A stretch of 49,555 nucleotides of DNA, taken from contig NW_021834406.1 of the NCBI RefSeq assembly GCF_006345805.1, positions 1 through 49,555 of the forward strand, read 5' to 3'. The stretch is from Octopus sinensis (lineage: Eukaryota). Both the position numbers and the translations under genes were made by a program. Shown here in pieces: positions 1 through 49,555 of this stretch. Positions within the stretch are counted from its first letter, which is position 1. Each line of letters opens with the position of its first letter. Under the pieces are notes generated by a model. It did not search any database and was not told where the DNA came from. It saw nothing but the letters and a program-made list of their open reading frames with translations.

Positions 1-87
1 AAACACTCACAACGCCCGGTCTGGGAATCGAAACCGCGATCCTATGACCGCGAGTCCGCTGCCCTAACCACTGGGCCATTGCGCTCC
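1..87 (-). mobile_element. SINE family A, tRNA-derived head (continues off left edge)
   Basis: Reverse complement nearly identical to the head of the full copy at 37483-37862 (GGAGCGCAATGGCCCAGTGGTTAGGGCAGCGGACTCGCGGTC). Confidence 0.9.
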
Positions 88-189
88 ACTAATGAAAAAA
101 ATAAACGGCAAGAAGTACTGAACAGTAAACTTACATCTTGAATATTACTAAAATGGAATGAAATGAATAGAAACGGTCAGTAAAAAATA

Positions 190-428
190 TACCTATTTCA
201 TTACTACCCACACGGGGCTAAACACAGAGGAGACAAACAAGGACAGACGAACGGATTAAGCCGATTACATCGACTCAAGTGCGTAACTGGTACTTAATTT
301 ATCGACCCTGAAAGGATGACAAGCAAAGTCGACCTCGGCGGTATTCGAACTCAAAACGTAACGGCAAACGAAATACGGCGTTACGCATTTCGCCCGGCGT
401 GCTAACGTTTCAGCCAGCTCACCGCCTT
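190..428 (-). mobile_element. SINE family C, full length
   Basis: Head AAGGCGGTGAGCTGGC..CGTTAGCACGCCGGGCGAAATGC, body GCCGAGGTCGACTTTGC..CATCCTTTCAGGGTCGATAAATTAAGTACCAG, tail TTAGCCCCGTGTGGGTAGTAATGAAATA; matches 17598-17820 and 26740-27340. Confidence 0.9.
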
Positions 429-544
429 CCAGTAAACAATATACCAAATGAATTATGAACAGCGTAAAGAAAAAATATCACGCGTGTTAATCACACCACT
501 GGTTAACACGTGTTTCTCATATAACTGCATATGACCATCTAAAT

Positions 545-650
545 CAGTGGTTCTGAACCAAGGTCCATATTGCTCCTGACGGTCCATATAATATGTTTGG
601 AGGTTCGCAGAACGGAAATCCACGGAAGTATTTAAAGAGTCACAGAGAAA
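545..650 (+). mobile_element. Possible hAT-type non-autonomous transposon end (fragment)
   Basis: Starts CAGTGGTTCTGAACC, resembling the CAGTGGTTCTCAAC terminus of hAT/Charlie-like elements; no matching second terminus found. Confidence 0.3.
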
Positions 651-708
651 TATTTGCTTTGGATGTATGAATCGGCATGTATTGTAAGGAACAGCTAGGT
701 TTGTTTTC

Positions 709-1117
709 TCTCTTTTACACTTTTACGTGTTCCAGTCTTTTGACTGCGGCAATACTGGAGCCCCATCTTTAGTCGAGCAAATCGACCCCAGGACTTATTC
801 TTTATTAAGCCAAGTACTTATTCTATCAGTCTCTTTTGCCGAACCGCTAAGTTACGAGATCTTAAACACACCAACCTCGGTTGTCAAGCGATGTTGCGGG
901 GGACAAACACAGACACACACACATATACACACATACATATATATGCATATATACGACGGGCTTCTTTCAGTTTCCGTCTACCAAATCTACTCATAAGGCC
1001 TTGGTCGGCCCGAGGTTATAATAGAAGACATCTGCCCAAGGTGCCACGCAGTGGGACTGAACCCGGAATCATGTTGTTCGTAAGGAAGCTACTTACAACA
1101 CAACCACTCCTGCGCTT
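709..1117 (-). mobile_element. SINE family B, full length, with internal CA/TA microsatellite
   Basis: tRNA-like head (GCGCAGGAGTGG..GGTTCAGTCCCAC), CORE-like CCTTGGGCAGATG, internal microsatellite, tail GTAAAAGTGTAAAAGAG; aligns with 16681-17156. Confidence 0.9.
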
Positions 1118-1764
1118 ATGTTTCTCTAACAATTTTCATAGTTCAACTTTCAGAAGTAAATGTGTGAAAAACAAAATAATAATTTTGAAAGAGATTTCTT
1201 TAAAACAAGATTTTTAACATCGAATGGCTATGGGGTGGCGGAGGGTCCACCAGAATAAAATAATAATCAAATAGGTCTATAGAGAAATAATGGTTGAGGA
1301 CCCCTGATCCGAATGATCAAACTTGCTTCTCAAGAGCATACTTCAAAACGCCCCAAACCAGCTATATCGAAAGTATAGGTGGTGACACAAACACAAAGGG
1401 AGATAAAGACCCGAACACTGACAAGAGACTTACACTTCAAACAAAGCAAGTCGATAAATACTTATTAATAGCTAAGAATTACTAAATGCGTCGTGGGTTT
1501 AGTTGCTTAAAATAACACCCAGCATTTAATAAATTATTACGTTGACCAAGGCATCAATGGAAATTTTAATAATTCATACTGGTAACCACATGCTTCGATG
1601 ATTGTTTGACTCTATGAATAAATCAATAACGTTTATTATATTTAATAATCTGACTAGAAAATACCCTGTAGGCTATTCTAATTGAAATGCACTTCGATGC
1701 AATGACATGGCTGTGACTGGAAACTTAAAATTGTCAGTCTGATTATGTACCTTATAAAAATGTT

Positions 1765-1935
1765 ATTATTATTCTTTTCTACTCTCTGGGCAAAAGGCCC
1801 AAAATTGTAGGGGAAGGGGCCAGTCGATTACATCGATCCCGGTATGCAACTGATACTTAGTTTATCGACCCCGAAAGGATGAAAGGCAAAGTCGACCTCG
1901 GCGGAATTTGAACTAAGAACGTAAAGACAGACGAA
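1765..1935 (-). mobile_element. SINE C' subfamily, 5'-truncated
   Basis: Family C body with the alternative tail CCCCTACAATTTTGGGCCTTTTGCCCAGAGAGTAGAAAAGAATAATAATAA. Confidence 0.8.
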
Positions 1936-1966
1936 CTAAAATGTTATTATTATTACTACAACACTT

Positions 1967-2580
1967 AAGACGGCAGGCTGGCTGTTACGTTAGCACGCCG
2001 GGCGAAATGCGTAGCCGTATTTCGTCTGCCGCTACGTTCTGAGTTCAAATTCTGCCGACTTTGCCATTCATCCTTTCGGGGTCGATTAAATAAGTACCAG
2101 TTACGCACTGGAGTCGATATAATCGACTTAATCCGTTTGTCTGTCCTTGTTTGTCCTCTCTGTGTTTAGCCTCTTGTGGGTTGTAAAGAAATAGGTATTT
2201 CGTCTGACGTTACGTTCTGAGTTCAAATTCCGCCGAGGTCGACTTTGCCTTTCATCGTTTCGGGCTCGATAAACTAAGTACCAGTTACGCACTGGGGTTG
2301 ATGTAATTGACTTAATCCGTATGTCTGACCTTGTTTGTCTCCTCTAGGTTTAGCTCCTTGTGGACAATAAAGAAATAAGCATCGTTAGCACGCCGGGCAA
2401 AATGCTTAGCAGCATTTCTTCCGACATTACGTTCTGAGTTCAAATTCCGCCGTCGACTTTGCCTTTCATCCTTTCGGGGTCAATAAATTTAATGCCAGTT
2501 AATCACTGGGGTCGGCGCAATCGACTAGTTCCTTCCCACAAAATTTCAGGCCTCCTGCTTTTAGTAGAAAAGATTATTAC
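1967..2580 (+). mobile_element. Nested/tandem SINE C + C + C' cluster
   Basis: Unit 1 1967-2193, unit 2 2194-2377 (starts at internal GGTATTTCGTC), unit 3 2378-2580 (starts AGCATCGTTAGC, ends with the C' tail). Confidence 0.85.
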
Positions 2581-2902
2581 AGCCTTCGCTGTAATGTCTA
2601 AGTAGTTTTAGCTACATCTCCAGCAACTCGGTTTCTCCTTGCCTCCTGATCACTAGGATTTATTTTACACAAAGAATCTGTAAATAGAAAGAAAAATATC
2701 AATTTATCTGCAACAACCACTAAACGGTTTAATGCACCACACCGGTTCTTTTCTTCCGGCATAAATTAATGAAATCAAACTCACATAAAGATAAATGCCG
2801 GCTAATTAATAAGGGGCTTCATTATCATCCATAGAACTTCTTTTATTTGCTTATAAACGCTATCTGCAAAAGCGACGTTTTCGTTATTAACAGTGAACCT
2901 AA

Positions 2903-3125
2903 TTAAGGCAACTAGCTGGAAGAATCGTTAGCATACCGGACAGAAATGCTTAGCAGTATTTCATTCGTCTTTATAATCTCAGTTCAAATTCAAATTCCGC
3001 CGAGATCAAGTTTATCTTGCATCATTTTGGGATCAATAAAATAAGTACCAGACAAATACTGGGGTTGATGAAATCGAATAGCCCCCACCCCACAAATTTC
3101 ACGCCTTGTATGTATAGCAGAACAG
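2903..3125 (+). mobile_element. SINE C', diverged
   Basis: AAGGCAACTAGCTGGAAGAATCGTTAGCA head, TTCAAATTCCGCCGAG body, CCCCACAAATTTCACGCCTTGT tail. Confidence 0.7.
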
Positions 3126-3820
3126 GTTAATCGTAAACCTAATTACTTATTTCAGAGTGCAACAAATATACCTACTCTATCCTGTTCTAGATAGAAAACC
3201 TTTGTCATTCTCCATTAAGACGTAGCTAAAGCTGTTTCCAAAAATCTATATCTTCTATTTTGAATCAATTCCTTCAATTAATTTAGAACTCTTTCCTTCA
3301 CTTTACTTAATTATATAAAGTGTGAAAAAAAATCACATTAAAGCAGGGATATTATGAAACATTGTAACACTAATTTCTCTTTTTTTTTCAAACTGTCCAT
3401 ACCTGATCGTAAACTTTCACCAAAATGTGTGTGTATTATTTGGTGATATCTTACAAAAGCTGATCTTACTACAGTCAATACTTCATTAATTAAAATGGAT
3501 ACTTGTTTATCCATACATTTCCTTGGACCAGTAATAAGTCTATTTTTATAAGGCTTCTTAAGCAATTAAAGAATTCAGAATAATCTAGGAATATTTTTAT
3601 TCTCTTCCTCAACTATTAACATTTGTACGACTTTATCTTTCGTGCTACTAACCTATCTACTACCTCATTAATATTCATTGGCACCTGTATCTACGTGTTG
3701 TAACCTTCACCGTTATAGTTACAGCCAATAAGATAACATTGAACTTTTAATTATGACGATGATATTGCCTGTAGCCTTATCTGCCATCATCACAACATAT
3801 CTACCATGCTTGTCTCTCAG

Positions 3821-3965
3821 TCGGTTACGATCAACGGAACAGCCTGCTTGTGAAATTAACGTGCTAGTGGCTGAGCACTCCGCAGACACGGATTCCCTTA
3901 ACGTAGTTCACAGGGAAATTCAGCGGGAAACAGAATGTGATAAGGCTGGCTCTTTGAACTACCAG
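3821..3965 (-). mobile_element. SINE family A 3' fragment, diverged
   Basis: TCGGTTACGATCAACGGAACAGCCTGCTTGTGAAATTAACGTG matches 27830-27900 with a deletion. Confidence 0.7.
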
Positions 3966-4123
3966 TTGAGCCCAGGTTCAAAACATCAAAGATTTGTCCA
4001 TACTTCCCGAGTCTTAAACTAATAGACCTGCTTGTAGTTCCCTCGCCTATCCTCGTCTTTCGTTTTCTGTAAATTTGCTCTCTGTACCCTGTATATAAAA
4101 TAAAAGAAGCAAAATACATACTG

Positions 4124-5320
4124 TTTACGTAGTTTTAATATATTTTTTAATATATTTTATAAGTGAAAGAGTATTCTGTTTGTCGACCGGTTTTACTTCT
4201 GCTAATCATGACATTGAAATTATTGAAATTGTGTATTTTCCTAAGAAGATTTTAGTCTATGCTCTGTATGGGAGTTTGGGAATGAATCAAGAAGTAGAAA
4301 AATATAAAACTGGAAAAGATATCTGGATGATTGGTTTATCATTTGGAATGAAACTATTGATAAACTGTTGGTATTTAAATGAATACGAAATAATATAAAC
4401 ATTAATATTCCATTTACAATGGGATATAGCAAAGAACAGCTCCCTTTCTGAGATATTGTGATAAGAAAAGTCAACAACTAAATTGTAACTGATATTTATC
4501 ATAAACCAACAGACTGAAAGCAATGACTTCTGTTTAGCTCATGACTCCAGAAACAGATAAAAAGTTACATTCCCTTTAATTTAGCGAACAGAATTTGCAC
4601 AATAGTCTGACGGAAATATCCGGGATCTCCGTTTTCAAGACATCAGAAGAACATTAACTGAGAGCCAATATTCAACCTCACAGTTATAAACGATAGAATT
4701 AAGCGTGCCAAGAAATTAGGCATTAAAACACTAAAGGAAACACAACTTAACGCCACGCAACATCTCAAAACGCTACCGTATATATCAACTCACAACCCTA
4801 GAGACAATGAGGCATACAACACTATTGCGGAAAATCTACCTACGCTCACTAGGGATCTAAAAATGAAAAACATTCTGAAAACACATAAATTTATCAAATT
4901 CAAAAAGCAACTCATATGGCTGAAAAGACGTCTTACAAATGCGAAGCTTTACACAACAACCACGAAACCAATGGTTAAAACATGTGGACGCCCAAACTGT
5001 GGAATACGCCCCAACTTACTGGACGGCTCTGATTTCCTATTGAATCAAGGAGAGAGGTTTAGAATTAAAACCAACTTCACTTGTGCTTCCGAGAATCTAA
5101 ATTATATCATAACTTGTTTAGGTTTTTGGATATAACTATATGGGACAGACATTGTATAGCACTTAGATTTTTATTTGTTGATTCATTCAAAAACTCCCAT
5201 ACACAAAATGGTCTAAAATGGTCTTAAGAAAGTACGAATTTCAATGTCATGATTAGCGAAAGCAAAACCGGTCGACAAACACATTAAAAAATACATCAAA
5301 ACTATATAAAACTGCGTGCC
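4124..5320 (+). mobile_element. Penelope-like element (PLE), 5'-truncated, with inverted copy of its 3' region at the 5' end
   Basis: Degenerate RT (RYLDDWFIIW at 4317, EQLPFL, TDIYHKPTD, FNLANRICTIV), then a CGRPNCG linker and the GIY-YIG N-half (FTCASENLNYIITC..YMGQT, ending ~5150). 4124-4300 is the reverse complement of ~5165-5310. Confidence 0.85.
4317..5150 (+). pseudogene. PLE RT / GIY-YIG endonuclease remnant (stops and frameshifts)
   Basis: Motifs as above; ORF track 4863-5135 covers the linker and endonuclease start. Confidence 0.8.
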
Positions 5321-5339
5321 TAGTTTTAAATACCTAGGT

Positions 5340-5662
5340 GATAGTTATATAATAAAAAAAAATTAATAATAAATAAATAAATAAATAAATATAAATATTA
5401 AAAAATTAAAAGTTTAAAAATTAAAAAATTATAAATTTAAAGTTTATAAAATATATAAAAAAATATATATATAAAAATATAAATATATATATAAAAATTT
5501 ATAAATATAAATCAAAAATTTTAAATTTAAATAATTTAATTTTAAATTTTATATTTTATATATTTTGTATATTATATTAATTATATTTATTTTTATGTTT
5601 TGGTTTATGTTTTTTAACTGTTTGAGTTGCCTAATAGTGGTTTTATCGTTAATATAATTTAT
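5340..5662 (+). repeat. AT-rich interspersed repeat (probable PLE 3' tail family)
   Basis: Aligns directly with 15357-15628 (shared GTTGCCTAATAGTGGTTTTATC) and in reverse with 34412-34552. Confidence 0.75.
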
Positions 5663-7715
5663 ATACACATACATACATACGTACATACATGCATATACAT
5701 ATATATAAAAATACATGTGTATGTATATTTATGTGTGTGTATATATATAAATTTGCATACATACATACATATATAACCATACATACATACACACACAAAA
5801 ACACACACACATATATATATACATATATATATATAATTGCATACGCACACACATATTGATAAATAATTATTGTGGTTTGTTTTATATATGATTACTTTAA
5901 ACATTTCAGACGTAACTGGATTAAAAGCTGGCAAATCTGACACCCACAGAAAAATCTAATGACAAATTGCATTATGTTGATATCTATTGTACCTCAACCT
6001 CCGCATATAGTTATACAAAATTAGTATGTAGTTTTAGTATTAGAAGGCAAAATATATCTTCAGGCAAAAACATTTATCATTACGATGATGAGTTAGAAGA
6101 GACGGGTTTTTAAAAAAATGGACAACGTATTCTGCATCATAAGAGAAAAATAAAACAAAGAAAATATACAAAGAAATATTTAGTCAGCCTACTCTTTAGT
6201 TTAAATATGCTATCTGATATAACCAGCTCTAAGATTCGATGTTTTAAATGCCATCTTGTTTATCACGGATACGTCAAAGAAATAACATCAAAGCTAGTTA
6301 CAACTGTACCAAAAATGTAGCTAATGCCCGTAGCTAGGTTCAGTAATAGGGATTCCAATTATAAGATAATTCGAAACTCGTTGAACATGAGCAAGGTAAT
6401 GTCACCGTTTTCCGCAATAACGCTGGATGCCGCTCGAAGATAACCAGTTGATTCTGTGCTAAAAAATTACAATAGTCCCACCGAAAACATATTTTGTGAG
6501 TAGGTATAATCGGCGCATATATCCCTTCAGGTACTTAATTCAATAGCTTGCTTACCAACCACATGGTTCTGGGTTCAGTCCCACTGCGTGGCACATACGC
6601 TCATACATGAGCGTATGTGTGAGCGTATTTGCGAAATAGTAAAATTTAGCATGTGAAACAATGTGGACAATAAATGTATACGATGCCGCTCATATCGAGT
6701 ATCAGTTTGAAGTCGCCACTGCAGCTGGCTGTAAGTGTAGTTAGAAGCACGAAGCACCTGTTTCATGCTATATTTCTTGCTGTTTTCCAAAGAACTGAAA
6801 TACTTGATGTTGTCCACAGTTGTGTCACCAAATTGTTTCACAGCATTGACCATATCAACTGCAGGCTGCACTAGATTGGAGCACATCTCTTTGCGTCCTC
6901 AAAGTCCATCCCCTTCTCACCGTGGTGGGGACGCTGGCAACGGGTAGTGTCAGAGCAATGCCGTCGGGAACTGCGGTTCCTGGTAGGGCCACCCAAGGCG
7001 GATTGGTCTGACACCGAGTGGTATTAGGGCCACAGAAACAAGTAAAAGAGTAAGAGTATACGTTGAAACATTTATCTAGATTCTAGATTAGTATATAATT
7101 AGATTAGTATATATAATTAGATTAGTATAAATTATATATTATTTATTTATCATTTCGTACTTTATTTAGTTCTAGATTCTAGAACTAAATAAAGTACGAA
7201 TGATAAATAAATAATATCTAATTATATACTAATTATTTATTTTTTTCGTACTTTATTTAGTTGTAGGTAAATGTTTTATCGTATCTTTAATTGAATTGTT
7301 ACATGGTGGTTCTTCTCAATTTATATATATATATATATATATATATAAACATGGATTATACATGAAATGGGATTGTATAAATATTGCCAGATAAATATTG
7401 GCTTCGATATCTCTGTAGTTACTTACTCCACTTGAACCTTTGAAAAAATATATTTACATTTATAGATACATATCTCAACCCACGCATCGCTTTATTTACT
7501 GTCGCCGTCACGTTTCTTGTTCATCTGAACCGTCGTATCATTTACTTCAATCGAATTCGTACTCAAGATCCAAAATATACAGAAATATATTGTGTCAGCT
7601 TGTAATAATACTTCATTGTGTGAGCATCAGCAACTTGAAACTTATAATTATGACGAAGCAAATAATCTAGGCCAATATACACACGTGCAAATATATATAG
7701 ATATGAACATATATC

Positions 7716-7723
7716 TATATCTA

Positions 7724-7810
<87 letters not shown>

Positions 7811-7817
7811 ATCTATA

Positions 7818-7870
<53 letters not shown>
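7716..7870. repeat. (ATCT)n/(AT)n microsatellite
   Basis: Direct inspection. Confidence 0.95.
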
Positions 7871-7876
<6 letters not shown>

Positions 7877-8104
7877 TATATACATACATATGTATATATG
7901 TATACATATATGATGTATATTATACGTATCAACAAATATATATATGAAAACATAAACACACCCACACACTCCTACCACTTTTGGATAATATACTTTTACT
8001 TTTCATGTGCGCACTGAAGTATGTATGCAATTATGTGTGTGACGTGTGTGTGTGAGCGTGCGCTTGTGTACTTATGTATGTATGTATATACATATATGCA
8101 TACA

Positions 8105-8144
<40 letters not shown>

Positions 8145-8299
8145 TTAGTTATATATATATATATATATATATAATATACTATAATTGTTGTCGTTGCTAT
8201 TTATAAGTTTCTGTTCGTGGGATAAGTCATTTACATGCAAATGAAGAACACCATACATTAGAAAGTAGACTTACATATAAACTTGAAGCTAAATGGTTC

Positions 8300-8487
8300 T
8301 TCGTTGTTTGCGACGAGGACTCCTGTCGACCTGATCAAAGGAGCAGTCTACTCGTGAAATTAACGTTGAGAATTTCATAGACAAGCGTACACTTGACGTA
8401 TTTCTCAGGGAGATTCAGTGTGACATAGAATTAGACAAGGTTCGTCCCTTCAAATACAGGTCCTACGCATTTTTGCCAGGTGAGTGA
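8300..8487 (-). mobile_element. Diverged SINE with family A 3' half joined to a CORE-like end
   Basis: CTCGTGAAATTAACGT and CCCTTCAAATACAGG match family A; the adjacent CTCACCTGGCAAAAATGCGT resembles CTCAGCTGGCAAAAATGAGT at 19230-19250. Confidence 0.55.
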
Positions 8488-8509
8488 AAGAAAGACAATA
8501 CCGTTTGAC

Positions 8510-8650
8510 AACCTGTTTTGGCGTGATTATGTCTCCGTAATCTAGCGGTTCGGCAAAAGGACCCGATAGAATAAGGACAAAACTTAAAAACATATGTTCG
8601 GGGGTCCATTTGTTAAACTAAAAAAAAACTTTCGAGGCGGCGCTCTAGTG
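8510..8650 (+). mobile_element. SINE family B 3' fragment, diverged
   Basis: TAGCGGTTCGGCAAAAGGACCCGATAGAATAAG and GAGGCGGCGCTCTAG match the family B 3' half. Confidence 0.6.
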
Positions 8651-8990
8651 AAAAGATACAAACTTTCCTGTGAGATATTCGAATTATAGTATCTATTGTT
8701 ACACGTGTGTCCGTCATGATATATCAGAACACAACACACGCACACACAGACATACACACACGCAAACACAAAACGCACAGATACGTGCGTAGACACAGAT
8801 AATGTGCATACACACATCGCATGTAGATTTGGACTAGTAAAAGAAGAGCTCTCAATAAACTATATATAACAAGCATAATTCATTGTTTTGAGTTAGGTGC
8901 AACACATTTCTTGTGGGAGAATCACTTCTCAAATGATTTACAATACACTGACATGCGAAGCCACTAAGTCCCTAATATAAATATATATAT

Positions 8991-9287
8991 AAACAATTGC
9001 AGCGTGGAAGGTGTTTATAAGCCCATCTAAAAGAAATATATATACAAAAAAAAAATCATAGATTCACATTAACATTTAAATTTAATTTGTGTCAAAATAT
9101 TTTCGTCTCTTTGAAACTGCGACCTGTACACTGACAAAATTCCGTGCAGCACGAAATTTCATCGGTGTACAGTTCGCATTTTCAAAGCGACGAAAATATT
9201 TTGACACAAATCAAATTTAAATATTGAAGTGAATCTAAGGGCCTTTTTATTAAATGGCTTATAAATACATTGCACGCTGAATTGTTT
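8991..9287. repeat. ~300-bp imperfect palindrome (foldback)
   Basis: Centre at 9148 (CGTGC-A-GCACG); arms share TTTGTGTCAAAATATTTTCGTC and TAGATTCAC with their reverse complements. Confidence 0.9.
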
Positions 9288-9572
9288 TCGCTATATATAA
9301 AATTCGTTAGAATTTTGGAAAAAATCATTTTATTTCTTTGTTATTATTAGCGCTTTCTTTCGTTTCTCGAATTTGTCAAAGAGAATCTTATGAATGTACG
9401 AATGCCTTGCTCATTTATATAAAATAGATGTGTTTTGGGTTATTTTCTTAAGAAGAGGACATTTTTTTGTCTTTTTAGGTGAGGTTCCATGACAATGGAG
9501 ATAGATAAAAATATAGGTAGTGATATGTTGATATATAATATATATTATATATATATATTATATATATTATAT

Positions 9573-9700
9573 ATTGGCGCAGGCATGGCTGAGTAGTAGA
9601 AGCTTGCTTCCCGACCACATGCATTCAGGTTCAGTCCCACCGCACGACAACTTTGCTAAAGGGAAGCTGAAACAAGCTTTTCGTGTTTGTGTCTGTATAT
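9573..9700 (+). mobile_element. SINE family B head, diverged
   Basis: GGCGCAGGCATGGCTG..AGCTTGCTTCCCGACCACATG..GGTTCAGTCCCAC. Confidence 0.7.
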
Positions 9701-9729
9701 ATATTTGTATACACACACACACATATATA

Positions 9730-10515
9730 CAGGGTGCGGTGAACAAACCATCGTCTAAATTACGCAAAAATGAAAATAAAACTGACATATCATTTTAACA
9801 GATATATTCACCAAAATTGCATTTAAATATCTTGAAATACTAAAGAATAAATTTATTCAATAATAACGCCATTCACTTCAACCACTGCCCCCAGACAGAA
9901 TTTCCTGCAAATCTTCTGGACCGTCTCCTTGTCTAAGTTGGGGAATTCTGCTGCTATAACCCTTGCCTTCACTGCATCTTTGGTGTTACAAGGAGTTTTG
10001 TCTGTTCCTCGCTCAACTGCACCCCACACATAATAATCAAGGGGGCTACCGTCTCGGGAGTTAGGTGGCCAGATGTAGTGTGGCCACGGAAATTGTCTGA
10101 CAGCCATGATTGTGTTGTTCTGCCTGTGTGACATGGTGCAGAGTCCTGTTGCCAGATAGGGTCTTCCAACAGTCACCGTCTTGACAGGGCAGCACTAAGT
10201 CCTCCAGATACTGGATGTAGGTCTCCGTGTTGAGTCTAAGGCCGTTTGGAAAGATGAAAGGCGGCATAACGTCGCCATCACTAGTGATCACACTAAACAC
10301 CATGATGCTAACAGGATGTTTGATTTTTATCACCGTCAGTACACGTCCTCAAATTGCACTGTCCTCTCATTGACATTCAAACACACTGAAATATTCATAT
10401 TGGAGCTGCTGGCGTGAATGTTTAGCAGTGCAGCATGTCAATTCCAAATTGCTGGCTGAGTGAATTGCGTCATGGTATTGTTTTTCTCACAGACGGTGCC
10501 CAACTCGCCCTACTA
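9730..10515 (-). mobile_element. Tc1/mariner superfamily DNA transposon, internally deleted (maT/DD37D-like)
   Basis: TA plus CAGGGTGCGG terminus at 9728-9739; transposase catalytic remnant 9853-10335 (IMVFSVITSDG, WQQDSAPCH, IWPPNSRDGSPLDYYVWG) with frameshifts. The D-ending third motif suggests a DDxD group; exact spacing is broken by an indel. Right TIR only weakly recognisable. Confidence 0.8.
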
Positions 10516-10615
10516 TACTGTGTAGTCGACGAAATAAAAAAGCTCCTGCGCGTAATTAAAAATATAAAATGACAACAATTTACCCATTGCATCCTGCATA
10601 AACACAAAACACACA

Positions 10616-10655
<40 letters not shown>

Positions 10656-10902
10656 ACACACACACACAAACAAACAAACACACACACACACTCATATATA
10701 TCATATTTTATAAGCTGAAATCTTATAAGCTATCACCGTTTATTGACTAAAGAAAATTGACTGTTGGGACATATAAGCTCACGACGTATGTATGTATGTA
10801 TGTATGTATGTATGTATGTATGTATGTATGTATGTATGTATGTATGTATGTATGTACACACATATATATATATTGATAGATAAATAAAGATAGATTATTG
10901 CA

Positions 10903-10945
<43 letters not shown>

Positions 10946-11481
10946 GGTGCAATAATCTATCTTCCTCGAAAAATGATAATTGAATGATTGAATGAGTGTT
11001 TGATTGATTACTATTACATTTTAAGAAGTTCTTTTAGACATGGAGATAATTATTTGTAAAAACGTGTGTTTCGATTTCATGATATGCGTTTCGAGATTAA
11101 ATAATACCATTCTCTTTGTTATCTTATCAGAATATTCTTCTGGTCTGAGCTGATTAATCATAACAGCCGTTGGTTCTATAGCGTCACGCAAATTAACTCT
11201 ACATAGTAATATGTATCAACAACATACACTATATATAGCATGTAACATACAATAGCACACATGTTTTTTTTTATATGGAAAATAAATATGTGCCTTTATA
11301 TGCAATTTGTAAGGGAAGTATTTTAGTTATAGATTTCCTTTGCAGAATTCAAGCCGGTCATTAACAATATGATATAGATTTTTGTTTAAGTCAAGACAGT
11401 TCTTCTTGGTCGTGGATATCTGAATTGGTCAGTAAGTTCGTTTATCCATGTGTGCATATGTGTGTGGATACATATGCGCTT

Positions 11482-11597
11482 GGTGAAGGGCACAGCCTAG
11501 TGGTTAGTGCGTTGCACACACGATCGCAAGATCATCGTTTCGGTTCCTGGACCGAGTGGAGCGTTGTGTTCTTGGGCAAAACACTTCATCTCACAAG
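11482..11597 (+). mobile_element. CORE-type tRNA-derived SINE head
   Basis: TAGTGGTTAG A-box-like, TTCGGTTCC B-box-like, then TTGTGTTCTTGGGCAAAACACTTCATCTCAC (CORE-like), as at 19120-19250. Confidence 0.65.
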
Positions 11598-11738
11598 TAC
11601 GTGTACTTCATTACTGTTTATGTATGCGCGAGTGTGTGTACATTCCATGTTTATATATGTATATGTGATTGTGTGCGGGTTTCAGGCCCAGAATCTGAAA
11701 TGGAGAATAATTGGCTGATTTTGACCAAGTTGCCACTA

Positions 11739-11835
11739 CGTAACTTAGCGGTTCGGCTAACAAAGAATAAGTCCTGGGTCGATTTGCTCAACTAAAGGCG
11801 GTGCTCCAGCATGGCCACAGTCAAATGACTGAAAC
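11739..11835 (+). mobile_element. SINE family B 3' end
   Basis: CGTAACTTAGCGGTTCGGC..AAAGAATAAGTCCTGGG..AAAGGCGGTGCTCCAGCATGGCC..TCAAATGACTGAAACA. Confidence 0.85.
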
Positions 11836-11923
11836 ACACATACACATACAAATGACCGAAACACACACACATACACGCATATATATATCTGTGTACATAT
11901 AAGTACAAATATGTATGTGTAGG

Positions 11924-11975
<52 letters not shown>

Positions 11976-12222
11976 GTTTAACTAATGAGGGTAGCAATTA
12001 ATATTAATCAATTAAAACCAGTGACTTAGCATATTTAAAAACCCGAAGATTAAAAATTATATTACATACAAAATTAAGAAAAGTGGACTCCTAATATGCT
12101 AAATATAGACGTCAAATCGCTTTACAACGAAGAGTGTGTTCTCAAGAAAAATTTCAGCAAAACGCCAGAATGTAAAAATAAGCAGAGCAAATGAAAATAT
12201 ACGAAATAAAGAAAATGATTAC

Positions 12223-12288
12223 CTACGTACCAATGGTGTCGCTTGTGAATATTTACGAATGTAAATATCTGCAAGCTCATCAGCATAG
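12223..12288 (-). ncRNA. Type I hammerhead ribozyme motif, one core substitution (GAAA>GACA)
   Basis: Minus strand: CTATG-CTGATGA-GCTTG..CAAGC-GACA-CCATTGG-TA-CGTAG; helices I, II and III all pair. Confidence 0.7.
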
Positions 12289-12411
12289 TCTGTCGCTGAC
12301 AAAACACAGTTTCCAGAACAAGACACAGAACACACTCTCCGTGGTAAGGCGATATTTACGTCTATTTTTAGCATATTAGCAGTCCACTTTGGTGGTCATT
12401 CCTCTTAATTT

Positions 12412-12448
<37 letters not shown>

Positions 12449-12565
12449 ATACATATACATTATATATGCAGTGAGAGAGTGAAAATGAAAAGAGAAAGCA
12501 AGAGATTCATAAGTACATATATATATGCATGTGCGTGTGTACGTGTGTGTGAGCGTGTGCGTGTT

Positions 12566-12620
<55 letters not shown>

Positions 12621-12621
<1 letters not shown>

Positions 12622-13151
12622 GATAACAGGAGTTTTTTCCCAATCACCAAAATGAAAAATGCCTGAAGCATTGGCCATAAAGAACTGATATCATCACACA
12701 ATATCCGACGACCATTGGTTGTTTCGACCCTGAACTGTAATACCCACCTTGATGCGTCAGCTGAGGTGCTCCTCATCGCTTCCTCACTTTCAGCTGAACT
12801 CTTATCTCTTGTTCTATAACCAACAAGTGGCTCTTTCAGCTACCTGTCCCATCATGTGCACAATCACCCTTCGCTCAATTCCCCTCATTCTTGTGACCGT
12901 AAGCATACTCCATACCGAGAGGGCAGGGAATCCACTAGATAAGGCCGTGACTACCTTCCCTTTTCCCGGCAATCTTGTACAAGGCATGCTTCAATTAGTA
13001 GGGCTGACACCGTTCTCCCCTCGGGACTCTAAACTCGATCAAGATCATTTTCTTGGTCTTTTTCAGACTACAGAATCACACCTGGCCTCAGGGTTGTATG
13101 GACAATGTGGACAAACTGTAGTCTTTAAACCAGGTCCACTTTCATATGCCA
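12621..13151 (-). mobile_element. HERO-like RLE non-LTR retrotransposon, 3' fragment
   Basis: Broken translation WHMKVDL.RLQF.HIVHTTLRP(G)VIL.SEK/TKKMILIE.RVP..LVQDCREKG..FPALSVWSML..GQVAERATCWL.NKR, the PD-(D/E)xK-type C-terminus I recognise from HERO elements; ~230-nt 3' UTR ending at (CA)n. Confidence 0.75.
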
Positions 13152-13391
13152 TGTAGAAAGGCATGTGTCATACACATACATACATATGTACATACATACA
13201 CGCACACATACACATGTATAAATATATTGTATATTTATATATATATGTATATTTACATATATTGTATATATATCTATATATATATCATATATATATAATA
13301 TATATTATATATATATGTAGGTCCCGGGTTGAGTCGGGGTTAACACAGTAAATAAGGTACTCAATACATAGCAGAGTAAATTAATTTATTC

Positions 13392-13467
13392 TATAGAGGG
13401 AGCTTCTACAGACTAGAACTGTTTCATTTGAATGAAACAGTTCTAGTCTGTAGAAGCTCCTTCTATA
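13392..13467. repeat. 36-bp-arm hairpin palindrome
   Basis: TATAGAGGGAGCTTCTACAGACTAGAACTGTTTCAT-TTGA-ATGAAACAGTTCTAGTCTGTAGAAGCTCCTTCTATA, one G-T. Confidence 0.95.
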
Positions 13468-13475
13468 AATAAATA

Positions 13476-13515
<40 letters not shown>

Positions 13516-13640
13516 TTCATATACAGATATATATGCATACATATATAGGCTGCGTGTCTGGATGTATGCTAACAAATCTGTTCTAGAACTATTAGGGAAG
13601 ATAGAGTGCAATAGAAACTGAGAAGGAGAGAGGGATAGAA

Positions 13641-13652
13641 AGATAGATAGAC

Positions 13653-13718
<66 letters not shown>
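13641..13718. repeat. (GATA)n microsatellite
   Basis: Direct inspection. Confidence 0.95.
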
Positions 13719-13719
<1 letters not shown>

Positions 13720-13964
13720 ATGTGCGTGCATGTATTTGTAATACACCCCAGCTTCCAGGAAGAACTATTAAAAGACAAGCAGAATTGGCTAAATTAATAA
13801 ATAAGAAAGTGTGCGCGGGCGAAAGTATTAAGTTACAGGTGATTTCATGCAGAGTTTATCTGTGGAACTAAAATTAATATAGCATCTTGCATCATTTGGA
13901 TAAATTCTACTTCTAACTCATTTACGTGTCAATTTAATTAAAATTATATATATATATATATATC

Positions 13965-13998
<34 letters not shown>

Positions 13999-14020
13999 TT
14001 ATTATTATTATTATTATTAC

Positions 14021-15320
14021 TTTTTTTGTCTTCTTTTCTTTCAAATTTGCTTCCATTTCTTGCCGAGTGTCTTCCCGACTCCTAGGGCAAAGAAACTCAG
14101 AGTATACATTGGTAGGCCATTAAACCAAACTCATAGTTCGTTCATTTTTTTTTTTTTAAGTTAAATTAAATACATGAGCAGCAACAGTTTTCACATCGAC
14201 ATGTTCTTCTCAATACGTGTGATGTACCAGTTAAGACAATCTTTTGCACTTCTTGCAGGGATGGTAAGCCAGGGATCATTCTCATATAATTTTCGGTTCC
14301 CTTCTTGATCATTCCTAATGCTCCTACGATCACTGGTATTGTAACCGCCTTGAGATGCCACATTTCTCAATTTCAATGAGTAGGTCTTTATATTTTTCTG
14401 AGCTTGTCACACTCTTTCGCTGAGATATTATGATCACAGGGGATGCTCATGTCGATCATAAGCAAACTTTATTGTTTTGGTCTTTCACAACAATATCTGG
14501 TTTATTGGCCTTGATGGTTCGGTCTGTATGTACTGTAAAGTCCCACAGAATGGTTACATTTTCTCCTTCAGTACACAGCCTCAGGGTGGTGATTATACCA
14601 CTTGTCGGCAGTTTTTGATATTGTAATGCCGACTTATTAGCCAGTGTAGATATTGGCCAACTCTGTCATGTCTTAATTTATACTCTACTGGTGCTAAGAC
14701 TTTACATCCAGAGATTAGGTGGTCCACTGTTTCATCATGTCATTGCAGAATCAGCATTTTGGGTCTGCTCCATTTTTCATTACATTGGCCTGGTAGTTCC
14801 GGTTAATAGGCTTTTGAGCAGCCAGGATGAAACCTTCGCTCTCTGCTTTTAGCCCTGATCTCCGTAGCCACAGATGGGTTTGCTTCTGGTCAACATCAGC
14901 TTGTTTGCTACGGGCCACATATTTGCCGTGCAGAGGTTTCTCCTCCCACCTATCAGCCAATTGCTCGTGCGCTTTTTTCGTTGCCATTATTTTCACCTTC
15001 TTTGCAACAATAGTTGCCGTACTTCCCTCGGGTTGTTCAGTTTGGGTATCCTGCACGAGATCAATAGCAAATGAAGCTTCTTTCGTCTCTCGTGATTTTC
15101 CACGAGCTTTAGCATCCAGTCATTCGTTATTTCGAGATATTTGGCCAGTCCAATTGTGGTTGTTTTGTAAGCTAGTTCAAATTGGATCAGGCCTCGACCT
15201 CCTTGGGCTCTGGGAAGGTAAAGGCGATCTACGTCTGCCTTTGGGTGGTGCATCCTATTACAACTCAGCAGCTTGCGTATTTTCCTATCTATATTCTTTA
15301 CTTCACTCATATTCCAGTTC
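14021..15320 (-). mobile_element. Dong/R4-clade non-LTR retrotransposon, 5'-truncated, pseudogenised
   Basis: HPKADVDRLYLPRAQGGRGLIQ, WLRRSGLKAESEGFILAAQ, CCHC (C.FC..TVDHLISGC), RLE (KPDIVVKD..IDMSIPCD..K) and WHLKAVTIPVIVGALG; A7 tail; (TAA)n on both sides. Confidence 0.9.
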
Positions 15321-15356
15321 TATTATTATTATTATTATTATTATTATTTTACTTAT

Positions 15357-15628
15357 GACTTATTATTTTATATTAAACATTTTAATACTTTTTGATAGTT
15401 AAAAAAATTAATAAAAAAATTAAAAGTTTAGAAATTTATAAATTCAAAATTTAAAAAATATGAAAAAAAATATAAAAATTTATAAATATAAAAAATTTTA
15501 AATTTAATAATTTAGATTTTAAATTTTATATTTTTTGTATATTATATTAATTATATTTATTTTTATGTTTTGGTTTATGTTTTTCACTGTTTGATTTGCC
15601 TAATAGTGGTTTTATCTCTAATTTATAT
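15357..15628 (+). repeat. AT-rich interspersed repeat (same family as 5340-5662 and 34412-34552)
   Basis: Visual alignment, including TTTGCCTAATAGTGGTTTTATCTCTAATTT. Confidence 0.8.
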
Positions 15629-15703
15629 TTATATTGTGAAATTTGATTTAATCTTAAATCTAATTTTTCCCTGTAAGTTTGGATTTAATACCTAATATTA
15701 TTG

Positions 15704-15707
<4 letters not shown>

Positions 15708-15761
<54 letters not shown>

Positions 15762-15805
15762 CATCATTATTATTATTATTGTTATTATTATTATTGTTAT
15801 TATTA
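15708..15805. repeat. (ATT)n microsatellite
   Basis: Direct inspection. Confidence 0.95.
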
Positions 15806-16429
15806 TATATATATATATATATATGTATTTATGTAACTTGCCTCTCTCGAACCCTAAGATGTTGCTTTTAGCAAAAGTGCTGATTCAGCAGTATCCCAGA
15901 TCAACGGTGAAGACGAGATGCATGGAAAAGATTAAATGTGCCCAGATATTTACCATTACTTTTGTCCAGCCTGGTTTACTCAGAAATCACCTATATAAAC
16001 GAGGATGCTAAGAATCGTCTGTTTATTTTGTTTATTTCCTAATATCGGAGTTATTCCCCTTCATTGCAAAGCCACCGCAACGCATGATCATACTTCGTGA
16101 TTTCTTGAATATAAGAATAATTCTTCATTTGCCGTATTTTTTAATTGCTAATTCTACCCTATGGATAATTTTTCGTCTTCTTCTTCTTCTTCTTTCTTCT
16201 TCTTCTTCTTCTTCTTCTTCTTCTTCTTTTCTCTTCTTCTTCTTCTTCTTCTTCTTCTTCTTGACTGATGAGCTCGTGAACACAGGTGAAAATCGAGAGT
16301 AGCAACAGACTGACTCAACCTACGTATATACCTAAATACATACACACACACACACAAACACTCACACATATGCATATATAATATAATATAATATAATATA
16401 ATATAATATAATATAATATAATATAGTTT

Positions 16430-16475
<46 letters not shown>

Positions 16476-16680
16476 ACACTCATACACACACAGTATAAGC
16501 ATCCATCTAAGAAATTTTGCTCACAACCGTTGGCTCGAGTTGGCTAATGCTTTTGGTTAGCAAACTCAAGCCAACGCTGGAGTGGACATTTGCCCAATAC
16601 GCCGATACGGTCGACCTATGAATTATACGGTAATGAAGAGAAGATTTTCCCGCGCAGCTAAATATCTTCCCGCATCCTTA

Positions 16681-16925
16681 CTCTTTTACTCTTTTACTTG
16701 TTTCTGTCATTTGACAGCGGCCATGCTGGAGCACCGCCTTTAATCGAGCAACTCGACCCCAGGACTTATTCTTTTTGTAAGCCCAGTACTTATTCTATCG
16801 GTCTCTTTTTTGCCGAACCGCTAAGTGATGGGGACGTAAAACACACCAGCATCGGTTGTCAGGCAATGCTAGAGGGACAAACACAGACACACAGACACAC
16901 ACACAGACACACACACACACACACA

Positions 16926-16970
<45 letters not shown>

Positions 16971-17156
16971 CATATATATATATACATATATACGACAGGC
17001 TTCTTTCAGTTTCCGTCTACCAAATCCACTCACAAGGCTTTGGTCGGCCCGAGGCTATAGTAGAAGACACTTGCCCAAGGTGCCACGCAGTGGGACTGAA
17101 CCCGGAACCATGTGGTTGGTTAGCAAGCTACTTACCACGCAGCCACTCCTGCGCCT
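16681..17156 (-). mobile_element. SINE family B, full length, well conserved
   Basis: Head GGCGCAGGAGTGGCTGCGTGGTAAGTAGC..GGTTCAGTCCCAC, CCTTGGGCAAGTGTC, internal (TA)/(CA) tract 16880-16990, tail (GTAAAAGA)n. Confidence 0.92.
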
Positions 17157-17597
17157 TATGTAATTTTTTTTCATAGACTTTCGTTTATTATTTCCATATC
17201 CAGACATCTGGAGCCACGGATCTTATTTCTGTGAGTAGTTTTATCTTTTTTTATTCATTAGATACATTTGTAATGATTTCATGCTATTAATGTTGCTATT
17301 ACTAGTGGCTTTCATGGTGTCGGTAGTGGTGTTGATGGTGACGCCGATGGTGGTGGTGGTGGTGACGGTGAGGATTCTAACATAATTATTCTTGGTGGTG
17401 AAGGCTTTCCTGATATATCTGTTTGCGCCTGATGATATCTGGTAAAAGAGCTGGTGGTAATTCTGTTATTGCTCTTGGTGGTAATGGTGGTGATGATGTT
17501 GATGGTAATGGTGATGGCCGTGGTGGTGATGGAGGTGATGGCGATATATTCGTTTCGCCTGATGATGGTGGTTAGCTGGTGGTAGTGCTACTGGTGA

Positions 17598-17820
17598 GCT
17601 GGCAGAAACGTTACCACGTCAGGCGAAATGCTTAGCGGCATTTCGTCTGCCGTTACGTTGTGAGTTCAAATTCCGCCGAGGTCGACTTTGCCTTTCATCC
17701 TTTCGGGATCGATAAATTAAGTACCAGTTACGCACTGGGGTCGATGTAATCGATTTAATACCTATGTCTGTCCTTGTTTGTCCCCTCTATGTTTAGCCCC
17801 TTGTGGGTAATAAAGAAATA
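17598..17820 (+). mobile_element. SINE family C with 17-bp target-site duplication
   Basis: GGTAGTGCTACTGGTGA at 17581-17597 and 17821-17837. Confidence 0.92.
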
Positions 17821-17964
17821 GGTAGTGCTACTGGTGAAACTGTTATTGCTCTTGATGGTGGTGGTGGTGGTGGTGATGATGTCGTCATTTTTGTGCTTGG
17901 TGTTGTTACTGGTGATGTTCTATTTTATGCATATGAGAATGTTCATGCTGGTGCTGCTGTTGAT

Positions 17965-17989
17965 GTCTTCTTCTTCTTCTTCTTTCTTC

Positions 17990-18028
<39 letters not shown>

Positions 18029-18079
18029 TTCTTCTTCATCATCATCATCATCATCATCATCATCTTCTTCTTCTTCATC

Positions 18080-18114
<35 letters not shown>

Positions 18115-18145
18115 TTTCTTCTTCTTCTTCTTCTTCTTCTTCTTC
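17965..18145. repeat. Compound (CAT)n/(CTT)n microsatellite
   Basis: Direct inspection; source of the poly-D/E/H/M pseudo-ORFs. Confidence 0.95.
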
Positions 18146-18430
18146 CAATCAGGACTCACGCCATCAGCCACAAAGAGTAATCTCTAATTCGAGCCTACTC
18201 TAAGCTACTAAGAATGCGTGTAGTTAGCTTGAAGATCCACCTACCACACGCGATAGACTGGCAGTTGCACGGGTGCAAAAACTAGGTTGTTATCCTCATT
18301 CCGTAAACCGTGGCTTTTAACGGGTGGAAAGCTGAACCATCCTTGGGTATAGAGGTTTCGCAATCTAGACTAGGGTCTGAAAGTTTACCACACCATAGTG
18401 GGTTACATCATGGTTCCTCCGCTTTGTGGC

Positions 18431-18620
18431 AGAAGTAGGAAGAAAGAATGACAGAAAGTTGTGATGAAAGAGTACAGCGGGGTTCATCCCAACCCGTTGG
18501 AGCCTCATGGAGATTAGATATTTTGCTCAATAAACACTCACAATGACCCCCGGTCCGGGAATCGAAACCGCGTTCTTACGACCGTGAGTCCGCTGCCCTA
18601 ACCACTGGGCCATTGTGCTT
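18431..18620 (-). mobile_element. SINE family A 5' half, diverged
   Basis: GGGAATCGAAACCGCG..GTCCGCTGCCCTAACCACTGGGCCATTG. Confidence 0.85.
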
Positions 18621-19119
18621 ACACTGCTGATGATGTTACTGACTTTTGTATAGTGGCAAGTCAGTGATCATCGTAATTGATGCTGGTGGGAGTAATCCAC
18701 TGATGGTGATAGGTATGGGGGAGTGACCATTAATACTCATGATGGTGATCGTTGGTTGCGATTTTAATTGAAATAGTGCTAATAGTGGCAACGGGCATGG
18801 ATGTGGAGGGGACTGACTGTATGTAGTGTTTGTAGCAACTGTGTTTATAATAATTGTGACTGTGGAGATAGTGGCTGATATCAATGTGACAGTAGTAGCT
18901 GTTGCTGGGATGGTGGTGGTCGTAATGGTTGGGGTAAAAGTTGTGGTGGTCGGAGTGCTGGCGACTTGTAATGATATAAACAGCAGCATCAGCTTCAGCT
19001 GTAGTAGTGATGATTGCGGCTTTGGTTTTTATTCAGACCCTAAATGTGACTCAATTTTGGTTCATGTGGTTGGGAAACAAAATTCCTACCAGACAGCTAC
19101 GACTGTGCCTGTATATATA

Positions 19120-19331
19120 CAGTGGTTAGGTTGTCAGCATTATGATCGTAAGATTGTGGTTTCGATTCCTGGACCGGGCGATGCATTGTGTTCTTGAGCA
19201 AAACAGTTCATTTCACGTTGCTCCAGTTTCACTCAGCTGGCAAAAATGAGTAAAGCGCGATGGACTGGCGTCCAGTCCAGCTGGGAACACATGCACCATA
19301 AGAATAGCCCCTTGTGGGCAGTAAAGAAATA
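19120..19331 (+). mobile_element. CORE-type SINE ending in the family C/Tx1 tail
   Basis: tRNA-like head, CORE-like TTCTTGAGCAAAACAGTTCATTTCACG, GCGATGGACTGGCGTCC, then AGCCCCTTGTGGGCAGTAAAGAAATA. Confidence 0.7.
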
Positions 19332-19339
19332 TATATATC

Positions 19340-19397
<58 letters not shown>

Positions 19398-19907
19398 TTA
19401 ATGTGAGGATAAGCAATTTAGGCGGGTAGATATAGAAGGAATATTTAATATATTAAATACAAAAATGCAAAAAAGTGTATATATGTTTAGATACAAAAGG
19501 GTCCGACTTGCACAGAAATGATATCAAGAATTAAAGGGGTTTTTCTCTCCTTACTATAAACACCTCAAATGTAAACATTTCTGTCATGAAGACTGGGGCT
19601 CATCTCATCCGACGAAAGAATCAATTTACAATCATTATTTTGGACCACTCAGAAACACCTGTTAGATTTGTAACATTTTCTTCATATTTCTTGATATGAT
19701 TTCTATTCTGTGTAAGTCGGACTTTTTTGTATCTAAACATATACATTTTTGGCATTTTTTTGTATTCAATGTATTAAATATTCTTTGTATATCGACCTGC
19801 TTAACGTGCTTATCCCTATATTCACTCCTGTACTCGCTCAAGTTTAAACCTCTTGATCTCAACAAGGTGTATTCTACGCAGAGAATATTTGATTCTCATC
19901 TATGAAC

Positions 19908-19916
19908 TATCTATCC

Positions 19917-20006
<90 letters not shown>

Positions 20007-20060
20007 ATATCTATCTATCTATCTATGTATCTATCTCCTTATATATATCTATATATATAT
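19908..20060. repeat. (ATCT)n/(AT)n microsatellite
   Basis: Direct inspection. Confidence 0.95.
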
Positions 20061-20090
20061 ATAACTATTGCTTAACCATTTTCTCACACT

Positions 20091-20138
20091 GTCTCCGATG
20101 AAGGGATATATAAAATATCCCGGAAACAGCTGTAAGAC
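20091..20138 (+). ncRNA. Minimal type I hammerhead ribozyme motif (U4C variant, palindromic helix III)
   Basis: GTCT-CCGATGA-A-GGGATAT-ATAAA-ATATCCC-G-GAAA-CAGCTG-TA-AGAC. Confidence 0.65.
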
Positions 20139-21390
20139 TTCTTTATAAATGTTCTGAAATCTTTCTCAACCTTGGATTTTTATCTCAATCTGTTAACTTA
20201 TATATATATATATACATACACTTAGAATTGTATATACACTCCAACAATATATCTAGTGAAAAGAACGTTGAACGTTGCTTATATGTGTCTAAAAGCATTT
20301 CTGCGTGTTTTATGGAACATTTCTGAGACGTCAAAATTTCAACTTTCGTTGAAGGCTGCATAGGAGCATAGGTTCTTTACGTACCCCTCCGGTGTTGTTA
20401 GGCAATATATAATGATCAAATTATGCCGTAGATATAATGTACAAATTTATGGTCTAATGTCTATGTAAATGAGCAGTGGACCTGTAGGATCATAAGAACA
20501 TTAATTGATAGAACTTTTTCTGCTTGGAGTTACATCTGCCTTGCATTTTTGCGGGTTATATACAATTCCATGAAAGTATTGGTGACAATTTAAACGACTA
20601 ACCACCGACCTACAGATTTCTCGTTTTGTTAAAAAACAGTTCTTATTCTTGTAATTCATGGGTGGTGAACTGGCTTATACTTTGGTGCGACGAACAAAAT
20701 ACCTTGTGGGTCTTGTTTCGGCTCATTACACTCTCTGTTCAAACTTTTCAGCCCAGCGTCAGATTTTGTTTTGCATCTTTCCAGGGTTGATTAAGTAGAG
20801 TACCAGCCAAGTTAGGATATCGGAAAAAATACTGCGGTATTTCTTGTAGCATTTTAAGAACTATGCTGAGTTCAACTTTATCTTTCATCACTTCGGGACT
20901 GATATACTAAAGTTCCAGTCAAATAATCCCTACTACAATTAGGCATAAGGCTTGAAATTAGGCAGAAGACCTGAAATTTGGTACTTATTTTCATCGACCC
21001 CGAAAGGATGAAAGGCAAAGTCGACCCGACGAAATTATAGCCAAATACTGCGATCCAAAGAATTTATTTTTCTCAAACATTCAAAACTTAGAGTAAAAAA
21101 TCAGAAGTCATTGTTAATTCATAAATTAATTAAATAACTTATTTGTTATTGTTATTATAGTTGCTGTAGTTATTAAAGCAATAAGCTGGCAGAATCGTAG
21201 CGCATCGGAAGAATCCATAGCGTTATTTCGAGTCTTTATATTCTGTGTTCAAATGCAGCCGAGGTCAAATTCGCTTTTCATGTTTCAGGACTTAAAAAAT
21301 TAAATTTCAGTCAATTAGTGGGGTCGGTGAAATTGAATTCTCTCTTCCATCACAAACTGCTGGCTGAATATTATTATTATTATTATTGCT

Positions 21391-21790
21391 AAGGCGGCGA
21401 GCAGGCAGAATCGTTCGCACGTTATTTCGACTGCTTAGCGTTATTTCGACTATCGCTACGCTCTGAGGTTAAATTCCGCCGAGGTCGACTTTGCCTTTCA
21501 TCCTGTCGGGGTCGATTAAATAAGTAGCGGTTGCGCACTGGGGTCGATATAACCGACTTAATTCCTTTGTCTGTCCTTGTTTGTCCCCTCTGTGTTTAGC
21601 CCCTTATGGGCAATAAAGAAATAAGAATCGTTAGCAGACTGGGCAAAATGCTTAGCGGTATTCCTTTCGTTTTCACGTTTTGATTTCAAATTCCGACGCA
21701 GTCGATTTTACCTTTCATTCTTTTGGGGTCGATAATAATCGACTTACCCGCTCCACCGAACTTGCTGGCCTTGTACCAAAATTTGAAATC
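21391..21790 (+). mobile_element. SINE C (21391-21623) followed by C' (21624-21790)
   Basis: Junction AAAGAAATA|AGAATCGTTAGC, the same as at 2377/2378; a further diverged C' copy lies at ~21180-21370. Confidence 0.85.
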
Positions 21791-22372
21791 ACTATTATCC
21801 TTTATTGTTGTTGTTGTTGTTATTATTATTATTAATCTCGATTCCCATTCATTCTATTATTTCCAAAATACCGAGTTGTCGTTCATTTGGTGCTGTGGTA
21901 TTGATATAGAATATTCGCCAAATTATAAGACTGCCGAAAGACGTGGTATTTTTTCTTCTTTTTTGTGTCATTCACTCAAAATAGAAACTCGCGTCTAATG
22001 AATCATATGCAGTGCCAAGGATGCCAAAATGTCTGGCATTATTCTTCAGAGAAATAGAGATAATTTTGTAGTGCACCAGGCAACGCAAGACATACGAATC
22101 AATTTGTGAATTTCACACACACACACGCTTATCCACCCACACCCACCTACACATACGCGTCCGTGTGTGTGTGCATGAGTGTGTGCGTGTGTGTATATAT
22201 ATATAATATAATTTATATATATATATATTATATTTATATATATAACAAATATATGAAATATTTTTTATCTTTATATATATATATATCGCTCTGAGATTTA
22301 TCATTATATATATATATATGTTTATAAGATATACATAAGCATTCGTTATATATATTTCACGTCTGTGTACAA

Positions 22373-22454
<82 letters not shown>

Positions 22455-23668
22455 CGTATATATGTTCCTTCTTCGCACTTCCATTTTTTATTCATTTCTA
22501 CTATCACCTTCCTTCCATTTCCATCGCCGAATATTTATTTTAAATAATTTTTTCTTTTATTGTACTCTATCTGTATTCTATTAGTGTGTGTGTGTGTGTG
22601 TATGTGTATGAGCGTGTATGTGTCAGTATATATGTGTGTGTGGTGTGTGTATACATACACGTATGCTTATAGTAATATATACCTACATACAAACGTACTT
22701 ACATATTTATTATGTGTGCATTCGTGAAAGCGCATATTTCAGAGCACCTGAAAGAGAATGACGTAATGTTCTTGAATCTGTGAAAACCTTAATAGTAAGA
22801 CACCCACCATGTTGTAATGACTTCATTTTTATTGATTTCCATGGACGTATCTTGTATTTCAATAAAGTCTCAATACATAGACAACTTGTCTATGGCAACA
22901 ACCCTCTTCCTTTATTAAGATTTTCATCGTTATTTGTTCCACATTTATTTTTATATAGCTTCGTTTAAACGCAGCATATAGGATAGCAATATCCATTTCT
23001 CTTCACAGGTTCTCGAAGAACCTGATGAGAAACAGAGAGAGAAAATCCCAATGATGTTTCTGCTTTATTAGACCTTACTACTGAAATAATCTGTCAATGC
23101 AAGTTCTTAGTACTACTAGAAAAGAAAATAGGATGCTTGAGTATTCTGAGTACGTCTCCTATTATTTCTTACGAGACCATTGTTAATTATATCACTTCGT
23201 AACTTGAGTAATAAATTTTAGAAATGCTTAGGGTAATGATGATTACCATAACGAAAACTTGAAACCGGATCCAAATGCTTGCAACAGAGTCGACTCTACT
23301 AAATCCAACCTTTATGCCTGCTGGTGGTGTAAATTGGGTGACGTATTTAAACTTACTGCCTACAAAATCCCTAGTGGGCTATGAACTTAGAACGTATGGC
23401 GCTCAAACGAATAATGCAGAATATTTTCTACGATGCTCTTACATTTTCCTCAGTCCACATTCATAGATATGTAATTATTTTGGGTGTAACACGGCGAATA
23501 TGCATCTTTTTATGAACTCTTTTTCTAATACTGAGTGAATTCATTTACTTTCTAACCACGTTAAAGGGGGTTCAATCCTCGGGAAGTGTCTTCTACTATA
23601 CTCCGGGATGACAAATAGTTGTAGATGAATTTGTTCCAGGGAATCTATTTGGAAGTCCATCGTATATG

Positions 23669-23700
<32 letters not shown>

Positions 23701-23734
23701 TGTATGTATGTATGTATGTATGTATATATATATC

Positions 23735-23772
<38 letters not shown>

Positions 23773-23773
23773 A

Positions 23774-23918
23774 TAACAATTAAGGATAACTTCTTAATAA
23801 GGAATCTTAACAAGAAAAACCTCATAAGAGAAAAAAAAATTCTCTTATGAGGTTTTTCACGCTATCTACCTGATAATTCTTGTTAAGATTCCTATTAAGA
23901 AGTTATCCTTAATTGTTA
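23774..23918. repeat. Foldback palindrome with asymmetric insert
   Basis: TAACAATTAAGGATAACTTCTTAAT..AATCTTAACAAGAA and AAACCTCATAAGAGAA pair with downstream reverse complements; ~20-nt insert on the right arm. Confidence 0.9.
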
Positions 23919-24084
23919 AATAATTTTATTCCGAAAAAACTTTTCCTATCCGAAATGCAATTCGAAGAAGCCTGCCATTTACCGGATGTATATATGTAAA
24001 CTTCCCATGTGCTTCGTTGGAGTAGAACAGATAGCTGTTCGGCTTTGACGGTGCGAGGTCGTTTATTTATGATATGTCAGAATC

Positions 24085-24147
24085 AGTCTTGCTGATGAGT
24101 ACAGTCGTAACTGCGGTAAGTACGAAATCCACAGGTGATACAAGACT
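24085..24147 (+). ncRNA. Type I hammerhead ribozyme, canonical core
   Basis: AGTCTTG-CTGATGA-GTAC-(17 nt)-GTAC-GAAA-TCCACAGGTGA-TA-CAAGACT; 7-bp helix I, G-C closing helix II, predicted cleavage after A24140. Confidence 0.8.
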
Positions 24148-24424
24148 AAATTCATTTTTTAATGTCTTGCTTTGAAAAATTGCATTGGGTATGATTAGTA
24201 AAATTTTTTGGTAGAAATGACTAATGTCCCTCTTAGCGTGTGGTATGTATGTGTAATAATGCCCTCTATATATAAAAAAAAATAAAATATATATATATAT
24301 AAAGAATAACTTAATATGATTGCACAATGATTAGAAAATGAATATTCGATGTATATTTTTCAGGTTATTAAACTATTAATTACATACTGTATATATATAT
24401 AAGCGTATATTTCTATATATCAGT

Positions 24425-24457
<33 letters not shown>

Positions 24458-26364
24458 AATTGTTTTAAATCTTTGAGAGAGAGATATAGAGTAAAAGTAC
24501 CGGATAGTAATGTTTCTATGCCAACAGAATGTGGCAATCCAATCAAGGACAATGTTATTGTTGTTTTAATACCCGTAAAACATCTTTCCCAGGAGGCTAT
24601 CACCACACAGTTTGTGTCCGTATACCATTTGCACGGGAGGTCATCGCACCCAACTCTAGCCTCACTTGATACAGACCTAAGTTCCTGGAAGTTATCCGTC
24701 CTCAGTGTGAGACAACTATAAGCCAGTGACGAAAGCTCTCTCTACTTCCAAATACTATATATTTTTTAAGCAACATACAGTCGCTGATCTCATACAGAGA
24801 AAAAAACAACGTGTTTGAAATCTCTGAAAGATAACCTCCCTTGCAAATGCTATACCAACAAAAACTGTGTGTCGATAACCAGCTGGAAAAGATGTTTGCT
24901 TGGGGCTTAAACAACTGTAACATCGTAATATCATCCTTTATAGGACTGTCACATTCTGTTGGCATGTAATCATTACTATATATATTGAGTATAACCAGCC
25001 GAAATTGCAAAGATAATATGGAACTTGACTGAGGATAGAAAACTCCGAATGATCCGTCCTTGCTTTGCTTGTATCTTTTGTCTGGATATTTTGTTGTCCC
25101 TTTTTGGTATCACCTAAAAAATAAAAAATAAAAACTAAGTTACTGGTGCATCGATGACAATTCGAAACTAAGATGACTTGGAATAGGAAGGATTTCCCTG
25201 ATAGACGAAAGTCTAGAGTCGTGAAAAGTAGACAGAAGTCGTCATTGGCCTATGATCTATTGTGAGCAAAGGGCTTAACAAAAAGCATAATACGAAACAG
25301 CTTTAGTAGCTAAATCCCCACACTCTCTATGCATTCCTGGATATATGATACTTATAAAAGGAAAGGAGTGATTACAGACTGAGCACATTTGAAAGATGTA
25401 CCTCTGCTTACCCAAAGAGAGCTGACCTGAGGCTAAACAATGAAAATGAATTGTAGGCTGGCTGCTGAAAAAATTCCTATAAAAATTTCTAAAAGATGAT
25501 TCAAGCAACTATGGGACAGCAATGATGTGGTGGGAAGTACTCAGCGGCATCATTTGTGCAGCCCTTTCAGATTTCATTCATAAAAAACTTAAATACTTCA
25601 CTAGTCATTCCAAGAAACGTAACATATATTTTATTAATAAAATCTCATAAGGCCGGAACGACTAGAATTTTCACCGTATTGTGTATGTGCAACAGCATTT
25701 CCCATTGCATTCTAATTATAATAAATTTTTATTAATCTGAATTCCAGCAGTTACTTCCCCTACCCTTTTCTTGATAAGAATTAGTTTATGAGTATTTTTT
25801 ATTCGCAATGAAGGTCATTTTAATTGATTAAAACATCCTTGCTTTATTTCATCAAATACAGCCTAGTAACACTGAGGTAATTAAATGACAGACATTTACA
25901 CTTTCTCTTTACTTTCAAAAGCACTGTCTCCACAAATGCTCGGGTGTGATTTGTAACCCGATTCCAAGTTACTAAAAGGCATTACTGTTGTGCTCAAAAA
26001 TGTTCAGGTCTGAGAACTTTAAAAAAAATCGGTTCTTCAAATATTGGCTCTTGATATTGTTTTCAATTATTCTAACGTAAAATTGGCACAAATTGGCATT
26101 ATTGACGCTAATCACAACATTCTTGTATTGAGATAATCAAAATCGCCTACAGAAATATTGGTAAATCTTTTAAGTGCTAAACTTCGTGTGAAATCGGTGT
26201 CTGTTAATACACTCACAGACACAGATGCATACGCACACACGCACACAACACAGACACATTTTGTATATAATATAAACATATATACACGTATGTGTAAGGA
26301 TATACGTGTATCCAACACACATATATATATATGTATATATATATATACATGTATACATACATAC

Positions 26365-26437
<73 letters not shown>

Positions 26438-26739
26438 GGAGTCCTTGTGTAAGCATAAGCATACATATGAGAGTGTGTAAGCGAGTATACTTACACCCAC
26501 CCACCACAACACACACATACACATACACACCAGTGACATACGCTTGCAATGACAAAAGATTTTTTTTCCACACAAGATTTAGTTCGAAGCAGCTTTTACA
26601 ATAAAATTTCCATACAAATTTAAAGTTTCGGTTACTGAACTCGCGTTTACACTAATCTTTCAAATGTACATTTCACTCACCTACACAAAATATTTCAAAT
26701 TTAACTCTGTGAAAACTTGAATATTTTAAAAGTGATTCT

Positions 26740-27340
26740 TATTTCTTTATTGCCCACAAGGGGCTAAACATAGACGGGACAAACAAGGACAGACAAACGG
26801 ATTAAGTCGATTATATCGACCCCAGTGCCTAACTGGTACTTATTTAATCGACCCCAAAAGGATGAAAGGCAAAGTCGACTTCGGCGAAATTTGAACTCAG
26901 AACGTAACCGCAGACGAAATACCTGTTTCTTTATTACTCACAAGGGGCTAAATATAGAGGGGACAAACAAGGACAGACAAACGGATTAAATCGATTATAT
27001 CGACCCCAGTGCGTAACTGGTACTTAATTTATCGACCTCGAAAGGATGAAAGGCAAAGTCGACTTCGGTGGAATTTGAACTCAGAACGTAACCGCTGACG
27101 AAATACCTGTTTCTTTATTACCCACCAGGGGCTAAATATAGAGGGGACAAACAAGGACAGACAAACGGATTAAATCGATTATATCGACCCCAGTGCGTAA
27201 CTGGTACTTAATTTATCGACCTCGAAAGGATGAAAGGCAAAGTCGATTTCGGCGGAATTTGAACTCAGAACGTAACGGCAGACGAAATACTGCTAAGCAC
27301 TTCGCCCGGCGTGCTAACGTTTTTGCCAACTTGCCGCCTT
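26740..27340 (-). mobile_element. SINE family C trimer (three 184-bp units, one head)
   Basis: Units 26740-26923, 26924-27107 and 27108-27291, plus head to 27340. Confidence 0.92.
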
Positions 27341-27814
27341 CGAGAGAGTGAATGTTAGAAGTCAACAGAGAAGAGCTGAAATTAACAAGCAGTAGCAGAG
27401 GGAAAGTAAAGATGACTAAATCGATGTAGATCATACTATAAATTATAGACATCAAATCCATAACCATGTTTACACACACACTCAAACACATGCGAAATTC
27501 TGTGTGTTACATACACACACACACACACATAAATGACTACAGTTTATATAGCTAGACGGAAAAATATTTATAAACGTTTGGCAGGTAGAGGTAAAATAGG
27601 ATTACAGACCCATTTGTATACAAATCTACAAATATATATGTCTGTGTGTTTGTGTGGTCGTGAGATGGAATTATAAAAATATAAACTTTTTCCTCATGAG
27701 CCATCAATGTGCAGGAAAATAGATGTTTCTGACGACTAGCTTTTAAGCTCGTTGACCAGTCTTCAGAAATGTGTGTCGGATTTCGTTTCCGAATCGTTCA
27801 CCACAGTAAAGATA

Positions 27815-28187
27815 TGGATGGAAGCACTCCGTCGGTTACGACGACGAGGGTTCCGGTTGATCCGAATCAACGGAACAGCCTGCTCGTGAAATTAACGTGT
27901 AAGTGGCTCAGCACTCCACAGACATGTGCACCCTTAACTTAGTTCTCGGGGATATTCAGCGTGACGCAGAGAGTAACAAGGCCGGCCCTTTGAAATACAG
28001 GTACAACAGAAACAGGAAGTAAGAGTGAGAGAAAGTTGTGGTGAAAGAGTACAGCAGGGATCACCACCATCCCCTGCCGGAGCCTCGTGGAGCTTTTAGG
28101 TGTTTTCGCTCAATAAACACTCACAACGTCCGGTCTGGGAATCGAAACCGCGATCCTATGACCGCGAGTCCGCTGCCCTAACCACTG
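27815..28187 (-). mobile_element. SINE family A, near full length
   Basis: Highly similar to 37483-37862; lacks ~14 nt of the head. Confidence 0.92.
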
Positions 28188-28813
28188 ATATATATAAATA
28201 TATAAACCACTGATATATATATATATATAAAGATATACTATATTAAGCAATCAGAAATTAAGCAATGTCAGTTATGGATAGCTAAATTTGTATATTGTTG
28301 TTTGTGACAGCTTTTGATTTCTTAAATAATGTTAAAGGTGCGTTTAACAAATATTCAACTTTATATTCCTCGCCAAAACTAATGCGAAAATTTTCCCGCA
28401 TTCGCAAGAATCATCTCTCACCGAAAGAATTTTGCTGGTGTGGCATTAATTTTGGCGGGAAAAGGTTATAATCGGATAGCTTTCGAATACACCTCGTATA
28501 TTTTATGCCCACACAGTAAGAATAAAGAGAAGGCCATTAAATGAATGGAAATACAGTTTCGGTATATAGAACATTATTAGAATATGCTATGATTCTATGC
28601 TTTTTGGCGATTTCTTGTCTGTGCATTGTTTGAAGTATTCCTCGCAAATATTACGTCGGAGACACTGACTTTTCTTTTGTCGTTGAGACTGCAGTAGAGT
28701 TTGTATATTCGTTGACGACGATAACTTTTTCTTCCTAACTATGTTTAACAATTTCCTACATCTATCTCATCCTCACTTGTGCTCTGTCTGGTTGTCTGAC
28801 TGTTGTGTGTGTA

Positions 28814-28846
<33 letters not shown>

Positions 28847-29125
28847 GTGTGTGTGTGGTGTGGGTGTGTGTGTGTGTGTTGTGTGTGTTGTGCGCGCGCG
28901 TATGTGCGCACGATGTGTGCATGTGTGTGTGTGCTGTGTGCGCATGTGTGTATGTATATACATATATCTATAACTATATGTCTGTGCCTATGTATATATG
29001 TACAGACACATATATATATGCTTATTTTATATGTATGCACGTATGTATGCATGCATGTATGTATGCATGCATGTATGTATGTATGTATATATGTATGTAT
29101 ATGTATATATATATGTATGTGTGTG

Positions 29126-29159
<34 letters not shown>

Positions 29160-29483
29160 CATACATATATGTCTATGTACATATGTAGAAAGAGACGTGG
29201 GGAAGGATAGATAAACGTAAAGATAATAGAAAAAGAGTGAAAAACGAAAAAGTGATTGTTAGACGTTTTTAGAAATATATTATTAGTCGCCAACGAACGT
29301 AGCGAAAATAACTATAAGTGTATGTACGTATGTATGTATGTATATATATGTGTATGTATGATGTAGGGGGTGGGTGAACAAAAACAGACGCACAAATATA
29401 TACACATACATACATACATACATATATACATATATGTATCTATATCTAACTATCTATCTATCTATCTATATATAATATAATAA

Positions 29484-29530
<47 letters not shown>

Positions 29531-29855
29531 ATATATATTATATCTTCGCCATTAAATCATGGCAATATTGCCTGTTATTTCTTTTAAACAAAAATTACCC
29601 TGAAGAGACCCATATGCATTAATGTGAATTTTTATAACTTCATTAGTGGGTATGAGGAAAACAAATTATTTTATTATATTTCTTTTTATTTTTTTATTTT
29701 ATCATATCATACAATATCTTTTTATAGTATAATTATACTATATTATAATGTAAATAAATTTTTAATGGCAATTGTATTTCTCTATTTCATCTCTGTTTCT
29801 TTCTCTATTTGTAAATGAATATATACACACACACACATATATATATATATGTATA

Positions 29856-29901
<46 letters not shown>

Positions 29902-30222
29902 TATATATAGAATATATATATATATATATATGATGAAGGGCAATGTTCTTTATGTTGCATATCTCCTTTCTCTGTTTGTTGTTTTTTTTCGTTGTTCGAA
30001 AAAAGTTCGTTTTCTAAGTTTTTGCTTTTATGTATTCGTTTCTCATGGTGTCTACGTTTTTTTGTTATGTAACCATATATGCATGTATATATATATACAT
30101 ATATATGTAGGTATGTACCTATATGTCTATATGCATATATTTATATATTATTTATTCATTATATGATCGAACGCACGCATCCTTTTCCAAGTAGGTTTAA
30201 TCTTCTATATATAATTATATAT

Positions 30223-30253
<31 letters not shown>

Positions 30254-30316
30254 GTGTGTGTGTATGTATGTATGTATATATAACATATGTGTGTATATAT
30301 ATATATATATATATTA

Positions 30317-30348
<32 letters not shown>

Positions 30349-30405
30349 TTAGTAGTAGTAACAGAAAAGACGAATTTCGGTTGTCCCACGTGGTGGGTTG
30401 TAATG

Positions 30406-30651
30406 TATATAAGAAATTAAAAAAAGAAAATACGCACACTTACATGGTTTTAATATAATTTTGAATATATCGACCGGTTCGCTATCGCTATTCATGATAT
30501 AATGTTTAATTATATGAATATATATTTCTTAAGAGGAAATTTGGTCCATGTTGTGTGTGATGAAATTCACGAGTGAAACCGGTCGATATATTAAAAAATC
30601 ATATTGAAACCATGTAAGTGTGCGTATTTTCCTTCTGTAATTTCTTATATA
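30406..30651. repeat. Inverted-arm element (~75-bp arms) derived from a PLE terminal region
   Basis: 30406-30480 is the reverse complement of ~30576-30651; it carries the ACCGGTCGA hammerhead-end motif shared with the PLE at 4124-5320. Confidence 0.8.
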
Positions 30652-30674
30652 TATATATATCTATGTGTTTGTGT

Positions 30675-30742
<68 letters not shown>

Positions 30743-31540
30743 TATGTGTATATTATATATATGTGTGTATATATATATATTGTAAGAGTAGGTATATAAT
30801 ATTCAGACAGATAACGAATTTCTCTATGTAAAGTGCAAACACTGGTCCCTTCAGATTTTGCGTTATATGGTCCTTTAACTCCCATCTGATGTTACAGTTT
30901 ATTCCAGGCTACTTTGAATGTAAAGTACAATATTGATAATAAGGAGAATGAAGAATTTGAACGTTCAAATTTTATGTTTATTTACACTTGGTTTATTCAT
31001 AATAATGTATGTGTCTATGTGTGTCCATGTATGTAACTGTGTGTCTGTGTGTGCGTGTGTATGTATGTGATATATAAGTCTGTATACATATGACGTAAGA
31101 ATAAACTACATGTGGATGATGACACACCAGCATGGGATATTTGATAAGAAAGATACCCACGATATAACCGGTTACATGGCTATATATCTCATTTACGAGA
31201 GTATGAATAAATAAGTAAGTCAGAGAGGAGGTATGTTAACAGGCTGTCTGTGTGAAATGTGTAATATAAATACATATATACACACACTTATTATACACAT
31301 AAACATATATATGGATATATACACATATTATGTACAGCTCTGAGCTGAAACAATAAAAACGAAATATATATATATATATACAAATCTATATATATGTGTG
31401 TGTGTGTTTATATGTATGTATATGTATAGATATATATCTATCTATCTATATACGTATAGATATATATCTATCTATCTATATATGTATACATATACATATA
31501 TAATACATATATATATACATACATATATATATATATACAT

Positions 31541-31599
<59 letters not shown>

Positions 31600-31953
31600 G
31601 CACATACAAGTGTACAATTGTGTACATTCAATTATGTACATTCATAGATGCAACGCCTGTGCTTACATTCCTCTTAATATAAATTTGAATATAGAAAATA
31701 AAATAACTATGAAAATATAAAAATTATAAAATAAATATATTGATAGAACTAAAACTAAGCATAAAATAAATTTAATGACATAAGCAAAGAACAAAGATAT
31801 GATATAAGGATACAGACTTTTACACATTTATAAATGTTTATATAGACATAAAAATTATCACACACACATACGTCTACTCAGAAACACAGACATACGTATA
31901 CAGAAACACAGACATAGACGCACGCACAAACGCGCGCGTACACATACTAACAG

Positions 31954-32010
<57 letters not shown>

Positions 32011-32424
32011 ATATCTATATATAATATATATATATATATTATATATTATTTATGTATATCCACGTCAACTGACTGGGACAAGTAAAAGAAAAAAGAAAAG
32101 AATATATATGTGTGTGTGTGTGTGTGGCAGAATTATATATAAAGCTATAAGAGTTGTCAGTTCGTTCAAGGTTGTTCCTCTCAAGCACATCCGATCGACA
32201 AGAGTTAGCAAAGTCGAAACATGAATGTCTCAGATTCTCGAAAGACACCGACACTGAACGAACGGGGTATTTTCACATCTTTTTACGATAAGGGAGAAAT
32301 TTTCTCTATGTTAACTGTAGTGTATTTGCCCTTAGCAGTTGAAATATGTGACATATTTCAACTGACCTAAGGTTATTTTATCCTGAATTCTATCAAGAAT
32401 AAATGATATATATATATTTATATA

Positions 32425-32583
32425 TGACGACCATCTTTCAGTCGACCAAATTTACTCACATGGTTTGGGGTGACCCGAGGCTATAGTAGAAGGCACTTGA
32501 TCAAGATGACAAGCAGTGGAACTGAACAAAGAACCATAGGGTTGGGAAGCAAATTTCTTACCACACAGTCACAGCTGCACCTA
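32425..32583 (-). mobile_element. SINE family B 5' half, diverged
   Basis: CCGAGGCTATAGTAGAAG..CAGTGGAACTGAAC..TTCTTACCACACAG. Confidence 0.7.
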
Positions 32584-33104
32584 TGTCCCATACACACATA
32601 TTGACATAATTTGGAATTACTTGCCCAAAGGAGTAGCGTATAGAACAATCATGGCAACTTGAAGCACTTCGATTTTTGGAATGGCATGGTAACAAAAAAA
32701 AAAAACGTGATAATTTTTAGTAGATGAATCAGCTTCACTTCGAAAAAGTTTGCCCACAACTAGTATGGAGCCAAAGACCAAATTTGATGACAGTCGTACA
32801 ATCCAAGATTACATCAGTGTTTTAAACAAATTTATAACGAGGTTTTATCTGGATGAGAATTTCTGAAAATATTAAAAACACAAGTCATCAACAAGTCTCT
32901 CCGAATACATGTGGTTACTGAAAGAATCTAGGATAGTTCCTCTCAAAAAGAACTGATCAGTAATACAATAAGGAAGCCCATATAGAGATGGTTCCTACAA
33001 CTATTTCATTAGATGCTCATTATCTTTGAGAAATATTTTTCGTGTTTTGAGTGGAGTTGGCTTTTTTTTTTTACTAAAAAACTGAATTATTGATGTTTAT
33101 GTCT

Positions 33105-33320
33105 ATCTTTTGCTTGCAGTGGACGCCTGCTATGCTGGAGCACTGCACAGAGGCGTTTTGTCGAACAAATCAGCCCCAAGACTTTTCCTTTTAAGTCTCG
33201 TACTTATCCTGTCGGGTCTGTTTTGTTGATCGGCTAAGTTACGGAGGCATAAACAAGCCAATTCCACTGACAAGCAGTTTTCAGCAACAAACACAACTCA
33301 AACTCAGATACACACACGCA
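33105..33320 (-). mobile_element. SINE family B 3' half, diverged
   Basis: ATGCTGGAGCACTGC..GTCGAACAAATC..GGCTAAGTTACGG. Confidence 0.6.
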
Positions 33321-33395
33321 CACGCATATATATATATATCATTATCTCTTTTTCTTTGTATATATACACACAAACATCATATACATATAACTACT

Positions 33396-33430
<35 letters not shown>

Positions 33431-34376
33431 GTATGTGTATGTATGTATGTATGTATGTATGTATATTCAGTAATTTACTTATATCTATATAGTGGACACT
33501 TCTTTCGGGGAAGACTGGTGAGAGTTTCGCAATTTCTTGCGGAGCAAGCCACACAGATCATTTGTTTATTAGTGATCAAATGTTTGTGCTCTACATCAGG
33601 TTACTCCCTCCATCAAATCCACATAGCCTGCACAGATGCACAGGACGCCGTTAGCCCTGCGAGACCTTTATTGCAACCCTAATCACTAAGCTACGCCATC
33701 CTCACTTTATATATGTATTCAGTTTCCCCTACCAAATTCACCCACAAAGCATTGCCCACTAAAAAAACATGTATACGCAACAGATATTATTCAACGAACG
33801 GATGACGTCATAGCCCTCTCAGTGTACCAAGAATTTGTTACATTTAACATGAATATAGTTTGGATTATGTTGGATGTATTGTTGTTCTCCGATCTTTTGT
33901 TCCCTTTTGGCTGTTACGTTTGATCGATCTTTATACAATCTATATACGACTTTTATATAACATTTACTTAGATTTTTCTAATTCATCATATAGTTTATGC
34001 TTATGACTTTTACTAAAGATCCTTCAAGTTTTCAAATTATTGTTCTCGATTTGAATTGCTCGAATTCTTGATTTATTTATTTCATGTGTTTCATGTGTAT
34101 TTATTTTTTTCCTGCTTTCAAAAACTTTTTGCATCGTATTTTATCGATTAATATTTTTAGCCATTTTTGGTCCGTGTCGTTTTTTACTACATCTGAAAAA
34201 CTAACGGGCATCAAACGTTTTAGTCCTTGCCATCCGCACTACATCACTCTCTCCCTCTCCTTCTCTCTCTCCCACTCCCCTTTTCTCTCTCTCTCACCCT
34301 TAGTGATCCTGTATGTCTCTCTAATTGCTTTGATACATATTTTCGGATTTATTAGACCCATTCTTCTTTATGTAAG

Positions 34377-34411
<35 letters not shown>

Positions 34412-34416
<5 letters not shown>

Positions 34417-34690
34417 TATTAAATTAGAGATAAAACCACTATTAGGCAAATCAAACAATGAAAAACTTAAGCCAATACATAAAATTAATTAATTTATATT
34501 ATTTTAAATATATATCAAAAGTATTAAAAATTTAATAAAAGATAATGAGTAAAACACTACGATCGTTTCATGGCTGTCCAATTCGTAATAATTCGAGTTA
34601 TGGTTACAGTCAATCTTCAGGTAATTGAAATATTTATCTTAGCGAGGTTTGGCATATCATATATAATTGATCTTACATATCAAAGCTTAG
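34412..34690 (-). mobile_element. PLE-type terminal repeat: hammerhead plus AT-rich tail
   Basis: Hammerhead at 34555-34623, followed on the minus strand by the AT-rich family also at 5340 and 15357. Confidence 0.6.
34555..34623 (-). ncRNA. Type I hammerhead ribozyme motif, intact core, palindromic helix III
   Basis: TAC-CTGAAGA-TTGACTGT..ACAGCCAT-GAAA-CGATCG-TA-GTG; helix II has mismatches. Confidence 0.6.
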
Positions 34691-34704
34691 CAAACCACTA
34701 TCAT

Positions 34705-34721
34705 CTCTTTCTTTCTTTCTC

Positions 34722-34771
<50 letters not shown>

Positions 34772-34819
34772 TGTCTTTCTTTCTTTATTTCTTTCTTTCT
34801 TTCTCTCTCTCACTATCTG

Positions 34820-34901
<82 letters not shown>

Positions 34902-34908
34902 CATCTGC

Positions 34909-34977
<69 letters not shown>

Positions 34978-34978
34978 A
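34705..34978. repeat. Compound (CTTT)n/(CTAT)n microsatellite
   Basis: Direct inspection. Confidence 0.95.
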
Positions 34979-35572
34979 TCTTTTTCGACTTTCACTTCTC
35001 TTGCTATTTATCTCAATATCCTTTCCTTTTTTGCGCACAAATTCCCTTTAACTCCCTTTCCCGATTCTAAATTCATTTATTTATTTATGCACGATACAAA
35101 TTTAAATATGCTTTACATTTTATGTTTATTTCTTAAATCTTATTGTTAACCGCTTCGTTCTAGATTCCAGGATGTCTAATATGCTTCTTTCCCATCTTTC
35201 TGTTTGGTCGCAGATATTACAACTCTTCCGTTGTGCCAATGCATAACGTTTCGCTTTATTTAACTTTACTGCACCCATTATTAATCATTCTTTAGGTTTC
35301 TCTAACAGTCATTCAAATTATCCAACACCTTCCATGAATTTTGAATTATCATAAGCGCCTTTCTCAGCAGTTTTAAATAATTACAATTTCAATGCTGTTT
35401 AGTATTCTAAAAGTACTAAAAGTTCACATCTGTCTGATGATCGTTTACATGAAGCTCGAAATAGGTATTTGTGAAGACTTTCAGCTTTACTAAAACACTA
35501 TACGCAGATACATTTACATATATAATACGAACACTTTAGCATATACGCACGAACTCCAACCCATATATACAT

Positions 35573-35791
35573 TCTTTTATTCTTTTACTTGTTTCAGTCA
35601 TTTGACTGCGGCCATACTGGAGTACCGCCTTTAGTCGAACAAATCAACCTAAAGACTTATTCTTAGTAAGCCCAGTACTTATTCTATCGGTCTCTTTTAC
35701 CGAACCGCTAAGTAACGGGGACGTAAGCACACCAGCATCTGTTGTCAAGCGATGATGGGGGGACGAACACAGACACACAAACAGACACACA

Positions 35792-35837
<46 letters not shown>

Positions 35838-35974
35838 TATATATATATTATATATATATATACGACGGGCTTCTTTCAGTTTCTGTTTACCAAATCCACT
35901 CATAAGGCTTTGGTCGGTCCAAGGTGCAACGCAGTGGGACTGAATCAGAAACATGTGGTTAGTAAGCAATTTAC
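35573..35974 (-). mobile_element. SINE family B with short internal deletion
   Basis: Aligns to 16681-17156 but lacks the CGAGGCTATAGTAGAAGACACTTGC segment. Confidence 0.88.
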
Positions 35975-36379
35975 TTTATTTTATATCATTTGCCATAAAG
36001 GCAGTACACAGATATGTAGCTTTGCGGGCTGGACAAGACATTAATGAGGCGAATAATAATAATACAAGATGATAAAGATGGGAGAAGACAGAAAGCGCCC
36101 GCCGACCCTCTGCTTCTCTAAACTATTATTCGTTAAAAACAACGTATATAGAGGTATTAAACCTCATAGAAATATATACAAAAAAATTGGACTAGAAGTC
36201 CATCATAAACGAAACAAAATTTATACACATACATTGTGAGGCGATAAACCTCTTATACTACTCCCCAATGAACTCTTTTGTGGCATGCAGATATTCCTGT
36301 AACCCAAAAAAGGTAAATCGTAGTCCTCCTTTGGAAAGGTTCAAATGTATATATATATATATTATATATATATACAACT

Positions 36380-36540
36380 TATAAATAAGGGCAAACGAAA
36401 ACTTTTCTAATGCCAAATATGCCGAAAATTGGACTTATTGTTCATTACCATATAACTTTTCACGTATATTGTAATGGACAATATGTCCAATTTTCGGCAT
36501 ATTTGGCATTAGAAATTTTTTACGTTTGCCCTTATTTATA
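36380..36540. repeat. ~75-bp-arm palindrome (MITE-like/foldback)
   Basis: Arms 36380-36454 and 36465-36540, about 90% complementary, in a TA-repeat context. Confidence 0.92.
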
Positions 36541-37482
36541 TATATATATGTAAGCATGTAGGTATATATATATTTGTATATAAAGAAAGCAAATGCCAAA
36601 ATTAATATATTAATCGTTACTCAGTATGATAGGCTAAATGAAAAAAAAAAGGAAATAATTCGAGGTAAATCTTATGAGACATTTATGATTTTTCCTAAGT
36701 AGGCTTTAGTCGGAAATCTTTTGTATGTGACATAAAGATAAGAAACAGTTCTTGTAGATGCCGTCAGGTATCAACAGATTAATTTCCCCATAATATTTGG
36801 AATTTTCGAGCGTCTTTATGTTGGTAGTCTTTATTAACTTCATTTTCTTATTTAATAGGTTCTGATCTGTCAACAAAATCTCGAGTGTTTCGCGAGCATA
36901 TAATTGGCAATTCTGTCTGTCACATTGACATCCTTTAGTTGAAGTTTTAAAATCTATGCCATTAGACTATAAATTTAACATACATTCTGCTTAAGATTCA
37001 TAAAGTCAAAGTGTAGAGTAGAAAATTAGTGACAGCGCACATAAAATACGTATTCCTTTTTTAAAAACTTACTATTGATCTTAGATAATATACATTTTTA
37101 TTTAAAGTGTTTCCTACACGTTGGTAAACAACGTTGTTGCAAAAGCAATTCCAGCCAAGGAACAATTATCCATAATTTTATAATTACATCTATAAATATG
37201 GCTATCTTTATGTTGCATATGGCTAGCAAAATTATCATGCATATCGTTATCTCGTACAGCGTTCATGCAACTGGAAGACATGTTTGCTACGCCGCTTTTA
37301 TTTCTGTTACAACTAAGGTTACTGTGAGTTAAATTATTGTCATACTCGGTGTTTAAGCACTATAACTCAGTGGATTAATTTTCATAAAATATATCTACTT
37401 AATATTTACAAGTCACATCAAAAATCGTTGACAATTCACTAGCCACTAAATTCAAGGTAGATAGTTTCCTATAACTAATTAT

Positions 37483-37862
37483 GGAGGCGCAATGGCCCAG
37501 TGGTTAGGGCAGCGGACTCGCGGTCATAGGATCGCGGTTTCGATTCCCAGACCGGGCGTTGTGAGTGTTTATTGAGCGGAAACACCTAAAGCTCCACGAG
37601 GCTCCGGCAGGGGGTGGTGGTGATCCCTGCTGTACTCTTTCACCACAACTTTCTCTCACTCTTACTTCCTGTTTCTGTTGTACCTGTATTTCAAAGGGCC
37701 GGCCTTGTCACTCTCTGTGTCACGCTGAATATCCCCGAGAACTACGTTATGGGTACACGTGTCTGTGGAGTGCTCAACCACTTACACGTTAATTTCACGA
37801 GCAGGCTGTTCCGTTGATTCGGATCAACCGGAACCCTCGTCGTCGTAACCGACGGAGTGCTT
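37483..37862 (+). mobile_element. SINE family A, full length (tRNA-Arg-like head)
   Basis: A-box TGGCCCAGTGG, anticodon-like CTCGCGG, B-box-like GTTTCGATTCC, body, tail GTCGTCGTAACCGACGGAGTGCTT. Confidence 0.92.
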
Positions 37863-38639
37863 GTTGCATTAGTGTTTAGTACTTTTTGATGCTCCTACGG
37901 TAGCGGAATAGGAAATTTTCGTAATATATGTCTTACAGAAACTGTGGTATTTATGCCGCGGAGGAAAGATTGGTGGCATTTGTGCTGCATTGGAAAATTC
38001 TTTAAATATTACAAAGAATATTTTCGATAAACAGTTTTACCAGTGAGAAAATAGTGGATTATAACAAGTAACGTTCCTCTTTCTATTTCTAGTGGGGATG
38101 GTAAATTCCAATTAACAGAGTAATTAAGCGGATTATTAGATACTTCATGCTATATATGATAACAAGGAGAATGAACATTCAAAACCACTGTACGACTCCT
38201 ACAAAAATTTATGTTTATTTACACTTGGTATATTGTAGTTATCCGACACGTGTTTCTATCGCGTTAATTGCGTATCGTTGCATATTTCTATGCAGTGATT
38301 TATGAATTATTAGTACGGTTTCTTCAGGGTGTATAAATATGACATTGTTCAAACAAGAATTTTCTTCCGTTATTAGTTTGAATTTGGCTTGGTAGTAATA
38401 GTAGTAAACCATGACGTCCATTGATGAACTGTTTTTCACAACTTGCGGCCACTAACATTATTATCTCTTATAAGTATTAATATTCTTTATGTATTTCTAA
38501 ATTTATTCACTTACTTCGTTTCCACATGCGGCTTGGGCACTGAAATGAAAGCAAGCGTTGTTTCACATGCATTATTACACACATGTGAGTGAGAACACTT
38601 TGAGATATTTTTGGTACCTAACACATGTCAGATACTGCG

Positions 38640-38743
38640 AGCGCTGCTTCTGAATGGTCAATCCATAGTGATGACCCGAGGTCACGGTGACAGCGCTGCT
38701 TCTGATTGGTCAATCCATGGTGATGACCTGAGGTCACGGTGAC
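38640..38743 (+). repeat. 52-bp tandem duplication
   Basis: AGCGCTGCTTCTGA(A/T)TGGTCAATCCAT(A/G)GTGATGACC(C/T)GAGGTCACGGTGAC twice. Confidence 0.95.
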
Positions 38744-38831
38744 GGCACTACTTTTGTCATTCATAAGTTACAACTAAACGTGAAGAATTTAGTTATTGGG
38801 TTAATAAAATATGGTCGTTTATTCGTGTGTA

Positions 38832-38993
38832 ATAAATAAAATACCAAACTGATTCCCTATGGATACCGTATTTATTACAACTCGTGGCTTGTAAACGTAT
38901 CTAACGAGCTTTCGCTCGTTAAATACGTTTACAAGCCACGAGTTGTAATAAATACGGTATCCATAGGGAATAAGTTTGGTATTCTTTATTTAT
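38832..38993. repeat. Near-perfect ~78-bp-arm palindrome, TTTC loop
   Basis: Arms end AACGAGC-TTTC-GCTCGTT; about two mismatches and one short indel. Confidence 0.95.
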
Positions 38994-39139
38994 CAAATAT
39001 TACGTTGGGAAGGTTATAACCTGCGTGATTTGTAATAATTGATCCATTCGTGTCCAAGAGTTCGATTCAGTAAAACCTAGAACTCAAAAATAAATTTGCT
39101 GCTTGTACGTCATTTTTCATGATGTGTTTCTCAGTTATG

Positions 39140-39523
39140 GAAGCACTTCGTCGGTTACAACGACGAGGGTTCCGGTTGATCCGAATCAACGGAACAGCCT
39201 GCTCGTGAAATTAACGTGTAAGTGGCTGAGCACTCCATAGACAGGTGTACCCTTAACGTAGTATCTTGGGGATATTCAGCGTGACACAGAGAGTGACAAG
39301 GCCGGTCCTTTGAAATACAAGTACAACAGAAACAGGAAGTAAGAGTGAGAGAAAGTTGTGGTGAAAGAGTACAGCAGGGATCACCACCATCCCCTGCCGG
39401 AGCCTCGTGGAGCTTTAGGTGTTTTCGCTCAATAAACACTCACAACGTCCGGTCTGGGAATCGAAACCGCGATCCTATGACCGCGAGTCCGCTGCCCTAA
39501 CCACTGGGCCATTGCGCCTCCAC
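39140..39523 (-). mobile_element. SINE family A, full length, 14-bp TSD
   Basis: GTTTCTCAGTTATG at 39126-39139 and 39524-39537. Confidence 0.95.
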
Positions 39524-39857
39524 GTTTCTCAGTTATGAAGCCTGGAATGCATGCGTTCTATTGACTCGTAATTGAAATGGTTTTCACAAGACGAATATCA
39601 TTAAGGTGGCTGTATTTTGAAGTTTCTTTTATGCAAACTAAAAGTGAATTTTCTGCTTCTTGTTTAATATACCGGCCGTTAGGATCCGTACCTTAAACTC
39701 CTATGCTGCACAAAAGTTACAATTACTCTCTCAACTCTCTCAGCTGTTATATGGCTTCGCTTCGTGGAGTTGGTCACATGATTTTTTAATCGACGGGGCT
39801 TGAAATATCAAATGAATTCCGACTATGAGACGAAGTTACGTTTGCTTTTCATACTTA

Positions 39858-40300
39858 ATTATTATTATTATTATTATTGTTCGACCGTGGTCGAGACAAT
39901 GGAATTTACCATGCTACGCCAGACTTCACGGTCCATCATGGCATTACGGAGGTCCTATTGCTGGATGCCTGTATCCCTGGAGATTACATCAGGGTAGGAG
40001 AGTGTGCGCCCTCTGGTATTGCGAGTAGATGGCTTCCAGAGGAGAAGAGTAGAAATTACCTCTTTTTCAGCTCTACAACAATGTCCAGCAAACTGGACTC
40101 TCCTACCTTTCACAAGAGATGACACAGGTGGTAGTTTCCCATATATTTGCATTTTGGTTGGATGGCGCTTCCACGAGAGATTTTGAGCTCTCATAAGGAG
40201 GCGAGTGTAGGTTCCATCCAACCGCCTCTCAAGCTTCTTTGATAACGTCCAGGTTTCTGAGCCATATAGTAGAATCGGTTCGACTGTGGCTTTGAAGATT
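39858..40300 (-). mobile_element. RTE/RTE-X-like LINE, 3' fragment with (TAA)n tail
   Basis: IFKATVEPILLYGSETWT..DGTYTRLLMRAQNLSWKRHPT..RRVQFAGHC..WKP..VSTTVEQ-stop running into (AAT)n. Confidence 0.75.
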
Positions 40301-40856
40301 TCAAACGAAAAAGTGTATTACGTATCTCGAGATTTGAACAAGTTGTCAGTAAGCCTGAGAAAGATATTTCGTATCACGCTATCAGTAACTTCTACAGCGG
40401 CTCTGTACAAGCTCCGCTATCAAAATTTCAATGTTAAAGGCACAATTTCTTTACACATGTAGCATTTATTTTAGAGTGCAGTATTCCCTTTTCATTGCTG
40501 TATTACCTGTTGATATATTTTTATCTTGCCGGAACGTGAATTATCTTAAGATCCCATGTCTTATCCGATATATACATGCACTCTGTGTTTACCTTTCCTG
40601 ATATTCTATTTTCGTCTGTCTCTATTGCAACGTCTTTCAATTCACACCAATATTGATTTATATCTGTTACTGCGATAATGCAGAGATGCTATACATAGAT
40701 ATTGCGGAAATCTCTTTTCCGCAATACGTTACCCAGGATTTATTGTATCTTGCAAAATATTTCCACACATTCATTTTTTGATATCGAAGTCGGCAATGTT
40801 TCTCAATCAAGGTGGACATTTTAACGAATTCTAGAGGCTTTCTAAATCAAATTCTT

Positions 40857-41303
40857 ATGTGGCAAGAAGCTTGCTTTCCAATCACATGGTTCCAGGTTCA
40901 GTCCCACTGCGTGGCACCTTGAAGAAGTGTCTTCTGCTATAGCTTCGGGTCGACAAAAGCATTGTCAACGGATTTGGTACACGGAAACTGATAGAAACCC
41001 TTCATATATAAATATATATATGTGTGTGTGTGTCTGTGTATGTGTGTGTGTATGCGTGTGTGTTTGTGTGTGTGTGTGTGTGTATTTACGTGTATATATA
41101 AGTATGAGTGTTTGTGTTGGTCCCCTCATCGCTTGACAACGGACATTGGTGTGTTTACGTCCCCGTAACTTAGCGGCTCAGCAAAAGAGAACCGATAGAA
41201 TAAATACTAGGCTTACAGGGTCTTGGGGGGGATTTGTTCCATCAAAACCCTTTCAGGCGGTGCTCCAGCACGGTCGCAGTCAAATGATTGAAACATATAA
41301 GAG
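40857..41303 (+). mobile_element. SINE family B, near full length
   Basis: GGTTCAGTCCCACTGCGTGGCACCTT, internal (TG)n, GGCGGTGCTCCAGCA..TCAAATGATTGAAACA. Confidence 0.88.
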
Positions 41304-41442
41304 AACATAAGTTATACACTGTGCTTGTACTTCTTAGAACTTTTCTTTTAGTTGTTTTAGCCTTTGGACTGTGGCCATGCTGTAGCGTCTCCTTGAAGGG
41401 TATAGTCGAACAAATCGACTCAATACTGAATTATTTTTATAA

Positions 41443-41650
41443 GGCGTAGGAGTGGCTGTGTGGTAAGTAGCTTGTTTACCAACCGCATGGTTCCGGGTTT
41501 AGTTCCACTGCGTGGCACCTTGGGCAAGTGTCTTCTACTATAGGCCCGAGTCGACCAAAGCCTTGTAAGTGGATTTGGTAGACGGAAACTGAAAGAAGCC
41601 CATCGTATGTATGTGTATATATATATATATGTGTGTGTATATATTTGTGT
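41443..41650 (+). mobile_element. SINE family B 5' half
   Basis: GGCGTAGGAGTGGCTGTGTGGTAAG..CCTTGGGCAAGTGTC..GAAAGAAGCCCATCG; ends in its internal microsatellite. Confidence 0.88.
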
Positions 41651-41905
41651 GTTGCATAGGTAAGGGTTTGTTATGGAAGACCAGTAATAATCTAGACAGA
41701 AAATCATTCCTGTTCACACAAGTAATATTGCTCAAAGATGCCCGATACAGTCAGGCACCAAGCGACCTCAGTAAGTAAAGAGACAGAACAAATATTGAAT
41801 GGCATATACACATTAGATATTCGCTAAATCACTCGCAGATTCCTATGATGACACCATATATACAGACTGAGAATTAAGTCCGAAATCTACCGAAGTAGAG
41901 CCAGT

Positions 41906-41954
41906 CCTTACGGATGAGACAACGGAGATTGCCGAAACTGAATTCAGCATAAGG
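41906..41954 (+). ncRNA. Type I hammerhead-like motif (U4G, U16.1C), palindromic helix III
   Basis: CCTTA-CGGATGA-GACAA-CGGAGA-TTGCC-GAAA-CTGAATTCAG-CA-TAAGG. Confidence 0.55.
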
Positions 41955-42162
41955 AATTCTCGAACAGTGATTTTGGACGATTGTAGGTCCTGCCTGTAAA
42001 TATGTATACAATTATGTGCTTTGGCTACATCATTTGAACATTTTAGCTCTTATTTCTAACAATGTAGGTGTTTCTAACATCCTAGTCACATTTAGTGACA
42101 ATTATAGATTTCCTTCTGGTTAAACATTTCAAACTGCTGTTCTCTCTCTTTCTCTGTCTCTC

Positions 42163-42206
<44 letters not shown>

Positions 42207-42221
42207 AATATATATATATAA

Positions 42222-42252
<31 letters not shown>

Positions 42253-42404
42253 TCAAGGACTTAATGAGGAAACACAACAAACGGAAATATTTTATGAAAA
42301 CAGAACAAACGGAAAGTTTGACAAAACCATCGTAAACGGAAGTTTCGCGGCTGATTCCTCATCCGTCAATGTCCAAGACATCCAAGTAGTTTCGCAACTC
42401 ACAT

Positions 42405-42446
<42 letters not shown>

Positions 42447-42911
42447 ACACACACACACACCACATACACACACACACATACACACACACAAACACACACA
42501 CATACACACACACACATATAATATACACAAACACACATATATATACACACATATAGATATACATATACATACCATATTTTATCTATACATGTGGATGTGT
42601 ATAAAGTGGGGGAGTGGGAGAAAGAGATAGGGAATGATAGATAAATAAATATATACTTTGATAGATCAGTACACAAGCAGACAGATAAATAGATAGATAG
42701 ATAGATAAATAGATAGATGTGCGTATTAAAGCGTTTGTTATTCCACTAGATTATCTATATCTGAAACTTATCCAACTGGCAGACAGAGTGGGTTAGATCC
42801 TGCTTAATCATGTCTGACATTTTTTCAGAAGCATTGCTATCTTGTCTCAACGTCATCAATATAGTGACATAAATTTGCTCTTGACGCATTCTAGTTCCCA
42901 TGCTCGCGTAC

Positions 42912-42949
<38 letters not shown>

Positions 42950-43179
42950 TATATTATATATATAGTTAGCGGCTCATAATTTATGGTTAGCTGTCAGAAG
43001 ACGAATTGCTTCAGACTAATTTAGATTTAAGTCTCTGAAATATAGATTGAAAACAAAATGATGAAAATAGGCTTAAATAAATCAGTACAAACATTATATA
43101 AAAAATTCGAACATAGTTTAGGAGTCGTACTATTAGTAGTATTACTATTACTGTTGATTTAATGAGAAGTGGTTAGTTG

Positions 43180-43348
43180 ATTTACATAAACCCCAGTACA
43201 GGGCTGGTACTTACTTTATCAACTACGAAAAGATGAAAGGCCAAGTCGAACTTAACGGGATTGAATTCAGAACTTTCAGACAGATAACAATGCTCTCAAG
43301 TATTTTCTTTGACGGCGTGCTAACGATTCTGCCAGTTCGCCGCCTTAA
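43180..43348 (-). mobile_element. SINE family C, diverged, tail missing
   Basis: GCGTGCTAACGATTCTGCCAGTTCGCCGCCTT head and GATGAAAGGCCAAGTCGA body. Confidence 0.75.
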
Positions 43349-43539
43349 ACCCAGTTGTTTAAGGGCATCGCTAACAGACTAAACAGTTCCCTCGTCGAGA
43401 TTGGTGTAACTACGTGGTCTGCATTAATTCAGTTATTTGCACGATTGGAACACCTAGGATAGTAAGATGTCTAGGGAAACTGGTTGTGAGCCGAATAAGG
43501 ACACTGATTTGATTCTGAATGTAAGACATCCGTGCACAC

Positions 43540-43671
43540 CATGAATAATAATAATATAATAATAATATCACTAATAATAAAATATGATGAGAGATGATGA
43601 TGATGATATGATAATGATGATAATATAATGATAATGAATAATGATACATAATAATAATAATTATATATAAA

Positions 43672-43704
<33 letters not shown>

Positions 43705-43810
43705 TAATAAAATAATAAATAATGAAATAATAATAATAATAATATAATAATAAAATAATGATAATAATGATAATAATAATAATAATATAATAATAATAAT
43801 AATAATAATC
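43540..43810. repeat. Degenerate (AAT)/(GAT) microsatellite abutting the Tx1 3' end
   Basis: Direct inspection. Confidence 0.9.
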
Positions 43811-44089
43811 AATTCTTTTTTATTGGCCACAAGGGCTGACACGCATGATTACATAAAGGGACAAGACAGGACGAAAGGTTACAAAGGGTTTTGCCGTTTT
43901 TAAAAACATCGAGTAAAAATCTTTATAACAACTTATAAATTCAAACAATGAAAAACTCCCAAAAGGGGGAGACGTCTCGAAAGGTTCCTGGTGGAAAAAA
44001 CCCTACAAAAGCCAACGGGAGCCTGGTCAAAAAAAGGGGGTGTAGAGAGTCCCCTTTCTTCTCCTTTTACATTACCTTTTTCTTTGAAA

Positions 44090-47000
44090 TCACAGGCGAA
44101 ACCTGAGAACTGGTCCATTTATACAGGCCAGTCTCGCACAATTCACCCACCTTTCATAAAACTTGCTATCGGACAGCACTTTCCTCTCTAACCTCATCTT
44201 CCTTTTCAAGTGAAACTTGAAAAAGTTGATGAGGCCTTGACCAAAGAGGAAAGTGTCTGTCTTTAGCCCTTTCAAACGAGTCCACCACACACCTCTTTCG
44301 CCACAGCCACTAGGCACAAGAAACGGCCTCGCCCTCCTTGTTAAAGGAGGTCGGCGGGGCAATCTTCACTATGGATTCGGCCGATAGTCGGATCCGTCCT
44401 ACACGTGACAGTAGCTGTTCGACATAAACCCATATTTCAGCAATACTCGGGCACTGAACGAGTGCGTGCAGAACGGTTTCGTCGTCCTGGCAACACCTCG
44501 GGCAGGCCCGGCTGACGGCACTTCCGTGCCGGTAGAGTTTATCTCGAACAGGCAGAGCCCCTCGGTAGCACTGCCAGGCGAGAGACCTCTGGAAATTATC
44601 CATCGGCCCCGGCCCGAAAGTCCTCCCGAACAGACCGCTCAGTTCGTCGTCTTCAACGCCTAGAGTTTCCCCGAGAACGTCGTCGCATTTTTCCTCCACT
44701 AACCCTCTATAGAACGCTAGAGGGAGCTGTAACCGACCGCATTGCCCGCCTGGCGGAGGGCGGAGAGGGCTTGACGGCACTCGAGGTGCCAAGCGCCCTT
44801 TCTCGGTCTACGTTTGATCCAGGTCTGCAGCTCCGTCAAAGAGACGAGCTGCGGAAAATCGCGTCTGACAAAAGACGACCACACCTGTTCACCGTCTAGG
44901 AAGCGCTTGAGATGCCGCAGCCTGAGCGCATGTCTGCGCAACAGCAACCACGGCATTCCAAGGCCTCCGTTCAGCGGTCGTTGACAGCAGATGGATCGCC
45001 TGACCAGTGGCACCTGACCCTTCCACAAAAAGTCGAAGAGCAGGCGTACCAGCTTGGCCAACCAGCGGTCGGGACAAGGGACGACGGTCAAGCGGTAATA
45101 GATGACGGATGCGATGTACGCATTCGCCACCTCCGCTCGACCTTTCAGGGACAGCTTCCTCTCGGCCCATTTCTGGGTGAGACGTGCCACCCTGCTCGTC
45201 ACCTCTTCCCAGTTCTTATCCACCTGGAGGTCCGGACCGAACCAGACCCCGAGCAGTTTAACGGGTCCGTCTGTCCAGCGCCCTACGACGCTGTTGGACG
45301 GCATGGGCTTGCCTCTCCAGGTGCCCAGTTGCAAGCCCACAGACTTTTCCGCGTTAATCTTTGCCCCTGTCACCGCTTCGTACTGGTTTAGCGTCTCGCC
45401 AATCAGGCCAATGTGCCTGTGGCTCGACACCACCACGGTGACGTCGTCGGCATAAGCAGACACGCTGTTTCCGCCTCCTAGATCGCGCGGGATACCCCTC
45501 AAAGCCTCCAACTTGCGCAGTAATGGCTCGAGAGTCAAAATGTACAAGAGGGAGGAGAGAGGGCATCCTTGGCGGACCGAACGCGAGATGTCGAACGGTT
45601 CCGAAAGGTGACCGTTCACCCGTATCACCGAGCAGATGTTGCTGTATAAAGCAGCGATCCACCCGCGGAAGACTGGACCGAAGCCGGCTGCCCTGAGGAC
45701 AGCTGCCAGGTACCGATGGTCGACCCTATCGAAGGCTTTACTCTGATCCAAGTTGATCAAAGCCCCACCCGCGCCAGCGTCGTTACCCACCTCTCTATGA
45801 TGTAGCGCATGAGATGGAGGTTGTCGTGTATCGACCTGGTCGGCACGGCGCATGTCTGCGTCTCGCCGACCAGCTTGTCCACGACAAGCGCCAATCTCTT
45901 GGCTAGCACCTTGGCCAAAATCTTCAACTCTGCATTGAGCAGAGTGATGGGCCGGAAATTCCCTATAACGTCCCCCTTGTTTGGGTCCTTCTTTAGCAAA
46001 GCCACCACCCCTCGACAGACAAAAGCAGGAATTCTCCCGTTTTGCTGCCAGTTGCAGTAGACGTTTGCCAACAGGTCCGCAAACAAGTCTGGCATTGAAA
46101 AGTAAAGCTCGTAGGGCAGACCATCCAACCCGGCGATCTACCTCTCGTGCAACTCTTCATCGCTTCCTGTACTTCCCAGGCAGATATCGGTCCTTCGCAG
46201 CACTCTGCCTCGCTGTCCGAGAGTTGCGGCAGTCCGTCCAGGTACACACCGAAGTCTGTACCGTTGGTGTCCGTTCCACCGCTCGTCCCAAACAGTTGAG
46301 CAAAGTGCCGCTGAAGCACCGTACACATCTGCTTCGGTTGGGTAACCTCGCGCCCGTTCTGGTCCACCAAAGACCGAATGGTTGCTCTGTTGCCTCGCTT
46401 CGCCTCCGCCACGCGGGCCCATCGAGCGGCTCTAGTCCCCTCCCCGCTTAGCGAACGTGCCTTAGCTCTGACAACGCAGCCTTCGTGTTTGGCGTCGAAG
46501 TGTTGGTCGAGGGCCAACCTTGCCGCCAACACGTCGGTCGCGATGCCAGTGTCAAGAGCCTCGTCTAGTTTCTTAACTAAATCCCGCTCTCTCTTCCTAC
46601 GTTCAATAGCTAGAGTCTTACTATACCTAATCGACTCTACTCTAATTGCTCTCTTGAGGGCAAACCACCAGTTGTTGTTGATGATTGCCCCCGTGAGCGC
46701 CCGCTTAACTAGTAAACTAATCCGGTCTCTGTAAGCTTTGCACGCCGTTAACGACGCGTTCAGCTTCCAGTAGCCGGGTCCCTGTCTATGTAGCCTATCT
46801 AAGTCGACCGTACAGATCACTAATTTGTGGTCCGTATATTCGACTAGGTGGAATTGTGGACACCCTACGCTGTCCTTATCCGCTGGCCTACAAAACACTC
46901 TATCTAAGTACGATCTAGACGACCCGATGCGGTTTGTCCAAGTCCACATTGGCACATTCGGGTTGTCTAGTCGAAACCTGTCGGACAGCTGAAAGCGGCC

Positions 47001-47518
47001 GAGTAGGTTGGCGAGGCTCTTGCACCCCCCCCTCTCCTATCAGACGCTCCCCTGCCCACCCGATCGAAACGTTCGTCTAAGACAGCGTTCCAATCCCCAA
47101 CTAGTACTAGAGTGCGTGACGTTCCCAGGAAAACTTCCAGACGTTTGAAATAATCCGACTGCCCTGCTCCTGTCGGAGCGTAGGCAGCCAGCAGTCTGAA
47201 AGCACCGCCGTCACTACCGTCGACGTCGAGGACCACCAACTTACCTTCCGGATCCAAGAAGACTGTCCTTATTTTCAGGTCCAGGCCCTTCCGAAACAAC
47301 ACCGCAGTACCACCACCGCCCGCTCCCGGCCGACACGGAGATAGAAATATCTCGTATCCGCCGAAAAGGGCTGCGAGTTCCTGCGGGTCGGAGAGCCTGG
47401 TTTCACTGATGGCTGCTACATCCACATCATGAAACCTCAGGTCGTTTAACAGGTGACCCTGTTTCCAAGGTGACCCGAGGCCTCTCACATTCAAGCAACC
47501 GATTCTAAGATTTGCCAT
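44090..47518 (-). CDS. LINE ORF2 (APE endonuclease, reverse transcriptase, C-terminal CCHC), split by ~6 single-base frameshifts
   Basis: NVRGL, ISETR, YAP, GDWN, SYLDRVF, DH; RPITLLN, LDQSKAFDRV, RQGCPLS, YADD (45443-45454); CPRC..ETVLHALVQC. Segments match ORF track 46967-47518, 45993-46955, 45757-46128, 44717-45853, 44310-44792 and 44090-44362. Confidence 0.9.
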
Positions 47519-47556
47519 GTTTCAAAAGTTAGGGGAAAAAAAGGAGAAAAAAGGCT

Positions 47557-48372
47557 CTACTTACTGTTGTTGGTGTGGGGGTGGCTCCCTTGTGCTTTTG
47601 CACGGGTGCTTCAATAATATTTTTGTAAAGTTTCTGAGAGAAACTTTTCCCTAACGATCCCACATCGTTAGGGAATATTTGTTTTATTTCGTTGTAAACT
47701 GTTTTGTTTATTTTTATTGTGAGAATGTGTGCTGGTGGTGTGTTGTGTGTAGGTATTATGAATCTGTAATGTTTGTGCTTGTTTTGTTTTTCAAATACTC
47801 AACCAGTTCCTGGTTTCTTGTATTCACTGCTGTAATCGTGTCTGTAATTGTGTCTGTGTTTTTTGTGTCTGTGGTAGTGGCAGTAGTGGTGTCGAAAGTG
47901 TTGTTGTTGTTGTTTGTTGTTGTGAGTGTGTGTTGTTGTTGATGTTGTTGTTGATGTTGGGAAGTACTATTTGTTCGTGCTTCCCCTGTAAATCTTTTGT
48001 TTTTTCCTCCTTTTCTTTTTTGGAGGCACTATGTTCCATTCTCCTTTGTTGGAATCAGAGCTCGCACAATCCGAGATCTCTTCATCCGGCAAAGGAATGG
48101 TTGAGGGGTCTGCTTCAGTAGCAGGACGAAAAGTTTTTGGTTCCGCCGGTATCGGTGTGCCGCTGCTCCTGTTACTGTTGATGTCGCTGCTGTCGACCTT
48201 CGAGGTACTGGTGTCGGTGTTGGTTTGGTGTGGTTTTCGGTGTTGGTTTGGTGGTGGTTGTTGTTGTTGGAGGTGGTGTTGTTCGTCTTGGTGCTGGTGT
48301 TGGTGATGGTGTTGGTGGTGTGGCAGCCTTTGGTGTTTCTTGCTGTTTTTGTTGTTTCTGTTGTTGTTGCTG

Positions 48373-48403
<31 letters not shown>

Positions 48404-49425
48404 GCTGCTGCCTCTTGCTGAAAGCCTCCATCCTCTTTTTGTGAATGGGACAGTCCCTCTTTAAGTGGCTTTCGCTGCTGCAGAGAAAACATTTTGGCTT
48501 TCGCCCCTCCACAGCAACGTTTAGCCTGGTGCCGTCCGGCAAACTTACGAAATCAGGGACTTTACTTATATTCTCTTGCTGAATTTGCGCAAGAAGCAGC
48601 ACTCCCATCCCCAACCAGTTTTTCGCCCTCACTCTCCTGACATCTAGAATGGTGGTAGTGTCCTCTATATCATAGAGGACAGCTGCCACCAGCCATGACA
48701 TATCTAGCTCAGGGGGGGGGAGGTCGATTTTTATTTTTGTTACTCTTCGCCCGAGGTGGGTCGGAACTAGTAACAAATTCTCAGTTTGCAAGGGCGAAAT
48801 GGCGTTCGCCCTTGCAAGCTCCTCTGTTGGGAAGCGAACCTCCACGGTTCCAAAACGCTTCCCCTTGGTTACGTAGCTCTTTTGGGCCCAAATGGGCTTT
48901 AGAGCTATCTCCAACTGTTGGGGGTGGCATTTTATTTTTTTTAGTTTTCTGTCGAAAACTTTGTAATTATTATGTTTTCTTGTTGGTGCTTTCAATCACC
49001 TCTTGTGGAGTATTGAGGAAGATGCCATTGCCATCCTTCCTCAACAACTCCTTCGCTCTTTTCACATCTTCTAGAGTTATCTTAACTTCCTCCGAAATTT
49101 GCTTCGCAGCAGAAGCAAAATTGTTGGAAGTTTTTTCTTTATCTCCGTGTCAATGTTTGTGATGATTTTTGTATTTGTTTTTTTTTCCTCCTCCTTCCGT
49201 ACCAAAGCATTGGGTGAAGGCAGAGGGGGAAAATCGAGAATTACGTCGAACGCGACGTCCTGGCTTGCATTCTCCTTTTGAACCGAGCGCGTGCTCTCCG
49301 GTTCGGAAGGAGGACTTTGTGTTGCCTTTTAAGGCGTGAAGTGGGTGTTTTGGACGAGTTGTGTGTGTTTGCGGAGGGAATGTATCTTGAAGGAAGGAAC
49401 AGCCAACTGTTCGCTTCATAGCCAT
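47557..49425 (-). CDS. LINE ORF1 (gag-like nucleic-acid-binding protein), frameshifted; boundaries approximate
   Basis: CFLCSSESHLKRDC zinc knuckle at 48450-48491 inside ORF 47967-48995, an upstream ATG at 49425, and a low-complexity Q/N/T-rich C-terminal part. Confidence 0.7.
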
Positions 49426-49555
49426 GTTTTTTTTGTTGTAATATTCAAAATGTTGAAAAATGTCAAATGTTCAAAATTTTAAAACGTAATTTCACCCCGA
49501 ATGGGGCAAAATTTCGCCCAACCGACGAGCTCCGCAAGAAGCCGGTCGGTTTGGC

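What the first reader, a model, noticed from the sequence alone, without database searches (positions are those of the whole stretch)
43811..43875. Tx1-clade LINE and SINE family C share a 3' tail with a CUUGU stem-loop: a candidate LINE/SINE partnership
Seen: the LINE sense 3' end reads GTCCTGTCTTGTCCCTTTATGT..GTGTCAGCCCTTGTGGCCAATAAAAAAG, and family C ends GTCCTTGTTTGTCCCCTCTGTGTTTAGCCCCTTGTGGGCAATAAAGAAATA (e.g. 26740-26790 minus, 17770-17820, 21580-21623). About 50 nt are shared in two blocks. Both fold into a GC stem closing the same CUUGU loop (GCC/GGC in the LINE, GCCC/GGGC in the SINE). Known: tail-sharing 'stringent' partnerships with 3' stem-loops are typical of L2, CR1 and RTE elements, while mammalian L1 uses poly(A). 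Inference: this Tx1 ORF2p recognises a structured 3' element and mobilises the very abundant family C. I cannot tell whether this pairing is already catalogued.
Basis: partly seen in the sequence, partly recalled or inferred. Interest (0 to 1): 0.8.

Follow-up and report, generated by a model that had tools for sequence, protein, structure and literature searches.

The report
Octopus LINE and SINEs share tail
A long retrotransposon of the L1/Tx1 type in an octopus-like genome ends in a short conserved RNA hairpin that several abundant short retrotransposons (SINEs) also carry, so this element family is probably what copies those SINEs; the mechanism is a known kind, seen here in a LINE group where it is rarely reported.

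Summary
The dead LINE copy on the minus strand ends at 43810-43875 with GCC-CTTGT-GGC, then AATAAA. SINE family C ends with the same module (GCCC-CTTGT-GGGC-AATAAAGAAATA).

The tail is native to the LINE. Four further LINE copies keep the loop, the stem and an AATAAA signal (a metagenome contig, two Argonauta hians copies, one Octopus sinensis copy), at 46-83% protein identity. A fifth copy (L004) keeps only CTTGTGGCCAAT.

The SINE C tail matches the O. sinensis LINE tail best (44/47 nt). It matches the window's own diverged copy less well. The partnership therefore holds at the family level, not for this copy.

A second window SINE with an unrelated body (19118-19331) and about 20 Argonauta SINE copies carry the same tail. 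SINEs have 7-17 bp target-site duplications and end exactly after the module.

The hairpin is only 3-4 bp and is no more stable than shuffled sequence. Its CUUGU loop is invariant, and two stem pairs change on both sides together, including in a cuttlefish sister lineage.

The LINE has an L1-type architecture. The Tx1 label rests on elimination, not on a phylogeny.

I found no paper describing this pair. Repbase and Dfam could not be checked. It is a new member of a known kind.

The parts
43810..44089 (-). 3' UTR of the LINE copy. It is collinear over about 280 nt with the 3' UTR of an independent LINE copy (L002).
   Evidence: Alignment A3. The ORF2 stop lies near 44090.
43826..43836 (-). Terminal hairpin of the LINE tail: GCC-CUUGU-GGC, a 3 bp stem with a 5-nt loop.
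   Evidence: The stem is counted across lineages.
43819..43824 (-). AATAAA directly 3' of the hairpin. It is also kept in the SINE tails.
43560..43809 (-). Degenerate (ATT)n run directly after the LINE end. This is the LINE's 3' terminal repeat.
   Evidence: Four of five LINE copies are followed by (ATT)n: L002 with at least 30 units, Argonauta with 4 and about 19 units.
44090..47518 (-). LINE ORF2, broken by several frameshifts and stops. Pieces: AP endonuclease 46967-47518, RT 44717-46128, zf-RVT/C-terminus 44090-44792.
   Evidence: Pfam PF03372, PF00078, PF13966; closest solved structure is human L1 ORF2p.
47967..48995 (-). LINE ORF1, with a single CCHC zinc knuckle (CFLCSSESHLKRDC) and a Gln/His-rich low-complexity stretch. 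The 5' end of the element is not defined and may lie beyond 49555.
17598..17820 (+). SINE family C copy, flanked by a perfect 17-bp target-site duplication GGTAGTGCTACTGGTGA (17581-17597 and 17821-17837). Tail hairpin at 17796-17808.
190..423 (-). SINE family C copy with a 16-bp target-site duplication (1 mismatch).
1977..2377 (+). SINE family C head-to-tail dimer. The second unit starts at SINE position about 48. A further 5' fragment lies at 2383-2524.
21391..21623 (+). SINE family C copy. Another 5'-truncated SINE follows it directly.
26740..27335 (-). SINE family C head-to-tail trimer (184-nt period). Each unit ends with the tail module.
19118..19331 (+). Second SINE family ('E') with an unrelated body but the same tail, TAGCCCCTTGTGGGCAGTAAAGAAATA. 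It sits in a (TA)n tract.

Best explanation
The window comes from an octopod genome. On the minus strand it holds a dead, near full-length non-LTR retrotransposon with L1-superfamily architecture: ORF1 with one CCHC knuckle, and ORF2 with AP endonuclease, reverse transcriptase and a CCHC/zf-RVT domain. It is most probably the group annotated L1-Tx1 in octopus genomes.

The last 40-55 nt of its 3' UTR form a conserved module. A U-rich block (UCUAUGUUU) comes first, then a short GC hairpin closed by an invariant CUUGU loop, then AAUAAA-GAAAU, usually followed by (AUU)n.

Several SINE families have acquired this module as their 3' tail: family C and a second family in the window, and the SINE copies in Argonauta.

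Inferred mechanism, by analogy with stringent LINE/SINE pairs such as UnaL2/UnaSINE1:
1. ORF2p of active members of this LINE family binds the terminal module of its own RNA.
2. It starts target-primed reverse transcription just 3' of the module.
3. SINE transcripts carrying the same module are copied in trans.
4. This gives insertions that end exactly at GAAAU(A) and are flanked by 7-17 bp duplications.

Shown: the homology, the tail being native to the LINE, its spread across SINE families and species, the target-site duplications, and coordinated changes in the stem. Inferred: binding by ORF2p, and which LINE subfamily was the donor.
For: Tail native to the LINE:
- L002 (80% aa identity) ends ...GGGCCCTTGTGGCCAATAAAAGAAATC(ATT)n, and its UTR is collinear with the window's.
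- A full-length Argonauta hians LINE ends GTCCCCTCTATGTTTTTGCCCTTGTGGCTAATAAAAGAAATA(ATT)4. A truncated Argonauta copy ends ...GGACCCTTGTGGTCAATAAAAGAATT(ATT)~19.
- An O. sinensis copy ends ...GGGCCCTTGTGGCTAATAAAGAAAT.

SINE-to-LINE similarity:
- blastn of the SINE C tail hits the O. sinensis and Argonauta LINE termini (E=1.3e-7 and 6.6e-5).
- Smith-Waterman z scores are 5.7-16.2.

Spread of the tail: a second window SINE family carries it. About 20 tail-bearing SINE-like copies lie in 20.8 kb of Argonauta.

Target-site duplications: 17, 16, 17, 13, 10 and about 7 bp for SINEs, and 5-7 bp for one LINE copy.

Stem:
- Octopod set: 95.5% of cells paired, against 7-50% when the partner is slid. 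Pair 3 is GC:7, CG:2, AU:1.
- With the cuttlefish/L005 sister lineage (GGC-CUUGU-GCC): 85.4% paired against 66.2% in shuffles (0/500). Covariation is 0.473 against 0.165 (0/500). Pair 2 is CG:9, GC:3.

LINE type: Pfam PF03372 + PF00078 + PF13966. Human L1 ORF2p is the best solved relative, at 1.5e-21, against 2e-12 for R2.
Against: - The hairpin is only 3-4 bp. Fold energies of the tails are not better than shuffles (z from -2.3 to +1.2).
- L004 (65% aa identity) keeps CTTGTGGCCAAT but not the 5' arm or AATAAA. The primary sequence may matter more than the stem.
- Pair 4 is unpaired in 6 of the 12 rows of the full alignment.
- LINE copies carry (ATT)n, but SINE C copies end at GAAATA with no repeat. 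In classic stringent pairs both partners share the terminal repeat.
- Only one LINE target-site duplication could be defined, so target-site signatures cannot really be compared.
- The window's own LINE copy is inactive and has the least similar tail.
- The covariation counts rest on 11-12 sequences, picked by hand as lineage representatives. They amount to about three independent events.
Confidence: 0.7

Rival explanations
1. A SINE family C copy, or a fragment of one, simply inserted at or recombined onto the end of this one LINE copy. The sharing would then be a local accident.
For: The window is dense with SINE C copies and nested or tandem insertions.
Against: The whole 280-nt 3' UTR, tail included, is collinear with an independent LINE copy. 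Four other LINE copies from at least two other species end in the same module, directly downstream of homologous ORF2 C-termini. No SINE body sequence precedes the tail in any LINE copy.
Confidence: 0.02
2. The module is conserved for a reason other than template recognition by the reverse transcriptase. One candidate is a polyadenylation or 3'-end processing signal: AAUAAA with an upstream element. SINEs would carry it as a passenger, or for RNA stability, while another LINE or a relaxed mechanism mobilises them.
For: AATAAA is part of the conserved block in the window, L002, Argonauta and O. sinensis LINE tails and in the SINE tails. In the cuttlefish/L005 lineage the hairpin and AATAAA lie 25-60 nt apart. 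The hairpin is weak.
Against: SINE copies end precisely 5-6 nt after AATAAA and are followed at once by the target-site duplication. No poly(A) is present. The module therefore sits exactly where reverse transcription must begin. Unrelated SINE bodies have independently kept or acquired the same 40-nt tail, which is the pattern seen for LINE-recruiting tails.
Confidence: 0.15
3. The LINE is not an L1/Tx1-group element. It would belong to a clade where tail sharing is routine, such as CR1/L2-like or I/Jockey-like. The pairing would then be real but entirely ordinary.
For: No RT phylogeny with reference clades could be run. The only LINE reverse transcriptases matched among solved structures were L1 and R2, so 'closest to L1' is a coarse test. 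A 3' (ATT)n-type repeat and a stringent-looking tail are more typical of non-L1 clades (PMC3747384).
Against: ORF2 carries the zf-RVT (PF13966) C-terminal domain above Pfam's threshold in both the window and the Argonauta copies. ORF1 has a single CCHC knuckle. ORF2-length relatives are about 1150-1300 aa with the RT starting near residue 580. Among LINE groups annotated in octopus (RTE, Dong-R4, CR1, L1-Tx1, Hero, R2; PMC13282606), only L1-Tx1 fits AP endonuclease + RT + CCHC with a large ORF1. That last step is my inference.
Confidence: 0.13

Closest known systems
Stringent-type LINE/SINE pairs with a shared 3' stem-loop, such as eel UnaL2/UnaSINE1 and zebrafish ZfL2 (L2 clade)
   Same: The SINE 3' end is homologous to the LINE 3' UTR end. 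There is a short hairpin with a conserved loop at the very 3' end. The LINE ends in a short tandem repeat. Several SINE families share one LINE tail (PMC3747384, PMC4176376).
   Different: The LINE here has L1-superfamily architecture, not L2. The hairpin is shorter (3-4 bp, plus a possible AU-rich extension). SINE family C lacks the LINE's (ATT)n repeat. No assay exists for this pair.
Maize/sorghum LINE1-1_ZM with ZmSINE2/ZmSINE3, and Chlamydomonas L1-1_CR with SINEX-3_CR (L1-clade tail sharing; Ohshima 2012/2013)
   Same: These are L1-group LINEs whose last about 45-80 nt are shared with tRNA-type SINEs. In maize there is a hairpin with compensatory changes and a conserved loop (PMC3747384, PMC3472496).
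   Different: Those are plant and algal lineages, ending in poly(A) or T-runs. This case is an animal (cephalopod) lineage ending in (ATT)n. [quoted passage not shown] None was an animal element and none was Tx1.
Crocodilian Tx1-Mar LINEs and SINEU (Kojima 2015, PMC4494074)
   Same: A Tx1-clade LINE is inferred to mobilise SINEs.
   Different: That inference rests on a shared target site (Mariner-N4_AMi) and shared snRNA-derived 5' heads. SINEU ends in poly(A) and shares no structured 3' tail. Here the link is the 3' tail, and no strict target specificity is seen.
[quoted passage not shown]
   Same: These are abundant octopus SINEs. SINE E, and the 3' body of SINE C, look CORE-like to me. That is from my memory of the MIR core and was not tested.
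   Different: I could not obtain the published consensus sequences, so identity with OK/OR1/OR2 is untested. No LINE partner is listed for them in the 2013 table of 58 pairs (PMC3747384).

Membership tests
LINE/SINE partnership by shared 3' tail (stringent type) | The SINE 3' end is homologous to the 3' end of a LINE in the same genome, beyond chance. | tested here: met
   (z 5.7-16.2; blastn E down to 1.3e-7).
LINE/SINE partnership by shared 3' tail (stringent type) | The tail belongs to the LINE itself, being present in independent copies and subfamilies. | tested here: met
   five further copies, four with the full module, at least two other species, 46-83% aa identity.
LINE/SINE partnership by shared 3' tail (stringent type) | The SINEs are retroposed units: defined ends and target-site duplications. 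| tested here: met
   target-site duplications of 7-17 bp. 3' ends are fixed at GAAAT(A).
LINE/SINE partnership by shared 3' tail (stringent type) | The SINE head carries a pol III promoter (derived from tRNA, 5S or 7SL). | tested here: inconclusive
   The Argonauta short SINE head matches the Rfam tRNA model over its full length, but below threshold (21.8 bits, E=0.03). Window SINE C and E heads give no tRNA hit. B-box-like GAGTTCAAATTCC / GGTTTCGATTCC is visible by eye.
LINE/SINE partnership by shared 3' tail (stringent type) | A conserved terminal stem-loop supported by compensatory change. | tested here: met
   loop invariant, pairs 2 and 3 change on both sides. The helix is only 3-4 bp, is not energetically distinctive, and is absent in L004.
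LINE/SINE partnership by shared 3' tail (stringent type) | The LINE protein mobilises the SINE or tail-bearing RNA in trans. | not testable with these tools
   This needs a retrotransposition assay.
L1 superfamily / Tx1 clade non-LTR retrotransposon | ORF2 with an N-terminal AP endonuclease, an RT and a C-terminal CCHC domain, plus a separate ORF1. | tested here: met
L1 superfamily / Tx1 clade non-LTR retrotransposon | The RT groups with Tx1 reference elements in a phylogeny (RTclass1). | not testable with these tools
   No reference sequences were available. The closest solved structure is human L1 ORF2p. An attempt to find named relatives failed. Mollusc surveys report Tx1 as the only L1-group clade (PMC10294476). 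In octopus, L1-Tx1 is the only L1-group annotation (PMC13282606).
L1 superfamily / Tx1 clade non-LTR retrotransposon | Target-sequence-specific insertion (typical of many, not all, Tx1 elements). | tested here: inconclusive
   The (ATT)n after LINE ends varies from 0-1 to about 80 units, and its far flank differs between copies. It therefore reads as a tail, not a target. Only one LINE target-site duplication was defined.

The most novel reading that the evidence does not exclude
An animal L1-group (Tx1) LINE lineage uses stringent, structure- or sequence-specific recognition of a CUUGU-loop hairpin at its 3' end. The element would be conserved from octopods to cuttlefish. This lineage, and not the RTE elements highlighted so far, would be the engine that amplified the SINE families making up roughly a tenth of octopus genomes.
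Probability: 0.35. Interest if true: 0.7.

Novelty: new member of a known kind. Interest (0 to 1): 0.5.

Why it matters
SINEs are the largest repeat class in Octopus genomes, about 11-12% of O. vulgaris (PMC13282606). They are described as an octopus-specific expansion (PMC8967140). I found no paper that names the LINE which mobilises them. In the latest annotation most recently active SINE families are 'unclassified'.

A tail shared with an L1/Tx1-type LINE gives a concrete and testable candidate. It would also add an animal example to the very few L1-group LINEs that share a specific 3' tail with SINEs. That bears on Ohshima's question of whether stringent recognition is ancestral in the L1 group.

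In practice, the 40-nt module can be used to classify octopod SINEs by partner.

Tried and rejected
1. Looking for more LINE copies in the JGI metagenome collection. A protein-profile scan found nothing. A 19-mer scan returned only bacterial chance matches in a FabD-like gene. The collection seems to hold no octopus DNA.
2. A viral-contig scan with the tail motif gave 8 hits that I took for chance matches and did not inspect.
3. Naming the LINE clade through named relatives. The exhaustive representative search gave 28,099 hits, with the best 150 unnamed. Two cluster look-ups of 20 ORF2-length relatives returned no useful names.
4. P0009 was not on record. L001, L003, L023 and L025 end before the LINE terminus or are interrupted.
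5. Rfam at gathering threshold found nothing in the window. ARAGORN found no tRNA.
6. SINEBase supplements, for the OK/OR1/OR2 consensus sequences, are not held. Albertin 2015 is not held. No paper contains the tail strings.
7. I considered (ATT)n as a microsatellite target, as for Kibi and Koshi. I rejected this because the repeat number ranges from 0-1 to about 80 and the sequence beyond it differs in each copy.
8. I considered an extended 11-bp hairpin (UCU.UGUU..GGCC-loop-GGCU.AAUA.AGA). It is the minimum-energy fold in 6 of 11 lineage tails. It shows no compensatory change, only sequence conservation, so I do not claim it.
9. No target-site duplication was found for the window LINE. Its 5' end is probably outside the window.

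Full report
WHAT IS THERE

The window is AT-rich, full of microsatellites and dense with SINEs. On the minus strand, from before 49100 down to 43810, lies a non-LTR retrotransposon.
- ORF1 (48995-47967) has one CCHC knuckle.
- ORF2 is split by several frameshifts and stops into three parts: an AP endonuclease (47518-46967, Pfam PF03372), a reverse transcriptase (46128-44717, PF00078) and a zf-RVT/CCHC C-terminus (44792-44090, PF13966).
- It is a dead copy.
- Its 280-nt 3' UTR ends ...GTCCTGTCTTGTCCCTTTATGTAATCATGCGTGTCAGCCCTTGTGGCCAATAAAAAAGAATTG. About 250 nt of degenerate (ATT)n follow.
- The hairpin GCC-CUUGU-GGC is at 43826-43836 and AATAAA at 43819-43824.

SINE family C is present as eight tail-bearing units (190-423 minus, 1977-2377, 17598-17820, 21391-21623, 26740-27335 minus) plus fragments. 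All eight units end ...GTCCCCTCTATGTTTAGCCCCTTGTGGG(C/T)AATAAAGAAATA, or a decayed form of it.
- The motif CCCTTGTGGSCAATAAA occurs 9 times with up to 3 mismatches, against 0.13 expected.
- Local alignment of the SINE C 3' end to the window LINE tail gives z=5.7 against dinucleotide shuffles (2 of 1000 reach it).

IS THE TAIL THE LINE'S OWN?

A protein search with the RT fragment and with a C-terminal profile led to independent copies whose DNA I could read.
- L002 is a metagenome contig at 80% aa identity. It has a 3' UTR collinear with the window's and ends ...GGGCCCTTGTGGCCAATAAAAGAAATC(ATT)n.
- Argonauta hians locus L021 holds a full-length LINE (ORF1, AP endonuclease, RT, zf-RVT). It ends GTCCCCTCTATGTTTTTGCCCTTGTGGCTAATAAAAGAAATA(ATT)4.
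- A second, 5'-truncated Argonauta copy ends ...GGACCCTTGTGGTCAATAAAAGAATT(ATT)~19.
- Octopus sinensis locus L022 holds a 5'-truncated copy ending ...GGGCCCTTGTGGCTAATAAAGAAAT. It has a 5-7 bp target-site duplication.
- L004 (65% aa identity) keeps CTTGTGGCCAAT but neither the 5' arm nor AATAAA.

The module is therefore ancestral to this LINE family in octopods. The SINE C tail is closest to the O. sinensis LINE tail (44 of 47 identical, z=16.2) and to the Argonauta tail (z=11.9). It is least like the window's own copy (blastn E=1.3e-7 and 6.6e-5). The partnership is with the family, not with this particular dead copy.

MORE SINES USE THE SAME TAIL

At 19118-19331 a SINE with a different body ends TAGCCCCTTGTGGGCAGTAAAGAAATA. 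A small profile of the tail finds about 20 SINE-like copies in 20.8 kb of Argonauta DNA (at E up to 0.001). Their consensus ending is ...CTTCTGTGTTCGGCCCTTGTGGCTAATAGAGAAATCTATTT. They include a short SINE whose head matches the tRNA model over its full length (21.8 bits, below threshold) and a SINE with a family-C-like body.

Other SINE families in the window share the family C head but carry different tails, for example 21175-21390 ending CTGCTGGCTGAATATT(ATT)n. This is the usual picture of tail swapping between LINE partners.

RETROPOSITION SIGNATURES

- SINE copies are flanked by duplications of 17, 16 (1 mismatch), 17 (1 mismatch), 13, 10 and about 7 bp.
- They end exactly at GAAAT(A), 5-6 nt after AATAAA, with no poly(A).
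- LINE copies are followed by (ATT)n in 4 of 5 cases, with 0-1, 4, about 19, at least 30 and about 80 units, and with different sequence beyond. I read this as a terminal repeat made during reverse transcription and not as a microsatellite target.
- SINE C lacks that repeat. This is a real difference from classic stringent pairs.

THE HAIRPIN

On 11 lineage-level tails from octopods, the 4-pair helix around CUUGU is paired in 95.5% of cells. When the partner is slid, 7-50% are paired. Pair 3 is G-C in most LINEs, C-G in SINE C and E, and A-U in the second Argonauta LINE copy. Pair 4 alternates between G-C and G-U.

A sister LINE lineage at 40-51% aa identity carries GGC-CUUGU-GCC near the end of its 3' UTR. 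It is found in the cuttlefish Acanthosepion pharaonis (L024) and in an unidentified ENA contig (L005). In L005 the motif occurs in two LINE copies and in a third context.

Adding these rows gives 85.4% paired against 66.2% in shuffles (0/500). Covariation is 0.473 against 0.165 (0/500). Pair 2 is C-G in 9 rows and G-C in 3. The loop is invariant in all 12 rows.

Against this:
- The helix is tiny.
- Fold energies are no better than shuffles.
- Pair 4 is unpaired in 6 of the 12 rows.
- L004 lacks the 5' arm.
- The counts reflect about three independent events in hand-picked sequences.

My reading is that a small hairpin presenting CUUGU, plus the flanking (C/U)AAUA(A/G)A, is the conserved element. 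I cannot separate the contribution of structure from that of sequence.

WHICH LINE CLADE?

- The architecture, a zf-RVT match above threshold in two species, and human L1 ORF2p as the best solved relative (1.5e-21 against 2e-12 for R2) place the element in the L1 superfamily.
- I could not run a phylogeny with reference clades, and the attempt to find named relatives failed.
- Published RT-based surveys find Tx1 as the only L1-group clade in molluscs (PMC10294476). They list L1-Tx1 among recently active octopus LINEs (PMC13282606).
- The Tx1 label is therefore likely, at about 0.85, but not shown.

COMPARISON WITH WHAT IS KNOWN

Tail sharing with a terminal stem-loop is the textbook mark of stringent LINE/SINE pairs (PMC3747384, PMC4176376).
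- In the L1 group it is rare. The 2013 table lists three SINEs, in maize, sorghum and Chlamydomonas, among more than 800 L1-clade LINEs. It lists no Tx1 pair and no mollusc pair.
- Tx1 elements have been proposed to mobilise SINEU in crocodilians. That proposal rests on shared targets and 5' heads, with poly(A) tails (PMC4494074).
- Bivalve SINE partners reported so far are CR1, CR1-Zenon, L2 and Nimb (PMC11481361).
- Octopus papers describe the SINE expansion and annotate most SINEs as tRNA-Core, tRNA-Deu or unclassified, without naming a partner (PMC8967140, PMC13282606, PMC9115989).
- I found no paper containing the tail sequence.
- Repbase and Dfam could not be searched, so prior cataloguing there remains possible.

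VERDICT

The mechanism (ORF2p recognising the CUUGU hairpin module) is a reasonable inference that needs an assay. This is a new member of a known kind. It is of moderate interest because of the LINE group involved and because it names a candidate driver of the octopus SINE expansion.

Noticed in passing
window 26740-27335 (-) and 1977-2377 (+): SINE family C forms head-to-tail arrays. One full-length unit is followed by units that all start at SINE position about 48, with the junction GAAA(C/T)A|GGTATTTCG. The same junction occurs at two separate loci. Possible causes are RT template jumping from a processed RNA 5' end, repeated insertion at an internal GGTA site, or a multimeric SINE subfamily. 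The Argonauta short SINEs are also head-to-tail (L021:4903-5362).
   Followed up: partly
window 21623/21624 and 2377/2378: A second recurrent SINE-into-SINE junction, GAAATA|AG(A/C)ATCGTTAGCA. A complete SINE C is followed directly by a SINE truncated at head position about 25. Two SINE C target-site duplications and the tandem junction all begin with GGTA, which hints at a nick-site preference.
   Followed up: partly
window 21175-21390 (+), 2905-3130 (+), 43182-43341 (-): Related SINE families share the family C head and body at about 71-73% identity but carry different 3' tails. One ends CTGCTGGCTGAATATT(ATT)n. These are presumably partners of other LINEs, a sign of tail swapping.
   Followed up: partly
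L021:4735-4900 and 4903-5362 (Argonauta hians): A nested pile-up: a C-like SINE, then a LINE 3' fragment with (ATT)~19, then three short tRNA-head SINEs in a row, then a full-length LINE. Elements of this system seem to insert next to each other's tails.
   Followed up: no
L005:8807-8830 (unidentified ENA contig): The sister-lineage hairpin motif CGGCCTTGTGCCAAA also occurs in a third sequence context that is not the LINE 3' UTR. This may be a SINE-like user of that lineage's tail.
   Followed up: no
window 48150-48420 (-): ORF1 of the LINE contains a long Gln/His/Asn/Thr-rich low-complexity stretch encoded by (CAA)n-like repeats. The Argonauta ORF1 has a comparable Thr/Pro-rich stretch.
   Followed up: no
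window 38640-38743: A 52-bp unit is repeated twice at 94% identity (AGCGCTGCTTCTGAATGGTCAATCC...). It is unrelated to the SINE/LINE system.
   Followed up: no
L001-L004, L023, L025: Contigs labelled as metagenome assemblies, and one protein (P0009) named as a Herbaspirillum MAG protein in NCBI, encode this cephalopod LINE. These are host DNA contamination in metagenome and MAG records.
   Followed up: no
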